Shown piece after piece: positions 1 to 64,000 of a DNA stretch of 64,000 nucleotides. Numbering within the stretch: the first letter of the stretch is position 1; each line of letters starts with the position of its first letter. The stretch spans positions 864,001 to 928,000 of the forward strand of contig CBDCDC010000002.1 of assembly GCA_965215195.1 (NCBI GenBank), given 5' to 3'. The position numbers were made by a program, and so were the translations under genes. This DNA is from Candidatus Latescibacterota bacterium (lineage in GTDB: Bacteria > Latescibacterota > UBA2968 > UBA8231). The notes under the pieces are model-generated. The model did no database searches and was not told the DNA's origin. It saw nothing but the letters and a program-made list of their open reading frames with translations.

Positions 1-526
1 TCGTGCTCAAATCGCCGAAGGTGAAATTCGGATCGACGATGATGCCGTAGTCCGGGCCGGCCGCTTGGGTCATCAGCTCAACGGTCTCGACGATGTTCCA
101 AGGCCGCGCCTTGAGCTTGTGGGTCTTGAACCCGCGCTTGGCCCCTTCCTCGGCCATGGCGGCGAATTCGCGCGGCTCCAGCGGCGGCGACCACCAGCCC
201 ACCGGCACCCGGTCCCAGTGCTTGGAGCCCATGAGCCGCCAAGCCGGCACCCCGAGGGCCTTGCCGACGATGTCGTACAGGGCCATGATCATGGCCCCGC
301 CCTTGTCGCCCAAATTGACCTGCATGGGATTGACCCCGAGCCACTCGGCCTCCAAGCTGGCCAGCGAGCCGCCGCGCCCGCCTTCGCCCACGCCGCAGAT
401 ACCCTCATCGGTATGCACTTTGATCAGGCTGATGGGCTGTTCCAAGTAATGGCCGGGGCGACTTTTTTCAATGGCGGGGATATGCGGCACCGCGGTGACG
501 AACTCTTCGATCTGGGTGATTTTCAC
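1..526 (-). CDS. Mandelate racemase/muconate lactonizing (enolase superfamily) enzyme, 3' end runs off the window
   Basis: Not in the ORF track. Manual translation from GTG at 526 (GGGAGG RBS upstream) gives MKITQIEEFV...LIKVHTDEGICGVGE...MALYDIVGKALGVPAWRLMG...GFKTHKLKA, the MR/MLE N-terminal domain plus a KxK motif. Confidence 0.85.
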   Translation of the reverse strand, partial: MKITQIEEFVTAVPHIPAIEKSRPGHYLEQPISLIKVHTDEGICGVGEGGRGGSLASLEAEWLGVNPMQVNLGDKGGAMIMALYDIVGKALGVPAWRLMGSKHWDRVPVGWWSPPLEPREFAAMAEEGAKRGFKTHKLKARPWNIVETVELMTQAAGPDYGIIVDPNFTFGDLST

Positions 527-528
527 GA

Positions 529-1731
529 TTATACCTCCCTTAGCCAGTCCTCGGGGATGTCGATCCCAAAGCCGGGACCTTGGGGCAGGCCGAGCCGGCC
601 GTTTTGTGGCACGTTGGTCCCCGGCGGAACTTTGTAGTGTCGTTGCCCCCACTTTGAAGGCGTCCCAATATAGCACTCGGCCAACGGCACGCCGGGCAGC
701 GATCCGACGAAAAACTCGATCAGCGGGGTATTGGGCATGGCCGCTGTCCAGTGCTGGCCATAAGGGTCGTTGCCCCCGGTGTGCAGGCACATCTGGACGC
801 CTTGCGAATCGGCGAAATGGGCCAACTTCATGGCCTCGGTAAAGCCCCCGATCCAGTAGATATCGGCCTGGATCAAATCGACGAGCCGCTCCTGTACGGC
901 CCTCATGCCCGGATGGCGAGTGGACCAGTGCTCGCCATCGGCCAGCGTCTGCCAAGGTACGCGCTGGCGCAGGGCGCGGTGCCCCGCCCAGTCGTGGGGC
1001 ATCAGCATTTCCTCCATCCAGCGCATCCGATACGGCTCGAGGGCCTCGCAGAGGCGCACGGCAAAGTCGAGGTCAAAGGTCATCCAGCAATCGAGCATCA
1101 AGTCGGCGTCCGGGCCGATTAACTCGCGGCACTTGGCCATCAACTCAACCGTGCCGTCGATTCCGGCTTGGCCATCAACGGGTCCGTAGGGACGGGCCAG
1201 CTTGAATTTTTTGAAGCCCAACTCCAAGTACCAATCCACGTCGTTGCCGGTGGCATAGGCTTCCATCTGGGTGCGCTGCGGGCCTCCGGCCAGCCGATAG
1301 ACGGGCTGGTCGAGGGTTTTGCCCCACAGGTCCCACAGCGCCAGATCGACCCCGGCGACCGCCCGCGCCGTAAGCCCTTCGTTGCCAAAGGACAGCGTCC
1401 CCCGCCACATGCGATCGTTGCACCGATCGATGGCCCCCACTTCTTGCCCGACGACTAGGGGGGCTAGGCACTCGGCGATGATCGGCTGGGTCGCATGAGC
1501 CGAATCCGTGCGGCCCAAGCCAAAGGTGCCGTCCTCGGCGATGGCCTTGACCCAGATCTCCCCGCCCGGCTTGGGCATGATCCGCTCCTCGGGCGCGAAT
1601 TTATCCATCGGCGTGGCCTGCTTAGGTGCCCAAAGCCACGTCTGCTCGCGCCGCGGCCGGGTGCCCTCCGCGCTCGGCCGCGGCGGCGACAATTCAAAGG
1701 TTTGGATAGCAGCTATTTTCTTGGCGCACAA
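529..1731 (-). CDS. Enolase-superfamily acid-sugar dehydratase (L-rhamnonate dehydratase-like)
   Basis: AGVDLALWDLWGK..QPVYRLAGG, YATGND, KFKL, MLDCWM, WMEE and GEH motifs. Start uncertain (TTG 1731 chosen; ORF extends to 1785). Confidence 0.85.
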   Translation of the reverse strand: MCAKKIAAIQTFELSPPRPSAEGTRPRREQTWLWAPKQATPMDKFAPEERIMPKPGGEIWVKAIAEDGTFGLGRTDSAHATQPIIAECLAPLVVGQEVGAIDRCNDRMWRGTLSFGNEGLTARAVAGVDLALWDLWGKTLDQPVYRLAGGPQRTQMEAYATGNDVDWYLELGFKKFKLARPYGPVDGQAGIDGTVELMAKCRELIGPDADLMLDCWMTFDLDFAVRLCEALEPYRMRWMEEMLMPHDWAGHRALRQRVPWQTLADGEHWSTRHPGMRAVQERLVDLIQADIYWIGGFTEAMKLAHFADSQGVQMCLHTGGNDPYGQHWTAAMPNTPLIEFFVGSLPGVPLAECYIGTPSKWGQRHYKVPPGTNVPQNGRLGLPQGPGFGIDIPEDWLREV

Positions 1732-1762
1732 ACTCCCCGTCCTCTCAGGAAAGAATCCATAG

Positions 1763-2221
1763 TCAAGCATTGCATGGCTCTTCACCTTGAGCCGTCATGG
1801 ACGCATTACCGTCATCGGGCAAATCCAAGAGCCTTTTGATCGCGGCGACCACAAAGTTCGCATCCTGCGCCGCCTGCCGTGCATCTTCTCTAGTGTACTT
1901 GTGCTCCAAATAAAACGCCGGTGCCCGAGCCTGCGCTAGCCATAGGGAAATCTCTTCGATTCGGTCTAGTTCCTGAGTATCTGCGGATTCCCGCTTCTGC
2001 CGGAATTGCTCGGAAAACACCGGGGCAACATCGTGTACTTTGGGATAATCTACACCCAGCACTTTTAGGCCCCCCTTTAGGGCAAGCTCGACGACTTCCT
2101 GAGATCGCCGCACGGCCAGATTGGAGTCCTCTTCTTGCAGGGCACCTTGAACATCGCGCAGGTAGATGCGTTCACCTTCGGCGATTAGCTGCTTGCCAGT
2201 CGCTTGGAGGCTGTCCTTCAT
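1763..2221 (-). CDS. HEPN domain protein
   Basis: From ATG 2221: AVRRSQEVVELALKG...DYPKVHDV...ARAPAFY (R-x4-Y)...YTREDARQA. Overlaps the upstream nucleotidyltransferase stop (ATGA). Confidence 0.85.
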   Translation of the reverse strand: MKDSLQATGKQLIAEGERIYLRDVQGALQEEDSNLAVRRSQEVVELALKGGLKVLGVDYPKVHDVAPVFSEQFRQKRESADTQELDRIEEISLWLAQARAPAFYLEHKYTREDARQAAQDANFVVAAIKRLLDLPDDGNASMTAQGEEPCNA

Positions 2222-2745
2222 AACACCAATACCTCGTCCGGTTTCAGATCTGGTTTTAAGTCCCAGTACCAGCCGCTGTCGCGCCGGATTTTTCGCGCAC
2301 CCAATTGCCGCAGCCTGTCCTGTAACTTGTCTAAGCGATGGCGAAAAAAATGCCCTCGATCTAGGAGAATCCGCGCCTCTTCGATCATGTCTAGGTAGAG
2401 CGGCAGGTTTTGGTCTGCCTCTTCTCGCGAGAGAATGACGACGTTGGGGGAAGGAAAAATGTGTTGCGCAACTAGTTCCGCCCAGCAGGCTTGGCACCGC
2501 AGATGTCGCAAGAGAGGCAGCAACAACTGAACCCGTTCGCGAAAGACCGGAGGAGCCTTTTCCAGCACGAGCAGCAAATCCACATCGCTTTCCGTTGTCG
2601 CGTTGCCGCGAGCCACAGACCCATAGAGGACAACGGAAAGGACCGCACCACCCAGTGCCTCTTGGACCGAGGCAACGAAGCAGTCAAGCAACGGCTTATA
2701 GGTTGGGTAGCCGAATTTGGCCGCCTCGACAGCTACGACTTTCAC
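2218..2745 (-). CDS. Minimal nucleotidyltransferase (MNT) domain protein
   Basis: VVLYGSVARGNATTESDVDLLLV = GS-x10-DxD. GTG start at 2745 follows AGGAGG. Confidence 0.9.
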   Translation of the reverse strand: MKVVAVEAAKFGYPTYKPLLDCFVASVQEALGGAVLSVVLYGSVARGNATTESDVDLLLVLEKAPPVFRERVQLLLPLLRHLRCQACWAELVAQHIFPSPNVVILSREEADQNLPLYLDMIEEARILLDRGHFFRHRLDKLQDRLRQLGARKIRRDSGWYWDLKPDLKPDEVLVL

Positions 2746-2786
2746 GGCTTGCCTCCTGAAGTTAGGTTGGTGCATCTATTTGCTGC

Positions 2787-3815
2787 TTACAGTTCGAGTT
2801 GGCAGCCTCGTTCAGCCGCCTCGTACGCCGCCTCGACAAAGCGCATGGCCTGCAAGGCATCGTCGCCATGGGTGATAAAAGCACCCCGCCCGCGGCTGGC
2901 GGCGACAAAGTCGGCGATAAAACCCAACCCGGCCGCCCCCCCGTACCCGGGGGCCTCGCCGACCGAGAGGTCGAATTGGCGGTACTCGTCCTCGGCCCAG
3001 CCCTCGGCTTGGCTCTGGACGATGAGCCGGTCGCCGCGTCCATCCCAATTTTGCATCACCCAAGTCGCATCCCCTGCGGTTCCCCTGAAACACAAGTAGA
3101 TATCGCCGTAGCGGCGCGGCAGGACATAGCCGGCGTGCAGGCTGCCTAGCGCACCGTTGTCCATGCGGAACGAGGCGGCGAGCACGTCCTCGACGTCGAT
3201 GCCGGTGCCGCTCAGGGTCGCCTTGTGGGCGCTGACGCTCCGGTATTCTAAGCCGCTGATATAGCGGATTAGATCGACCGTGTGGATCGCCAGCCAGTGT
3301 AGGATCCCCCCGCCCGCTTGAGCGCGGTCAAAGAGCCAGTGGTCCGGGTTGCGCTGCTGCACGGTGCTGGTGACCATCCGCCCCTCAATGGAGACGATGC
3401 GGCCCAAGACGCCGGCCGCGATGAGTTGACGCGTCTTGTCGGCAATCGGATGGCAGCGGTTCAAAAAAGCCGTCGCCCACAAGACCTGCTGGGCGGCCGC
3501 TATTTCGTTGAGACGGGCGATGGCAGTGGCCGTGCGGGCGACCGGCTTTTCGGCAATGGTCGGCACGCCGGCCTGCAAAAGCTGGGCGATGAGGGCGGGC
3601 GCTTGGTCGTTGCGCGTACATACTATGGCTAATCCCAGCTTCTCGCCCGCCAGCAGCGCGTCTAGGTTGCCATATACCTGATCGACGCCGGTACATTCTT
3701 CGGCCGCGCAGACGACCAACCGGCCCACGGCCGCGCAGTGCTGTAGCGAGGTCAGCCAACCCTTGCTGTGGGGATTGTCCAGCCCGACGAGGGCCGCGCA
3801 TACTTTATCCGTCAT
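2787..3815 (-). CDS. Gfo/Idh/MocA family oxidoreductase
   Basis: EKP motif, AGGGILHWLAIHTVD, DVED. Start moved to MTDKV at 3815. Confidence 0.9.
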   Translation of the reverse strand: MTDKVCAALVGLDNPHSKGWLTSLQHCAAVGRLVVCAAEECTGVDQVYGNLDALLAGEKLGLAIVCTRNDQAPALIAQLLQAGVPTIAEKPVARTATAIARLNEIAAAQQVLWATAFLNRCHPIADKTRQLIAAGVLGRIVSIEGRMVTSTVQQRNPDHWLFDRAQAGGGILHWLAIHTVDLIRYISGLEYRSVSAHKATLSGTGIDVEDVLAASFRMDNGALGSLHAGYVLPRRYGDIYLCFRGTAGDATWVMQNWDGRGDRLIVQSQAEGWAEDEYRQFDLSVGEAPGYGGAAGLGFIADFVAASRGRGAFITHGDDALQAMRFVEAAYEAAERGCQLEL

Positions 3816-4791
3816 GGTACTCCACCACCTTTCCCTCCCGCGCCGAGCGGTAGATGTTTTCCAACAGGGCCACCGTGCGCCGGCCCTCGCGGCCATCGAC
3901 CCGCAGTGCCGTCCCGTTCTCTAGGGCCGATACCACGTCCTCGACGACATTGGTCCGGGGATTGTGCATGGCCAGCAGCTTCTCCTCCAAGCCGTCGCCA
4001 AAGACGCGCATCTCGCCCGACAGCACCGCATCGAGCAACACCCCGCCCTCGCTGCCGTGGACCTCGGCGCTAAAGTAAGGGCTGGCCGGGAAGGTCGTCG
4101 TGCCCAAGATGCCCCCTTTGGCCCCGCTCGCGAAATTCAAGATGGCCTGGCCAATATCCTCGGTCTCAATGTCGTGGTTCATAATTGCCGTCTCGCCATA
4201 GACGGTCTTGGGCACACCCATGAACCACAGCAGGAGATCGATCAGGTGCGACCCTTGGTTGGCCAGCGACCCGCCCCCGTCCATGGCCCAAGTGCCGCGC
4301 CAGCCGCCGCCGTGCTCAAAGTACTCCTGAGAGCGAAACCACTTAAAGCGCACCTCGCCCAGAATCGGCCGGCCCAACAGGCCCTGCTTGAGGGCCTCGG
4401 CCACGCGGTAATTGTTGTCGACGTAGCGGCTTTGGTAATCAACGCCGAGCAAAAGGCCGCCCTCGTCAGCCGCGGCGATCAGCTCGTCGCAGGCTTTGGT
4501 GCTGACGTCCATGGGCTTGGTGGTGATTACGTGCTTGCCGGCATGGAGCACCTCAACGCCTATTGGGGCGTGCAGTCCGCTCGGGGTCATTACCAGCACC
4601 ACATCCACATCGCCCCGCCCCAGTGCGTCTTCCAAGCGGACGCACCACGAACAGCCCATTTCCGCGCCTACTTGGCGGGCCAAGTCCTCGTTGAGATCGA
4701 CGACTACGCGCAACTCGGCTCCTTCGGTCTCGGCCACTTGCCGGGCGCGATTGCGCCCCATGCCCAGCCCTACAACAGCAAATCCGATCAT
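3805..4791 (-). CDS. Gfo/Idh/MocA family oxidoreductase
   Basis: N-terminal GFAVVGLGMG, TPSGLH, GKHVITTKP, WRGTWAMDGGGSLANQGSHLID. Confidence 0.92.
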   Translation of the reverse strand: MIGFAVVGLGMGRNRARQVAETEGAELRVVVDLNEDLARQVGAEMGCSWCVRLEDALGRGDVDVVLVMTPSGLHAPIGVEVLHAGKHVITTKPMDVSTKACDELIAAADEGGLLLGVDYQSRYVDNNYRVAEALKQGLLGRPILGEVRFKWFRSQEYFEHGGGWRGTWAMDGGGSLANQGSHLIDLLLWFMGVPKTVYGETAIMNHDIETEDIGQAILNFASGAKGGILGTTTFPASPYFSAEVHGSEGGVLLDAVLSGEMRVFGDGLEEKLLAMHNPRTNVVEDVVSALENGTALRVDGREGRRTVALLENIYRSAREGKVVEYHDG

Positions 4792-4795
4792 TTTG

Positions 4796-5461
4796 CTAGC
4801 TCCTTTTAGGATCTAATTCAACAAGGCGTCTATCTGCCAGCCTCTCAAGGCGTTTTGCCTGAGTTAGAAGGGTTTGACGCAACCCCGACGAAACGTTCCT
4901 CTCGCTTATGAGCCGGGCCAAGCTGGCGATCGTACTGGCCCTTCTTGCTATTCTAATATCTGGATGTTGCTCCCTAGCGTAGATATGCGCTGGTATTATC
5001 TTGGCCCGGTGCGATTCGGGTAGCTCAATTTGGTCCGTCGGCTGTATATCTTCCTCATTGAGAATCGCACCAACAGCAGATTCTTGCAGGAGCTTCTGGA
5101 ATACGGTGTATTCCGCTTTGTCCATGAGGAGTTTGGCCGCTCTTTTCTCTTCATTCGTCTTTTGCACAATGCCAAAGAAGGGCCAAACTTCCACTTCGGC
5201 TACTTCTACAGGGTCGAGGACGAATTTACCCACTGCATCACTCCTTCTTCCCGTAAGATGGCGACCAATCCGCCCCCGGACCTCCTCAACGGTCTGCCCT
5301 ACATAAATAGGCTCATCCTCATAGTCGTAGAATGCGTAGATACCACAAAGGGCATTGCCAATTTTGCGTCCCTGCTCGTCTTCGGTGTCGTAAAATTTCT
5401 TTATCTCTTTTTCAATGTCCCTGACATCTTGTGGAGACGATTGCTTGATTCTTTGAGCCAT
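4796..5461 (-). CDS. GIY-YIG nuclease, probable restriction endonuclease
   Basis: CGIYAFY...PIYVGQT...RIGRH motif. Start overlaps the methyltransferase stop (TAATG). Confidence 0.8.
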   Translation of the reverse strand: MAQRIKQSSPQDVRDIEKEIKKFYDTEDEQGRKIGNALCGIYAFYDYEDEPIYVGQTVEEVRGRIGRHLTGRRSDAVGKFVLDPVEVAEVEVWPFFGIVQKTNEEKRAAKLLMDKAEYTVFQKLLQESAVGAILNEEDIQPTDQIELPESHRAKIIPAHIYAREQHPDIRIARRASTIASLARLISERNVSSGLRQTLLTQAKRLERLADRRLVELDPKRS

Positions 5462-6582
5462 TATACTTCTACCTCACTCAGCTCATCAACAACCGGATTG
5501 AGATAATATCGGGCTATCCACTCAATGGCCGATACGCATACGGCGTCGCCAAAACCAAACAGTGCTCTGTTCACTGGTAGGTCTGGGCGGAGCGTAAATT
5601 CATCGGCCCCCATTAGGCGGGCGCATTCCCGCGGCGTAAGCAGACGGACTGCATACTTCCCGTTGCCTCCGCGAAAAAGGATCTGTCGGCCGCTGCCACC
5701 ACGCGGCGTTCTCAAACATCCGGCGATACCATCGGTGCGCAGTTCGGCCATGGATCGCTTGTTCCGCACCCGGCGAAAGACCGTGCCATAGGAATACTTT
5801 CTGCCAGCGATCATTTTTTCGGCTACTGCCCGGTGCCGTTGGCTCATCTGGTTCAGCAGGTACTCTGCTCGTTGTTTGCTCCACCATTCCTCGACATCAT
5901 CCGGCAAATTTTCGAGCACATCTTCGAGCGGCTGGTCGTTGCCGGTAATTTCTGGTAGCTGTCTAATATGCCATGCCAGTTCAGGGTGTGTAGCGATAAA
6001 ATGGGCGAGGGACTTGGGCCGAATTTGGCTTTCTATGAGGGCCTGTTCGAGCAGGGCAGGGCCTTTTCGTTCGCCCTGAACACCCACCACAAAGAGCCTC
6101 TGCCGACTTTGCGGAACAAACCACGCCGCATTGAGAATAAAGGCATCCACCTGATAGTCTAGATCGTTGAGGGCCTGTAATGCACAGCGCAAATCCTCGC
6201 CTTGGTGGGAGGTCAAAAAGCCGGTGACGTTTTCCAAAAGCACGATAGCGGGCCGGCGCTCGTCCATTTCTTTCAAGCTCTTCACAAAACCCCAAAAGGC
6301 AGAGGACGCTTTGCCGTTTAGACCACGTCGGGCCCCGGCAAGAGACAGATCATTGCAGGGAAAAGAGGCCGTCGCCAGAGCAACCGACGGCAGCCTAGCC
6401 CCTTCTTGGTTGTGGATATCTCCGACGATGAAATGCTCGTCGGCATCCGCGAAGTGGGCCTTGTACATCGCATACTTTTCCTCGTCGATATCGTTGGCCC
6501 AAGATATAGCCCACCCTTGACGCTCAAGACCCATTCTCATCAAGCCGATACCAGCAAAAAACTCGGCAAATGTTTTTTTCAT
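5461..6582 (-). CDS. DNA (cytosine-5)-methyltransferase
   Basis: Motif I EFFAGIG, motif IV SFPCNDLS, motif VI LLENV, motif VIII PQSRQRLF, motifs IX/X RLLTPRECARLMG and FGDAV. Confidence 0.95.
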   Translation of the reverse strand: MKKTFAEFFAGIGLMRMGLERQGWAISWANDIDEEKYAMYKAHFADADEHFIVGDIHNQEGARLPSVALATASFPCNDLSLAGARRGLNGKASSAFWGFVKSLKEMDERRPAIVLLENVTGFLTSHQGEDLRCALQALNDLDYQVDAFILNAAWFVPQSRQRLFVVGVQGERKGPALLEQALIESQIRPKSLAHFIATHPELAWHIRQLPEITGNDQPLEDVLENLPDDVEEWWSKQRAEYLLNQMSQRHRAVAEKMIAGRKYSYGTVFRRVRNKRSMAELRTDGIAGCLRTPRGGSGRQILFRGGNGKYAVRLLTPRECARLMGADEFTLRPDLPVNRALFGFGDAVCVSAIEWIARYYLNPVVDELSEVEV

Positions 6583-6636
6583 TGCGATCTCGCTCGCTCC
6601 TCTCTAATTGCTTGAACGGTGCTATTCGGCCGCGAC

Positions 6637-6697
6637 TTAGACCCAGTTCTCACATTGCAGTCCCCGAATCCGGCTGAACTCTCTCAGATTATTGCTC
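6637..6697 (-). pseudogene. vapC: vapC (PIN toxin) C-terminal remnant
   Basis: Minus-strand reading SNNLREFSRIRGLQCENWV* matches the typical VapC tail. The rest of the gene is absent. Confidence 0.75.
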
Positions 6698-6911
6698 GCA
6701 CAGATCCTCGCGGCTTTGGGGCGGGAGGTCTTCCCGGGTCGCCATAAAATCTTCGGAAGGGAGCGGCGTCTCCTTAAAGAAGGCATCCCAAGACAGCGGA
6801 CGAGGCGAGAGGATGATATTCTGGCCTTCTTTTCTGATCAATACTTCCGCGCCGGCAAAGCGAAATTCTTTAGGCAGCCGCACGGCTTGGCTTGGCAATT
6901 TTAGGTTTCAC
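6689..6911 (-). pseudogene. vapB: vapB AbrB/MazE-type antitoxin with 5' frameshifting deletion
   Basis: SQAVRLPKEFRF...VLIRKEGQNIILSP. The RBS-backed GTG at 6911 (GAGGAGG; MKPKIAK) is out of frame with the body; a TTG at 6898 is in frame. Confidence 0.75.
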
Positions 6912-6962
6912 GATAAAATCCTCCTCGTTGGCGTATATCAAAGGTATATACCTTGTCGCCCG

Positions 6963-8567
6963 TCAATCCTCCACCACGTGCAATCGCTGATTGGCAGCCA
7001 CATCCTCAAACACTTGCACCCCCCCGGCCGGCCAGTGAATTTCCAGCCGCTCGACGCGCTCGGCCGTTCCCAAGCCGAACACCGGGTCGCGCTGACTGGT
7101 CGAGAGAAAACCCGACCCTGCCTTCACCTCCCTGAGCTGCCGACGTCCGCCCGCCCATAGATACAGGCGGGCACCAATGCCGTCGCGATTGCTCTGCCGG
7201 CCCTGAAGCGCGACCGCGAGGTAGTTGCCCCCAGCACGGTCGTTGCGCAGCAGGGCGAAGCGGCGGCCGTTGTTGACGAGGGCAATGTCCAAGTCGCCAT
7301 CTTGGTCGATGTCCCCAAAGGAGGAGCCGCGCACCACGTACGCGGCTGCCAAACCCGGGCCGCTCTCGGCGGTCACTTCGCGGAAGACGCCCGCGCCTCC
7401 ATTGCGAAAGACCTGTGCCTGTTGCGCGTAGGTCACCAATTCGTCGTACGATTCAATGTTGTCGTGGACGTGGCCGTTGCCCACGAACAGGTCGAGGTGC
7501 CCGTCGTGGTCCGCGTCGAAGAACCCGGTGCCAAAACCAAGGTAGTTCAGGCTGAGGTCGCCGAGGCCGGCCTTGAAGCTGATCTCGGAGTAAAACGAGC
7601 CGTCGTTGCGATACAGTCCGTTGTTTTCCAACTGGTAGTTGGTGACGAACAGATCGAGGTCGCCGTCTTGGTCGATGTCGCCAGCATCGACGCCCATGCC
7701 CGCTTGGCTGGCCCCGTCTGCGCTCAGCGCGGTCCCGGCCAGCAAGCCGGTCTCGGCAAAGGTGCCGTCGACTTGGTTGACGTAGTGGAAATTGGGCGTC
7801 AAGTCATTGGCCACGTACAGGTCTGGGTCGCCATCGCCATCGAAGTCGCCAGCCACCGCGCCCAACCCATTGCCTTCGCGCACGATGCCCGCTTGGCGAC
7901 CAACCGCGGAAAAGACGCCGCGGCCCTCATTGCGGTAGAGGATATCCGCAGTCGAAGCAAAGACCCGCGGATCGCAGTAGAAGCGCAACCCCATGTCCTC
8001 GCGTCCGCACCAAGGCTGTTCACCCAAGGCAAAGCGGACGTATTGCGCGGCAAAGAGGTCGAGGTCGCCGTCGAGATCGTAGTCGAACGCAACCGCGCTA
8101 GTGGTCCATCCGGCGTGCCCGAGGCCGGCCGCGGCCGTCGCATCGACATAGCCGCTCCCTGCGCGTCGGTAGAACTGGTCCGGCCCCCACGCCGTCAGGT
8201 AGAGGTCTGGGCGGCCGTCGCCATCGTAGTCGGCCGCGGTCACCCCCATGCCATAGGAGGTGCCGGGTGCGCCGGCTGCGCCATGTACCCGAGCAAAGGC
8301 GCGGCCGTCGTTGCGAAAGAGCTGGTTAGCGGCTGGGCCCCGCCCCCGCTCCATGTCTCCGCTGTTGACCAAGTACAAGTCCCAATCTCCGTCATTGTCG
8401 TAGTCGAGAAAGGCACTGCCAGCCCCATTGGTCTCGGGCAGGTTCTTCTCGGCCGAGGCCCCGTTGTGGTGGACGAAGTCAATGCCCAATTCGCCGGCTA
8501 CCTCCACGAAGTGGGGCTGCCCATAGGTAGCTGCCGACAGTAGGAGCACGAGGAGCAGGGCACCCAC
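6963..8567 (-). CDS. CRTAC1-like FG-GAP repeat protein with C-terminal ASPIC/UnbV domain
   Basis: Signal peptide; repeated D[YF]DxDGDxDL motifs; C-terminal SNRDGIGARL...GSGFLS...FGLG...IHWP. Confidence 0.92.
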   Translation of the reverse strand: MGALLLVLLLSAATYGQPHFVEVAGELGIDFVHHNGASAEKNLPETNGAGSAFLDYDNDGDWDLYLVNSGDMERGRGPAANQLFRNDGRAFARVHGAAGAPGTSYGMGVTAADYDGDGRPDLYLTAWGPDQFYRRAGSGYVDATAAAGLGHAGWTTSAVAFDYDLDGDLDLFAAQYVRFALGEQPWCGREDMGLRFYCDPRVFASTADILYRNEGRGVFSAVGRQAGIVREGNGLGAVAGDFDGDGDPDLYVANDLTPNFHYVNQVDGTFAETGLLAGTALSADGASQAGMGVDAGDIDQDGDLDLFVTNYQLENNGLYRNDGSFYSEISFKAGLGDLSLNYLGFGTGFFDADHDGHLDLFVGNGHVHDNIESYDELVTYAQQAQVFRNGGAGVFREVTAESGPGLAAAYVVRGSSFGDIDQDGDLDIALVNNGRRFALLRNDRAGGNYLAVALQGRQSNRDGIGARLYLWAGGRRQLREVKAGSGFLSTSQRDPVFGLGTAERVERLEIHWPAGGVQVFEDVAANQRLHVVED

Positions 8568-8570
8568 TGC

Positions 8571-9431
8571 CTATCCCCTGAGCAGCGGCTCAATATGGTC
8601 TTTGGCCCGCAACAAGCCTTCCTGTTGCAGCTCGGGCGTCTGCCAGAAATAGTGGTCTTCGAGTTCCACCGAGAGCACGCCGTCGTAGCCCATGTCCTCG
8701 AGCCGGCGCACCACAAAGTTCCAATCCACCTCGCCCTCCCCGGGGATGGTATAGCGCCACCAGCCCTCGCCGCACACGTAGGTCGAGCCGTATGCTTCGC
8801 CCAAGTTGCCGGATTCGTAGAGCTTTTCCGGCATGATCTCGGTGTCCTTGAGATGGACGTGCCGCACGCGGTCGCCAAACTCGTGCAAGAGCCGCTGATA
8901 GTCTATCTGCAAGCGCACGAAGTGGGAGGGATCGTAGCAGATGCCCAGCCGCGGCGACGGGCACGCCGCAAAAATCAAGCGCAAGCTCTCGGGCGAGCAG
9001 CCCAAATTGGGGTAGTGGGGCCGACCGCCCGGCCAAGGTTCGATGGCGATGTTGACGCCCACCTCCTCGGCGTGGGCCACGACCCGGGGATAGACCTCGG
9101 CAAAGATCTCAAAGGTCTCGGCTTTGGACATGCTGGGGTCGTCTGGGCCGAGCACGGTAAAGAGCGTGTGGCCGCCGTGCCGAGCGATTGCGCTCAAGCT
9201 GTTCTCGATCTCGGCTAAGCCCTTGCGGCGCTTGGCCGCGTCGCGGGTGAGGACTTGGCCGCCGCCATCCGAAGAGCCGATAGCCAAGCCTAGCTGCTCG
9301 CAGGTGCGGGCAATCTGCCGGGTCAAAGGCGGGGTATCGACCGCGCCAAAACCGTGCTCGGCCAACCACGCGGCATAGGCGTCAAAGCCGATCTGCTGGG
9401 AAAATGGGGGCATGCGGGTGCCGATTTTCAT
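8571..9431 (-). CDS. Sugar phosphate isomerase/epimerase (xylose isomerase-like TIM barrel)
   Basis: IAIEPWP, YDPSH, HVHLKD, PGEGEVDW, GYDGVLSVELED. Start moved to MKIG at 9431. Confidence 0.9.
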   Translation of the reverse strand: MKIGTRMPPFSQQIGFDAYAAWLAEHGFGAVDTPPLTRQIARTCEQLGLAIGSSDGGGQVLTRDAAKRRKGLAEIENSLSAIARHGGHTLFTVLGPDDPSMSKAETFEIFAEVYPRVVAHAEEVGVNIAIEPWPGGRPHYPNLGCSPESLRLIFAACPSPRLGICYDPSHFVRLQIDYQRLLHEFGDRVRHVHLKDTEIMPEKLYESGNLGEAYGSTYVCGEGWWRYTIPGEGEVDWNFVVRRLEDMGYDGVLSVELEDHYFWQTPELQQEGLLRAKDHIEPLLRG

Positions 9432-9457
9432 GGTGTGTTCCCTTCTCTTAGGTTGGA

Positions 9458-10564
9458 TTAAATGGGTATGCGGCCCTGCTTTGCTGGATCGACCCACTGG
9501 GTTACTACCAGCGAGACCAGGGCCAAGAGCGCACCGCTGATAAAAATGACCTCGTAGCCAAAAAAGAGCCAAGCATATCCGCCGACTAGGGGCGCGGCCA
9601 CGGCCGCTACGTGGTTCATGGTCACCCCCATGGAGAGGGTGGGTTTGAGTTCGTCCGGGGGCGCGATCTTGTGCGCGTAGGTAGTAAGCGCGATCCCGCC
9701 GAAGAAGATGAGGTTGTCGAGGCAATAGAGCGCGTACAGGCTCGGCCGGTGCTCCACGATTGCATAGCCCAAAAAGACGAAGACCAGCACGCTATAGCTC
9801 AAGCTGAGCATTCGCCGCTCGCCAAAGCGATCGACCAAACGGCCCATCCACGCAGCCGTCAAGGTGATGAGCACTTGGTTGATCAGCACTAAGATCATGG
9901 TCGTCTCCACCGGCATCCCATGCACTTTCACGAGGGCGAAAATGGCGAAGGTTATAAACATCTGCTTGCGCAGGCCCTGGAGGAAATTCAGGGCGTAGTA
10001 GAGCAGGTAGCGCCGCTTGAGCACCAAGCGCTTCTCGCCTGCGGGCGCGTCCTTAGTATCAACCCAAAACAGGGCCAAGCCGCCCGCGGCCGTACACACG
10101 CCGGCTAGGACAAAGACGCCCTCATAGCGCAAAAACTCCAACCCTACCATGCACGCGCCAATCGCCGCTAGCCACGCCAAGCTGCTGATGCTGCGCAATT
10201 GCCCCAGCCAGCGGCCCTTGTCCGCGGTAGGGCCGTAGGCCAAGCCCATGCTCTGCTCGAGCGGGAGCCAGCAGTGAAAGCCCAAGCTCCACACCAGCGA
10301 GAACGAGGCCAACATGAAGACCGAGGCCACCTCCGCGTACGCAGCCAGCCCAATGCCCATCACCACCAGCGAGACTGCGGCGATCTTCGGCGGAGCAAAG
10401 CGGACGATCAGCGCTAAAAAAAATGCGTTGAGAAAACCAGGGACTTCGCGCAGGGCCTCAACGTAGCCCAATTCGTGCGGCTCAATGCCCAGCCGCTCGA
10501 CGATGAAGTTGTTGAACAGGGTTAGCTGTACCCCGAAGAACACCCCCGTCCCGGCCACGGCCAC
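9458..10564 (-). CDS. MFS transporter
   Basis: Many hydrophobic helices and the GRLVDRFGER motif A. Start uncertain. Confidence 0.88.
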   Translation of the reverse strand: MAVAGTGVFFGVQLTLFNNFIVERLGIEPHELGYVEALREVPGFLNAFFLALIVRFAPPKIAAVSLVVMGIGLAAYAEVASVFMLASFSLVWSLGFHCWLPLEQSMGLAYGPTADKGRWLGQLRSISSLAWLAAIGACMVGLEFLRYEGVFVLAGVCTAAGGLALFWVDTKDAPAGEKRLVLKRRYLLYYALNFLQGLRKQMFITFAIFALVKVHGMPVETTMILVLINQVLITLTAAWMGRLVDRFGERRMLSLSYSVLVFVFLGYAIVEHRPSLYALYCLDNLIFFGGIALTTYAHKIAPPDELKPTLSMGVTMNHVAAVAAPLVGGYAWLFFGYEVIFISGALLALVSLVVTQWVDPAKQGRIPI

Positions 10565-10743
10565 GGCTAAGAGCGCGAAGTTTTTATTCCACTCGGCAAA
10601 AGGATTGGCGATGACGGCCCCCTTATTGATGTAGTGAATTCAAGTGTGCTTTCCCCTTCCGGTCAACCGGACGCTCAGCCACTTGACGCGCCGATGGACA
10701 GCCATTAAGCTACCGGCCCCAACTAACGCAAAGGAGTGTTGCG

Positions 10744-11487
10744 ATGGCCGACGAACGCGTCTTTATTGGCGACCTGACCCGCAGAGAATTCCGCGAGCGC
10801 ATCCAAGCCGGCACGATCAAAGCCGCCATCGTGCCCACGGCCGCCACCGAACAGCACAACGAACACCTGCACATGATCCACGACACCTTCCACGCCAGCT
10901 ATATGGCCGAGCACGCGGCCAAAAAGCTCCTGCCCCAAGTGGTGGTAGCCACGCCGGTGGGCATCGGCGTTTCCGAGCACTGGATGGAGCACGTCGGCAC
11001 CCTGACCGTGCGGCCGGAAATTTTCTGCGAATACGTCTTCGACGTCTGCCATTCGCTCGTGCGCGCCGGCCTTGCGAACATCTTGGTGCTCAACGGCCAC
11101 GGCGGCAACGTCAAACCCATGATGCGCCGCATTGACGAATACCGGGAAAAACTCGGCGTCAATCTCCGCTTCCAGTCCTATTGGGACGTATATGACCCCG
11201 ACTACGTGCAGCAACACATGGAGCGGGGACGCCTGCCTGGGCACGCCGACGAATTCGAGACCTCGACCATGCTCTACCTAGCGCCAGAGCGCGTACAGAC
11301 CGAGGCCATCGACAACCCGGCCGCGGCCTTGGGCACACGCGCCAAGGGCGAGGCCCTAGTGGGGCCGGCCGTGGACGGGGTCGCCGCCCTGTTGGAGCAA
11401 ATGATCGCCGGCGAGGAGATCGACCTGCCGCCGGTGACCTTCTACCGAGAGGGCAAGCGCAACCTCGTCACCGGCGAGCCGGTTTGA
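10744..11487 (+). CDS. Creatininase family protein
   Basis: EQHNEHL..HD, GVSEHW, GTLTV, NGHGGN, GHADEFETS. Confidence 0.92.
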   Translation: MADERVFIGDLTRREFRERIQAGTIKAAIVPTAATEQHNEHLHMIHDTFHASYMAEHAAKKLLPQVVVATPVGIGVSEHWMEHVGTLTVRPEIFCEYVFDVCHSLVRAGLANILVLNGHGGNVKPMMRRIDEYREKLGVNLRFQSYWDVYDPDYVQQHMERGRLPGHADEFETSTMLYLAPERVQTEAIDNPAAALGTRAKGEALVGPAVDGVAALLEQMIAGEEIDLPPVTFYREGKRNLVTGEPV

Positions 11488-12502
11488 GCACGACTCCGAG
11501 GGCTTCGGCCGGCGACTCCACGAGCACATCTACGGCCGCGGCGATTTCCTCGAGCGCAAACTCGTGGGTATAGAGCGGTTGGACGCGCAGTTTCCCGGCC
11601 GCCATGGCGCGCAGGCACTCGGACAGGTTGCGCTGAGTCGGCCACTCCACGAAGACCTCGGGATACGCTTGGCCGCGCTCGTACGCTGGGTCGTGGTAGC
11701 CGGGGCCAGTGCGCGCCGCACTCCGCACATCCACGTTGCCCAGCGCGGCCCCAAAGCCGTGCGCTACCTGCGCTCCTCCCACGAGGACAATGCGCCCCAT
11801 GCGGTGCGTATCCGGCGCTTGCTTTAGGCTCTGATAGATGGCGGCAAACGCATCGCTGGCCGCGCCGCCAAAAGCAATGACGCCGAAATCCATGCCATAT
11901 CCTCGGGTGAACTCCCCGGCCTGCTCAACCTGCTCAACCACGCGCTCTATGCCCACCTGCCGGGCGATGTCCCGACGGCGCGCAAAGCGATCGACCCCCA
12001 AGACGTGGCAGCCGCTTAGCTGGGCGAATTGGGCCGTGAACTGGCCGACCAAGCCCAACCCGACGACGACCCCGTTTTCCCCGTACAAAGGGGCTGTGCG
12101 GCGCACCGCGTGTAATCCGGTCGCCGCCAGATGCACCGACGCGGCCTCGGCAAAGCTAACGCCTGTGGGTATGGCCGCGCACAAGTTCTGCGGCACGCAG
12201 GCCCAATCGGCGTGCAGGGCGTACCCGCCTCCCATGCAGGCCACGCCCTGCCCCACCGCGAATTGCTCTACCTCGGCCCCGACCGCCTCGACGATGCCGG
12301 CGTTGGCGTAGCCAAAGGGGCGCGGTGGCCTGTCGGGTTGGGGGTTTTCCCGCATGGCCCCTACCCGCCCCAACTCGCTCCCCGGGCTGATCAACGAAGC
12401 CTCCACCCGCACCTGTACCTCGCCGGGGCCGAGGGCGGGCATGGCTTCCTCTAGGCATACCCCCTGACCACTGCCGTCAATAGCGGCAACTTTCCGCTGC
12501 AT
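11468..12502 (-). CDS. Zinc-binding/medium-chain alcohol dehydrogenase family protein
   Basis: SLISPGSE, GYANAG, GLGLVGQ Rossmann motif. AGGAGG upstream of ATG 12502. Confidence 0.85.
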   Translation of the reverse strand: MQRKVAAIDGSGQGVCLEEAMPALGPGEVQVRVEASLISPGSELGRVGAMRENPQPDRPPRPFGYANAGIVEAVGAEVEQFAVGQGVACMGGGYALHADWACVPQNLCAAIPTGVSFAEAASVHLAATGLHAVRRTAPLYGENGVVVGLGLVGQFTAQFAQLSGCHVLGVDRFARRRDIARQVGIERVVEQVEQAGEFTRGYGMDFGVIAFGGAASDAFAAIYQSLKQAPDTHRMGRIVLVGGAQVAHGFGAALGNVDVRSAARTGPGYHDPAYERGQAYPEVFVEWPTQRNLSECLRAMAAGKLRVQPLYTHEFALEEIAAAVDVLVESPAEALGVVLKPARR

Positions 12503-12582
12503 AAGCACCTCCTTTTCGTGCTGGTTGCGCCTCGGTAGGCTGCTGTATTACTTATATATGTACTTATATTTATTCATTCTTT

Positions 12583-13377
12583 GTGTCTATCGCGCCATTC
12601 GAGGTCTTTGTGAACGTCATCATCGCTGCAATTTTAGGGGGCATCCTCTTGGTTTGGGGCGGGTTTTTGGGCCTGCTCCGCATCGCGGACCCCTTCGAGC
12701 GCAAGCACGTGCTGATCCTCGCCGCGTACACCACCCTCGTCGTCGGCTGTGTCATGGGCTTGGTGCTCTTTATCAATCACGAGCGGCAAAAGGAGCACCG
12801 CTCCGAGCTAGAGGCGCAAATGGACGAGTTCTCCAATCGCCTCTCCGAGCTGAGCACCCGGCTCATTGGCCAGCTAGAGGAAAAAGCCAATCTGACCGCC
12901 TCTGAATTCGAGATTCGCTCCCTCCTGCAAAGCGAAAAGGATCACCACACGCGCACCCGCAACCAACTAGCGACCCAAATCGATCACAACAACGCCCTGC
13001 AAAACAAAATGGACGCCGAGCGCAAGGCACGGCTGCGCTATCAATCCGACACCGACCGCAAGCTCGAAGAACGCTTCGAGCAGGAGGACTTGCGCTACCA
13101 AAGCCTCGCCGATACCCACGAGCGCTCCTTGGCGAGCGTACAGGCGCAGTTCGCTCCCCTGCTCAACAAGTTGGCCCGCCTGCAAGAGCAAACCAATACC
13201 TTGCAGCGCAATCAGCAGGCGATTATAGACAGGCTCGCCGCCGCCCGCGAGACCCAAACGCTCTCGGCCCAAAAACTCAACGCGCTCGCCCGCAGCCTAA
13301 GCACCCTGTCCAACGACTTGAACCAAACCATGGCCCAAGTCGATAGTCTATACCGCAAAACGTCCCCACCGCCTTAA
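12583..13377 (+). CDS. Hypothetical membrane protein: two N-terminal TM helices plus long coiled coil
   Basis: Two hydrophobic segments followed by about 190 aa of heptad-like E/Q/L/R-rich sequence. Confidence 0.75.
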   Translation: MSIAPFEVFVNVIIAAILGGILLVWGGFLGLLRIADPFERKHVLILAAYTTLVVGCVMGLVLFINHERQKEHRSELEAQMDEFSNRLSELSTRLIGQLEEKANLTASEFEIRSLLQSEKDHHTRTRNQLATQIDHNNALQNKMDAERKARLRYQSDTDRKLEERFEQEDLRYQSLADTHERSLASVQAQFAPLLNKLARLQEQTNTLQRNQQAIIDRLAAARETQTLSAQKLNALARSLSTLSNDLNQTMAQVDSLYRKTSPPP

Positions 13378-13387
13378 GGAGCCGCCA

Positions 13388-14212
13388 ATGAAACGCACCT
13401 TCATCCCTTTCATCGCCTTGTTTCTTGTCTCCTGCACCGATAAGGAGCAGGAGATGCTCCTCCTCCAATTGCAAAGCGACATAGGCCGAGCCAACGCCGC
13501 CATTGACTCGCTGACGTACTCGCTCGACGACTCCAACCGCTTGCTCGACGACATGCGAGCGCAAGTTGACAGCACCCAACAGGTCAACGACACGCTCCTC
13601 GAAAACGTGCAGAAGCTCAACAAGGAACTGCGGCACTGGAGTAAACTGGCCACCGAATACAAGCAGAGCAATGCGCGCTTAAAGCGCGAAGTTGAGCAGC
13701 TAAGAAAGGAAAAGCAAGCGGACCGCTACACCATTTCCCAGCTACGCGCCGAGGCCGACCGCCTCAATGGCGAGCTGCTCGAAACTCATAGCAGCATCCG
13801 CCGCCAGAGCGATCACATCCGCCGCTTAGAGCAGGAGTTGGCCCAGACCAAGGCCGAACTGGACGAGAAAAAGAAACAAGTCGCCGCGCAAAACGCAGTG
13901 TACCTCTACGCTGCCAATGAGACCCAGCTCATAGAGCAGGGCTATCTCAAAACTCGCCGCCCCTTTGGCAGCGGGTTCCGCAAGCAGTACGAGTTGATTA
14001 AAAAAATTCGCCGCGACAGCCCGGGTGCCCAAGTCGCGCCCATCGGCCAAACCATCGCGCTAACAGGCGAAGTCGAGGCTCTCGTCGATCACTACGGCAA
14101 GCTCAGGAAGGGGGATGACTACGAAATGAAGCGCGGCGAAGCCGGAGTGCAGGTCACGTTCCTCAACGAGTTGGCCGGTGGCACGGGCGTCTTGGCAATC
14201 CTCAAGGAATAG
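13388..14212 (+). CDS. Coiled-coil lipoprotein with C-terminal globular domain (resembles Cbp1-family adhesins)
   Basis: AAGGAG RBS; signal peptide ending LVSC (lipobox); long coiled coil; NAVYLYAANETQLIEQGYL recalls the Cbp1-like C-terminal domain (recalled resemblance, not searched). Confidence 0.7.
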   Translation: MKRTFIPFIALFLVSCTDKEQEMLLLQLQSDIGRANAAIDSLTYSLDDSNRLLDDMRAQVDSTQQVNDTLLENVQKLNKELRHWSKLATEYKQSNARLKREVEQLRKEKQADRYTISQLRAEADRLNGELLETHSSIRRQSDHIRRLEQELAQTKAELDEKKKQVAAQNAVYLYAANETQLIEQGYLKTRRPFGSGFRKQYELIKKIRRDSPGAQVAPIGQTIALTGEVEALVDHYGKLRKGDDYEMKRGEAGVQVTFLNELAGGTGVLAILKE

Positions 14213-14220
14213 CTTAGCCC

Positions 14221-14640
14221 TCACCAAGTGTGGACATAGACGGCCGAGCGCACCTTCTCCCCGGCTTGGTCGGTCGACAGCAGGGAGTCGGCAAACGACG
14301 CGTGTTTGGCCAGCCGCTCGCGGCTGCCCCCTTTGAGAAATAAGTGCAAGTTGGCTTCGGGTTCGGCCGCGAGGCGGCGCACCATCCGGCGGAACTCCCA
14401 CTCGCTCAAGGGGCTGTCGATGGTGTAGCCATCGCGCGACAGCCCCACGCTCGCGCTCGTGTACAGCACGACCCGATCCCCAGGCTGTGGGTCGTGGCGA
14501 TGCACCCGCCAGACGGGTTGCGTCGCGTTGAGAATCATAATGCCCAAGCTCAACATCAGCATCATAATGCCCAAGAAGAGTTCCTTGCTGATATCGTGCT
14601 CTTCGAGCTCGGCGGCTTGGCGCTTGAGATAGCGGCTCAC
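14221..14640 (-). CDS. ExbD/TolR-like single-TM protein (divergent)
   Basis: Short N-terminus, one TM helix, small soluble domain. GTGA overlap with the upstream ExbB-like gene. Confidence 0.55.
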   Translation of the reverse strand: MSRYLKRQAAELEEHDISKELFLGIMMLMLSLGIMILNATQPVWRVHRHDPQPGDRVVLYTSASVGLSRDGYTIDSPLSEWEFRRMVRRLAAEPEANLHLFLKGGSRERLAKHASFADSLLSTDQAGEKVRSAVYVHTW

Positions 14641-15413
14641 AATTTTCTATTCCTCTCTCGGACCCAAGCGTCCTCCTGCCGGGCGAGCCGCTGCACCAAA
14701 TAGTCGGCAGCCTTGCGCAGCGGCAAGTAGGCCAACAGGCCGACGAGCGTGGTCTTAAAGGCCAACACCAAGCCCTCGGCCATGGCGCTGAGCGCCTTAA
14801 AGGTCTGGGTGGCCTCGTCGATCTGACTCAATTCCTCGGCGGTCAGCAGGATGCCGCAGACCGTGCCCAAGTAGCCGTACAGGGGAATCCTCGCCAAGTC
14901 GCGGCGCACATGCGTCAAAGGATCGCCGAGAAAGCCCACGAGTTCATCTACCAGCTCCTCGTCCCGGCTCTTGCGGTCGCTGTAGTTGGCGGGTTGGTGC
15001 TGCAATTCCGCTAGCTGTTCCATTCTCCTCCGGCCCAAGGTGTTGGGGCCAGGACCTCCTCGCCTCTCCCAAGCCCGTTCCTCGCGCCGAAGGTGCAAAC
15101 TAATGTGTGCCAAGCTCAACAGATGGCCGCCAGCCGACCAAGTGATCAGCACGTATGAGAAGCGGCCAATCCACGCAAAGGCACTGGCTGGCTGCGGGTT
15201 GATGAAGAAGTAATAAGCGGCTAGCGCCCCGACGATCAACCCGGTCAGCACACCTATACTGCTGGCGAGGTACTGCAGGCGGGGCAAGTTCAGATAGTAT
15301 GCTGCGTCGTACCGGCGCATGCGCCGGGCTCGCCGCAAGTGCAAACAGCTAACGCTGACACCGCCAGCCAGCACCAACAGGATGCTGCTGCCTAGTATTA
15401 ACTCGTCGTTCAA
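14637..15413 (-). CDS. MotA/TolQ/ExbB proton channel family protein
   Basis: IPLYGYLGTVCGI...GLVLAFKTTLVGL matches the family TM-hairpin signature; three extra N-terminal hydrophobic segments. Start TTG 15413. Confidence 0.85.
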   Translation of the reverse strand: MNDELILGSSILLVLAGGVSVSCLHLRRARRMRRYDAAYYLNLPRLQYLASSIGVLTGLIVGALAAYYFFINPQPASAFAWIGRFSYVLITWSAGGHLLSLAHISLHLRREERAWERRGGPGPNTLGRRRMEQLAELQHQPANYSDRKSRDEELVDELVGFLGDPLTHVRRDLARIPLYGYLGTVCGILLTAEELSQIDEATQTFKALSAMAEGLVLAFKTTLVGLLAYLPLRKAADYLVQRLARQEDAWVRERNRKL

Positions 15414-15418
15414 GAGGT

Positions 15419-16612
15419 CTATCCCTTCGCCCTGAAGAGCTTCCACCACTGCCGACTTACCGCACCCAAATAGAGCAGCAGGCCGGTCGCAATCCCCCAC
15501 AGTTCCCACGGCGCACTGCGGCCGACGCGGACGCTGCGGGCGGACAATTCCCGTCCACCCGCTCCCGTAGCGCGGCCCTCGCCTTTGGCTGAGCCGCGTG
15601 CAGCCGGGGGCGCGTAATCTCGGCGGCGATCTGCTTCCCCACGCCCTGTGCCGGCCAAAGCGCGCTGCGGCACGACGTGGCTCGTGCCTTTGAGCGCTTG
15701 CTTTTTAGGAAAGATCAGCGCCCGTTCCGGAGCGGGCAGGGCCTCGGTCCAAGCGAGCAGTTTTTTCGCCGCGTCTATGCTTTCGACTTCGGCCAATTTG
15801 CCCGCTTTCCCGAGGGAAAAGGCCAGCCGCCCGCGGACAAACCCCTGATAGAGCACGTCCTGCGCCGGGGTGCGGCGCGCTTGGAGCTTTTGCGCCAATT
15901 CATCGCGTTGCTTTTGCAGATGCACCAGACGGCTGACGACCATGTGAGTCTCCATGGGTTGGTGCTTTGCTACGCCGGCCGCGCCGGCGAGCGGCCGCCG
16001 CCGCCCAGCACGAGCCAATTGCGCGGCGTCAAAGCGGGCCTCCAATTCGACCTCGCCAAACAGCGTCGTCCCCCAGATGACTTCGGCTCCGGGAATGTCG
16101 GGCAAGCTGTGGTTGTAAAAACGCGGCTCGGCCGGTTGGCCGGCCACCCTCCAGCGGCCATCGCCGGTCGCCAGCACCTTGCGCAAGCGGCCGCGGCCGT
16201 CTTGTAGGTACAAACCAGCCATAAAGCCGCTCTCGACCCGGTCCGTGTCCCAGCAATGGGCGCGCAGGACATTGGACTTGCGCAGGTACACGACGGGAAT
16301 TTCGACTTTAGTCGGGGTCAAGCGCGTCTCCCCGATCGGGTGCCCATTGAGGTACAGCTCGGCTTCGTCGTCGGCCCAGAAAATCAGCACTAGTTTGGAA
16401 TTGGCCGGCAATAGCCGGCTGTTTCCCTTGCGCTTTGCCACTTCGCGCAGCTTGTCCCCCCCATAGAGGCGGACTAAAGTGTCGATGCTGGCGGACACTT
16501 GGTTGTACTGTTGCCTGAGTGCCACCACGTCGTCGGCTGCGGCAGCCGTGCCCCAACCGACCCCGCACACCGCCCAAGCCAACCAACGCATCCATCGCGC
16601 AGAGCCGCTCAT
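15419..16612 (-). CDS. Hypothetical exported protein with predicted beta-rich domain and C-terminal membrane anchor
   Basis: Signal peptide (AAA-DD); WADDEAELYLNG segment; C-terminal WELWGIATGLLLYLGAV helix followed by a basic tail. Confidence 0.7.
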   Translation of the reverse strand: MSGSARWMRWLAWAVCGVGWGTAAAADDVVALRQQYNQVSASIDTLVRLYGGDKLREVAKRKGNSRLLPANSKLVLIFWADDEAELYLNGHPIGETRLTPTKVEIPVVYLRKSNVLRAHCWDTDRVESGFMAGLYLQDGRGRLRKVLATGDGRWRVAGQPAEPRFYNHSLPDIPGAEVIWGTTLFGEVELEARFDAAQLARAGRRRPLAGAAGVAKHQPMETHMVVSRLVHLQKQRDELAQKLQARRTPAQDVLYQGFVRGRLAFSLGKAGKLAEVESIDAAKKLLAWTEALPAPERALIFPKKQALKGTSHVVPQRALAGTGRGEADRRRDYAPPAARGSAKGEGRATGAGGRELSARSVRVGRSAPWELWGIATGLLLYLGAVSRQWWKLFRAKG

Positions 16613-17379
16613 ATATTGGACTTGGATTGCCCCCCATCAACGTTGATGCAGGCCCCGGTCACCCATTGCGCCCGGTCGGACGCCAAAAAGGCCACTACAT
16701 CGGCGACCTCCTCCGGGGTGCCAAAGCGGCCAAAGGGTATATTGGCGTCGATAAAGGCCTGGATTTGCGCTGGATTTTCCTTCATTCGCCGCTCCCAACT
16801 TCCCCCGGGAAAGAGAATGGAGCCTGGGGCCACGGTATTGACGCGGATGTTCTTTTTGGCCGCTTCAATGGCCAAGTTGGCCCCCATGCTGATCATCGCC
16901 GCCTTGGCAGCATTATAGGCAATAGGCCCGCCGGTTTCGCGGCCAAAAATCGAGGCGATATGGACGATGCTGCCGCCGCCCCCCGCTTCCATCACCGGAA
17001 TGGCCGCACGGCTCACCCGCACGGCCGAAAGAAAGCTCCAGTTGACGATAGCATTCCACTCCTCGTCGTCGATCTCGACAAAGGGCGTCCACTTGGAGCC
17101 GCCGACATTGTTTACGAGAATGTCCAGCCCGCCAAAGCGGTTTTTCGCGGCCTCCACCACGGCGATCGCGCCCTCCGGCGTGGTCACATCTTGCGCGGTG
17201 GCCTCCACCGCTGCGCCTCCACTTGCTAATTCAGCGGCCGCTTCCGCCAGCGCATCGGCACCGCGGGCGCAGATGCAGAGCCGAGCACCTTCGGCGGCCA
17301 AGGCCGCGGCAATGCGCTTGCCAATGCCGCGGCTAGCCCCAGTAACCAAGGCGACTTTGTCTTTGAGTCCTAGATCCAA
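16609..17379 (-). CDS. Short-chain dehydrogenase/reductase
   Basis: TGASRGIG, NNVG, YNAAK catalytic motif, VDGG. Confidence 0.95.
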   Translation of the reverse strand: MDLGLKDKVALVTGASRGIGKRIAAALAAEGARLCICARGADALAEAAAELASGGAAVEATAQDVTTPEGAIAVVEAAKNRFGGLDILVNNVGGSKWTPFVEIDDEEWNAIVNWSFLSAVRVSRAAIPVMEAGGGGSIVHIASIFGRETGGPIAYNAAKAAMISMGANLAIEAAKKNIRVNTVAPGSILFPGGSWERRMKENPAQIQAFIDANIPFGRFGTPEEVADVVAFLASDRAQWVTGACINVDGGQSKSNI

Positions 17380-17380
17380 A

Positions 17381-18367
17381 CTACACTCCTTTTTCAATGC
17401 CCGGCGCCAGCGCACCGGGGTTGGTCGCGAAAAGCGCGATCAAGTAAGCAATGCACAACGCCAACAACACCAAGCCCTTCCAGCGGTTTAATTCGCAGCC
17501 GATCCGCATGAGCCCGAGCATCGCCAGCACGATCGCCAGCATCCACGGGAACATGAAATTGACCACCTCGGCCGGAACCACCAGCGGATTGGCCAAGGCC
17601 GAAGCACCGGCGATCCAGCAGATATTGAGGATGTCGGCCCCGAGGATGTTGCCCACCGCCAAAGCCCCTTGGCCCTTGCGGGCGGCGGCAATGCAGGTGG
17701 CGATCTCGGGGATTGAAGTGCCCAAGGCCACGACCACCAAGCCGATGACCACGTCCGGCAGCCCCAAGGCCATCGCCACCACCGGAGTCGCCTCGACGAT
17801 AAAGTGGCTGCTGACGACCACGCCGGCCAAGCCGCCGACGAATAGCAACGCTACCATCGAGAGGCTGCGCGGGGGATCCTCCCCCTCGTCGATCACGGCA
17901 CGCGGTCGCCGCTTCTGCTCCCAGAACGAGTACATTAGGTATAAGACAAAAAGCCCCACTAACGCACCGCCTTCTACCCGGGCCAGCGTCCCGTCGGAGG
18001 CCATGTACCAAGCCACTAGATCTACGGTAATGAGAAAAATCGCGGCCGAGCGCAGCACGACGCGGTCAATGGCAATGGCCGCAGTGGCAAAAAGCGCGGC
18101 CATGGGCAGGGCCAAGCCATCGTCGTAAATGACCGACCCCACAGCATTGCCCAGCGCCACTTCGGGCGAGTCCCCGAGGGCCGCGGTCACCGAGACCGCC
18201 AGCTCGGGCGCGGTGGTGCCAATGCCGACGATGACGATGCCGACCAATATCGGCGGAGCGCGGAGGTAGCGCGCAATATCAATGGCTCCCTCCACCAGAT
18301 AGTCGGCGCATTTGGCCAACAGCGCGAAGGATAAGAGCATCAGGCCCGCGGCCTCCCAAACCCCCAT
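17381..18367 (-). CDS. Calcium/sodium antiporter (YrbG-like)
   Basis: Two alpha repeats: GTTAPE...GNAVGS and GTSIPE...GNILGA. Confidence 0.93.
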   Translation of the reverse strand: MGVWEAAGLMLLSFALLAKCADYLVEGAIDIARYLRAPPILVGIVIVGIGTTAPELAVSVTAALGDSPEVALGNAVGSVIYDDGLALPMAALFATAAIAIDRVVLRSAAIFLITVDLVAWYMASDGTLARVEGGALVGLFVLYLMYSFWEQKRRPRAVIDEGEDPPRSLSMVALLFVGGLAGVVVSSHFIVEATPVVAMALGLPDVVIGLVVVALGTSIPEIATCIAAARKGQGALAVGNILGADILNICWIAGASALANPLVVPAEVVNFMFPWMLAIVLAMLGLMRIGCELNRWKGLVLLALCIAYLIALFATNPGALAPGIEKGV

Positions 18368-18371
18368 GGCT

Positions 18372-19244
18372 TTAGCTCTTGTCTAAGTAGGAAGACAAGA
18401 GGCGCTCGGCGTTTTGGTAGGCGATCTTGTCAAAGGCTTTCGCAGGTAGCTCAAGGGTGCGCAGAAAATCCATTAGCTTGGAGTCAAAGTAGTCCCGACC
18501 AAAGAGCAATTTGTCCTGAAATTCGAGGAGAAAATCGCGCCCGAAGCGCCGATCCCTTTGCAGCGCGCGCAACCCCGAGCCGGCCGACAGATCGGCATAT
18601 AGGTTGCGGTACTGGCGCATCATCGGGGCCAAGCGCCCATTCGGCAGGACCGGGCCGCTCGGGTAGCTCTCCTTGGCGTAGCGATCATCCCCGGAAATAT
18701 GGGCCCAGAACCCGGGGGCATGGCCGATAAAAACCGTCTGCGGACAGGCTGCAACCGCGCGTTCAAGCGCGTCGAGGCTGCCGCCGTACCACCAGTTGGG
18801 GCGCGGGTAAGCGCCGCGGCCGTGGTCGATTGGATAGTCGAGATGGATCGTAATGGGCAAGCGCATTGCGCCGCAAGCCTCGTACAGGCGCAGCGCGTCT
18901 GGATCGTCAAACGGCAGGCGCACCTTCAACTCGGAGGCGACCTGTACGCCGTGAATTTCGACCGCGGCCTTGAGCCGATCTATGGCATCGGGCCGCTTGG
19001 GATGCGGCATGTAGCCGAGGACAAAGCGCTCGGGCGCTTCCCGGCCGACGGCCAGCACATCTTCTAGGGGGATGCCAAGGCCCGTAGGGGGCAATACCGA
19101 GTGATACGAAGGCGAGTATTCATCTGCAGGGACCTCCCACGAGAAAAGCCACATCTGGTCGATGCCCTGCTCGTCCATGTTGCGCAGAATTTTGGCGGCG
19201 TTAAACCCGTGCCAATTGGGGTGATTATGCGCGTCAATGAGCAT
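18372..19244 (-). CDS. Amidohydrolase family protein (Amidohydro_2)
   Basis: IDAHNH, ELK, FIGH, YADLSA, LLFGRD, NAERLL. Confidence 0.9.
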   Translation of the reverse strand: MLIDAHNHPNWHGFNAAKILRNMDEQGIDQMWLFSWEVPADEYSPSYHSVLPPTGLGIPLEDVLAVGREAPERFVLGYMPHPKRPDAIDRLKAAVEIHGVQVASELKVRLPFDDPDALRLYEACGAMRLPITIHLDYPIDHGRGAYPRPNWWYGGSLDALERAVAACPQTVFIGHAPGFWAHISGDDRYAKESYPSGPVLPNGRLAPMMRQYRNLYADLSAGSGLRALQRDRRFGRDFLLEFQDKLLFGRDYFDSKLMDFLRTLELPAKAFDKIAYQNAERLLSSYLDKS

Positions 19245-19300
19245 TTGTTAATGATATTCTCGCAGGTGAAAACTGTCAAGATAAAGCGCGGTTTACCTAT

Positions 19301-19338
19301 CTTGATTATTAATAATTATTCTTGATTAATGATTTTTA
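19301..19338 (+). promoter_or_regulatory. Probable tandem ARG boxes upstream of argG
   Basis: Two AT-rich 18-mers, CTTGATTATTAATAATTA and CTTGATTAATGATTTTTA, 2 bp apart in an otherwise GC-rich context. Only a partial match to the consensus. Confidence 0.45.
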
Positions 19339-19376
19339 TTTCTTAGATTATTTATCTACCCACAAAAGGAGCAACC

Positions 19377-20636
19377 ATGAATATCGCAGAGCTAAAGGGC
19401 CAGAAAGTCATGCTGGCCGCGTCCGGCGGCCTCGATAGCTGTACCATTACCCATTGGCTGCAATCCCAAGGCCTAGAGGTCGTCGCCTATACTGCCGATC
19501 TGGGCCAGCCCGATGAGGAACGCATCGAAGATATACGGCACCGGATGCGGGCCTGTGGGGCCGCTGAGATGATCCTCGACGACCGCAGAGAGGCCATTTG
19601 TCAAGCCGGCATCCAGCTCGTCCAGGCTCAGGCCCGCTACGAAGGCGGCTATTGGAACACCACCGGCATCGCCCGGCACGTGACAGTGGCCGGCATGTTG
19701 CCCCACATGCAGGAGCGCGGCATCCAAGTCATGGCGCACGGGGCCACCGGGCGCGGCAACGACCAAGTCCGCTTCCAACTGGCGGCGCAGATGCTCGCGC
19801 CGCACATCGAGGTGTACGCTCCTTGGCGCGACCCGGCCTTCTTGCAAAACTTTGGCGGGCGCAGCGAAATGATCGCGTACTGCCAAGGGCACGGCCTGCC
19901 CATAACCGCCACCCCGGACAAGCCCTACTCTACGGATGCCAACATGCTCGGGCTGACGCACGAAGCCGGCCAGCTCGAAGACCTAGAAACCCCCGTCTGC
20001 CTGATCGAACCGGGCATGGGCCGCTTCCCCCAGCAGGCACCCGATGCCGCCGAGGTGTTTACCGTGCGCTTTGAAGAGGGCACTCCCGTGGCCATCAACG
20101 GCCAGTCCGTCGGCCCGGTCGCGGCCATCGCGCAGAGCAACGCCATCGCCGGGCAACACGGCGTCGGCATTGGCTTACACGCGGTGGAAAATCGCTTCGT
20201 TGGCATCAAGTCGCGCGGCGTCTATGAGGCACCGGCCCTAGCGCTGCTCGGCCAGTGCTACGATTACTTGCTCCAGCTCATTCTCGACCGCCGCGCCCGG
20301 CGGATTTTCGCGGTTGTCTCCGGGTTTATTGCCGAGCAAATCTACCAAGGCTATTGGTTTGACACGGCGACCCAAGCGAGCTGGAAGCTCATCGAGCATT
20401 TTAATCAATTGGCGACCGGGACTATCTCCGTCTCGCTCTACAAGGGCCAAGTCGCCTTTTGCGCGGCCTGCGACGCGCCCCACTCGCTCTACAGCGAGGA
20501 CACCGCTTCCATGGAGGCCATCGGCGACTTCGACCATCGCGACTCTGAGGGCTTCCTCGGCGTCTTGGGCGTCAGTGCCCGCGCACTTTACCAGGCCGGG
20601 CAGATTGCGCCACCCAGTGGCGATATAGGGGCTTGA
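19377..20636 (+). CDS. argG: Argininosuccinate synthase
   Basis: SGGLDS, HGATGRGNDQVRF, YSTDANMLG, ENRFVGIKSRGVYEAP. Confidence 0.97.
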   Translation: MNIAELKGQKVMLAASGGLDSCTITHWLQSQGLEVVAYTADLGQPDEERIEDIRHRMRACGAAEMILDDRREAICQAGIQLVQAQARYEGGYWNTTGIARHVTVAGMLPHMQERGIQVMAHGATGRGNDQVRFQLAAQMLAPHIEVYAPWRDPAFLQNFGGRSEMIAYCQGHGLPITATPDKPYSTDANMLGLTHEAGQLEDLETPVCLIEPGMGRFPQQAPDAAEVFTVRFEEGTPVAINGQSVGPVAAIAQSNAIAGQHGVGIGLHAVENRFVGIKSRGVYEAPALALLGQCYDYLLQLILDRRARRIFAVVSGFIAEQIYQGYWFDTATQASWKLIEHFNQLATGTISVSLYKGQVAFCAACDAPHSLYSEDTASMEAIGDFDHRDSEGFLGVLGVSARALYQAGQIAPPSGDIGA

Positions 20637-21441
20637 CCTCTTTGGGCAACCGGGCAAAGACTTCTCGCTCAATTGGCACCATCTCGTAGTTTTTGCCTCC
20701 GGTCTCCACCACCATAGCCTCGTGTTCGGGCCGGCCGATGAGCGTGGGGTTTAGGTTCAGCCACCACGGAGCGTAGCGCACGATGAGAGCGACGCGATCC
20801 ATTTCGCTCCTGTTGGGGGCCACCGCGTGCCAAAGCCGGCTGTCGTACACCAAGACGCTGCCGGCCGCTCCTTCGACATGGCACTCGGTCGGATAAGGCG
20901 CGTCCCGATCCATTTCGGGCATGTCTCCGGCTGCGGGATTGCGCGGCCAGCGGTGACTGCCCGGCACCACGAGGGTCCCCCCGGTCTCAGGGGCAAACGG
21001 CGTCAACATCCATATCGTCGAAAGATGTAAAACCGCGTCTGGGTACGGCGCGGAGATGTGCGAGGCGTTGGTCGCGTTGTAAGGCCAGTCGGCGTGCCAA
21101 TAGCCCCGCGCATTGCCCGGGCGATTGACCACGCAGTCGGTGCAGGAAATCCGCGCCCAAGCCCCGAAAAAAGACTCAACTACCCCTAGGAGCTGGCGGT
21201 CGGCCAAGTACGGAGCAAAGGATTGCACCTGATTGATGACCTGCCTGAGCTGGTCCACGCCCGGGTTGCCGATCCGGTGACCGCGACCGCGAATTGCAGC
21301 CAGCTCGGCTGCGGAGTGCCGGCGATTGCGCTCAACCGCGGCCGCTAGCTCGGCGCATATCTCCCCGACCGCAGCCGCGGGAATCACTTGCTCGATAATG
21401 CAAAAGCCGTCGCGCTCAATGCGCTGGTTGTAGGTAGCCAC
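20572..21441 (-). CDS. Phytanoyl-CoA dioxygenase (PhyH) family protein
   Basis: WHAD, GGTLVVPGSH, LWH, NRS..R. The 3' end overlaps argG convergently by 65 bp. Confidence 0.9.
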   Translation of the reverse strand: MATYNQRIERDGFCIIEQVIPAAAVGEICAELAAAVERNRRHSAAELAAIRGRGHRIGNPGVDQLRQVINQVQSFAPYLADRQLLGVVESFFGAWARISCTDCVVNRPGNARGYWHADWPYNATNASHISAPYPDAVLHLSTIWMLTPFAPETGGTLVVPGSHRWPRNPAAGDMPEMDRDAPYPTECHVEGAAGSVLVYDSRLWHAVAPNRSEMDRVALIVRYAPWWLNLNPTLIGRPEHEAMVVETGGKNYEMVPIEREVFARLPKEVKPLYRHWVAQSARPGKVRGH

Positions 21442-21442
21442 T

Positions 21443-22342
21443 TCACCCCCGCAAGAGCGGCGCGACGCCGTCCCAAATGATTTCCAACTCGGTCAGTGCG
21501 TCGCTGTCGAGGACGGGCACGGGCGCCCGGCAAACCGCCGAGCGGATCAACCCGCGCTTTTGCAGAATCCACTTGTAGATCGCAATTCCGTAGAGCCGCT
21601 CGTAGTTCATCAGCGGCAAGAGCTGATAGAACTGCGCCCGCGCCGTTGCGGCGTCGCCTGCTTCGAGGGCATTCCAAATCGCCGCCATGGCATCGGTCAC
21701 GTGACAGCCCGGCATATTGCCGCAGGCACCGCGCCGATATTCGTCGAGCAAATAGACCCCGCCTTTGCCGCCCAGTACGCCCTTGCAGGCCGCGCCCGCC
21801 AGCGCCAACGTGCGGCTGACCTGCCAAGGCTCGGGAACGGTTTCTTCCTTGATGTAATCGACGCCCGCTAGCTCGCGGCACATCCGCCCCAACAGCTCGC
21901 CGCTCATGGGCGTACCGACCGGCGCATCGAAATTCTGCACGCAGATCGGGACCTCAACCGCGGCCGCCAACTGCTGGTAAAAGGCGTAGCAACCTTCTTG
22001 GTCAACGCGCAACACATGCGGCGGCATGGACATGATCCCGTCGGCTCCCGCGGCTTGGGCAAACTGGGCGAGAGCCACGGCCGGCACGGCGTGCCCCGAG
22101 GTGATCGAGGCCACTACGGGTACTCGGCCCGCGGCCGCGGCCACGACGATCTCGATCCAGCGGCCGCGCTCCTCGTCGGAAAGGGTCGAAAATTCACTGG
22201 CATTGGCCGGCCCCACCAAGCCCGTGGCACCCGCTTCAATGCTGAAGGCGACCAAGTCCTGCAAGGCTACTTCGTCTAGCAAGTACCTATCGGTAAAGGG
22301 GGTCACCACAATCGGCATAATTCCGCGCCATGTTTCAGTCAT
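21443..22342 (-). CDS. Dihydrodipicolinate synthase/N-acetylneuraminate lyase family protein
   Basis: GIMPIVVTPF, ANASEFSTLSDEER, GADGIMSMPP, YIKEE. Confidence 0.9.
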   Translation of the reverse strand: MTETWRGIMPIVVTPFTDRYLLDEVALQDLVAFSIEAGATGLVGPANASEFSTLSDEERGRWIEIVVAAAAGRVPVVASITSGHAVPAVALAQFAQAAGADGIMSMPPHVLRVDQEGCYAFYQQLAAAVEVPICVQNFDAPVGTPMSGELLGRMCRELAGVDYIKEETVPEPWQVSRTLALAGAACKGVLGGKGGVYLLDEYRRGACGNMPGCHVTDAMAAIWNALEAGDAATARAQFYQLLPLMNYERLYGIAIYKWILQKRGLIRSAVCRAPVPVLDSDALTELEIIWDGVAPLLRG

Positions 22343-22994
22343 GAAGATCTCCTTTTAGATCCAGCAAAGCGGCCACTGCAAAAAGCCCATCCACCACGGC
22401 ACACTCCCCCAGCTCCAACCGACGCCGGCTCTGGTGGCCGGAAGGCAGCAGGACGCAATGGGCCCCGAGCGCGGCCGCCACCTCAATGTCGTGTAGGGTA
22501 TCGCCGACGAGCAAGACTTCACCGCTCGGGCAGTTGAGGTCCGCAAGGTGCCGATGTCCGCGCTCGATTTTCCCCTCTCCCAAGCCATTATCCACCCCGG
22601 CGACTGCGGCAAAGTGAGATCGCAGCCCGTAGTGGACGACCATTTCTTCGAGAGACACTTGGTCGTAGGCCGATAAGAGGGATTGTCCGATCCCGTTGCG
22701 GCCCAATGCGGCCAGCACTTCGCACGCTCCCTCGCGCAACCGGCACTCGCGGCGGCGCTGGCTATAGAGGATGTTGAATTCGTCGCCAAGGGCCGCAAAA
22801 TCCTCGCGCTCTAGGTCAAAGCCCAAGCTCTCGTAGTAGGCACGCAGGGGAAAATCGAAGACCTCGCTGTACTCGCGCAGGGTGGTCGGCGCGAGTCCGC
22901 GACGCACCAACAGCTCGTTGACGATCTCCACGCACAGCCAAGCATCGTCCACCAAGGTGCCGTTCCAGTCCCAAATCACGTGATGCGGCTTCAT
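22335..22994 (-). CDS. HAD family hydrolase (phosphoglycolate phosphatase-like)
   Basis: WDWNGTL and VGDTLHD motifs. Start moved to 22994. Confidence 0.9.
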   Translation of the reverse strand: MKPHHVIWDWNGTLVDDAWLCVEIVNELLVRRGLAPTTLREYSEVFDFPLRAYYESLGFDLEREDFAALGDEFNILYSQRRRECRLREGACEVLAALGRNGIGQSLLSAYDQVSLEEMVVHYGLRSHFAAVAGVDNGLGEGKIERGHRHLADLNCPSGEVLLVGDTLHDIEVAAALGAHCVLLPSGHQSRRRLELGECAVVDGLFAVAALLDLKGDLHD

Positions 22995-23068
22995 AAATAG
23001 CGGTCGTAAAAACAGTTCAAATGTGCTCGCGCTTAGGCACGCCTGAACCGGAATTTCTATGCGGATTC

Positions 23069-23812
23069 TTACTCTTTGCAGGCGACTACGCGCAGGCGCC
23101 AGTAGTCGGCGCACCAGACCCCATCGCCGTATAATGCCGGGCGGACAGCGTCCTCCACTGCTTCCCACAGCTCTTCGCGCATTGACCGGGGAACGTCCTC
23201 TGTAAGCGTCTCGGCGAACATCTCCATCCAATCGCGCAACCCGCTCTCGCCCGCTAGGGGCGTTGGACGGGGAAAGTGGCTGGCATAGGCAACGCGCAAC
23301 CCGGCCTGCTCCACGAGCTGCGCGTACTCGCCCAAGCTGGGAAAATACCAAGGCGACTGCGGATAAAAGCCCCGATCGGCCAATTGGTCGGTTAGCGCCC
23401 GGCGGATGGCGGCCACATTCCGCGCACCGCCCAGCTCGGCGACAAAACGCCCGCCCGCCCCCAGACAGGCGGCAATGCACGCGAGGGCCGCTTCCGGCGG
23501 CTTGACCCAGTGCAGGGCTGCGTTGGAAAAGACCGCATCGAACAGCTCGGCAAAGGAGAAATCCCCTGCATCCCCGACGACAAAAGACAGGCCCGGAAAC
23601 TGCTCGCGGGCGGCCTCAACCATCTCGGCCGACAGGTCCATGCCCACGACCTCAGCCCCGGCCGCGGCGATCTGGGCGCTCAGTTGACCGGTGCCGCATC
23701 CCAAGTCGAGGATGCGCTCGCCAGCTCGAGGAGCCAAGACCTCCACCAAGTCGGCACCTGCGGCGGTGACATAGTGGTGTTTGGCTTGGTAGCGCTTGGG
23801 ATGCTGGAACAT
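23069..23812 (-). CDS. Class I SAM-dependent methyltransferase (Tam-like)
   Basis: ILDLGCGTG, FDAVFSNAALHWV, ADYWRLR. Confidence 0.92.
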   Translation of the reverse strand: MFQHPKRYQAKHHYVTAAGADLVEVLAPRAGERILDLGCGTGQLSAQIAAAGAEVVGMDLSAEMVEAAREQFPGLSFVVGDAGDFSFAELFDAVFSNAALHWVKPPEAALACIAACLGAGGRFVAELGGARNVAAIRRALTDQLADRGFYPQSPWYFPSLGEYAQLVEQAGLRVAYASHFPRPTPLAGESGLRDWMEMFAETLTEDVPRSMREELWEAVEDAVRPALYGDGVWCADYWRLRVVACKE

Positions 23813-24801
23813 CAGCCCAAGAGATCGGCGATGACCGCACGCTCCTCTTTGAGCTCGTCTTCGGTGGCCTTGATCTTGGCCCGGGCGAAGTCGCTCAGCT
23901 CCAAGCCCTGCACGATCTCGTAATGGCCTTGACCGTCGCTGCGAATGGGAAAGGAGAACATCAACCCCTCGTCAATCCCGTAGCTGCCGTCCGCATAGAC
24001 ACCCGCCGAGAAAAAGTCGCCCGCCGGCGTGGCACTCTCCACGCTGACGATGTGGTCGAGCGCGGCATTGGCGGCCGACGCGGCCGACGACAAGCCGCGG
24101 GCGTTGATGACGGCCGCACCCCGCTGCTGGACGATCTGGATGAATTCCTCGCGCAACCAAGCGCGGTGGCCTATGACGTCAGGTACTGGCCGCCCCTCAA
24201 TGCGTGCGTTCTCGGCATCCGGGTACTGGGTGGCACTGTGGTTGCCCCAAATGGCCATATTGGTCACCGCCGCGACCTTGACTCCGGCCTTGTTGGCGAG
24301 CTGGGCTTGGGCGCGGTTTTGATCCAGTCGGGTCATGGCGTGGAAGCGGTCGCGGGGGATGCCGGCCTTATGGCCGTGGCTCATGGCAATCAAGCCATTG
24401 GTATTGGCCGGATTACCCACCACCAAGACCCGCACATCGGCCGCGGCTCGGGCCAGAGCCTGACCTTGGCCGACGAATATCGGGCCGTTTTCCCGAATTA
24501 GGTCGCCCCGCTCCATACCGGGACCGCGCGGCTTGGAGCCAATAAGCAGCCCCCAATTGATCCCATCAAAGGCCACGTCGGCTTGGTCGGTGATCACAAT
24601 GTCGTCGAGGAGCGGAAAGGCGCAGTCGTCGAGTTCCATAACCACGCCTTCGAGGGCTTTGAGCACCGGAGTGATCTCCAGCAAGTGCAGCGAAACCCGG
24701 ACATCGCGGCCGAAAACCTCGCCCGCGGCTAAACGCGGCAATATAGCGTAGCCGATCTGGCCAGCCGCCCCGGTGACGGCTACTTTCACAGTGCGTACCA
24801 T
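23812..24801 (-). CDS. mdh: Malate dehydrogenase
   Basis: [46 protein letters not shown]. Confidence 0.97.
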
Positions 24802-24958
24802 GTATTCCTCCTAAAGGCAGTTTTTATACTTAGAGAAAATCTGCCAAAAAAATGCGCTCCGTGCAATGCACAACCCAGCCATTGACCTGCCCTCGGTCCG
24901 CTGGTTATTCTACGGCTTTACCTCCAACACACAGCCCACGGGCGAAAGGACGGCCATT

Positions 24959-26119
24959 ATGAGCGGCAACTTTGATCTCATCATCCAAGGGGGGCACCTA
25001 ATTGACCCCAAAAACGACCTCAACAGCCCAGCCGATATTGCCATTAAGGACGGGCTAGTCGCGGCGGTCTCCGATCGAATCAAGTGCAGTTCAGCCAAGG
25101 TCATCGACGTATCCGGCCTCTACGTCACCCCGGGCTTGATCGATATCCACGTCCACGTCTATGGGGGGTATCGAGGCTGGCTCTTTCCCGATCAGCACGC
25201 CCTGCCCTACGGCGTGACCACCGTAGTAGATACAGGCGGCGCTGGATGGAAAGATTTTGCCGACTTCAAGCACTCCATCATTGACCCCGCCCAGACCCGC
25301 GTCTTGGCCTTTGTCAATATCGTCGGCGCTGGCATGACCGGCCCTCCCGAACAAGACGTCAGCGAAATGGACCCCGCGCTCTGCGCCGCGGCGATTGAGC
25401 AGTACCGCGAGCATATCGTCGGTGCCAAGTCGGCCCACTTCGGTGGTCCGGGTTGGGAGTCGGCTGGTGGCGCGATCTCGGCGGCGCGCCAGAGCGATTC
25501 CATCGCCATGATTGACTTTGCCCCCCAGCCCACTCGCTCGTACGAGGAATTGCTCGAGCGCATGAGTCCGGGGGACATCCACACCCACCTCTACGCCGCC
25601 CACATCCCCCTGCTCAACGCCGACAAACGGGTCGAAGACTACGTGCGCCGAGCCAGACAGCGCGGCATTGTCTTTGACACGGGCCACGGCGGCGGCTCCT
25701 TTTGGTTTCGCATTGCTGTGCCTGCCATGGCCCAGAACTTCCCCCCGGATACCATCAGCACGGACCTACACAAGGACAGCCGCATGCTGCCCAACGCCAC
25801 CATGCCCATAACTATGTCCAAATTCCTGAGCCTCGGCATGCCCCTCCAAGAAGTCGTCTATCGCTCAACGCGCAGACCAGCCGAGGTAATCAGGCACCCA
25901 CAGCTAGGCCACCTCAGTGTCGGGGCCGAAGCCGACCTAGCGGCCTTTGCGCTGCACGAAGGGGATTTTGCCTTTGTCGATTCGGGCCGGGCGCGCATGC
26001 GGGGCCAACAAAAACTCGAATGCGAGCTAACGCTGAGAGCAGGCCAAGTCGTCTGGGACCTAAACGGCCGCAGTCTAGTGGATTGGGAAAAGGCCGGTGA
26101 ATATCGCCGTCTCGCTTAA
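24959..26119 (+). CDS. Amidohydrolase/deacetylase family metallohydrolase (dihydroorotase-like)
   Basis: PGLIDIHVH, GVTTVVDTG, FDTGHGGGSF, TISTDLH. Start moved to MSGN at 24959. Confidence 0.9.
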   Translation: MSGNFDLIIQGGHLIDPKNDLNSPADIAIKDGLVAAVSDRIKCSSAKVIDVSGLYVTPGLIDIHVHVYGGYRGWLFPDQHALPYGVTTVVDTGGAGWKDFADFKHSIIDPAQTRVLAFVNIVGAGMTGPPEQDVSEMDPALCAAAIEQYREHIVGAKSAHFGGPGWESAGGAISAARQSDSIAMIDFAPQPTRSYEELLERMSPGDIHTHLYAAHIPLLNADKRVEDYVRRARQRGIVFDTGHGGGSFWFRIAVPAMAQNFPPDTISTDLHKDSRMLPNATMPITMSKFLSLGMPLQEVVYRSTRRPAEVIRHPQLGHLSVGAEADLAAFALHEGDFAFVDSGRARMRGQQKLECELTLRAGQVVWDLNGRSLVDWEKAGEYRRLA

Positions 26120-26153
26120 GGCATGGCTGCCCGCCAATGCCCTTGCAAACGAC

Positions 26154-26182
26154 TTGACGCAGCACTGCTCCTTATGTATAAT
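26154..26182 (+). promoter_or_regulatory. Sigma-70 promoter for the sigma factor/tRNA-Tyr unit
   Basis: TTGACG, 17 bp, TATAAT. Confidence 0.8.
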
Positions 26183-26289
26183 CAGTTAGTTTCGCCTATA
26201 CGGACGCTTACCATTTGCACCGAGAGCATTTCGATGCTGTGGCGCAGGGGCGCAGGCAGCCCCTTTGTACATCAAAGATGAGAGGCTCT

Positions 26290-27138
26290 ATGCAGAATCT
26301 GCACGACGAGGAAAACACCCTGCGGCTCTATTTCGACGATATTGCTGAGTCCACGCCCCTTTCGAGAGAACGCGAGGTAGAATTGGCCGATCGCATCAAA
26401 AATGGCGATATGCATGCCCGCGAAGAAATGATCAGCGCCAATTTGCGGTTTGTCGTTGATGTAGCCAAGAAGTACCAAAATCGCGGCTTGTCCCTATCCG
26501 ACCTCATTAGCGCCGGCAATCTCGGCCTCATCACGGCGGCCGACCGCTTCGACGGCACCAAGGGCTACAAATTCATTTCATACGCAGTTTGGTGGATCCG
26601 CCAGTCCATTCTCCAAACCCTCGCCGAGCACGTGCGCACCGTGCGCCTTCCTCTCAACAAAGTCAGCTTACTCAAAGATATTTCCAAAGCCTCGCGCAAA
26701 TTGGGCCAACATCGCGCCAGTGAGCCTGACATAGAGGAAATCGCCGCTGAACTCGAAGTTCCGGCCGAAGAGGTTCTAGAGACCATCCTCAGTGCCCGCG
26801 CTGTGTGTTCGCTCGACGAGTCCTTCACCGACGACGACGAGCGCAGCCTGCTCAACACCTTGGCCGACAACACGACCGCTGCCCCGGACGCCGACATCCT
26901 GAGCGAATCAGCACGGGAGCAGCTCGAGATGGCCTTGGAAACCCTCGAGGAGCGCGAATTGCGCATTATCAGGCTCTATTTTGGCCTCGACGGCAACGAG
27001 TCTCTGACGCTCGAGGAAATCGGCGACATGATGAATCTCACGCGCGAGCGCATCCGCCAGCTCAAAGAGCGGGCACTCAGCAAGCTGCGCCATCCTTCGC
27101 GGCACCAAGTGCTTAAAACGCTGGCTAGCGGCACCTGA
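26290..27138 (+). CDS. RNA polymerase sigma factor, RpoD/SigA family, lacking region 1.1
   Basis: Region 1.2 LRLYFDDI..PL; ANLRFVVDVAKKY; KFISYAVWWIRQSI; TLEEIG..LTRERIRQ. Confidence 0.93.
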   Translation: MQNLHDEENTLRLYFDDIAESTPLSREREVELADRIKNGDMHAREEMISANLRFVVDVAKKYQNRGLSLSDLISAGNLGLITAADRFDGTKGYKFISYAVWWIRQSILQTLAEHVRTVRLPLNKVSLLKDISKASRKLGQHRASEPDIEEIAAELEVPAEEVLETILSARAVCSLDESFTDDDERSLLNTLADNTTAAPDADILSESAREQLEMALETLEERELRIIRLYFGLDGNESLTLEEIGDMMNLTRERIRQLKERALSKLRHPSRHQVLKTLASGT

Positions 27139-27147
27139 AAATTTGCC

Positions 27148-27233
27148 GGGGGGATACCGAAGTGGTCAAACGGGGCAGACTGTAAATCTGTTGGCTCATG
27201 CCTTCGCAGGTTCAAATCCTGCTCCCCCCACCA
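27148..27233 (+). tRNA. tRNA-Tyr (GTA)
   Basis: Acceptor GGGGGGA/TCCCCCC, anticodon loop CTGTAAA, long variable arm, GGTTCAAATCC, encoded CCA. Confidence 0.97.
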
Positions 27234-27235
27234 CT

Positions 27236-27277
27236 AAAAAGGCCGTTCCTTTTGGGAACGGCCTTTTTATTTTTTTG
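27236..27277 (+). terminator. Rho-independent terminator (probably bidirectional)
   Basis: AAAAAGGCCGTTCC/GGAACGGCCTTTTT inverted repeat followed by a T-run. Confidence 0.9.
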
Positions 27278-27297
27278 GCATATCCAAGCGCGTTCTA

Positions 27298-28425
27298 CTA
27301 CCCCTCTTCCACGACCCGGTCCAGTTCCAAGCTCAAGGCGTCAGCCAGCAAAAATCCCGTCCGAGTCAAACGCAATCTCCGGCCTTCGAGCGCGGCGTAT
27401 CCAACTTTCTCCAGATCGGCAAAGCACCTGCTGCTATGCACACGGCCGACCTCCTCCTCGGTCAATTCAATCCCCTCTATGGTGCGCAAACCCAGCCATA
27501 GACGTTCCCTGCGGGCCACGTCCGGGGCTATGGTCTCCTCCCCTGCACACGGCGTCCGGCCTTGGTCCATAGCGTCGAGGTAGGCATTGAGATCGCACGT
27601 ATTCCAAAATCGCTTCCCGCTGATGAAGCTATGGGCCCCAAGACCGACACCTAAGTAAGGAATCCCTGTCCAGTAGCCCCAGTTGTGGCGCGAGCGGTAC
27701 CCAAGACGGGCATAGTTCGAAATCTCGTAGTGTTCATAGCCAGCCGCCACCAACTGCGCGTCGGTCCACTCCAAGGTGCGAGCCTGCCGGTCATCCGCGA
27801 CGGGTCTCAGCAGGCCCTGCCGCTGTCGTTGGGCAAAGATCGTACCTTCTTCAATCGTGAGGCTATAGACCGAAAGGTGCTCTGGGGCCAAGGCAATAGC
27901 CCGCTCAACGCTAAAGTGCCAATTGGCCTCTGGGACTTTAGGTACATTGGCCACCAAGTCCAAGCTCACATTGGCAAAACCGGCCGCTCTGGCCGCTGCA
28001 TACGCCCTTTCGACATCAGCCGCGCTATGCTGCCGACCTAAGTGCTGCAAATCGGCATCGCGAAAAGCCTGTGCACCAATGCTTATGCGATTGCATCCCA
28101 GTGCCTTTAGCATTGCGAATTTCTCGCGGTCAACGGTCTTAGGGTTGACTTCAACCGCAATTTCCACGTCTGAATGTAGCCCTAAATGTCGCTGAGCCGC
28201 CTCGAGCATCTGCCCAATTAGCGCCGGCTCAATTTGGCTAGGGGTGCCGCCGCCCAAGAACACAGTCTCCACCGGCCCCGATAAATGAGCCCAAGACTCA
28301 ATTTCGCGGCAGATCGCCTCGGCATATGGGCCGTGGCGATCTCCTTGGCCAACGACTGTAGCAAAGGCGCAGTAGGGACAGCGTTGGGGACAAAATGGTA
28401 CGTGGATATAGAGACCCAACGCCAT
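27298..28425 (-). CDS. hemW: Radical SAM heme chaperone HemW
   Basis: LYIHVPFCPQRCPYCAF, GGGTPS, HYEISNYA, HNWGYW, YLGVGLGAHS. Lies next to lepA. Confidence 0.92.
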   Translation of the reverse strand: MALGLYIHVPFCPQRCPYCAFATVVGQGDRHGPYAEAICREIESWAHLSGPVETVFLGGGTPSQIEPALIGQMLEAAQRHLGLHSDVEIAVEVNPKTVDREKFAMLKALGCNRISIGAQAFRDADLQHLGRQHSAADVERAYAAARAAGFANVSLDLVANVPKVPEANWHFSVERAIALAPEHLSVYSLTIEEGTIFAQRQRQGLLRPVADDRQARTLEWTDAQLVAAGYEHYEISNYARLGYRSRHNWGYWTGIPYLGVGLGAHSFISGKRFWNTCDLNAYLDAMDQGRTPCAGEETIAPDVARRERLWLGLRTIEGIELTEEEVGRVHSSRCFADLEKVGYAALEGRRLRLTRTGFLLADALSLELDRVVEEG

Positions 28426-28515
28426 TATTTACTTTGGCTCATTATGGGTAGGAGGCCCCGTATGGCCGGCCCTCATATAGCCTTCATCGCACTCAACGGC
28501 CCCAGGAACAAAAAA

Positions 28516-30312
28516 TCAGGCTTCCATCTTGAGCGCGGCCAAAAACGCTTCTTGGGGAATTTCCACCTTCCCAAACTGCTTCATGCGCTTCTTGCCTTCC
28601 TTCTGCCTTTCGAGCAATTTGCGTTTGCGGGTCACATCACCGCCATAGCATTTGGCCGTCACATTTTTGCGGAACGGCTTGACCACCTCGCGGGCGATCA
28701 CCTTACTCCCCACCGCCCCTTGGATGACCACCTCAAACATCTGCCGTGGGATCAGCTCCTTGAGCTTAGTGCAGAGCTGCCGGCCCCACTCATAGGCCTT
28801 GTCTCGATGGATGATCACTGAGAGCGCGTCCAACGGCTCGCCGTTGATCATAATATCCAGCTTAGACAGCAGGCCGGCCCGCATCTCCAGATGCTCGTAA
28901 TCGAATGACGCATAGCCCCGCGACACCGACTTGAGGCGATCGTAGAAGTCGATCACTACTTCGGCTAAAGGCATCTCAAAGCTCAGGATGGCCCGGCTGC
29001 CGTCGAGATACTCGGTATTGCGATAGCTCCCGCGCCGGTCAGTGCAAATTCTCATCACTGCACCGATATAATCCCTCGGCACCAAGATCTGGACGGCGAG
29101 AATCGGCTCGCGCACCTCGTCGATCTCAGCGGCAGGCGGCAACAAGGAGGGATTGTCCACGTCGATCATTTGTCCGTCTTTGGTCAGAATCTCGTAGAGC
29201 ACATTGGGGAGGGTTGTGATGATTTCGACTTGGTACTCGCGGTCGAGACGCTCCTGTACGATCTCCATGTGCAGCAGGCCTAGGAAGCCGCAGCGAAAAC
29301 CAAATCCCAATGCTGGAGAGGTTTCCGGCTCATAGGAGAAAGCAGCGTCGTTGAGCTTGAGCCGTTCTAAGGCGTCGCGCAGCACCTCGTATTCCTCTGG
29401 GACAACGGGATAGAGACCGCTGAAAACCATGGGTTTGAGTGGTTGGTACCCGGACAACGGCTCTACTTCCATCGCTGCATCAACGACCGTATCACCGACG
29501 TGAGCCTCGGCCAGCTCTTTGATTCCAGCGATGAAATAGCCGACTTCACCGGTCTCAAGTGTTTGGGCCGGCACCCGATTTAAGACCAAGTGGCCGACTT
29601 CTTCGACTTCGTAGAGCCGTCCGGTGGAGTAGAAGCGAATTTTCTGCCCCTTGTGGATGAGCCCGTCAACGACTCGGATAAAGCAAATTACGCCTCGGTA
29701 CTGGTCGTAGAGCGAGTCAAAAACTAGTGCCCGCAACGGCCCCTGCTGACGCCCGGTCGGCGCTGGTATACGGTCGATAATGGCTTCCATCACCTCCTCG
29801 ACTCCAGTCCCCTCCTTGGCGCTGATTTGCAAAATATCCTCGGCTTCTCCCCCCAACAGATCGAGTACCTGCTGTTGCACCGCCGCGACCTGAGCAGCGG
29901 GCATATCGATTTTGTTGAGCACCGGAATGACGACCAAGTCGCTGTTTAGCGCCAATAGCAAATTGCTCACGGTCTGGGCTTCCACGCCTTGGGTGGCATC
30001 GACGACCAATATCGCCCCTTCGCAGGCGGCCAAACTACGCGACACCTCATAGGTAAAATCCACGTGTCCCGGCGTGTCGATCAAGTTGAATTGGCAGATT
30101 CTACCGTCGGCCGCCTGATGGTGCATTCGCACGGCATGGGCCTTGATTGTAATGCCCCGCTCGCGCTCTAAATCCATGTTGTCGAGTACCTGCTCCTGCA
30201 TCTGCTTGGCGGTCAGGGTCGCAGTTTTTTCAAGCAGGCGGTCCGCTAGCGTTGATTTGCCGTGATCAATGTGGGCAATGATGGAGAAATTGCGAATCTG
30301 CGCGATATCCAT
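28516..30312 (-). CDS. lepA: Elongation factor 4
   Basis: IRNFSIIAHIDHGKSTLADR, DTPGHVDF, AKCYGGDVTRKRKLLE. Confidence 0.98.
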   Translation of the reverse strand: MDIAQIRNFSIIAHIDHGKSTLADRLLEKTATLTAKQMQEQVLDNMDLERERGITIKAHAVRMHHQAADGRICQFNLIDTPGHVDFTYEVSRSLAACEGAILVVDATQGVEAQTVSNLLLALNSDLVVIPVLNKIDMPAAQVAAVQQQVLDLLGGEAEDILQISAKEGTGVEEVMEAIIDRIPAPTGRQQGPLRALVFDSLYDQYRGVICFIRVVDGLIHKGQKIRFYSTGRLYEVEEVGHLVLNRVPAQTLETGEVGYFIAGIKELAEAHVGDTVVDAAMEVEPLSGYQPLKPMVFSGLYPVVPEEYEVLRDALERLKLNDAAFSYEPETSPALGFGFRCGFLGLLHMEIVQERLDREYQVEIITTLPNVLYEILTKDGQMIDVDNPSLLPPAAEIDEVREPILAVQILVPRDYIGAVMRICTDRRGSYRNTEYLDGSRAILSFEMPLAEVVIDFYDRLKSVSRGYASFDYEHLEMRAGLLSKLDIMINGEPLDALSVIIHRDKAYEWGRQLCTKLKELIPRQMFEVVIQGAVGSKVIAREVVKPFRKNVTAKCYGGDVTRKRKLLERQKEGKKRMKQFGKVEIPQEAFLAALKMEA

Positions 30313-30355
30313 ACAGTTTAGTCGGTAAGATTAGTTCGAAGAACTCGGCAAGCAG

Positions 30356-30994
30356 TCAAGAGATGCGCTGGCGATATAGACTTTTGTCGACCACGCTAGC
30401 CATTTGCCGCACATCTAAGGGGAGAGCGAGAAAGGTCTTGATCTCGCGACTCGTGGCAAGCGGGTCGCGCAAGACAGCGGCGTAGTTGACATAGAGCACC
30501 TCCATTTGCGGGTGCTCCGCCAACCATTGTTGCACTGCACTCAAGTGCCGAACGAAAGCGGCGGCCATCTCGGCATCCGAAATCTGATCGCAGGGCTGTC
30601 CTCGCCGCGCCAACATCGCCCGCTGCGAAGCTAAAATCTCGTCCATTTTCCGGAGGGCGAATACTATTTTGTACCGCTTGTGGACCGGCAATTGGTCGAG
30701 TAATTGGGATATGACCTTGACGGCTTTACCTTTCGCCGATTCGAGCCATGTAGTGTCTTTTTTTAGCTGCTTGACCTTCTCGAATTCGTAATACCCCCCG
30801 GGATTGTCGGCGTCGGCCGTGCGAATGCCATCTGTTAGAGGCGGCAAGCCGCCTGCATCCAACATCTTCATCAGCATTGAGGTACCAGAACGGGGCAGAC
30901 CGGACACAATAGTTATGTACTCGTCCGGCTGTAGAAGTGAGGTAGGATGAGAATGCAAAGTAGAGAAGAGACGGGCCACAACACGATACGACAC
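30356..30994 (-). CDS. Sulfotransferase family protein
   Basis: IVSGLPRSGTSMLM PAPS-binding loop, NPGGYYE. True start probably a little downstream. Confidence 0.85.
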   Translation of the reverse strand: MSYRVVARLFSTLHSHPTSLLQPDEYITIVSGLPRSGTSMLMKMLDAGGLPPLTDGIRTADADNPGGYYEFEKVKQLKKDTTWLESAKGKAVKVISQLLDQLPVHKRYKIVFALRKMDEILASQRAMLARRGQPCDQISDAEMAAAFVRHLSAVQQWLAEHPQMEVLYVNYAAVLRDPLATSREIKTFLALPLDVRQMASVVDKSLYRQRIS

Positions 30995-31030
30995 ACGCTT
31001 CCAAAGCCTAGCTCCGGAAGCGTGTGTCGT
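30988..31030. terminator. 15-bp inverted repeat downstream of the autotransporter gene
   Basis: ACGACACACGCTTCC-13 nt-GGAAGCGTGTGTCGT; no clear T-run. Confidence 0.55.
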
Positions 31031-31051
31031 GTGCTACATGGTGTGAATCAA

Positions 31052-34000
31052 TTAAAAGACCAGACGTCCACGCAACAGGAGGCCGTGCTCAGCGGTGCTG
31101 GCCATGCGCTGCCAGCGCGTACTCTCAAGGCTCACTGACAGCGACGAATCCACCTCAAAGCGCGTACCTAAGCGCAACTGCATTTGCGCTGGTGCTTGAG
31201 TCATCCCGCTGTACACAGTGTACAATCCCCGACCACCGGGCGCGGCTAAACCATAGCCAACCTCGGCTCTGAGCTGGCCTTGCGCGTTCACAGTACCCCG
31301 GTCCGCTATCTCGGCTACACTGCGTTCCCACAGCGTCAGGCTGTTCGCCTGCGTACCGTAGGTTGGCATCACCCGCAACGACAACCCTCGACCCCCGGTG
31401 CCAGCCGAGCGCTGGAGCAGCAAATGCGCTCCCCATTCTTTATACTCGACCTCGTCGTCGCCGTCACTTACCAGACTCCTCGCCATAGCTGCCAGCGTGA
31501 AGCCACCTCCCTCATAGCGCAGGCCACCGCCAACTTCTACGCCGGCCCCGGTCTGTCCGTCGCCGCCATCTTGGCGCAGGGCAACCTCTAACTCGGGGGT
31601 CACCTGCCCATCCATACCCGCTTCGTAAGCATGGGAACCTTTGAGTGCCAGCCTCAAGCGGTTAGCACTCACCGTCTGTTCGGCGATCCGGTTTCCTTTT
31701 CCATTCTCGACTGCTCCACCCTCGACTTCGACCTGTGCTACAGTAGCAGCAGCCTTGATCCGCAACTGAGTTGGCCCGCTAGCGAGCAAGTCACCGCTAG
31801 CCCCTACACTTGCAGTCCGCAGCGACGTATCGCTCGACTGCTGGCCTACGGTTCCCTGTTCGTCGTCAATATCGAGGTTGCCGCGCCCTAAGCCCGCTGT
31901 CAACCAGACCCCCAACCGCCCCGGCGAGAACCCGACATAAGGATGCAGGCTCAACATGCGGGTCGTATAAGTACCGTCGACTCGCTCTTCGCCGAGCAAC
32001 GGGGCGTTGTAATCGAACGACCCGTTAGCCCAAGACAGCGCTAAACCTGTTAGCATCTCGGCACCTGGCCGGGCGTCCAAACCAATCTGAGCACGGGTTA
32101 GATTGCCGTCCCAATCCAGCGAACCGTCGTCGCTAGACATTCGGCCGTAGTCTCCCCGGCCCCAGAATGTAGGACTGCCGGGACAAACAATGCATCCCCT
32201 ACCGAAACCGAACGGCACCGCGAAAGACGATCCATTCACAACCTGTGACAGATTGACTGGGCGATTCTCAAAGATCCGACCGGATTGAATCATGTCGTGG
32301 AGGGTAGACTCGGCGGCGAAGCTAAAAGACTTATTCACATCGCCGACTCTGTCCATTTGCTCAAGGCGATTTTCGATGGAGCGATTCGTTCCATCGGCAA
32401 TAGCCAATGCGTATTTGGACAAGATCTGTTCGTTGAGCTCCGCAAAACGGTCCGTCGCCGATTCTTCCACTCGGACCTCGAAGCTGAGGATAGCTGCGTC
32501 CTCAGCAGTCATATTGTCGTCGGCGTCGTGGGCAGTATACGTCAACGTATACGTTCCGACCTCCGTCGGTGTGCCCGAAAGCATCGGCGACATAGGGTTG
32601 GGATCAAACGTCAGACCCGGGGGCACGTTATCTAGGGTATACATCAACTCGCCGAACACGGCCTCGTCATCCGGATTTAGCGAGAGCAAGTTGCCACCCG
32701 AAGCCAAGGGCAACACCAAGTCTTCAATCGCCTCGCCTTCTATGTACGTTTGGTTGGCCACGTCCCCGCTAAAGTTGGGCGCACCATCTACCGTTATGTG
32801 AAAGGTCAACTCAGCCGAATCGCCATCGATATCCTCCACCTGGTAAACCAAGCGATACACGCCAGTGTGCGTCGGCGTACCCGAAAGCGTCCGAGACGCA
32901 GCGTCGAAGTTCAGACCCGGCACATTCATATCTAAACTATATGTCAAGTCGCCGTTGCCGCCCGAAGCCGCAGGCAATTCCCACGAATCCATCGCCTCAT
33001 TCTGACGCAAGATTCGATCCTCAATGGTCGCGTCGAAAAAGGTAGGTGTACCGTCGACTGTCAGGAAGAAGCTCAACTCAGCCGAATCGCCATCCTCATC
33101 TTCCACCCGATACGTCAACTCATAGCCCTCGGCAGGATGCGACACATGAAGCTCCGGCGTACCCGAAAGCGTCCGAGCCTCGGCATCAAACACCAGACCT
33201 GGAGGCAAATTTTCCTCATTCAAGCTATACGTCAAGTCGCCGTTGCCGCCCAAAGCCGCAGGCAACTCCAACGGGGCCATCTCCTCCCCTTCAGGAACCC
33301 TCTGATTCGTAATAGTTCCCTCAAAGAAGGGCATACCATTCACCGCAATCGTGAAGGTCAACGGCTCAGGCTCTTCGCCATCCACATCCGCCACCCGATA
33401 CGTCAACGCATACCCCTCGGGAGAATACGACACATTAGGCGACAACTCACCCGAAAGCGTCCGAGACGTAGGATTAAACGCCAGCCCCGGAGGCAAATCC
33501 CCATCCAAGAAATACGTCAACGCCACATTACCACCCACCGCCGCCGGCAACTCCAAGCTCACCGCCTCACCCGCCGGATACTGCTGGTCTTCCACCTCCT
33601 GCACGAAGCTGGGTATGCCATTCACCGCAATCGTGAAATTCAACGTCACCGCATCCCCATCCACATCCGACACCCCATACGTCAACCCATACCCCTCGGC
33701 AACATACAAGTAATCGGCCGGCAGCGTACCCGAAAGCGTCCGAGACGCCGCATCAAACGCCAGCCCCGGCGGCAACTCCCCAACCAACGCATACGTCAAC
33801 GCGCCATTGCCACCGGCCGCCGCCGGCAACGACAGATCGACCGCCTCGCCAGCCTCGTAGCTCTGGTCGGCTACCACCTGAGTGCCGAAGCTGGGCATAC
33901 CATGCACCACTAGCGTGAAGGACAACGGAGCCGGCCCTTCCCCATCCTGATCCTGCACCGAGTACTCCAACACATAGCCCTCGCTCTCGGCAGCATACGT

Positions 34001-37000
34001 TGCATCCGCCGACAGCGTACCCGAAAGCGTCCGAGACGCCGCATCATAGGTCAGTCCTTCCGGCAACGGCCCGACCAACGCATACGTCAACTGGCCGTTG
34101 CCACCCGAAGCCGAGGGCAACACCCAAGGATCTATCGTTTGGCCTTCGGCAAAGGTGACTTGACGCGACACGGTTTCGTCGAAGCGGGGCATCCCATTCA
34201 CCCGAAGCGTGAACTCCAACGGAGCCGGCTCTTCGCCATCCACATCTGCCACCCGATACGTCAACCCATACCCCTCGGCAGCATACGACGCATATTCCGG
34301 CGGCGTACCCGAAAGCGTCCGCGTCGCCGGATCAAACGTCAGACCCGACGGCAACACTCCATCCAAGCGATACGTCAACGCCACATTGCCACCCACCGCC
34401 GCCGGCAACTCCAAGCTCACCGCCTCACCCGCCGGATACTGCTGGTCTTCCACCTCCTGCACGAAGCTGGGTATGCCATTCACCGCAATCGTGAAATTCA
34501 ACGTCACCGCATCCCCATCCACATCTGCCACCCCATACGTCAACCCATACCCCTCGGCATACGTTGCATCCGCCGGCAGCATACCCGAAAGCGTCGGAGG
34601 CGCGGAATCAGCATCAAACGTCAGCCCCGGCGGCAACACTCCGTCCAAGCGATACGTCAACGCGCCGTTGCCACCCACCGCCGCCGGCAACGGCAGATCG
34701 ACCGCCTCGCCAGCCTCGTAGCTCTGGTCGGCTACCACCTGAGTGCCGAAGCTGGGCATACCATGCACCACTAGCGTGAAGGACAACGGAGCCGGCCCTT
34801 CCCCATCCTGATCCTGCACCGAGTACTCCAACACATAGCCCTCGCTCTCGGCAGCATACGTTGCATCCGCCGACAGCGTACCCGAAAGCGTCCGAGACGC
34901 CGCATCATAGGTCAGTCCTTCCGGCAACGGCCCGACCAACGCATACGTCAACTGGCCGTTGCCACCCGAAGCCGAGGGCAACACCCAAGGATCTATCGTT
35001 TGGCCTTCGGCAAAGGTGACTTGACGCGACACGGTTTCGTCGAAGCGGGGCATCCCATTCACCCGAAGCGTGAACTCCAACGGAGCCGGCTCTTCGCCAT
35101 CCACATCTGCCACCCGATACGTCAACCCATACCCCTCGGCAGCATACGACGCATATTCCGGCGGCGTACCCGAAAGCGTCCGCGTCGCCGGATCAAACGT
35201 CAGACCCGACGGCAACACTCCATCCAAGCGATACGTCAACGCCACATTGCCACCCACCGCCGCCGGCAACTCCAAGCTCACCGCCTCACCCGCCGGATAT
35301 TGCTGGTCTTCCACCTCCTGCACGAAGCTGGGTATGCCATTCACCGCAATCGTGAAATTCAACGTCACCGCATCCCCATCCACATCTGCCACCCCATACG
35401 TCAACCCATACCCCTCGGCATACGTTGCATCCGCCGGCAGCATACCCGAAAGCGTCGGAGGCGCGGAATCAGCATCAAACGTCAGCCCCGGCGGCAACAC
35501 TCCGTCCAAGCGATACGTCAACGCGCCGTTGCCACCCACCGCCGCCGGCAACGGCAGATCGACCGCCTCGCCAGCCTCGTAGCTCTGGTCGGCTACCACC
35601 TGAGTGCCGAAGCTGGGCATACCATGCACCACTAGCGTGAAGGACAACGGAGCCGGCCCTTCCCCATCCTGATCCTGCACCGAGTACTCCAACACATAGC
35701 CCTCGCTCTCGGCAGCATACGTTGCATCCGCCGACAGCGTACCCGAAAGCGTCCGAGACGCCGCATCATAGGTCAGTCCTTCCGGCAACGGCCCGACCAA
35801 CGCATACGTCAACTGGCCGTTGCCACCCGAAGCCGAGGGCAACACCCAAGGATCTATCGTTTGGCCTTCGGCAAAGGTGACTTGACGCGACACGGTTTCG
35901 TCGAAGCGGGGCATCCCATTCACCCGAAGCGTGAACTCCAACGGAGCCGGCTCCTCGCCATCCACATCTGCCACCCGATACGTCAACCCATACCCCTCGG
36001 CAGCATACGACGCATATTCCGGCGGCGTACCCGAAAGCGTCCGCGTCGCCGGATCAAACACCAGCCCCGCCGGCAACACTCCGTCCAAGCGATACGTCCG
36101 CGCCACATTACCACCCACCGCCGCCGGCAACTCCAAGCTCACCGCCTCACCCGCCGGATACTGCTGGTCTTCCGCCTCCCGCACGAAGCTGGGTATGCCA
36201 TTCACCGCAATCGTGAAATTCAACGTCACCGCATCCCCATCCACATCCGACACCCCATACGTCAACCCATATGCCTTGGCAGCATATAACACATCTTGCG
36301 GCAGCATACCCGAAATTGTCCGAGTCGCGGCATCAAACTCCAGCTCCCCAGGCAACTCCCCATCCAAGGTATAGGTCAACTCCACATTCCCACCTGCCGC
36401 CTTCGGCAACTCTAAGGTCTCCACATTGCCTGTGCCTGCCGTGTACATCTGATTGGCTACCCGACCACTGAAGCTGGGCTTGCCATTCACTACTATCGTG
36501 AAGTCCAAAGTAGCCTCATCCTCGTCCGCATCCTTCACCACCAACGTCAACAGGTATTCAGCTTTATACAACCTGTAAGCCGATGGCGTACCCGATAGTG
36601 TTCGAGTCGCGGCATCAAACTTTAGAAAACTCAGCTCAGACGTCTGATTACCGGACAAGCTGTACGTCAACTCTACGTTGCCGCCATCCGCATCCGGCAA
36701 AGTCAAGCTCATTTCCTCGCCCGCCGGATACGACGGCTTGGCGTCCACGGTCTTGTCGTCGCCGAAGCTGGGCATGCCATCCACCACTATCGTGAAGGGC
36801 AACTCAGCAAAATCGCCATCGGCATCCCACACCTCCAACGTCAATGCATATGACTCGGCATACACCACCTCGGGCGGCGGCGTACCCGAAATCTCCCGCT
36901 TAGCGGGGTCGTCATCAAACTCCAGCCCCGGAGGCAGTTCCCCTTTCAGGCGATACTCCCATATCACATTCCCGCCTGTCGGCTCCGGCAAAGTCAAGCT

Positions 37001-38569
37001 CATCGCTACGTCCGTCTGATACGGCTCCTGCGGCACCTCCACGGTTTTGCCGTCGAAGCTGGGCTTGCCATCCACCACTATCGTGAAGGGCAACGGAGCA
37101 GACTCATCGCCATCGACATCCGTCACCCGATACGTGAACGCATATTTCTCGTCATACAAGAAATCAGCCGGCGGCATACCCGAAATCGTCCGAGCCTCGG
37201 CATCAAACATCAGACCCGGAGGCAACTCCCCGTCCAAACTATACGTCAACTTCACATTTCCGCCCGAAGCCTCTGGCAGACCTAAGCTCACCTCATCGCC
37301 CGCCGTGTACATCTGGTCTTCCACGACCTGGTCGCCGAAGCTGGGCATACCATTCACCACAATCGTGAAGCTCAACTCAGCCGAATCGCCATCGGAATCC
37401 ACCGCCCGATATGTGAACGGATATGACTCGGCATACAAGAAATTAGCTGGCGGCGTACCCGAAATCGTCCGAGACGACGGATCAAACACCAGACCCGGAG
37501 GCAACTCCCCGATCAAGGTATACGTTAGAGTGTCGGTAGACCGACCCACTGGCAACTCCCAAGGCTGTTTTATCTCTTCGCCTGCAGTAAAGGTTGTTTG
37601 ACGCGCAGTGACCGCCGCGAAGGTCAGCTCTACATAGACGATAAAGGTCAATTCCTCCGCGTCGCTCTCCTCCACATTGGTATCGGAATCCTCTACCCGG
37701 TAGATCATTTCATACGTCCCGGCTACGGTCGGCGTACCCGAAAGCGTAAGCGACGCAGCATCAAACGTCAGACCTGGCACCTCCGGTGACAAGCTGTATC
37801 TCGGAGGTTCCTCATACTCTCCCACCGAAGCCGAAGGCAATTCCAGAACTCCTATATCATCGCCTGTCCGGTACGACTGATCAGGAACCGTCGCCCCCTC
37901 AAAGCTCGGCATCGTATCGACTTCTATCTCGAATGTCAAGGTAGCCGTATCGCCATCGGCATCCGTCACTTCGTAGGTCATCAGGGAAATAGCCACTTCC
38001 GAAGGCGTACCCGAAAGCGTCCGAGACGCCGCATCGAATGCCAATCCCGGAGGCACAGGCCTTAAATCATACGTCAAATCGCCGTTACCACCCGAAGCCG
38101 CGGGCAACTCCAAAGCCTCTATCACCACCCCTGCCGAGTACATCTGATCGGAAACCGTCGCCCCGTCAAAGGTCGGCTCTACATCCTCCTCTTCCACTAA
38201 AATATTGAATGTCAAGGTAGCCGTATCGCCATCGGCATCCGCCACTTCGTAGGTCATCAGGGAAATAGCCACTTCCGAAGGCGTACCCGAAAGCGTCCGA
38301 GACGCCGCATCGAATGCCAATCCCGGAGGCACAGGCCTTAAATCATACGTCAAATCGCCGTTACCACCCGAAGCCGCGGGCAACTCCAAAGCCTCTATCA
38401 CCACCCCTGCCGAGTACATCTGATCGGAAACCGTCGCCCCGTCAAAGGTCGGTGTGTCCTGGGCCTCAGCTACCGGGGCCAACACCAAGGCGGCCGCCAG
38501 CAAGGGCATACTCAGGTAAAACAGCGATCTATTCCAAAAAAATCTGTTACTAACTGCACACCCGCTCAT
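31052..38569 (-). CDS. Large autotransporter/adhesin with about 21 putative Ig (He_PIG-like) repeats
   Basis: Signal peptide; 21 counted copies of LPxGLxFD..RTLSG with DxDG motifs; C-terminal beta-barrel-like region ending in F. Confidence 0.9.
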   Translation of the reverse strand: MSGCAVSNRFFWNRSLFYLSMPLLAAALVLAPVAEAQDTPTFDGATVSDQMYSAGVVIEALELPAASGGNGDLTYDLRPVPPGLAFDAASRTLSGTPSEVAISLMTYEVADADGDTATLTFNILVEEEDVEPTFDGATVSDQMYSAGVVIEALELPAASGGNGDLTYDLRPVPPGLAFDAASRTLSGTPSEVAISLMTYEVTDADGDTATLTFEIEVDTMPSFEGATVPDQSYRTGDDIGVLELPSASVGEYEEPPRYSLSPEVPGLTFDAASLTLSGTPTVAGTYEMIYRVEDSDTNVEESDAEELTFIVYVELTFAAVTARQTTFTAGEEIKQPWELPVGRSTDTLTYTLIGELPPGLVFDPSSRTISGTPPANFLYAESYPFTYRAVDSDGDSAELSFTIVVNGMPSFGDQVVEDQMYTAGDEVSLGLPEASGGNVKLTYSLDGELPPGLMFDAEARTISGMPPADFLYDEKYAFTYRVTDVDGDESAPLPFTIVVDGKPSFDGKTVEVPQEPYQTDVAMSLTLPEPTGGNVIWEYRLKGELPPGLEFDDDPAKREISGTPPPEVVYAESYALTLEVWDADGDFAELPFTIVVDGMPSFGDDKTVDAKPSYPAGEEMSLTLPDADGGNVELTYSLSGNQTSELSFLKFDAATRTLSGTPSAYRLYKAEYLLTLVVKDADEDEATLDFTIVVNGKPSFSGRVANQMYTAGTGNVETLELPKAAGGNVELTYTLDGELPGELEFDAATRTISGMLPQDVLYAAKAYGLTYGVSDVDGDAVTLNFTIAVNGIPSFVREAEDQQYPAGEAVSLELPAAVGGNVARTYRLDGVLPAGLVFDPATRTLSGTPPEYASYAAEGYGLTYRVADVDGEEPAPLEFTLRVNGMPRFDETVSRQVTFAEGQTIDPWVLPSASGGNGQLTYALVGPLPEGLTYDAASRTLSGTLSADATYAAESEGYVLEYSVQDQDGEGPAPLSFTLVVHGMPSFGTQVVADQSYEAGEAVDLPLPAAVGGNGALTYRLDGVLPPGLTFDADSAPPTLSGMLPADATYAEGYGLTYGVADVDGDAVTLNFTIAVNGIPSFVQEVEDQQYPAGEAVSLELPAAVGGNVALTYRLDGVLPSGLTFDPATRTLSGTPPEYASYAAEGYGLTYRVADVDGEEPAPLEFTLRVNGMPRFDETVSRQVTFAEGQTIDPWVLPSASGGNGQLTYALVGPLPEGLTYDAASRTLSGTLSADATYAAESEGYVLEYSVQDQDGEGPAPLSFTLVVHGMPSFGTQVVADQSYEAGEAVDLPLPAAVGGNGALTYRLDGVLPPGLTFDADSAPPTLSGMLPADATYAEGYGLTYGVADVDGDAVTLNFTIAVNGIPSFVQEVEDQQYPAGEAVSLELPAAVGGNVALTYRLDGVLPSGLTFDPATRTLSGTPPEYASYAAEGYGLTYRVADVDGEEPAPLEFTLRVNGMPRFDETVSRQVTFAEGQTIDPWVLPSASGGNGQLTYALVGPLPEGLTYDAASRTLSGTLSADATYAAESEGYVLEYSVQDQDGEGPAPLSFTLVVHGMPSFGTQVVADQSYEAGEAVDLSLPAAAGGNGALTYALVGELPPGLAFDAASRTLSGTLPADYLYVAEGYGLTYGVSDVDGDAVTLNFTIAVNGIPSFVQEVEDQQYPAGEAVSLELPAAVGGNVALTYFLDGDLPPGLAFNPTSRTLSGELSPNVSYSPEGYALTYRVADVDGEEPEPLTFTIAVNGMPFFEGTITNQRVPEGEEMAPLELPAALGGNGDLTYSLNEENLPPGLVFDAEARTLSGTPELHVSHPAEGYELTYRVEDEDGDSAELSFFLTVDGTPTFFDATIEDRILRQNEAMDSWELPAASGGNGDLTYSLDMNVPGLNFDAASRTLSGTPTHTGVYRLVYQVEDIDGDSAELTFHITVDGAPNFSGDVANQTYIEGEAIEDLVLPLASGGNLLSLNPDDEAVFGELMYTLDNVPPGLTFDPNPMSPMLSGTPTEVGTYTLTYTAHDADDNMTAEDAAILSFEVRVEESATDRFAELNEQILSKYALAIADGTNRSIENRLEQMDRVGDVNKSFSFAAESTLHDMIQSGRIFENRPVNLSQVVNGSSFAVPFGFGRGCIVCPGSPTFWGRGDYGRMSSDDGSLDWDGNLTRAQIGLDARPGAEMLTGLALSWANGSFDYNAPLLGEERVDGTYTTRMLSLHPYVGFSPGRLGVWLTAGLGRGNLDIDDEQGTVGQQSSDTSLRTASVGASGDLLASGPTQLRIKAAATVAQVEVEGGAVENGKGNRIAEQTVSANRLRLALKGSHAYEAGMDGQVTPELEVALRQDGGDGQTGAGVEVGGGLRYEGGGFTLAAMARSLVSDGDDEVEYKEWGAHLLLQRSAGTGGRGLSLRVMPTYGTQANSLTLWERSVAEIADRGTVNAQGQLRAEVGYGLAAPGGRGLYTVYSGMTQAPAQMQLRLGTRFEVDSSLSVSLESTRWQRMASTAEHGLLLRGRLVF
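33380..36270. repeat. Near-identical 861-bp tandem repeat (about 3.3 copies; 287 aa = three Ig units)
   Basis: Matching antisense ORFs recur at 34139, 35000 and 35861. Core copies start near 33833, 34694 and 35555; boundaries approximate. Confidence 0.93.
37931..38452. repeat. 276-bp-period duplication (first two Ig units)
   Basis: GAATGTCAAGGTAGCCGTATCG at 37931 and 38207; protein repeat PTFDGATVSDQMYSAG...DTATLTF. Confidence 0.9.
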
Positions 38570-38863
38570 AATTGACCCTCCAATAGAGATTTAAGTTTTA
38601 AGTTTAGGTTGTAGCGCAACTTTGTGCGCTAGACCGCCGCCTCGCCGCTCTAAGGCCGCAACCACCTCAATCACCACCGCGCTCATTGTGCTCCTCTCCT
38701 TTAGCGACCCTTAAAAATAAATATAAATAATAGTTTAACTGAAGAGCGTGTAGAGAAGCCCGAGATCGTTTCGCGTACTCAATACAAAATACGCATCTAA
38801 TACCCAGGATGCAAGAGATAGTTTCTAAACCACATGGCCTATCAGCACCTAGTGTCAAAAAGA

Positions 38864-39337
38864 TCAAGGTTTGGCAAAAAGAGGAAGATTATGGCGCAAC
38901 TCGGCTTCCAACTTGCTGTGGCAAGAGGGGCAAACCGAAATCAGATGTTCCAGCTTATTGGCCTCTATATTGGAAGAGAAATTGCGATAGGGGATTTTGT
39001 GATGTACGTCGAGCTGACGCCCCAGTTCCTCTTCGCTGACCCCGCATACTTGGCAGATAAAGCCATCGCGCGTCCGCGCCTTTAGCGCTTGGAGCGCCCA
39101 ATTGGCCCCCCGCCGCTTGGATGTCGCCCCCAAGCAAACCTCTAACGAAGGCATAGACTCTGTCCAAGCTCGGCGGCAGGACGCATCACAAAAATGCAAC
39201 TGAGCTTGGCCCGCATACCAAGCCGGCACCTCAATCTCTAGCCGACAGTATGCACACTGCGCGGCAATCTGCTCATTGCCGCCAGCCGGGCACCGCTCGC
39301 CAAAATCAAACCCCATCTGATCGCTAGAGGAAGACAT
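38864..39337 (-). CDS. HNH endonuclease with N-terminal zinc-binding motif
   Basis: CAYC...FCDASC; RDGFICQVCG...LDVHHKIP...N...LISVCPSCH. Confidence 0.88.
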   Translation of the reverse strand: MSSSSDQMGFDFGERCPAGGNEQIAAQCAYCRLEIEVPAWYAGQAQLHFCDASCRRAWTESMPSLEVCLGATSKRRGANWALQALKARTRDGFICQVCGVSEEELGRQLDVHHKIPYRNFSSNIEANKLEHLISVCPSCHSKLEAELRHNLPLFAKP

Positions 39338-39446
39338 GATAGACCGCAGGGCTAATTTTATGCGGGATTCCAGTCCGTTCTAGCCATCGCTCACCTCTTT
39401 TTGAAGATAAAAGAGGCCGAGTTAAATAGACCTCAGAAACCCCGCC

Positions 39447-39475
39447 TTGCCCCCTCTCCTCACTTCTTATATATT
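39447..39475 (+). promoter_or_regulatory. Putative sigma-70 promoter of rpsT
   Basis: TTGCCC, 17 bp, TATATT. Confidence 0.5.
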
Positions 39476-39502
39476 TAACTATTTTATTAAAGGAGCGCAA
39501 AA

Positions 39503-39757
39503 TTGCCCAAACTCAAGTCTGCCAAAAAGCACCAAGCCACTAGCGCCAAAGCCTACGGACGCAACCGTGCGCTCCGCTCGCGGATGCGCACGGCCCTTAA
39601 AAAAGTTCGCCAAGCTCCGAATAAAGCCTCGGCTGAAACCGCCCTGCAAGCGGCGATCTCGACTGTCGACAGGACCACCAGCAAAGGCATTATCCACAAA
39701 AATGCCGCCGCTCGTTACAAGTCGCGGTTGAGTCGCCTCGTGCAGGCGATGGCCTAG
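39503..39757 (+). CDS. rpsT: 30S ribosomal protein S20
   Basis: KSAKK...RNRA.RSRMRT...KGIIHKNAAARYKSRL; TTG start after AAGGAG. Confidence 0.96.
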   Translation: MPKLKSAKKHQATSAKAYGRNRALRSRMRTALKKVRQAPNKASAETALQAAISTVDRTTSKGIIHKNAAARYKSRLSRLVQAMA

Positions 39758-39766
39758 TACTTCCCC

Positions 39767-40684
39767 TCATTCAAAGGCACGAGTGCTCAAATAGCGCAAT
39801 CCACTGTCGCAGAGGATCGTCGCGACTCGAGCACTCGCCCCCAGCTCGCGTGCGACTTGGGCGGCGATGTAGGCGTTGGCTCCGGCTGAAATCCCCACCA
39901 AAAGCCCTTCCTCTCGCGCCAAACGGCGGGCCATTTCATAAGCGTCGTCGTCGGTAATGACCCGCACCTCGTCGACAATCTCGAGGTTGAGGATCGGCGG
40001 CACAAAACCCGCGCCGATTCCCTCTATGTAACTGAACCCAGCTCCCCCGCCTGAAAGCACGGGCGACCCGGCAGGCTCAATGGCGATGACCCGCACCGCG
40101 GACAGAGCCTCCTTGAGCACCTCGCCGACTCCGGTCAATGACCCCCCAGTACCCACACCAGCCACAAAGGCATCGATTCGACCATCTAGTTGTTCCAAGA
40201 TCTCACGGCCCGTCGTACGGCGATGTACCTCAGGGTTCGCAGCGTTCATAAACTGCTGTGGCAAAAAGTAATCTGGATGCTCGCGCTTGAGTTCAAGCGC
40301 TTTATCGATAGCACCCCGCATGCCCTCGGCCGCTGGCGTCAGCACGACCTCAGCACCGTAAGCCTGCATCTGTAAGCGGCGCTCGCGGCTGGCTGTATCG
40401 AACATGGTGACGATGAGCTTGTAGCCTTTGTAGGCAGCCACCATGGCCAAGCCAATGCCGGTATTGCCGCTAGTCGGCTCAATGATCGTGCCGCCCTCGG
40501 CCAGCAGACCCTCCTCTTCGGCGGCTTGGATCATAGCCAGAGCGATGCGGTCCTTGACACTGCCACCGGGATTGGTCGCCTCCAGCTTGCCCCACACCTC
40601 GGCGGCATCCTCCCCCACGACTCGGCTGAGGCGGACCATAGGCGTAGCTCCAATTAACTCCAGCACATTGTGGGCGCGTTTCAT
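39767..40684 (-). CDS. cysK: Cysteine synthase A
   Basis: NPGGSVKDRIALAMI, EPTSGNTGIGLA, GVGTGG, IEGIGAGFVP. Confidence 0.93.
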   Translation of the reverse strand: MKRAHNVLELIGATPMVRLSRVVGEDAAEVWGKLEATNPGGSVKDRIALAMIQAAEEEGLLAEGGTIIEPTSGNTGIGLAMVAAYKGYKLIVTMFDTASRERRLQMQAYGAEVVLTPAAEGMRGAIDKALELKREHPDYFLPQQFMNAANPEVHRRTTGREILEQLDGRIDAFVAGVGTGGSLTGVGEVLKEALSAVRVIAIEPAGSPVLSGGGAGFSYIEGIGAGFVPPILNLEIVDEVRVITDDDAYEMARRLAREEGLLVGISAGANAYIAAQVARELGASARVATILCDSGLRYLSTRAFE

Positions 40685-40725
40685 CCTGCACCAAACCTAA
40701 CGCCAGCCGCCTGTACGGTAGTCCT

Positions 40726-41004
40726 TCAACTGCCGCCGGCAATGGCCGGGACGATGGAGACGCTGTCTCCATCGTTGAGCGGTGTGTCCTTGCCGTCGAG
40801 GAAGCGGATATCTTCGTCGTTGACGAAGATATTGACGTAGCGGCGGATCTCGCCTCCCTCGTCAAGCAGTTTCTCGGCCAAGCCCTCGTAGGTGCCTTCG
40901 AGCCCATCTACCAACTGGCTAATAGTCGCCGCCTCCAGCGCGACCTCGGCCTGATTGTGAGTTAATTTTCGCAACGGCGTGGGAATGTGAACAGTAACCG
41001 GCAT
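40726..41004 (-). CDS. MoaD/ThiS-family sulfur carrier (CysO-like)
   Basis: IPTPLR...YVNIFVNDEDIRFL...SIVPAIAGGS, with one residue after the GG. Confidence 0.9.
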   Translation of the reverse strand: MPVTVHIPTPLRKLTHNQAEVALEAATISQLVDGLEGTYEGLAEKLLDEGGEIRRYVNIFVNDEDIRFLDGKDTPLNDGDSVSIVPAIAGGS

Positions 41005-41090
41005 TTCATCCTCCATTTGGAATGTAGTTAGATATTTGCTACTCTGCTGTCCGCATTTTATCGGTCTCTAGGAAGTGGCTTTAGGCTTTA

Positions 41091-41585
41091 CTAAACTATT
41101 TCAACACCCATTTCGGCGTAGCGGCTACCGTCCCAAGCAAAGCACTTGTAGCCTTGTACTTTCCGTTGGCGGCACGCCTCCTCGCCGCACACTGAGAGCA
41201 CTAGATACATCGCGTCCGGGTCGTCTGGCTCGTCTCCCGCCTCTTGGCTATTGAAAATCCAAGTGCGCCTCTCGTCTTCAGCCGAGAAATAGGCCGCGCA
41301 ATCAATGTGGGAATGGTAGCAACCCGAGACCCGGTCACCGGCCTTTTCAGCCGCCGCCGCAATGCGTAGCTGTTCGCCTGCGTCGATTAGATAAGCCGTG
41401 CTTGCATCGCGGGGATAGTGCTTGGGATCCTCTTCGTGGCACTGCTGCTGTACATTAGTACAAGCATGGGCAGTAGCCACTCCACCCGGCACCTTTTCGA
41501 CCAACAGACCGCAACACTCATGCGGGTACTCGGCCAAGGCTTGGGCACAAATTCGTTCAAAGTCCCTGCGGGCGATGCGCAGCAT
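41091..41585 (-). CDS. JAMM/MPN+ metallopeptidase (Mec-like)
   Basis: YPHECCGLL and YHSHIDCAAYFSAED (HxH-x7-S-x2-D). Confidence 0.9.
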   Translation of the reverse strand: MLRIARRDFERICAQALAEYPHECCGLLVEKVPGGVATAHACTNVQQQCHEEDPKHYPRDASTAYLIDAGEQLRIAAAAEKAGDRVSGCYHSHIDCAAYFSAEDERRTWIFNSQEAGDEPDDPDAMYLVLSVCGEEACRQRKVQGYKCFAWDGSRYAEMGVEIV

Positions 41586-41614
41586 TCAGCCATCCTTTCG
41601 CTTAGTGATTGACG

Positions 41615-42695
41615 TTACGCAGTTTTGAGGGTTTGCATTTCATCGAAGGCCCCTCGAATGGCCTTGAGATAGCGTCGGGCTGGGAGCGCAACGGGATTGC
41701 GTTGATGGTTGATCCGCAGACGCTCTAAGCGACAGGCGGCGTAAAGAGCCATAAATATAGTGGTTCCTTTGCGTGCGCACTCACTGGGTCGGCACCGGGA
41801 CTAAGGCGGCCTAAGACTTGAGCGTGGTATGAAAGCTCTCCACGTTGCCCCGTTGGCACACCTAAAGGTGCGGTGAATCTGGTCGATTGTTTCGAGGGGC
41901 CCCCCGCACAGGTTAGACCGCTGCCGGCCCGATAGAGGAGGCCGGTGCTACCAGCTTGGTGTGTAACGAGTTGGCGGAGCAACAGGACGGGGAAATCCAG
42001 TCCTTTGACCCAGCCTAGCACCGGCTGGTGTTCGGGCAATGCGCAGCCCTCTACGCGGGGGAAAGCCCCTTGGCGTTGGGCTGGAGTGCTCAAGGCCACC
42101 GTCCTATGGGATGTACGGGCGACGACGCAGGGTTGGGGGCGGGTCTTTCGGATGCCGGGTAAGGAATCTTGGGCGGAAAACCAGCGATCGGCCAGCCGAG
42201 AGCGATAGGGTATTGGCTTCGGGTGGCCCCCGCGCCCCATCGCCCACCTCTGTTCATGGTTCGTACCCCAACGGGTGCGCTTGACCCGCCGGGTCTTGAC
42301 CGCACGGAAGCGGATGGGGTTGTGGCTCAACTCATACGTCACCGGCACGCTCACCCCGTCAGCCGGATAGACCCAAGGCAGCCGATGGAAGCCCTTGACC
42401 GAACGGTTTGGACTGTGACCATAGGGCCAACAGATGACGTCATTTTCATTCGTATGCGGCTTTTCTTGGACCGTATCCTCTATACTGAGCACCCCATCGT
42501 CCTATGCGATCGCACGTACCAGCGGCTTGACCTGCTGCCAGAGGGGTGGCCATCAGAGTCGGCGCGAGACAGAAAACCCGTACCCTGACCGGGGCTGACG
42601 GCTCCTTCGACCCGCGCCGATAAGCCCGTCGCGCTGGGCGCACCCAATGAACGGAGCAGAGAATCGCTATATAAGGCTAACCGTTGTTTGTCCAT
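41615..42695 (-). mobile_element. Degenerate IS701-family transposase (frameshifted pseudogene)
   Basis: Fragments in different frames: MDKQRLALYSD..SATGLS; IEDTVQEKPHTNENDVICW..HS.NRSVKG; LADRWFSA; GLDFPVLL; terminal YLKAIRGAFDEMQTLKTA*. Confidence 0.8.
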
Positions 42696-42917
42696 ACGAG
42701 GAATGTACGCAGATAACGGACGGTACGTACCTCTATGCGGCGTCTGCCGCTTGCGGCGGGTCGCCCCGTCGCCCGCGCTCCTTTTCGCGCTTCCCCGCGC
42801 CCCCGTTTTCACGGGTGCCGGCTTTTAGGCGCGACAGCCAGCCTAACGGGCGGCTGTGGAGGCCTGCGTGCGCAGGCCGGACCGCCGATAGACCAAACAA
42901 CCTTAAGGCGCGTACCA

Positions 42918-43838
42918 TCAGTTAGTGATGCCATCGAGTGCCAGCCGCCACATGGGCGTACTCATGTACTTGTCGCCGCCATCGCAAAATATCGTCACCA
43001 CCACCCCCGTATCTAGCTGGCGAGCAACTTCCAGCGCGGCCCAATAAGCCCCACCAGAAGACTGGCCGACGAGAATCCCCTGCTCGACCGGCAGACGCAG
43101 TGCAGTATCGTAAGCATCATCGGTATCTATCGGTGTTTTGTAGTCGAGGAGGGTCTCGTCGTAGATGCCCGGGACAATTGAACTCTCCATGTGCTTAAGC
43201 CCCTCAATGCCGTGAAACGGCTCGGCCGGCTCAGCGGCAATGATCTGGATGGCCGGATTGAACTCCCTAAGACCTCGGCCGGTGCCCATCAGCGTACCGC
43301 TAGTGCCGATAGTGGCCACAAAGTGAGTGACGCGGCCTTGGGTCTGCTCCCAGATTTCGGGCGCAGTGGTGTCGCGGTGGGCGTACCAATTCGCGGGATT
43401 GTTGTACTGGTCGGGCTTGAAGTAGCAATCGGGATCGGCTTCGTATATCCGCCGCGCTTCTCGTATGGCCCCGTCGGAAAGCTCCCCCGGGTCAGTGTAC
43501 ACCACTTCGGCACCATAGGCGGCGAGAATGGCCTTGCGCTCGCGGCTGACATTGGCCGGCATGGCCAATTTTACCCGATAGCCCTTGGCTGCACCGATCA
43601 TAGCGTAGGCAATGCCAGTATTTCCAGAAGTGGAATCCAAAATGACCTTGCCCGGCCTTAGCGCTCCGTCCTGCTCGCCATCCTCGAGCATTCTCCGCGC
43701 CGGCCGGTCCTTGACCGACCCCCCGGGGTTGAAGAACTCCAGCTTAGCATAGACTTCCACCCGCGGCGGAATCGCCGGGTCCCTCAACCGCAAAAGCGGC
43801 GTATCACCAATCTGCTCGACAACCGATAGGCCAGTCAC
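42918..43838 (-). CDS. Cysteine synthase family protein (CysM-like)
   Basis: AKLEFFNPGGSVKDR, TSGNTGIA, QYNNPAN, GTSGTLMG, GQSSG, DGGDKYMS. Confidence 0.9.
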   Translation of the reverse strand: MTGLSVVEQIGDTPLLRLRDPAIPPRVEVYAKLEFFNPGGSVKDRPARRMLEDGEQDGALRPGKVILDSTSGNTGIAYAMIGAAKGYRVKLAMPANVSRERKAILAAYGAEVVYTDPGELSDGAIREARRIYEADPDCYFKPDQYNNPANWYAHRDTTAPEIWEQTQGRVTHFVATIGTSGTLMGTGRGLREFNPAIQIIAAEPAEPFHGIEGLKHMESSIVPGIYDETLLDYKTPIDTDDAYDTALRLPVEQGILVGQSSGGAYWAALEVARQLDTGVVVTIFCDGGDKYMSTPMWRLALDGITN

Positions 43839-43900
43839 AAAAATCTCCCCCTACGATTAAAAGAACCAAAATCCACTATGTCAACCAACCCTGTCTTTTC

Positions 43901-43929
43901 TTGACACCCTCCGAGCTACCTTCTACCTT
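43901..43929 (+). promoter_or_regulatory. Putative sigma-70 promoter of aspS
   Basis: TTGACA, 17 bp, TACCTT. Confidence 0.6.
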
Positions 43930-43974
43930 ATCTTTTTTTCCGCTTGAAATCCAATTTTATCATTTAGGTAACTT

Positions 43975-45759
43975 ATGGAAGAACCGAGCGAAGGCTTGGG
44001 CCACTGGGAGCGTACGCACGACTGCGGTACTCTCACAGATAAAGATATCGGTCAGCGCGTACTGCTAATGGGCTGGGTCTGGCGCCGCCGCGACCACGGC
44101 GGCGTTATTTTTATAGATCTCCGCGACCGCTACGGCATTACCCAAATCGTCTTCAACCCGCAGCGCGATCCCACCGCCTACCAGCAGGCTAATCGCCTTC
44201 GCAACGAGTACGTCATAGCCGTACAAGGCGAAGTCGAGGCCCGCCCCGAAGGCATGGTCAACCCCCAGTTACCCACCGGGACCATTGAGGTCAACTGCGA
44301 TCAGCTACGCCTTCTCAACCGCTGTCTGACCCCGCCTTTTCTCATCGAAGACCAAACCGATGCCGGCGAGGAAATCCGGCTCAAATATCGCTATTTGGAC
44401 CTTCGGCGGCCCCGTATCCAAGGCAATTTGCTACTCAGGCACCGGGGGTATCAGATCGTGCGCCGCCTGCTCGACGAGTGCGGCTTTATCGAAGTTGAAA
44501 CGCCGTTTCTGACCAAGAGCACTCCCGAAGGCGCCCGAGACTTCCTCGTCCCCAGCCGAGTCCATCCCGGGCAGTTTTTCGCCCTGCCCCAATCGCCGCA
44601 AACCTACAAGCAGCTCTTGATGATCGCGGGCTACGACCGCTACTTCCAGATCGTTAAGTGCTTCCGCGACGAGGATTTGCGCACCGACCGCCAGCCCGAA
44701 TTCACCCAAATCGACATCGAGATGGCCTTCGTGCGCGAGGATCACGTCATGGCCATTGCCGAGGATCTAACCCGCGCCCTCTTCGCTCAGCTACGCCAAA
44801 TTGAGTTACCCAATCCCTTTCCGCGACTTACCTATCGCGAGGCCATGGAGCGCTTCGGCTCCGACAAACCCGACCTGCGCTTTGGTCTAGAACTCAAAGA
44901 TGCAGAGGCAGCAGCGCGCATTTCCCAATTCCAAGTCTTTCATTCCGCTCTGGACAGCGGTGGTCAGGTCAAAGGCATAAACGTCAAGGGCTGTAGTAGG
45001 TTCTCGCGCGGACAAATCGACGATTTAATTGCCTGCGCCCAAGGGCTGGGTGCCAAGGGACTTAGCTGGATCAAACACACCGGCACTGGCCTCGAATCCT
45101 CCATCGTCAAATTCTTTCCCCAAGCAGCCCAAGCCCTGTTGATCGAGGCCCTCGAATCCGCCCCTGGCGATCTGCTGCTCTTCGTCGCCGACCAGCCCAA
45201 GCTGGTTGCCCGAGTACTCGGAGCACTGCGCTTAGAACTCGCCCAGCGCCTCTCACTAGTGCCCGATGACTCTTGGCAGCCCCTCTGGGTCGGCCAATTC
45301 CCGCTTCTAGAGCGCGACGAGGAAGCCGGCCGCTTTACAGCCGTGCATCATCCCTTCACAGCTCCCCTAGAAGAGGATCTACCCTTGCTGGACAGCATCC
45401 CCGCCGACGTCAGGGCGCACGCCTATGACTTAGTCCTCAATGGCAATGAAATTGCCGGGGGCAGTATGCGAATTTTCCAGCGCTCAGTACAAGCCCGCCT
45501 TTTTCAACTCTTAGAACTCAGTGCCGAAGAAGCCGCGGCCAAATTCGGTTTCCTCCTCGAAGCCCTCGATTACGGTGCCCCACCACACGGTGGGATAGCC
45601 TTTGGCTTTGACCGGCTGATCGCCCTGCTCGCCAACGAAGATTCAATCCGCGAAGTCATCGCCTTCCCCAAGACCAATAAGGCCGTGGGCTTGATGGAAA
45701 ACGCCCCTTCTTCCGTCGATTTGGGCCAGTTGCGCGAATTGGGCATTCGCTCTGTCTGA
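43975..45759 (+). CDS. aspS: Aspartate--tRNA ligase (likely non-discriminating type)
   Basis: RTHDCG, RRDHGGVIFIDLRD, TPEGARDFLVPSR, QPEFTQIDIEM, PPHGGIAFGFDR. Confidence 0.97.
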   Translation: MEEPSEGLGHWERTHDCGTLTDKDIGQRVLLMGWVWRRRDHGGVIFIDLRDRYGITQIVFNPQRDPTAYQQANRLRNEYVIAVQGEVEARPEGMVNPQLPTGTIEVNCDQLRLLNRCLTPPFLIEDQTDAGEEIRLKYRYLDLRRPRIQGNLLLRHRGYQIVRRLLDECGFIEVETPFLTKSTPEGARDFLVPSRVHPGQFFALPQSPQTYKQLLMIAGYDRYFQIVKCFRDEDLRTDRQPEFTQIDIEMAFVREDHVMAIAEDLTRALFAQLRQIELPNPFPRLTYREAMERFGSDKPDLRFGLELKDAEAAARISQFQVFHSALDSGGQVKGINVKGCSRFSRGQIDDLIACAQGLGAKGLSWIKHTGTGLESSIVKFFPQAAQALLIEALESAPGDLLLFVADQPKLVARVLGALRLELAQRLSLVPDDSWQPLWVGQFPLLERDEEAGRFTAVHHPFTAPLEEDLPLLDSIPADVRAHAYDLVLNGNEIAGGSMRIFQRSVQARLFQLLELSAEEAAAKFGFLLEALDYGAPPHGGIAFGFDRLIALLANEDSIREVIAFPKTNKAVGLMENAPSSVDLGQLRELGIRSV

Positions 45760-45795
45760 AAACTTACAGGCAGGGTAGATTTTCACTTGTTCCGC

Positions 45796-45823
45796 TTGAC
45801 ATCCACTCTAGGTCGCCTATATT
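45796..45823 (+). promoter_or_regulatory. Putative sigma-70 promoter
   Basis: TTGACA, 16 bp, TATATT. Confidence 0.55.
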
Positions 45824-45882
45824 TGTGCCCATATCCCGTATATTAATGTAAAATCACTAAAGCTAGGTGGAGGAACTACTTA

Positions 45883-46170
45883 ATGAGCTGTCTTTCCACT
45901 TTGTCCAGTTTGAGATACTTAGGCGTTGCCTTGTCGGTAGTGGCTTTGTCTCTCGTCGCTAGCTGTTCGCGTGTTCCGTCGCAGGAGGACATGGAATACC
46001 TAGAACAACAGCGGCAAGCTACTCTGGCCGCCGAAGTGCAAGTAACCGAGCTACAGGCCGAAAAAGCACAGCTTGAGCGCGAACTCGCCGAGCGGCAAGT
46101 TACCAAAAAAGCATTAGAAGACAAACTAGCCGCTACCAAGAACAACCTCGCCAACCAAACTGGTAAATGA
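45883..46170 (+). CDS. Small coiled-coil lipoprotein
   Basis: GGAGG RBS, lipobox VASC, coiled coil. Confidence 0.75.
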   Translation: MSCLSTLSSLRYLGVALSVVALSLVASCSRVPSQEDMEYLEQQRQATLAAEVQVTELQAEKAQLERELAERQVTKKALEDKLAATKNNLANQTGK

Positions 46171-46184
46171 GAAAGGGTTCGACC

Positions 46185-47012
46185 ATGAAGAAGTTGTCCG
46201 TTGGTGGGTTGGCTTTAGCACTGCTAGTCCTAGCGAGCAAAAACACCTCTGCTCAAGAGCAGATGACCTGTGAGGAGTACATGGCTCTGGGGAACGAGCT
46301 CGTCAACCGCGAGGCTGCGGCCAACACCCAGATCGAAGAGCTAAACGCCCAGATTGAAGCGCTTAAGATGCAGATTGCCCAGCTTGACCGGGCCAATGTC
46401 GACCTCAATACCCAGATCCTTACGACAGTGGGCCACTCCGAATCCGAAATTGCGGCCTTTGGGCGCGAGCTCGACGCTATTACCGCCCAACTCGAAGGCC
46501 TGATGGCACTAGCTCCAGAAGTACTCATTATGCGGCGCGGTGAAGTCGCGGCCATCGACTCCCGAGTCGCCGAGCTCAAGCAGAGTAACATGGCCGCCTT
46601 GCCCGAAATGGTGGACAAGCTATCTACCATCGACCAGATGCTCGCCGATCTCAAAGCGCGCATAGCCCAACCCGTGGTCATTGACTATAAGGTCGTGCGG
46701 GGCGACAACTTGTGGAACATCTCCAAAAAAGAACAAATCTACGACGATCCCTATATGTGGCCCCGCATCTACCGGAAGAACAAGGATCAAATCAAAGACC
46801 CGGATTTAATCTACCCCAAACAAATCTTGGCCGTGCCATTCGGGGTAGCTGAAAATCAGTATTTGGTCACCCGAGGAGACTTCCTCTTCAAAATTGCCGC
46901 CGAGCTTTACAACAATGCCGGCAAATGGCATAAAATCTACGAGGCCAACAAGCAGCAAATCGTCGCGCCAGATTTGATTTTTCCTGCTCAAGTCCTCGAA
47001 ATTCCCCAGTAA
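46185..47012 (+). CDS. Exported coiled-coil protein with two LysM domains
   Basis: YKVVRGDNLWNIS...WPRIY..N...PDLIYP and YLVTRGDFLFKIA...PDLIFP. Confidence 0.92.
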   Translation: MKKLSVGGLALALLVLASKNTSAQEQMTCEEYMALGNELVNREAAANTQIEELNAQIEALKMQIAQLDRANVDLNTQILTTVGHSESEIAAFGRELDAITAQLEGLMALAPEVLIMRRGEVAAIDSRVAELKQSNMAALPEMVDKLSTIDQMLADLKARIAQPVVIDYKVVRGDNLWNISKKEQIYDDPYMWPRIYRKNKDQIKDPDLIYPKQILAVPFGVAENQYLVTRGDFLFKIAAELYNNAGKWHKIYEANKQQIVAPDLIFPAQVLEIPQ

Positions 47013-47048
47013 TTAACAACTACTTGATTTAAGTAAATTTCAAGACAT

Positions 47049-47108
47049 AAAGGGGTTTGATCCTTCCCGGGCGTAGGGGAGGGATTTCAAACCCCTTTTT
47101 GTATTTTT
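47049..47108 (+). terminator. Rho-independent terminator
   Basis: AAAGGGGTTTGA/TCAAACCCCTTT stem followed by a T-rich tail. Confidence 0.7.
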
Positions 47109-47125
47109 GTCCAGCTACCAAGGCT

Positions 47126-48082
47126 ATGAAGGACATTTCCATCGCCGGCGTTGATCGCCGCTCCCTCTTCGGGCGCAACGATCAAAACTTGGCTCACCTC
47201 GAAAAGAGATACGGCATTCGCCTAGTCGCCCGCGGCGACAAGCTCACGCTTAAGGGGTCCGATGCCTCGGTGCGCGAGGCCGATGGCTTCCTCAGTCCCC
47301 TCATAAAACGCATGCGCCACGGCCCGCCCCTCGAAGCAGCCGAGTTAGAGAACTTGATTCACTGTAGTCTGACCCCACCCAAGGGAGACCGCAGCACCCT
47401 TCCAAATCCCGTAGCCCATACCTATAAGACGGCCATCTACGCCCGCACCGAGGGCCAAGCGAAATATCTTGCAGCCATCGACAACAACGACGTGGTCTTC
47501 GGCATCGGCCCAGCGGGCACCGGCAAGACGTACCTAGCGGTGGCCATGGCCGTTGCCGCGCTGCGGCAGAAGCAAATCTCGCGTATCCTGCTCGCCCGGC
47601 CCGCGGTCGAAGCCGGGGAGAAACTCGGGTTCTTGCCTGGCTCTTTTGAAGACAAGGTTGACCCCTACTTGCGCCCGCTCTACGACGCGCTACAAGATCT
47701 CATGGAGCCCGAGCGACTGCGGCGGATGCAGGACATGAAAATTGTCGAAGTCGTGCCGCTGGCCTACATGCGCGGCCGCACCCTCAACGATTCGTTTATT
47801 ATTCTCGACGAAGCCCAAAATACTACGCCACAGCAGATGAAGATGTTTCTCACCCGGCTGGGCAGCCACTCAAAAGCCGTAGTTACCGGCGATGTTACTC
47901 AGACCGACCTCAGTGATGACCAGCCCTCGGGCTTGGTTGTCGCGCCCAAAATTCTGACCGGGATCGCCGGTTTGGCCTTTGTTCGGCTCAACGAACGGGA
48001 TGTGGTGCGCAACCCACTCGTGCAGAAGATCATCAAAGCCTACGACAGCTATGAGGAAGCCCACGCCTCAGCCGATCCATGA
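47126..48082 (+). CDS. phoH: PhoH family ATPase
   Basis: [46 protein letters not shown]. Confidence 0.95.
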
Positions 48083-50319
48083 ACGCGCTTAAATTAAAGT
48101 GGTTTGGCTCCAAACGCCGCAGCAATCAGCCCAAACCTTGGCACCCGCATAGTTCGTGGGTGTTCCGCATCGCTTTGGCGGGCCTAGTCATCGGCTTGCT
48201 CACCTACCTATCGCCCTACCAGCGTCCCTACAATGTCGCCCAGCTACGAGTCGGCAGCATCGCCCAAGAGCGCATCGAGGCTCCTTTTCTCTTTCACGTG
48301 CCCAAGAGCGATGCCGAATTGGAGCGCCAACGCCAAGCAGCGACCACCGAGATACCCACTATTTTACACCGCGATCCCTTAATTCAAGAGCGGCAGCTAG
48401 CGCAGCTAGACTCGGTCTTTGCGGTGATGATCCCAAATATCCGGGTTCAGCTAGCCGACTCGCTCAAGCAACGCGCCCTCCAACGCGCCCTCCCTCAAGT
48501 TGTTGGTTCGCTCTCGCTTGATGCCCTTTCGACCCTCATCGCCATCCTCTCCGCGGCCAGCGAACCTTATGTGCATGACTTCCAAGCCATCTGTCGGCAG
48601 ATTCTGGCCAATTACTATACCGCGGGCATCATTGTCTCCAAACAACCGATCCTCCTAAGCCCCTCAGACCAAGTCCGCCTCGGAGACCGGGAACAGCACA
48701 TAGAAACCCTCTATAGCGAAGAAAAGCTCAAACAAGGCGAATTGATCTCGCGCATCCAAACGTATCACACGATCGCCGACCGCGACGCCGTCCAAGCGGT
48801 ACACGAACTCCTAAGCCTCTTTGTGGTCCCCAATCTGACTATTGACGAGCCGGAAACCGCCCGCCTCAGGAACGCGGCGCGGCGCGGCGTGGCCAGTATC
48901 AAGCGGATCTATGCCCAAGATGACCTCATCGTCGACAAACACGCCACAGTCACCGAAGAGCACATCGACGCACTTGACGCACTAGCCGCCCGCATCGCCC
49001 AAGAGCAATCCCAACATCCGATCAAACGCCTGATCCAAGTGGCTGCGGCCGCGACGATCTCCGGCCTCCTGATCTTCGTCTTCGGCTACTTCCTCGCCAC
49101 GCACGAACGCGCTGTTTTTGACCAGCTCGGCCAGCTCGGTCTCTTAGCCATCCTGATCGTTGCCATAGCCGCCGCGGCCTCCTATATCAAAACGCACGAC
49201 CTCCCCCCCTACTGGGTGCCGATCCCCCTCGCTGCTATGTTGGCGACAATCCTGTTGACGCCACAAATTGGCTTGGTGCTCTCGTTTGTGCTCGCGCTCT
49301 TTGTCGGCAACCTCTTCGCCGACTTCTACGTGGCCATAATCTGCGCCCTAACAGCGGCTATAGCCGTCTATGCGGTGCGGCACGTGCGCCACCGCAATCA
49401 GTTCTACCGCCCCATGATCTTTCTGCCGATCTCTTATGCGCTGCTCATCGCGGCGGCAGACCTGTTGCGCTTCTTTCCGGTCGAACAGATATACGCTCAC
49501 ATCCTACCCGGCATCGTCATCGGCGCAGCCGCCCCCATTCTCACGATTGGCCTGCTACCGATCTTTGAAAGCCTCTTTCACATTACCACGGACATCACCC
49601 TGCTGGAGTTGTCGGATCCCAACCGGACCTTGCTCCGCCAATTGGCCATCCGAGCCCCGGGGACCTATACCCACAGTCTAATTATGGCCAATCTCTCCGA
49701 GAGCGCCGCCGAGGCCATTGCCGCCAACCCGCTCTTGGCCCGCGTTGGCTGTTATTACCACGACATCGGCAAGGTGAGCAAACCAGAATACTTCAGCGAA
49801 AATCAGGGATTGCAAGGCGGGCGCAACCCCCACGATCATCTGATGCCCTACTTGAGTATGCTCATCATCGCCTCGCACATCCGCGAGGGGCTCGAGCTGG
49901 CCGAGGAACACGGTCTCCCCCAATCTATCTGCGACCTGATCGCCCAGCACCACGGCACCACCGTCATCGAGTACTTTTACGAACGCGCTGTGGAATTGGG
50001 CGACCAGAGTGTGCGCGAGGAAGATTTCAGGTACAACGGTCCCAAGCCCCAGACCCAAGAAGCCGGCATCCTGATGTTGGCCGACTCGGTCGAAGCGGCG
50101 GCCCGCACCCTCGCCGAGCGCACGCCCAGCCGGATGCGCCAGTTAGTACACAAAATTATCCAGCAGAAATTCACCGCTGGCGAACTCGACGAGTGCGCTC
50201 TGACCCTGCGGGATTTGCTCAAAATAGAGGACAGCTTCATCCGCGTGCTGATGGGCGTCCTACACAGCCGGATGGAGTACCCTTGGCAGAAGGCCAATCG
50301 CAAATGGAGCACTGTCTAG
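48079..50319 (+). CDS. 7TM-HD (HDIG) phosphohydrolase, PgpH/YqfF-like
   Basis: Large extracytoplasmic domain, TM bundle, APGTYTHS, YYHDIGK, YFSENQ, QHHGT, MLADSVEAA. Confidence 0.92.
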   Translation: MNALKLKWFGSKRRSNQPKPWHPHSSWVFRIALAGLVIGLLTYLSPYQRPYNVAQLRVGSIAQERIEAPFLFHVPKSDAELERQRQAATTEIPTILHRDPLIQERQLAQLDSVFAVMIPNIRVQLADSLKQRALQRALPQVVGSLSLDALSTLIAILSAASEPYVHDFQAICRQILANYYTAGIIVSKQPILLSPSDQVRLGDREQHIETLYSEEKLKQGELISRIQTYHTIADRDAVQAVHELLSLFVVPNLTIDEPETARLRNAARRGVASIKRIYAQDDLIVDKHATVTEEHIDALDALAARIAQEQSQHPIKRLIQVAAAATISGLLIFVFGYFLATHERAVFDQLGQLGLLAILIVAIAAAASYIKTHDLPPYWVPIPLAAMLATILLTPQIGLVLSFVLALFVGNLFADFYVAIICALTAAIAVYAVRHVRHRNQFYRPMIFLPISYALLIAAADLLRFFPVEQIYAHILPGIVIGAAAPILTIGLLPIFESLFHITTDITLLELSDPNRTLLRQLAIRAPGTYTHSLIMANLSESAAEAIAANPLLARVGCYYHDIGKVSKPEYFSENQGLQGGRNPHDHLMPYLSMLIIASHIREGLELAEEHGLPQSICDLIAQHHGTTVIEYFYERAVELGDQSVREEDFRYNGPKPQTQEAGILMLADSVEAAARTLAERTPSRMRQLVHKIIQQKFTAGELDECALTLRDLLKIEDSFIRVLMGVLHSRMEYPWQKANRKWSTV

Positions 50320-50750
50320 ATAGGCCCCTTCACATAGTCCAAGACGCAGGCCTCGCCCCCCTGCCGGCAGACGCGCTCGCAGCTCTGCACCTCATCGCCG
50401 CGCAGGTCGCCTGCGTCCACGCGCTGCCGGGCGCAGTCCAGCTAGTCCTCATCGACGATGGCTACATGAGCGACCTCAACACCACCTATCGCAGCAAGGA
50501 GGGCACGACGGACGTCTTGTCTTTCGACTTGGGGACCATACCTGGTCAGGACCGCAGCGGCGAAGTGTACATTTCTCTACCTCAAGCACAGCGGCAAGCC
50601 GCCGCGCTCAGCGTCCCTCCCCTAGTAGAGCTAGCCCGCCTGTTGGTACACGGCCTACTTCACCTAGCGGGCTGGGTACACGACACACCAGAGCAACTAG
50701 CCGCTATGGAACGCGAAACAGACCATTTTCTTACCACAGCCTCCCTCTAA
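50304..50750 (+). CDS. ybeY: rRNA maturation RNase YbeY
   Basis: LN..YR.K..TTDVLSF, GEVYIS, HGLLHLAGWVH. Confidence 0.93.
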   Translation: MEHCLDRPLHIVQDAGLAPLPADALAALHLIAAQVACVHALPGAVQLVLIDDGYMSDLNTTYRSKEGTTDVLSFDLGTIPGQDRSGEVYISLPQAQRQAAALSVPPLVELARLLVHGLLHLAGWVHDTPEQLAAMERETDHFLTTASL

Positions 50751-50788
50751 GTGGCCTTGGCCGGCCGCATCACCTGAAAGGAGCCTTT

Positions 50789-52117
50789 TTGGAACCCCCG
50801 CCCGTTGACTTATCCTCGGCCGCGTACGCTGCACTGGTCAGCGCGATCAGCCTCCTCTGGCTCTTCTTGGTAGCCAGCTATGAGACTACCTTCGCCATTC
50901 TCTCCAAATCCGTGCTGGAGAAAATGGCCGAAAGCGGCGTATCGCATGCGCGCGCCATGCTTCGCATCTATGAGTCGCGCCTGCGCCTGCGCTTGATGAC
51001 TCGCCTCGGCGAGACCATCGGCGTCACAGTCCTTGCTTTCTCCCTGTTCTTTTTCGCGAATGCCCTTCTATTACCGTACGCCCTTCCGAGCTATATCCCT
51101 GCGGCCGTAGCCTTGTTGGGTGCGCTAGGGCTTTTCATGGTCGTGGCGACGCCCCGCCGCATTCGCTTTGACGAAGAGGGCGACGAAGCGCGCATACCCG
51201 TCGTCGCCTTGGCCTATGCGCCGGTACACGCACTGCTCCTCCCCTTGACCAATCTCCTCGAACTCCTCAGCAGCTTTGATTACAGCGACGAGGACTTTCG
51301 CGCCGAAAAGGAAGAGGAACTGCGCAGTATCGTCGAGTCAGAAGGCGAGTCTGGCGTCCTAGAAGAAGGTGAGCGCGAGATGATCGAGAGCGTCTTTGGC
51401 TTCCACGACCGAATTGTCCGCGAAGTCATGGTCCCTCGCGTCGACATGGTCGCCATCGACCAATCGGCCTCCCTGCAAGACCTGCTCGATCTTATTAGGG
51501 ACAAGGGCCACTCGCGCCTACCCATCTACCGTGAAAGCCTCGACCACATTCAAGGGCTAGTGTACGCCAAAGATCTGCTGCAGATCTTGGTGTCCCGGCC
51601 CGAAGTTGATCTAGCGACGCCCATAGACCAACTACTGACCAGCCAGCAAGAGGGCGATCTGCGTTTTACCCACGAGCCTTACTACATCCCCGAGACCAAG
51701 AAAATCGACGTCCTGCTCAACGACCTGAGAGCCAACAAAATTCGCCTCGCCATCGTCCTCGACGAATACGGCGGCACGGCTGGCTTGGTCACCACCGAGG
51801 ACCTCGTCGAGGAAATCGTCGGGGAGATCCAAGACGAGTACGACGAGGAAGAGGCATTGCATCACTGGCAGGTCCCCGGCGAGGTCCTCATCGCCAATGC
51901 CCGCATCGACATAGACGATCTCAACGAGTTGCTTTCCACCGACTTGCCGAGGGCGGGCTTTGAAACCCTCGGGGGATTTATCTACGACCACTTGGGAAGC
52001 ATCCCCGCGGAGGGCTTAGTTTTCACGGTCAATCATCTAGAGCTCGACATCCTCAAGGTGGAGGGCCAGCGCATCGCCCAAGTCAAACTCCGGCGCTTGA
52101 CACCCGTCGCCGATTGA
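50789..52117 (+). CDS. Hemolysin/CorC (CNNM-CBS-CorC) family protein
   Basis: N-terminal TMs, VREVMVPRVDM, GHSRLPIY, DEYGGTAGLVTTEDLVEEIVGEIQDEYD. Confidence 0.93.
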   Translation: MEPPPVDLSSAAYAALVSAISLLWLFLVASYETTFAILSKSVLEKMAESGVSHARAMLRIYESRLRLRLMTRLGETIGVTVLAFSLFFFANALLLPYALPSYIPAAVALLGALGLFMVVATPRRIRFDEEGDEARIPVVALAYAPVHALLLPLTNLLELLSSFDYSDEDFRAEKEEELRSIVESEGESGVLEEGEREMIESVFGFHDRIVREVMVPRVDMVAIDQSASLQDLLDLIRDKGHSRLPIYRESLDHIQGLVYAKDLLQILVSRPEVDLATPIDQLLTSQQEGDLRFTHEPYYIPETKKIDVLLNDLRANKIRLAIVLDEYGGTAGLVTTEDLVEEIVGEIQDEYDEEEALHHWQVPGEVLIANARIDIDDLNELLSTDLPRAGFETLGGFIYDHLGSIPAEGLVFTVNHLELDILKVEGQRIAQVKLRRLTPVAD

Positions 52118-52122
52118 GAGGG

Positions 52123-52151
52123 TTGCGCCCGCCTGCCCCATCCTTTACATT
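52123..52151 (+). promoter_or_regulatory. Putative promoter of the tRNA-fMet gene
   Basis: TTGCGC, 17 bp, TACATT, followed by an AT-rich stretch. Confidence 0.5.
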
Positions 52152-52168
52152 AATTATAAATAGCTTGT

Positions 52169-52245
<77 letters not shown>

Positions 52246-52249
52246 CCTT

Positions 52250-52282
52250 TCAGGGAGTCGCTCGCGGCTCCCTGATTTTTTT
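52250..52282 (+). terminator. Rho-independent terminator
   Basis: TCAGGGAGTCG/CGGCTCCCTGA stem plus T7. Confidence 0.85.
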
Positions 52283-52284
52283 CT

Positions 52285-52611
52285 ATGCCTATCTACAACA
52301 AGGTTCCCGACAATCCCACCGCTGCTCCGGCCGAGCGCATTCGCCTCGACGAGCGCTTCGTATCCTTGCTCGTCGCTGAAGATGCCCAAGTCCGCCTCGA
52401 AGCCCAAGAGCTGCGCCAGCTCGTCCACCGCGCCCTCCAAGCCCTTTCCGACGACGAGATGCGCGTTATTCAGCTCCGCTATCAGCACAAGAAATCGCCC
52501 GGCCAAGCCGCGTCGCGCATGGGCCTTTCGCGCAGCGCGATGGCTGCGCTCGAACAAAGCGGGTTAGAAAAATTGCGCCAAGGGCTCGAGGACTGGCACC
52601 GAGGCGTCTGA
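52285..52611 (+). CDS. Stand-alone sigma-70 region 4 (HTH) domain protein
   Basis: LVHRALQALSDDEMRVIQLRY...AASRMGLSRS...GLEKLR; no region 2. Confidence 0.7.
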   Translation: MPIYNKVPDNPTAAPAERIRLDERFVSLLVAEDAQVRLEAQELRQLVHRALQALSDDEMRVIQLRYQHKKSPGQAASRMGLSRSAMAALEQSGLEKLRQGLEDWHRGV

Positions 52612-52612
52612 A

Positions 52613-54133
52613 TTGCAGCAGCGGCTCCTTCCCCTGCTGGCCCCGGCCCTACTCTCGGGCCTGCTCTTCGTAGTTAGCATCCCCAAATTCGATCAGTACT
52701 ACTTCGCTTGGATTTGCTTGCTGCCGCTTTTTTTAGCTCGGCACTGGCTGCCCGCTCAAAGCCACTTCGCCCTCGGGCTAGTCGCCGGCCTCGCCTGGGC
52801 CTCCGGGCGCACCTACTGGATCACCGAGACCCTACAACTGTACGGTGCCCTCTCCTTGGCGACCGCCGTAGCGACGAATGCGCTGCTCATCTTATACATG
52901 GCCCTGTATCTGGCCTGTTTTGTCGCGGTATGCCGCCGCCTAGACTTTTCCTCCCCGCTCTTTGCTTGGTCGGCGGCCGGCGTCTGGGTCCTTTTAGAGT
53001 GGGTGCAAAACTGGATGTTGAGCGGCTTTCCTTGGCAGCTTTTGGGCTACTCCCAGTACCTCAACCTGCCCTTCCTGCAATGGGCTGCCACAACCGGCGT
53101 CTATGGGCTGAGTTTTCTCATCGTCCTGTTCAACGCTGCGTTGGCCCAAGCCCTCTCGCACCGCGCCTTCGTCGCCTATCTGAGCCTGCCTCTTTTTCTG
53201 CTGATCGCCGTTCATCTATGGGGCCTCTATCGGCTGCACGACGTGCGGGATCCGCCCTCCACCCTGAGAGTCGGCGTCGTCCAAGGCAATATCCCCCAAG
53301 ACCGCAAGTGGAAGGAGAACCGGCTGGCCTGGACAACTCGGCACTACGCCGCACTCACCCGGGACTTGGCGGCCACGGAAAAACCAGCACTGATCATCTA
53401 TCCCGAGACAGCCCTACCCCTCTATTTTGGCGACCCCTTGTACGCGGCCTATGTCGATTCAATAACAGCCTTAGCACCGGAGCTAAATACGCCCATGTTG
53501 GTGGGCAGCCTCAAGGGCGATTCGCAAAATCGCGCTGCTCCGGTCTATAACCGGGCCTTCCTGCTCAATGCTCAAGGAGAAGTAGTGGATTACGCCGACA
53601 AGGTACACTTAGTGCCTTTTGGCGAGTTTCTGCCCTTTCCATCCATCTTCCAGTATTTGGGAGGGCTTACGGCAGAAAGCGGCATCTTCGCCCGCGGAGC
53701 AAGGCACAAAGCACTGCGGCTTCCGCGCAGCGACATCTCATTCGGGGTCTTTATTTGCTACGAGTCCATCTTTCCGGAAATCACCCGCGCGCTGATGGCC
53801 CAAGACCCGGACTTTCTGGTCAACACCACCAACGACGCTTGGTTTGGCACCACCGCGGCCCCGCACCAGCACTTTGCGCAGGCTGTCTTGCGGGCCGTAG
53901 AAAGCGGACGGGCCGTAGTCCGCGCCGCCAATACCGGCATTTCCGGCTTAATCGAACCGAGCGGGCGCATTGCCTACCGCACACCGCTTTTTGCCACCGT
54001 AGGCTTTGCAATAGACGTGCCCTTGCACCAAGGACAGACGATCTACACGCGCTGCGGGGATTGGCCGCTCATGCTCTGCGCCCTCGCGCTAACGCTGGCC
54101 GCCATCCGCAAAAGTCATCACCGTCCCTCCTAA
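52613..54133 (+). CDS. lnt: Apolipoprotein N-acyltransferase
   Basis: GFPWQLLGYSQ, QGNIPQ, PETALP, KVHLVPFGEF, ICYESIF, TNDAWFG, RAANTGIS. Confidence 0.96.
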   Translation: MQQRLLPLLAPALLSGLLFVVSIPKFDQYYFAWICLLPLFLARHWLPAQSHFALGLVAGLAWASGRTYWITETLQLYGALSLATAVATNALLILYMALYLACFVAVCRRLDFSSPLFAWSAAGVWVLLEWVQNWMLSGFPWQLLGYSQYLNLPFLQWAATTGVYGLSFLIVLFNAALAQALSHRAFVAYLSLPLFLLIAVHLWGLYRLHDVRDPPSTLRVGVVQGNIPQDRKWKENRLAWTTRHYAALTRDLAATEKPALIIYPETALPLYFGDPLYAAYVDSITALAPELNTPMLVGSLKGDSQNRAAPVYNRAFLLNAQGEVVDYADKVHLVPFGEFLPFPSIFQYLGGLTAESGIFARGARHKALRLPRSDISFGVFICYESIFPEITRALMAQDPDFLVNTTNDAWFGTTAAPHQHFAQAVLRAVESGRAVVRAANTGISGLIEPSGRIAYRTPLFATVGFAIDVPLHQGQTIYTRCGDWPLMLCALALTLAAIRKSHHRPS

Positions 54134-55236
54134 ACCGGACAATCGGGAATATCGACCCACCGCCGCTCGGCCGCGGCCTCGAGAATGGAGTCGGCAACGG
54201 CCTGCGCCCGCATCCCGTGATAAAACGAGGGTACGCAATCGCGCCCCTCGCGGATGGCACTGACGAATTCCCACGCTTGGTCGTAGCGGAAGGTCTGCAC
54301 CGGATCGCCGACCAACGGATCGCGCGGCGCATTGGGACGCTTGAGGAACTCGGCGGGCACGGGCCGGCTCTGATAGGGCGCGCCGCGGGGCGCAAAGAGC
54401 ACCTCGTGTGGCGCGTGCAGGCGATAGACGACCGAGGCCTCCTCCCCGTTGAGCTCGGCTAAGTCGTGGTCGCCCTTCGGGCCGTAGCCCTTGCTCAACT
54501 TGCCCATCTCAAAGACGCCCGTGGTGCCGCTTGCAAACTCGGCGATCCACGCGATCCAATCTTCCACGTCCTGCGGTGGACACGGCTGGCCTTCGCGGGT
54601 CTGATCCCGCGGCACCAACTGCTTGGCCGCGCTGCACACGGCCTCTATCGGTCCCAGCAGATCCTCGGCAAAATCAATGCGGTGAATGCCCATATCGCCC
54701 AGCTCGCCCGACCCAGCGTAGTGCTTGTATTGCCGCCAGCCAATGGCGCACTCCCCCCAGTCTTGTAGACGCTGGAAACGGGCGTGGCGAATCGGCCCGA
54801 GGGCCCCGGTCTGCACCAAGTGGCGGATGTAGTTCATGGCCGGCACAAAGCGATAGGTAAAAGCCGTCATGTGGCGACGCCCCGACGCCTTGCCCCGGGC
54901 GTATATTTCCCGAGTTTGGGCGAAGTCCATGCCAAGGGGCTTCTCGCACAGCACGTGGCAGCCAGCGTCTAAGGCTTGGACGATCAGCTCGCAGTGATAG
55001 ACGTTGGGCACGGCGATGCAGACCGCATCCAAGGCCACCGCATCTAAGAGCGCGTCCAGCCGCTCAAAAGCGGCCGCAATGCCCCATTCTGCTTGCCGCT
55101 GTTGCCGCAGCGCGTCGTCTGGCTCGCAGATCCCAGCGATTTCGACTCCGGGAATCAGCCGCAGTCCTGGATAGTGTACCCCCGCACAGACGCCACCCGT
55201 GCCCACCAGCCCTACGCGCAGTGCTTGTTGGTTCAT
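54130..55236 (-). CDS. Gfo/Idh/MocA family oxidoreductase
   Basis: VGLVGTG, HVLCEKPL, GELGDMGIHRID. Confidence 0.92.
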   Translation of the reverse strand: MNQQALRVGLVGTGGVCAGVHYPGLRLIPGVEIAGICEPDDALRQQRQAEWGIAAAFERLDALLDAVALDAVCIAVPNVYHCELIVQALDAGCHVLCEKPLGMDFAQTREIYARGKASGRRHMTAFTYRFVPAMNYIRHLVQTGALGPIRHARFQRLQDWGECAIGWRQYKHYAGSGELGDMGIHRIDFAEDLLGPIEAVCSAAKQLVPRDQTREGQPCPPQDVEDWIAWIAEFASGTTGVFEMGKLSKGYGPKGDHDLAELNGEEASVVYRLHAPHEVLFAPRGAPYQSRPVPAEFLKRPNAPRDPLVGDPVQTFRYDQAWEFVSAIREGRDCVPSFYHGMRAQAVADSILEAAAERRWVDIPDCPV

Positions 55237-56177
55237 ACGACCTCTTTCATTCGCATTTGCATTTGTCTCTCCGCCTCGGCCAGCTTATCGACGAGTGCGT
55301 GCAACCGCGGCAGATCCTCAGCGGCCACGTCCTCGGCAAAAGGCACCACCGGCCCCCCGGCCAGCCCGACCCGCTCCATAGCCGCGTGCAGTGCCGAGCC
55401 ACTGTAGCGCGCCGCCCGCTCACCGCGCAGATCTTCAAACGGCACCATCTGCCGGCGAATTTCCTCGGCCCCGGCGCGATCTCCGGCCGCAAAGCCTTGC
55501 AGGAGCATCAGGCTCATGCCGGGGACGAAATTGGCCATCCCCGAGCTAAACCCAACCGCGCCAGCGGCCATATAGTCGATACAGGGATCCTCGGCCATGC
55601 CGCAGACCATGGCCGCGTCCTCCCCAGCACCGGCGACGATCCGCCGGAACGCCTCCAAGTCGTCAACGGCGTATTTAAGCCCCACCACCTCGTCTAACTG
55701 ACACAGCGCCACTACTTGCTCGACCGGCATGATATCCAACCGGCGCTGATACAGTATGGTGGGCAACTGGGTCTTCTCGGCAATGCCGCGCAGGCCGACG
55801 GCAACGCCCCCGGCTGAGGCCGGCCCGACGATGGGCATAATCATCACCCCGGCGACGCCCAACGAGTGCGCAATCCGCCCCATTTCCAGCGCCCGGCCAT
55901 ACCCCGGCCCGATCCCCGGCACCACCAAGGCCTCTCCGGCTGCGGCTTCCACAAAGGCCCCAACAACGGCCTCGTATTCGTCTAAGGTCATATCGTACAC
56001 CAGCCCGGTGCCGCACGCTGGCATAATAAAATCGACGCCCCGCTCGCAGAGAAAGCGCACATTGCGATCAATCCCCGCTAAGTCAAGGCCCCGTGCCGCG
56101 TCGCGGGGCGTGATCGCCACGACCAACACGTTGTGACACTGCTCCTTTTGCAACATCCGCATAGTATGCTCCTTCAT
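55233..56177 (-). CDS. DHDPS family protein (5-dehydro-4-deoxyglucarate dehydratase-like)
   Basis: AITP, CGTG, ILYQR, VVGLKYAV, GFSSGMANFVP. Confidence 0.85.
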   Translation of the reverse strand: MKEHTMRMLQKEQCHNVLVVAITPRDAARGLDLAGIDRNVRFLCERGVDFIMPACGTGLVYDMTLDEYEAVVGAFVEAAAGEALVVPGIGPGYGRALEMGRIAHSLGVAGVMIMPIVGPASAGGVAVGLRGIAEKTQLPTILYQRRLDIMPVEQVVALCQLDEVVGLKYAVDDLEAFRRIVAGAGEDAAMVCGMAEDPCIDYMAAGAVGFSSGMANFVPGMSLMLLQGFAAGDRAGAEEIRRQMVPFEDLRGERAARYSGSALHAAMERVGLAGGPVVPFAEDVAAEDLPRLHALVDKLAEAERQMQMRMKEVV

Positions 56178-56180
56178 CCG

Positions 56181-56552
56181 CTAGGCCCAAACGGTCTCGG
56201 TAGAAGTTGTGGCGTGTTTATTGTATTGCTCTATGTAATCCTCGCGCGGCGGGCTAAAAATGTCGAGAATTCGGGCCGGCCCTTCTTCGACGATACCCCA
56301 GTGGACCACGTGCGGCGGAATCAAGAAGGCGTCGCCCGGGCCGGTGACGCGCTCCTCTGACCCAATGCGAAAGCGGAAGCGCCCGGCCAGCACCAACCCG
56401 GCCTGCTCGTGTGGGTGGCTGTGCTCGGGCACTTCGCAGCCTTCTTCCATGTCCAAAAACGAAAGCATCAGCCGCTCGCCGGCCACCAAGCCGCTGTTGA
56501 TCTGGGGAAAAAGCTCCACGGCCGCAAGCTCTGCGGGGTTGATAAAGGGCAT
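56181..56552 (-). CDS. Cupin domain protein
   Basis: PEHSHPHEQ, IPPHVVH, LDIFSPPREDY. Confidence 0.93.
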   Translation of the reverse strand: MPFINPAELAAVELFPQINSGLVAGERLMLSFLDMEEGCEVPEHSHPHEQAGLVLAGRFRFRIGSEERVTGPGDAFLIPPHVVHWGIVEEGPARILDIFSPPREDYIEQYNKHATTSTETVWA

Positions 56553-56564
56553 AGTCTCCTCCTA

Positions 56565-56840
56565 TTAACTAATGCTTAGTTCTTGGGCAATCGCGGTCGC
56601 AACGGCTAGCGGCTGGCTTTCCAGATAGAGCGTATCATAGCTCATATCTAGCTCGCCGGGCCATTCCACTGAACCAGCCACCACGCGTACGGCTCGAAAG
56701 GCAGCGCGATTTTGCAGACGGACAAAGACGCCCTTCTGGAGATAGGGTTTCATATTGAATAGCCGCTGCTCGCCGTTCTCAAATACCACTTCCAGTCGGT
56801 AATCTTCTAGTGGATGTACCTGTTTAACTTGGGGATTCAC
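56565..56840 (-). CDS. DUF2442 family protein (putative antitoxin)
   Basis: VKQVHPLEDYRLEVVFENGE...F..L...F...V..GSVEWPGELD..YDTLY; GTG start after AGGAG. Confidence 0.88.
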   Translation of the reverse strand: MNPQVKQVHPLEDYRLEVVFENGEQRLFNMKPYLQKGVFVRLQNRAAFRAVRVVAGSVEWPGELDMSYDTLYLESQPLAVATAIAQELSIS

Positions 56841-56851
56841 ATTCGACTCTC

Positions 56852-57037
56852 CTACTTTAATGGCTCGATCTTGAACACATCTTCGCCGTTTACAGCTAGT
56901 TGCCAATTGGCCAATAGTTCCTCGCGATGTATTTCAATCCACGCCTGCACCAATCGAACTTTCCCAGATGGCAGGCTGCCAGCTAACATCTCCCCATCGT
57001 CTATACCGAACACCGCCGGCTGGCTTTCCAGCTTTGT
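56852..57037 (-). pseudogene. DUF4160 family protein, 5'-truncated
   Basis: Manual translation AVFGIDDGEMLAGSLPSGKVRLVQAWIEIHREELLANWQLAVNGEDVFKIEPLK*. The N-terminal half is missing and the MATE stop lies directly upstream in frame. Confidence 0.8.
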
Positions 57038-58369
57038 CTATTCGACAAAGCTCCGCAACCAAGCATCGCCGCGATAGCGCGGCCACAGCGTGGCGAAGCG
57101 GCCGACCATCAGGCCGCTATAGGCCATCCAAGCACCGGCTAATTCCCAATCCAACCAGTATATAAAAACCAACGCCGCCGGCACAAACACCCCCAAAGTG
57201 GCCAGCGCCATAGCCTTGAACAGATACCCCATATCGCTAGCGCCGATAAAAATTCCGTCAAAAACGAAGACCACGGCGTTCAACGGTTGCATCAGAGCGA
57301 TGAGTACGTAGAGCGCACCGACCTGTTCTACGACTTCCCGATGCGGAGTAAACAGCGCGGCAATAGGCTCCAAGGCCGCAAAGTACGCCAAGCCCAACCC
57401 CACTCCCAAACCCAAACCCCAGCAGATGATCCGCCAAGCGATCTGCCGGGCCTCGGCAAAGAGGCGTCCTCCTAGACAGCGGCCAACCAAGGTCTCGGCG
57501 GCGTGGGCAAAGCCGTCAACGGCAAAGCTGGTCAGCCCCCAGACCTGCAAAATCACGGCGTTGGCCGCCAAGGGTGCTTCGCCCATCCGCGAGACCGTGC
57601 CGAGCGTAAAAAAACCGGCAAATTGCAGACAGAGGGTGCGGCCGAAGAGGAAGGCATTGGTCTGTATCAGGCGCTGCATTGTGCGCAGGTCCCACAGCCT
57701 TGTAGGCCACTCCCGCAGATAGGAGCGGTAGCCGTTGAGCAATAAAAAAACCCCGGTGGCCAGCGCCGCTGCATTGCCCAGCACAGAAGCCCAAGCCGCC
57801 CCTTCGACGCCTAACTTGGGAGCGCCCAACTTGCCGTATATAAGCGCGTAGTCCGCGCCGATGTTGACCAAATTGGCAACGGTCGTAACCCAGAGCGGCG
57901 CGATGGCATTGGCGGTCCCAAGGAAAAAGCCGTTGAGCGTCATAACGCTCAGCGCCAAGGGCGCTTCCCACACCCGGATGGCGAAGTAGCGCATGCCCCA
58001 GTGCTGGACTTGCGGCGACCCGCCGGCCAACTCAAACCCAATCCGGCTGATCCAGCCGCCGGCCGCCGCGATCCCCATGCCGAGGAAGGCGGCCACAATA
58101 AGCGAGCGGTAGAGCACCCCCGCGCTCTGGCGTCGATCCCCGGCCCCGCAGTATTGGGCCACCAAGGCCGTGGTCCCCATCCGCAGAAAGGCCAAGCACC
58201 AGAATAGGGCGTTGAAGATCAAACTCGCCGTAGAGACCGCGCCCATAAAGGCCACTTCCGGCAAATGGCCGATCATCGCGGTGTCGGCAATGCCGATCAT
58301 CGGCGCAGACAGGGCGGTGAGGATATTGGGAACGGCGAGGCCGAGGATCTGGCGGTCGCGTAGGTTCAA
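57038..58369 (-). CDS. MATE family efflux transporter (DinF-like)
   Basis: LAVPNIL..LSAPMIGIADTAMIGHL, FLRMGTTAL, LGVEGAAWA, DGFAHAAE. Start TTG 58369. Confidence 0.93.
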   Translation of the reverse strand: MNLRDRQILGLAVPNILTALSAPMIGIADTAMIGHLPEVAFMGAVSTASLIFNALFWCLAFLRMGTTALVAQYCGAGDRRQSAGVLYRSLIVAAFLGMGIAAAGGWISRIGFELAGGSPQVQHWGMRYFAIRVWEAPLALSVMTLNGFFLGTANAIAPLWVTTVANLVNIGADYALIYGKLGAPKLGVEGAAWASVLGNAAALATGVFLLLNGYRSYLREWPTRLWDLRTMQRLIQTNAFLFGRTLCLQFAGFFTLGTVSRMGEAPLAANAVILQVWGLTSFAVDGFAHAAETLVGRCLGGRLFAEARQIAWRIICWGLGLGVGLGLAYFAALEPIAALFTPHREVVEQVGALYVLIALMQPLNAVVFVFDGIFIGASDMGYLFKAMALATLGVFVPAALVFIYWLDWELAGAWMAYSGLMVGRFATLWPRYRGDAWLRSFVE

Positions 58370-58677
58370 TCCTCCGCTTCCTCGGGCCGCCAGCGGAACT
58401 TTTGCAGATCGATGCGCCGCGCTGTAAAGACAACGCCCTCGCTGGCCAAAAGCTCGTATTGCAACAGATGAAATTTGCTGCCGCTGCGCGGCGAGACCTT
58501 GCCTTGGGCATTGATGATGCGGTGCCAAGGCAGGTCCCATTCTTCGGGCATACCCGCCAAGGCAAAGCCCACTTGCCGCGCCCGCCCCGGATAGCCGGCC
58601 AAGGTCGCGATCTGCCCGTAGGTAGCCACCTTGCCGTAGGGTACGCGAGCGATGGTCTCGTAGAACGCCCGGCGCAT
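58366..58677 (-). CDS. Alkyltransferase-like (Atl/YbaZ) MGMT family protein
   Basis: VPYGKVATYGQIA...ARQVG...LPWHRIIN, with W in place of the catalytic C. Confidence 0.92.
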   Translation of the reverse strand: MRRAFYETIARVPYGKVATYGQIATLAGYPGRARQVGFALAGMPEEWDLPWHRIINAQGKVSPRSGSKFHLLQYELLASEGVVFTARRIDLQKFRWRPEEAED

Positions 58678-58684
58678 GGTGCTC

Positions 58685-58924
58685 TCAGCAGTTGGGGGTC
58701 GCGGCCTCATCGCCCCCTTCCAAAAAATCTAGGGCCTTAGCGTAGCTGCGCTTCTCCAAGTAGTGGCGCAACTGTGCGGGCGCATCGTTCCAATCCCGGC
58801 CGATCTGGTCAATCCGCCGCACGTGAGCCGCCACCGAGTCGGCTTGGCCAGCCCCGATGGCTCCAAACATTTCCTTCAAGGTCGCGTGCAATTCGTCTCG
58901 TAGTGCCAATGCCATATCCTCCAT
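58685..58924 (-). CDS. Small hypothetical protein
   Basis: Fills the operon gap; helical, with PAQLRHYLEKRSYAKALDFL. Confidence 0.7.
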   Translation of the reverse strand: MEDMALALRDELHATLKEMFGAIGAGQADSVAAHVRRIDQIGRDWNDAPAQLRHYLEKRSYAKALDFLEGGDEAATPNC

Positions 58925-59647
58925 TCAGGCCGCCATGATGAGGTAGGAAAGCCACTCGGCGTACGGGTTGCGGATCGCGTAGCGCGTACCCGGGGGCAGG
59001 TGGATCATATCTCCTTCCCGGATCTCCTGTGCGCCGTCCTCGGCTTCCAAGACGCCGCTGTTTTCCAGCACGTAATAGACCTGCTCCAGCTCGGCGCAGC
59101 ACCGCTCAACCGTCTGTCCGCACGGCTGTACGGCCTCGCGGTCGATGCAGCGCAGCCCCTGCGTAAAACCCACCCCCGCCTCGCCGACCAGGCCTAACTG
59201 GTGCCAGCGCACCGCGCCCGCGCCGTCGCCCATGGCCGGCACGTCGCACCAGTTGCGGATGGCAAACTCGCCGCCATTGGCCGCGATCTTCTGGCTGATC
59301 ACGTGGTGTTCGAGCCAGTCCTCACTGGTGTCGTTAAACATCTGGTGGTGGACGCCCGACGGCAGGTACACTGCGTCGCCCTCCTGCACGGGGAAGCGCT
59401 CCTGGTCAAAGAGCACGTGGCCGCGGCCCGAGAGCACGTAGTACACCTGCTCGAGGTTTTCGTGCTTGTGGTAATCCGAATTCTTGCGGCCCTGGAGCGC
59501 GTGCCGGGCAAAGCCCTGTAGGCGCTCTAGGCAATGGCGCGGATCCGGATCGTCGTCGCCATCGCGGTCGCGCAACCCGCCCCAATGCACGGCGCTCAAA
59601 TGGGCTATGTTGGGTTGGATGTCGCGCCAATTGACGATGTACACCAT
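58925..59647 (-). CDS. Bicupin domain protein
   Basis: HKHENLEQVYYVLSG...EGDAVYLPSGVHH, with a second degenerate copy EQVYYVL...EGDMIHLPPG. Confidence 0.88.
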   Translation of the reverse strand: MVYIVNWRDIQPNIAHLSAVHWGGLRDRDGDDDPDPRHCLERLQGFARHALQGRKNSDYHKHENLEQVYYVLSGRGHVLFDQERFPVQEGDAVYLPSGVHHQMFNDTSEDWLEHHVISQKIAANGGEFAIRNWCDVPAMGDGAGAVRWHQLGLVGEAGVGFTQGLRCIDREAVQPCGQTVERCCAELEQVYYVLENSGVLEAEDGAQEIREGDMIHLPPGTRYAIRNPYAEWLSYLIMAA

Positions 59648-59665
59648 GTCTCCTTCCTCCTATGT

Positions 59666-60457
59666 TTACAGGGCGGCGATTTGGCGCATGCGCGCACCGA
59701 GATCAACGAGTTCATCGCGGCTGCCGCCCACTTCGTGAATCAGGGTGGAATCGTATCCCACCGCCCGCAGGGCGGCCATGACCGCCGGCCAGTCTGTGTC
59801 CCCTTCGAGCAGGTTGACGAAGCAGTGCTCACTGCGGCGAAAATCCTTAAAATGGACCTTCTTGATGCGCGGCCCCAACTCGCGGATCCAGTGCTCTGGG
59901 TAGCCGTAGGCCATCATATTGGCCGTGTCGAGATAGATGCCCACCCACTCGCTGCCGATTTCATCGACGAAAAGCCTAGCTTCGCGCGGGCTGAGCAGGA
60001 ACTTGTTCCAGACGTTTTCCAAGCCAATGGCCGCCCCCATGTCCTCGGCGAGGGGGACCGTATCGATCAGCGCGTCCCGCAACCCATCCCAAGCCTGCTG
60101 ATAGGTCCCCTCAACCGCTAGCTGGCCCGGGTGCAAAAGCACCCCATCAACCGCCAGCGCACCAGCGATCTCGAGCGAGCGCCGCAAGCACTTGAGACAT
60201 CGCTCGCGCTCGCCGGCATCGCGGCTGAGCAGATTGCCGCGCTCTTGGTACCAGACGATGACGCTGCCGATTTCAACGCCAGCGTCCGCGCACTGCTGCC
60301 CGACCTGCGCGATCTCGCTGGCACTCATGTTTGGATCCAAGTCCTTGCCCTCGGCAAAGACCAACTCCACGGCTTGGTAGCCAGCGTCCGCGCACAACCG
60401 CAGCGTGTCCGCCAGCGACACGTCTCCTAAGACGATTTGGGTAATCCCTATTTTCAT
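59666..60457 (-). CDS. Sugar phosphate isomerase/epimerase (hexulose-6-phosphate isomerase-like)
   Basis: IGLENVWNKFLLSP, YLDTAN, VHFKDF, LLEGDTDWPAV; AGGAGG RBS. Confidence 0.9.
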   Translation of the reverse strand: MKIGITQIVLGDVSLADTLRLCADAGYQAVELVFAEGKDLDPNMSASEIAQVGQQCADAGVEIGSVIVWYQERGNLLSRDAGERERCLKCLRRSLEIAGALAVDGVLLHPGQLAVEGTYQQAWDGLRDALIDTVPLAEDMGAAIGLENVWNKFLLSPREARLFVDEIGSEWVGIYLDTANMMAYGYPEHWIRELGPRIKKVHFKDFRRSEHCFVNLLEGDTDWPAVMAALRAVGYDSTLIHEVGGSRDELVDLGARMRQIAAL

Positions 60458-60468
60458 AAAAACCTCCT

Positions 60469-60913
60469 GGGATACTGACGTTTTGAAACGTCAGAGGGAT
60501 AAGGATTCAACGGACGACGGGCGGGCAACGCACCCGGCGTTGTTCGTCCCGGAGTCGGTTGAAAAAGGTTGCCGGTGTGAATACTTGTTCGTACTTCTTT
60601 TTTTAGGTTGAGCACCCAACCTTCAGATCCCAGAGCGTTCCACCGACTCCGGGCCGGGTCCACGCAACCGTACCGTTGCCTCTGTTCCTGCTGGCGTTCG
60701 CGTTCTGGTAGGTATCCGCACACCGGACGGTGCTGCGGCCGGATACCGAGGAGGCGTTTGGAAACGGCGACGGTTTTCAAGCCCAGCAGCCAGTACGGTG
60801 GTAATGCGTCTCGTATACTCCTCTCACTCGCTGAATACCGAGTCGCGGCGGAAGAGCGGGAGAGGGTAAAGCCGACTTCTTTAGAGGTCGGTGGCATTAC
60901 TATAGTACCTCCC
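60469..60913 (+). ncRNA. Candidate large structured non-coding RNA, family unassigned
   Basis: At least eight nested helices found by eye, with G-U wobbles consistently on the + strand. See findings. Confidence 0.55.
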
Positions 60914-61022
60914 CTTGGACAGAAAGTTACGACCCAGCCCGCTGGCCTTCCACACCCGTTTGAAGCCCGGACGCAAAATCGCTACGTTTGTCCTCCTAAC
61001 TTCAACTTAATAGGAGGCCATC

Positions 61023-61916
61023 ATGGCAGAAACAATCGGGTTTGTCGGCGTCGGGCGCATGGGTTCCAACATGGCCCGCAACCTCGCGGACAAAGGCTTC
61101 AACATCTCGGCCGTATTCGACGCTAGTGCCGACGCCGCCCAAGTTCTAGCCGCAGAGCTCAGCTGCGCCGCCCCCCAAACCTTAGCCGCGGTTACGGCCC
61201 AATCGGACGTGGTCATCACCGTGGTGACCGACGACGACGCAATGCGCTCAATCTTCGCCACTTCCGGCGACTCACTGCTCACCGATGCCAAAGGCACGAC
61301 CTTTATCAACTGCGCCACCATCTCGCCGGCCGTCCACGTAGAGGTCGAAGAGCGCACCGCCGCAGTCGGTGCCTCCTCGCTCGAAGGCTGCATGGCCTCT
61401 AGTATCACCCAAGCCCGCGAGGGCACCCTGTACCTAATGTGTGGCGGCAAGCGCAGCGTCTTTGACCAAGTGCATCCCATCCTCGACGCCCTGAGCGTTG
61501 ATTTGCGGTACATTGGCCCGGCCGGCCAAGCGGCCCAAGTCAAGGCCCTCGTCAACATGGTCATGAACATCAACACAGCCGGGCTAGCCGAGGGGTTGGG
61601 GCTAGGGCAAGCCCTCGGACTGAACCTAGAAATGCTGATGAAGGTCTTTTCTCAGACTGGCGCGAACTCACGGGTACTGGAAACCGACGGCGAGGACATG
61701 ACCATCCGCGACCACGAGTGCTATTTCTCCGCCGACCACGCGGCTAAAGATTCCGGCATCGCCCTTGAACTGGCGCAACAGGCCGGACTCAGCCTGCCGC
61801 TGGCGCAAGCGACCAAGGATCAATACGAAAAAATGAAAACGCTGGGCCTCGGCGATCTCGACAAGTCGGGCATTGCCGAGTTGACCTTTCCCGGCCGCAA
61901 AGGCTCCACGCAGTAG
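61023..61916 (+). CDS. NAD(P)-dependent oxidoreductase, 3-hydroxyisobutyrate dehydrogenase family
   Basis: IGFVGVGRMGSNMARNL, GTLYLMCGG, KALVNMV, KDSGIAL. Confidence 0.93.
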   Translation: MAETIGFVGVGRMGSNMARNLADKGFNISAVFDASADAAQVLAAELSCAAPQTLAAVTAQSDVVITVVTDDDAMRSIFATSGDSLLTDAKGTTFINCATISPAVHVEVEERTAAVGASSLEGCMASSITQAREGTLYLMCGGKRSVFDQVHPILDALSVDLRYIGPAGQAAQVKALVNMVMNINTAGLAEGLGLGQALGLNLEMLMKVFSQTGANSRVLETDGEDMTIRDHECYFSADHAAKDSGIALELAQQAGLSLPLAQATKDQYEKMKTLGLGDLDKSGIAELTFPGRKGSTQ

Positions 61917-61927
61917 CTACTTTCCGA

Positions 61928-61957
61928 GGGGGCGGGTCGCCGCAGACCTGCCCCTTT
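61928..61957. terminator. Hairpin between convergent genes
   Basis: GGGGCGGGTC/GACCTGCCCC stem. Confidence 0.55.
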
Positions 61958-61962
61958 CCTCG

Positions 61963-62487
61963 CTAGATTCGCCCGTGCCGGATGTCCACCATCCGCCGCG
62001 TCAGTTCAAACCGCAGCGCTTCCCCGCGGAAAAACCGCACGAACTCATCGACCATCACCGAGAAATAGCGGCCAAAGGTCTCGGGCGCATACCAAGCTAT
62101 ATGGGGGCTGACAAAGACGTTGGGCAGGTGGCGCAGGAGGCTGTCTTTGGGCAGCGGCTCTGGGTCGAAGACATCGAGTCCGGCGATTAGCTCGCCCCGC
62201 GCCAGCCGCTGCGTCAGTTCCCCGTAATCCACGACCGGCCCGCGACAGCAATTGATCAGGATGCGACCGCAGCCCAGCAAATCGAGCTCCCGCGCCCCGA
62301 TCATTTTTTCGGTCTTAGGCGTGTGTGGGACTTGAACGACGAGGATGTCGGCGTGTTGCAATACCTCGTCGAGCGAGCCGCGCACAATGCCCAGCTCAGC
62401 GGCCACTTCCTCGGGCAAATACGGGTCGGCGACGCGCAGGTCCACCCGAAAGGGGCTCGGCCTCTCCCACCGAATGAGGTCACTCAT
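61963..62487 (-). pseudogene. D-2-hydroxyacid dehydrogenase, C-terminal part only (probable internal deletion)
   Basis: ADPY, VPHTPKTEKMI, INCCRGPVVD, AGLDVFDPEPL, SPHIA are present; the substrate-binding N-domain and GxGxxG are absent. Confidence 0.7.
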
Positions 62488-63496
62488 GCATCGCCAACCA
62501 ATCAACTGCGGCTTGCCGCCGCGCCTGCGGCGTCTCTGCGTCCGCTGGCAAGCGGTGCAATTCCCAAGCGATCTCGTGCGTCAAGGTCTCGCCCACCTGC
62601 AAATAGACCCAAGGGCTTAACAATTCTAGTTCGGTGTAATCCGGGCAGGTATAGACCTCGGCACTCAGGCCCCCGTCCGGGTAGCGCTGGGTCGCATCGC
62701 GGCGAAAGAACTCGGCCATGACCACGTCGCCGACAATGCCGGCCAGCCAGCGATCCGAGTCCGCTCCGGTCTTCTGCGCCTCCACCGGGTCGGGCACGAA
62801 AATGCCAATGTCGCCCTCGATGGTGAAGTTGCGCATGGCCGCGCCCTCGGCAAAGCCAAAGGGATGGTAGCGCAGATCGAAGTGGCTGTGCGGGTTGAGC
62901 GGATAGAGGGTCTGCTCGGGCGGCCGGATTTGGGTGACGTTCCATATTGTGTAGCGCAACGGCTCAACCTTGGCGGCCACCAGCTTTTCGATCCGCTGGT
63001 GAATCTCCACGCGCGTACCCCGTTCCGCCAAGCGAATTTCGCGTACGCTGCGCGCCCCATTGTACTCGCTCACCGGGCTGGTGATCACCACTCCCCCGGG
63101 CAGCAACTCAACCTCGTGTACCGCGCCATCGAAAGCGTGGTCGGGCGGCCAAGAGTGGCCGTTGATTTTGACAAAATCGCTCTGCTGGTTGGGCCAGACC
63201 TTGTCGCCGCCAAAATTGGTCCACGCGTACTGGCCTTCCTCATCGACATTGGGCTGGCCGCCGGGCAGCACCTGACCGTGAAGCTCGGGATCGGACCAGA
63301 GAATGTTTTCGCCCCCGACAAACCCGTAGTGCATGATGCGACCAATGGCCGGCACCACGACTACGCGCACATCGGGATTGGCAATTTCAATCGAGTTTGC
63401 CCAACCCTCGTATTCGATTTTCTCGACTGTGACCTCGGCCATAGCGGGCGCGACCAGCGCCAGTACCCACCCAACAGTCCATTGTAACCTGCACAT
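62480..63496 (-). CDS. Exported protein, galactose mutarotase-like/DUF4380-like
   Basis: Signal peptide; YEGW...VVVPAIGRIM...GENILW...NFGGDKVWP...YTELELLSP. Confidence 0.7.
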   Translation of the reverse strand: MCRLQWTVGWVLALVAPAMAEVTVEKIEYEGWANSIEIANPDVRVVVVPAIGRIMHYGFVGGENILWSDPELHGQVLPGGQPNVDEEGQYAWTNFGGDKVWPNQQSDFVKINGHSWPPDHAFDGAVHEVELLPGGVVITSPVSEYNGARSVREIRLAERGTRVEIHQRIEKLVAAKVEPLRYTIWNVTQIRPPEQTLYPLNPHSHFDLRYHPFGFAEGAAMRNFTIEGDIGIFVPDPVEAQKTGADSDRWLAGIVGDVVMAEFFRRDATQRYPDGGLSAEVYTCPDYTELELLSPWVYLQVGETLTHEIAWELHRLPADAETPQARRQAAVDWLAMHE

Positions 63497-63538
63497 ATTC
63501 GCTCTCCACTGATTGTGATTAATAGTCAGTCCACAACC

Positions 63539-64000
63539 TCATCTAAGCGCCGAAACGCCGCCGCCCTTGAGGGCGCGGGCGACTTCCTTTTCGACCTCGT
63601 CTCGCGTGACCATGGTGGTGTCGCCGATGCACTCCTGCACCAAGATGCCGTGGGCAGCCCCCCACTGCACCGCGTCGGCGGCCCCCCGACCGTCGAGCAG
63701 GGCCGCGATCACGCCCGAGGCAAAGGAATCGCCGCCGCCGGTGCGATCGGCGATTTCGATGTTTTCGCGCACGGCCGCCTCGTAGATTGCGTCCTCCTCC
63801 ACGTCGAAGAGCACGGCCCCCCAGTTGATGCGGTCGGCCGTCAGCGCACCGCGCAACTGCGTGCCGATGTACTTGAGGTTCGGATAGTCCTCGGCGACTT
63901 GGCGCAGCGTCTTGGTGTAGATGGTCAACCACTGATCAAAGCTGGCGTCCTTGGCCACCTTTTCGGTCTCGTAGCCCAGCGCGTCGTCAAAGTCGTCTTG
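63539..64000 (-). CDS. PfkB family sugar kinase (KDG kinase-like), 5' end outside the window
   Basis: DRTGGGDSFASG PfkB signature. Confidence 0.88.
   Translation of the reverse strand, partial: QDDFDDALGYETEKVAKDASFDQWLTIYTKTLRQVAEDYPNLKYIGTQLRGALTADRINWGAVLFDVEEDAIYEAAVRENIEIADRTGGGDSFASGVIAALLDGRGAADAVQWGAAHGILVQECIGDTTMVTRDEVEKEVARALKGGGVSALR

Follow-up and report, generated by a model that had tools for sequence, protein, structure and literature searches.

Insertion sequences of the IS200/IS605 family are recognized by subterminal hairpins on one strand, a 4-nt target at the left end and a 4-nt motif at the right tip, with neither inverted repeats nor target duplication. IS608 has a hairpin geometry matching that of the element described below and uses TTAC as its target. 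Palindrome-associated transposable elements (PATEs) are gene-less derivatives of the family that are found in haloarchaea and Geobacillus. TnpB omega RNAs (also called reRNA) belong to IS605/IS1341-type elements such as ISDra2 and ISGst, and the scaffold of the ISDra2 omega RNA is about 130-230 nt. According to a preprint by Meers and coworkers (bioRxiv 10.1101/2023.03.14.532601), PATEs often encode omega RNAs, to be used by TnpB made elsewhere, and Gomes-Filho and coworkers (PMC4615843) describe a PATE-derived RNA that is expressed in Halobacterium.

The window analyzed here is a stretch of 64,000 nt from the genome of a bacterium of the poorly known phylum Latescibacterota. A gap of 565 bp between divergent genes (60458-61022) contains, at 60458-60900, a gene-less PATE-like derivative of an insertion sequence of the IS200/IS605 family (Table 1). 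Taken as a whole, this identity together with the RNA and pass-through roles proposed below is probably the best explanation of the locus. With the element, this phylum gains an IS605 derivative that is well delimited and polymorphic in nature.

Like PATEs, which are mobilized in trans, the element has lost the genes of an IS200/IS605 element and kept both of its ends. Unlike in PATEs, the ends are not simply fused: tnpB is replaced by a covarying domain of 190 nt with candidate pseudoknots, and an open frame and a Shine-Dalgarno sequence are preserved on the opposite strand. The likeness to TnpB omega RNAs is found in the 3' core of the element, which shares its strand with tnpB, overlaps that gene at the 3' end in the relatives, ends at the right boundary and includes the right hairpin. 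The element differs from them in having no Rfam match at the thresholds given below, in its upstream scaffold, which is not the same in the short and the tnpB-bearing elements, and in being known from DNA alone. It has in common with IS608 and ISDra2, which use a Y1 TnpA for 'peel-and-paste' single-strand transposition, the subterminal hairpins, the 4-nt left target, the 4-nt right motif and the lack of duplication. In contrast to these elements, the target is TCAT, the right end is TTAC and the sites are strongly enriched at start codons. IStrons (IS605/IS607 elements with group I introns) have an RNA-level trick that lowers the cost to interrupted host genes, which is also proposed here, and a structured noncoding part inside IS605 ends. 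Unlike IStrons, the element has no intron signature, lies antisense to the host gene and is proposed to reduce the cost by translation and not by splicing.

PATEs, omega RNAs and the biology of IS605 are already known. Compared with the literature searched (mostly listings), the new features are a covarying domain that replaces tnpB and has no counterpart in tnpB-bearing relatives, siting at start codons, and an open frame without protein constraint; within the same literature, there was no report of start-codon targeting or of translational pass-through by IS200/IS605 elements.

Boundaries, relatives and mobility of the element

The limits of the element are set by an empty site. In two of four runs of public contigs (X5 and X7; region 60000-61400), 60457 is joined exactly to 60901. 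The X5 contig of 2,092 nt reads 60000-60457 and then directly 60901-61400, with 1 and 5 differing letters, and the X7 contig has the identical joint, skipping 443 letters with ends AA..AC; both values at the joint are 0, meaning that there is no ambiguity and that nothing is duplicated. The unit is therefore exactly 60458-60900, with TCAT and the T at 60901 belonging to the flanks. An earlier note on this DNA, made from the letters of the window, had placed the unit at 60469-60913, and these bounds are replaced. In natural populations, this locus occurs both with and without the element.

Table 1. Features of the locus and copies of the short element in the same genome (window positions; those with the prefix C2 are positions of copies elsewhere in the genome)
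Feature	Position	Strand	Remarks
TIM-barrel gene (xylose-isomerase-like)	59666-60457	-	PF01261, E 3.9e-45
6PGDH-type (6-phosphogluconate-dehydrogenase-type) gene	61023-61916	+	
TCAT target motif (transposon-adjacent), left flank	60454-60457	+	TCAT kept in empty-site contig
ATG of TIM-barrel gene	60457-60455	-	inside TCAT motif
Whole non-autonomous IS200/IS605-family element, PATE-like	60458-60900	+	443 bp; no target-site duplication
Left end	60458-60570	+	common to tnpB-bearing and tnpA+tnpB relatives (nhmmer; alignment A1)
Element-borne Shine-Dalgarno GGAGG	60463-60467	-	5 nt upstream of host ATG
Left subterminal hairpin, presumed TnpA binding site on top strand	60475-60494	+	A2 columns 22-42: 8 pairs, several with double changes
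Remnant of region upstream of tnpB in 1.32-kb relatives	60571-60604	+	similarity judged by eye
Interior domain specific to short elements, helices H1-H9	60605-60802	+	covaries
H1 loop AGCACC, candidate kissing partner of GGTGCT	60611-60616 with 60729-60734	+	
CTGGC, candidate pseudoknot partner of GCCAG	60691-60695 with 60789-60793	+	
3' core common to tnpB elements	60801-60900	+	nhmmer; H10 and H13 covary
3' core: closing stem GTAATGC...GCATTAC		+	
3' core: hairpin	60816-60868	+	
3' core: right subterminal hairpin	60871-60892	+	
3' core: terminal TTAC	60897-60900	+	
147-codon 'pass-through' frame	60454-60897	-	ATG 60897-60895 in right end to TGA 60456-60454
Right flank with native Shine-Dalgarno of TIM-barrel gene	60901-60920		CCTCC 60908-60912 = GGAGG on - strand
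Own-genome copy	C2:2097588-2098031		95% identical to window copy
Own-genome copy	C2:67607-68051		92% identical to window copy
Own-genome copy	C2:2116799-2117315		two pieces: ~89% over left 113 bases, ~66% over rest; extra insert

The features of the ends are those of the family. The subterminal palindromes (60475-60494 and 60871-60892) are on one strand and show compensatory changes, there are no terminal inverted repeats, and insertion is 3' of TCAT, with TTAC at the right tip and no target duplication. The left and right subterminal hairpins, as read from the sequence, are alike and lie about 17 nt from the left boundary and about 8 nt from the right. Sister genomes of the same genus possess 1.32-kb elements that are bracketed by an equivalent left 113 nt and last ~100 nt. 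These contain a single gene encoding a 377-aa TnpB (L018 390-1523), which matches PF07282 (E 4.8e-25) and scores 28.1 bits against PF01385, under the cut-off of 30.5. Subterminal hairpins, TCAT at the left and a terminal TTAC are common to the short and the tnpB elements. A second relative in the sister genomes carries a Y1 transposase gene (tnpA) followed by a different tnpB. Its left end lies after CCAT and has the two-hairpin layout of the short element, and its right hairpin, with a TTAC tip, is nearly identical to that of the short element. When a profile of the short copies was searched with nhmmer, model positions 1-113 (up to 157) and 344-445 matched the tnpB elements and positions 2-96 and 412-442 matched the tnpA+tnpB elements. 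The match to 344-445 lies at the 3' end of tnpB in all tnpB loci and extends up to the right boundary. Since these ends are common to the tnpB and the tnpA(Y1)+tnpB elements, the short element is a PATE-like IS200/IS605 derivative.

The genome to which the window belongs contains four copies of the short element, including that of the window (Table 1). Two further loci (C2:972029-972650 and C2:1592737 onward) have only the first 110 nt of the element in common with it, apart from the last 57 nt that are also present at the former, and inside both lies the N-terminal portion of a TnpB-like ORF. TCAT stands directly before the element in all 6 own-genome copies and in all 11 short copies, and ...ATTAC is the tip of every copy having a right end. 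The short copies are located at unrelated loci, beside unrelated genes. Diverged copies also occur in sister genomes, and truncated or decayed ones in three more genomes of the genus; among the 76 genomes of the family, the element was found in only 12, all of one genus. A profile of the interior searched against the whole own genome matched only in the four known short copies, and a metagenome pattern scan with an interior motif gave 0 matches. A metagenome scan with a right-end motif gave three matches that are due to chance and have no blastn or tblastn similarity to the element. The unit is a non-autonomous IS200/IS605 element with recent movement within the population. A non-autonomous structured mobile element was one of the readings offered in the earlier note, and it is upheld by the multiple copies, the IS200/IS605-type ends common to tnpB relatives and the empty-site allele.

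Y1 TnpA acting in trans would excise the top strand as single-stranded DNA and integrate it next to TCAT. The own genome (95.2% complete, two contigs) has no Y1 TnpA (no match to PF01797), so that its copies are stranded for now; Y1 genes are found in 15 of the 31 genomes of the genus. Nor does the own genome encode an intact TnpB; a TNB domain is matched only within an open frame of 155 aa. Searches of the four genomes that carry full short copies (G000, G045, G035 and G032) likewise gave no intact close tnpB. A cognate protein for an omega RNA is therefore not in sight, which weakens the RNA reading given below. TnpBs that are about 40% identical are present in G045, G035 and G032; at the six loci of this group, the short-copy profile matches at the left and right ends only.

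The fold and its covariation

The + strand of the gap folds at -226.6 kcal/mol (z -4.02), which none of 100 shuffles equals, and the - strand has a z of -2.58, with 1 of 100 shuffles as good. For the element alone, z against shuffles is -3.97 for the + strand RNA, -3.25 for the - strand RNA and -3.58 for the + strand as DNA. Covariation was scored on an alignment of ten short copies from four genomes (A2; 70% identity between lineages) and on one of the 3' 300 nt of nine copies (A3). RNAalifold gives 121 pairs on A2, of which 70 have double changes, and 82 pairs on A3, 43 of them with double changes; the copies are related and represent about six lineages, so counts over them, here and below, overstate independence. 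In A3, 95.2% of cells are paired, as against 80.9% in shuffles, and none of 500 shuffles reaches any of five measures. With slid partners, the paired fraction is 37-53%. Examined by helix, covariation is seen in eight of nine pairs of H2 and in all eight pairs of H8. The GTAAT/ATTAC pairing is invariant within the class of short elements, and the sixth pair of the closing stem is C-G in one class and G-C in the other (short versus tnpB-bearing).

A 136-pair consensus contains 133 G-U cells versus 13 A-C cells, and the folded strand is therefore the + strand. This is also the tnpB-sense strand and the top strand of transposition. The + strand fold is genuine and belongs to the transposon. The strand called in the earlier note is the same one, and the folding scores that it proposed to compute for both strands are beyond shuffles on each. 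Its helices fared unevenly when covariation was considered. The left-end hairpin at 60475-60494, AAGGTTG/CAACCTT, GGTATCC/GGATACC and the hairpins at 60816-60868 and 60871-60892 are retained, and three others (the 'perfect 12-bp' stem, ACCGTAC/GTACGGT and CTGCTGG/CCAGCAG) are not conserved beyond the lineage of the window. The same note had remarked that hallmarks of RNase P, tmRNA, SRP, 6S and common riboswitches are lacking. Rfam searches, which took in RNase P, tmRNA, riboswitches, group I/II introns, IS605-orfB motifs and HgcC, gave no match in the gap at E up to 10 or in eight related loci (27 kb) at E up to 1. Three Rfam listings with E of 3.8-5.4 fall in a neighboring gene, far under gathering scores.

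Two long-range pairings, one a kissing interaction and the other a pseudoknot, are candidates within the interior. The putative partners of the H1 loop are also complementary in variant lineages, with AGCACA/TGTGCT in one and CACAG/CTGTG in another. In a formal count, the AGCACC/GGTGCT candidate is 94.8% paired and has two double-change pairs, a result reached by 29 of 500 shuffles. The CTGGC/GCCAG candidate is represented in one lineage by CCAGCG/CGCTGG instead. The alignments thus lend modest formal support to both candidates.

Possible functions of the folded strand

The last ~100 nt of the element have their homologue in a region of the relatives that takes in the final codons of tnpB and continues as far as the right boundary. 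Only these last 100 nt share the placement of an omega RNA, in that they lie on the strand of tnpB, next to the right end, and are homologous to the 3' region of a tnpB element. They may correspond to the core of the guide RNA (omega RNA) of the tnpB relatives. Upstream, 60571-60604 resembles by eye the stretch just before the tnpB start in the 1.32-kb elements. From this resemblance, the interior would begin where tnpB would begin. The stretch 60571-60604 may act as a promoter for a + strand RNA. A scan of 60300-61100 for sigma-70 promoters and for terminators gave 0 sites of either kind. The interior was also considered as a TnpB coding sequence and rejected: the best tblastn E against three short copies is 0.56, and there are 3-9 stops per + frame.

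The interior of ~190 nt (model positions ~158-343) has no nhmmer match in the tnpB-bearing relatives, so a role as a guide scaffold is argued from position only. It is a serious possibility, judged slightly short of even, that the interior is an enlarged, lineage-specific scaffold of a + strand omega-type RNA of ~300 nt that reads into the right flank. By analogy with the biology of TnpB, 60901-60920 would then be the guide site. A large covarying RNA domain in the place of tnpB could extend the range of scaffolds known for guide RNAs. The sole RNA run examined, X20, gave no contig that covers the element. In the contig of this run, the flanking genes are joined via 220 other letters; the contig is 85-95% alike, and hence comes from a relative and is uninformative on expression.

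The main alternative, which is considered unlikely, is a DNA-level role in transposition. The fold would serve the single-stranded DNA stage by bringing the hairpins together for TnpA or by protecting the excised circle, and the interior would be a DNA transposition enhancer. Such a role is consistent with the identity of the folded strand, which is the top strand with both TnpA hairpins, with the z of -3.58 by which this strand as DNA beats shuffles, and with the lack of a cognate TnpB in the four full-copy genomes. However, several of the 133 G-U cells are invariant in all copies, and G-T pairs are weak in DNA. The candidate loop-loop and pseudoknot pairings and the long invariant unpaired stretches look more like a scaffold for RNA-protein contact, and the tnpB elements have the homologue of the 3' core where an omega RNA would lie.

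The strong covariation and the absence of an Rfam match in the gap and the eight related loci would also suit a domesticated or free-standing new noncoding RNA that works for the host, with the old transposon ends as its vehicle, and copies do persist in a genome without TnpA or TnpB. This is improbable for an element whose copies lie at unrelated loci, which is present or absent at the locus studied, which is truncated and decayed in other genomes and which is found in only the 12 genomes of one genus. The conserved + strand fold, unmatched in those Rfam searches, would also be compatible with the broader reading of the earlier note, a new large noncoding RNA. An omega-type RNA is the preferred reading of the + strand.

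Start codons and the minus-strand frame

The empty allele reads, on the minus strand, GGAGG of the TIM-barrel gene, then 7 nt, then ATG. The element is antisense to this gene and is inserted exactly between GGAGG with its spacer and ATG. On the minus strand, the left end of the element provides GGAGG-TTTTT-ATG, and other copies have purine-rich equivalents at the matching place (GGAGG, GGGAGG, CGAGG and GGAGA). Among 23 distinct copies with a recognizable left end, 17 abut an ORF of at least 60 aa that begins at the ATG inside TCAT. Pfam matches (E<=0.001) were found in 14 of the 16 abutting ORFs scanned, 13 of them above the curated cut-off, and the ORFs include HisG, a PLP decarboxylase, enolase-superfamily enzymes, and SIMPL, STAS and HTH proteins.

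Random ATGA sites of this genome served as the baseline. At these sites, 35.8% start an ORF of at least 60 aa, 9.7% have GGAG or GAGG 4-16 nt upstream, and 4.5% have both an ORF and a Shine-Dalgarno sequence. For the 18 copies with both flanks, an ORF is present in 14, as compared with the 35.8% expected (binomial p 3.5e-4), GGAG or GAGG lies upstream in 7, and an ORF with a Shine-Dalgarno sequence is present in 6, as compared with 4.5% expected (p 9e-5); the left ends were collected by a pattern that requires TCAT and that leaves out at least five loci, and some of the counted sites may be orthologous. The enrichment is compatible both with targeting of start codons and with survival of tolerated insertions. 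Siting at start codons far above chance bears on how single-strand transposases choose their sites.

The minus strand of the element carries an open frame whose ATG (60897-60895) is 10 nt downstream of the native GGAGG and whose TGA shares bases with the host ATG (ATGA). Six of the ten short copies have this frame open (that of the window, G000c, G045a, G035, G045b and G032, the last with a 51-nt insert); they belong to three of the roughly six lineages. Stops number 3-10 in the two remaining minus frames. In the tnpB elements, the frame is open in none of six, and the ATG of the right end is also missing. Shuffling leaves an open frame in 1.2-2.4% of trials, and after simulation of the observed number of substitutions the frame is open in 0.03 and 0.02 of trials, before the 1-in-3 chance of phase is taken into account.

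Protein-level conservation of the overlapping ORF had been named in the earlier note as an outcome that would argue against an RNA. The frame is kept open and the protein is not conserved: substitutions relative to G045a are spread evenly over the codon positions (41/46/43), with no bias, which argues that the minus-strand frame does not encode a conserved protein. Together, indels of 2, 2 and -1 nt restore the phase, and the middle of the 'protein' is wholly different between lineages. The sequences thus indicate that the frame is kept and the protein sequence is not, with no sign of selection on amino acids. It is accordingly very improbable that the frame is a true gene of 147 aa (60454-60897) that is translationally coupled to the TIM-barrel gene. 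An open frame in six of ten copies at 70% nucleotide identity, an ATG start and the ATGA overlap would fit such a gene; the even distribution over codon positions and the compensated frame-shifting indels do not, nor does the peptide, which has no Pfam match and is an Arg- and Pro-rich sequence of low complexity, and covariation shows that the same DNA forms a + strand fold. Two further readings, a self-splicing IStron-type intron and a cis-regulatory element of the 61023 dehydrogenase (a leader, as in the earlier note, or a riboswitch), are hardly credible. The element is 122 nt upstream of the dehydrogenase gene on the same strand, and IS605/IS607 elements with group I introns are known. However, it also adjoins unrelated genes and the locus exists without it (which excludes the leader), no Rfam intron or riboswitch match was found (gap, E up to 10; eight loci, E up to 1), the element ends in C and not G, and it runs antisense to each gene at whose start codon it lies. 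A false lead, that of a riboswitch or of a new housekeeping RNA, is thereby removed.

Under the preferred reading of the minus strand, ribosomes would start at the native GGAGG, translate through the element in the open frame and re-initiate on the host gene at the ATGA overlap, aided by the element-borne GGAGG. The frame would let them pass, without meeting a stop, through an RNA that is highly structured (z -3.25). That translation through the element and re-initiation lower the cost of insertion is a reasonable possibility, held with less than even confidence. A frame kept open without protein constraint points to translational sparing of the interrupted gene, which would be a counterpart to the intron-bearing IStrons.

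A joint proposal, which is tentative and rather doubtful in full, describes a 'stealth' IS605 derivative that uses both strands. The top strand would encode a pseudoknotted RNA of ~300 nt that replaces tnpB and is kept by selection even without a matching TnpB, either as a guide for a distant TnpB or for an activity of its own. The bottom strand, with its start codon, stop-free frame of variable protein sequence, Shine-Dalgarno sequence and ATGA overlap, would let the element occupy its preferred site between ribosome binding site and start codon without silencing the gene. A simple functional reading of the frame is weakened by a mini copy of 187 bp that is out of phase and by a state of the frame that does not track location: open and closed copies number four and three at gene starts and two and one elsewhere. 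The length modulo 3 is 2 in nine of ten short copies and 1, 0, 0, 2, 1 and 0 in the tnpB elements, which fits a frame kept in phase in the short copies.

A putative transposase source and related TnpB elements

The transposase source for the family of the window's element, the gene-less IS200/IS605-family transposon, is likely an autonomous-looking element of about 1.7 kb found in three sister genomes, since its terminal hairpins closely resemble those of the window's element. The left flank of this larger element is CCAT and its right terminus reads ...GGCTTAC. A second, multi-copy group of TnpB proteins shares about 40% identity with the 377-aa TnpB that is the sole gene of the 1.32-kb sister-genome elements. 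This group is found in the sister genomes G045, G035 and G032 and is absent from the source genome of the window. The left ends of its elements are related to the window's element (L061, E 2.6e-17) and the right ends show weak relatedness to it. The source genome holds a single match to the Cas12f1-like TNB (TnpB) domain (C2:4150642-4150818, 74.4 bits), which is probably a remnant; the open frame that contains it is just 155 aa long.

Locations of the features discussed
Feature	Location	Strand	Remark
A/T-rich extra insert	L004 1610-1680 (source genome C2:2116912-2116985); likewise L012, L030, L031
Mini version, 187 bp	L013 1500-1691 (G028)		left end fused to last ~60 nt
IS605 element, ~1.7 kb	L051 about 1317-3040 (G045); also L050 (G034), L049 (G032)		Y1 tnpA, then a different tnpB
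Multi-copy TnpB group	G045:C1:5981054-5982112 and at least 30 other places in the genus; loci L059-L064
180-aa ORF	window 61963-62505	-	partial 2-Hacid_dh_C match
DUF4380 ORF	window 62480-63496	-

Variant short copies

In four gene-less copies the left end is directly followed by an additional A/T-rich insert, 40-70 nt long. Inverted repeats of the type CCATAGA...TCTATGG lie within this insert, which might be an operator or promoter. The mini version, located where a 459-aa ORF has its start codon, shows that the element tolerates the loss of still more of its interior.

Flanking sequences

A 634-nt contig from the public metatranscriptome run X20 (window 60420-61035) links the two flanking genes via 220 letters unlike the window. 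This contig appears to derive from a relative, 85-95% alike, with a different spacer that lacks the element. Further along the window, the 2-Hacid_dh_C match of the 180-aa ORF is restricted to the C-terminal two-thirds of the domain (profile positions 56-178), and the ORF overlaps the end of the DUF4380 ORF by 26 nt; it could be a truncated gene or have a mis-set start.
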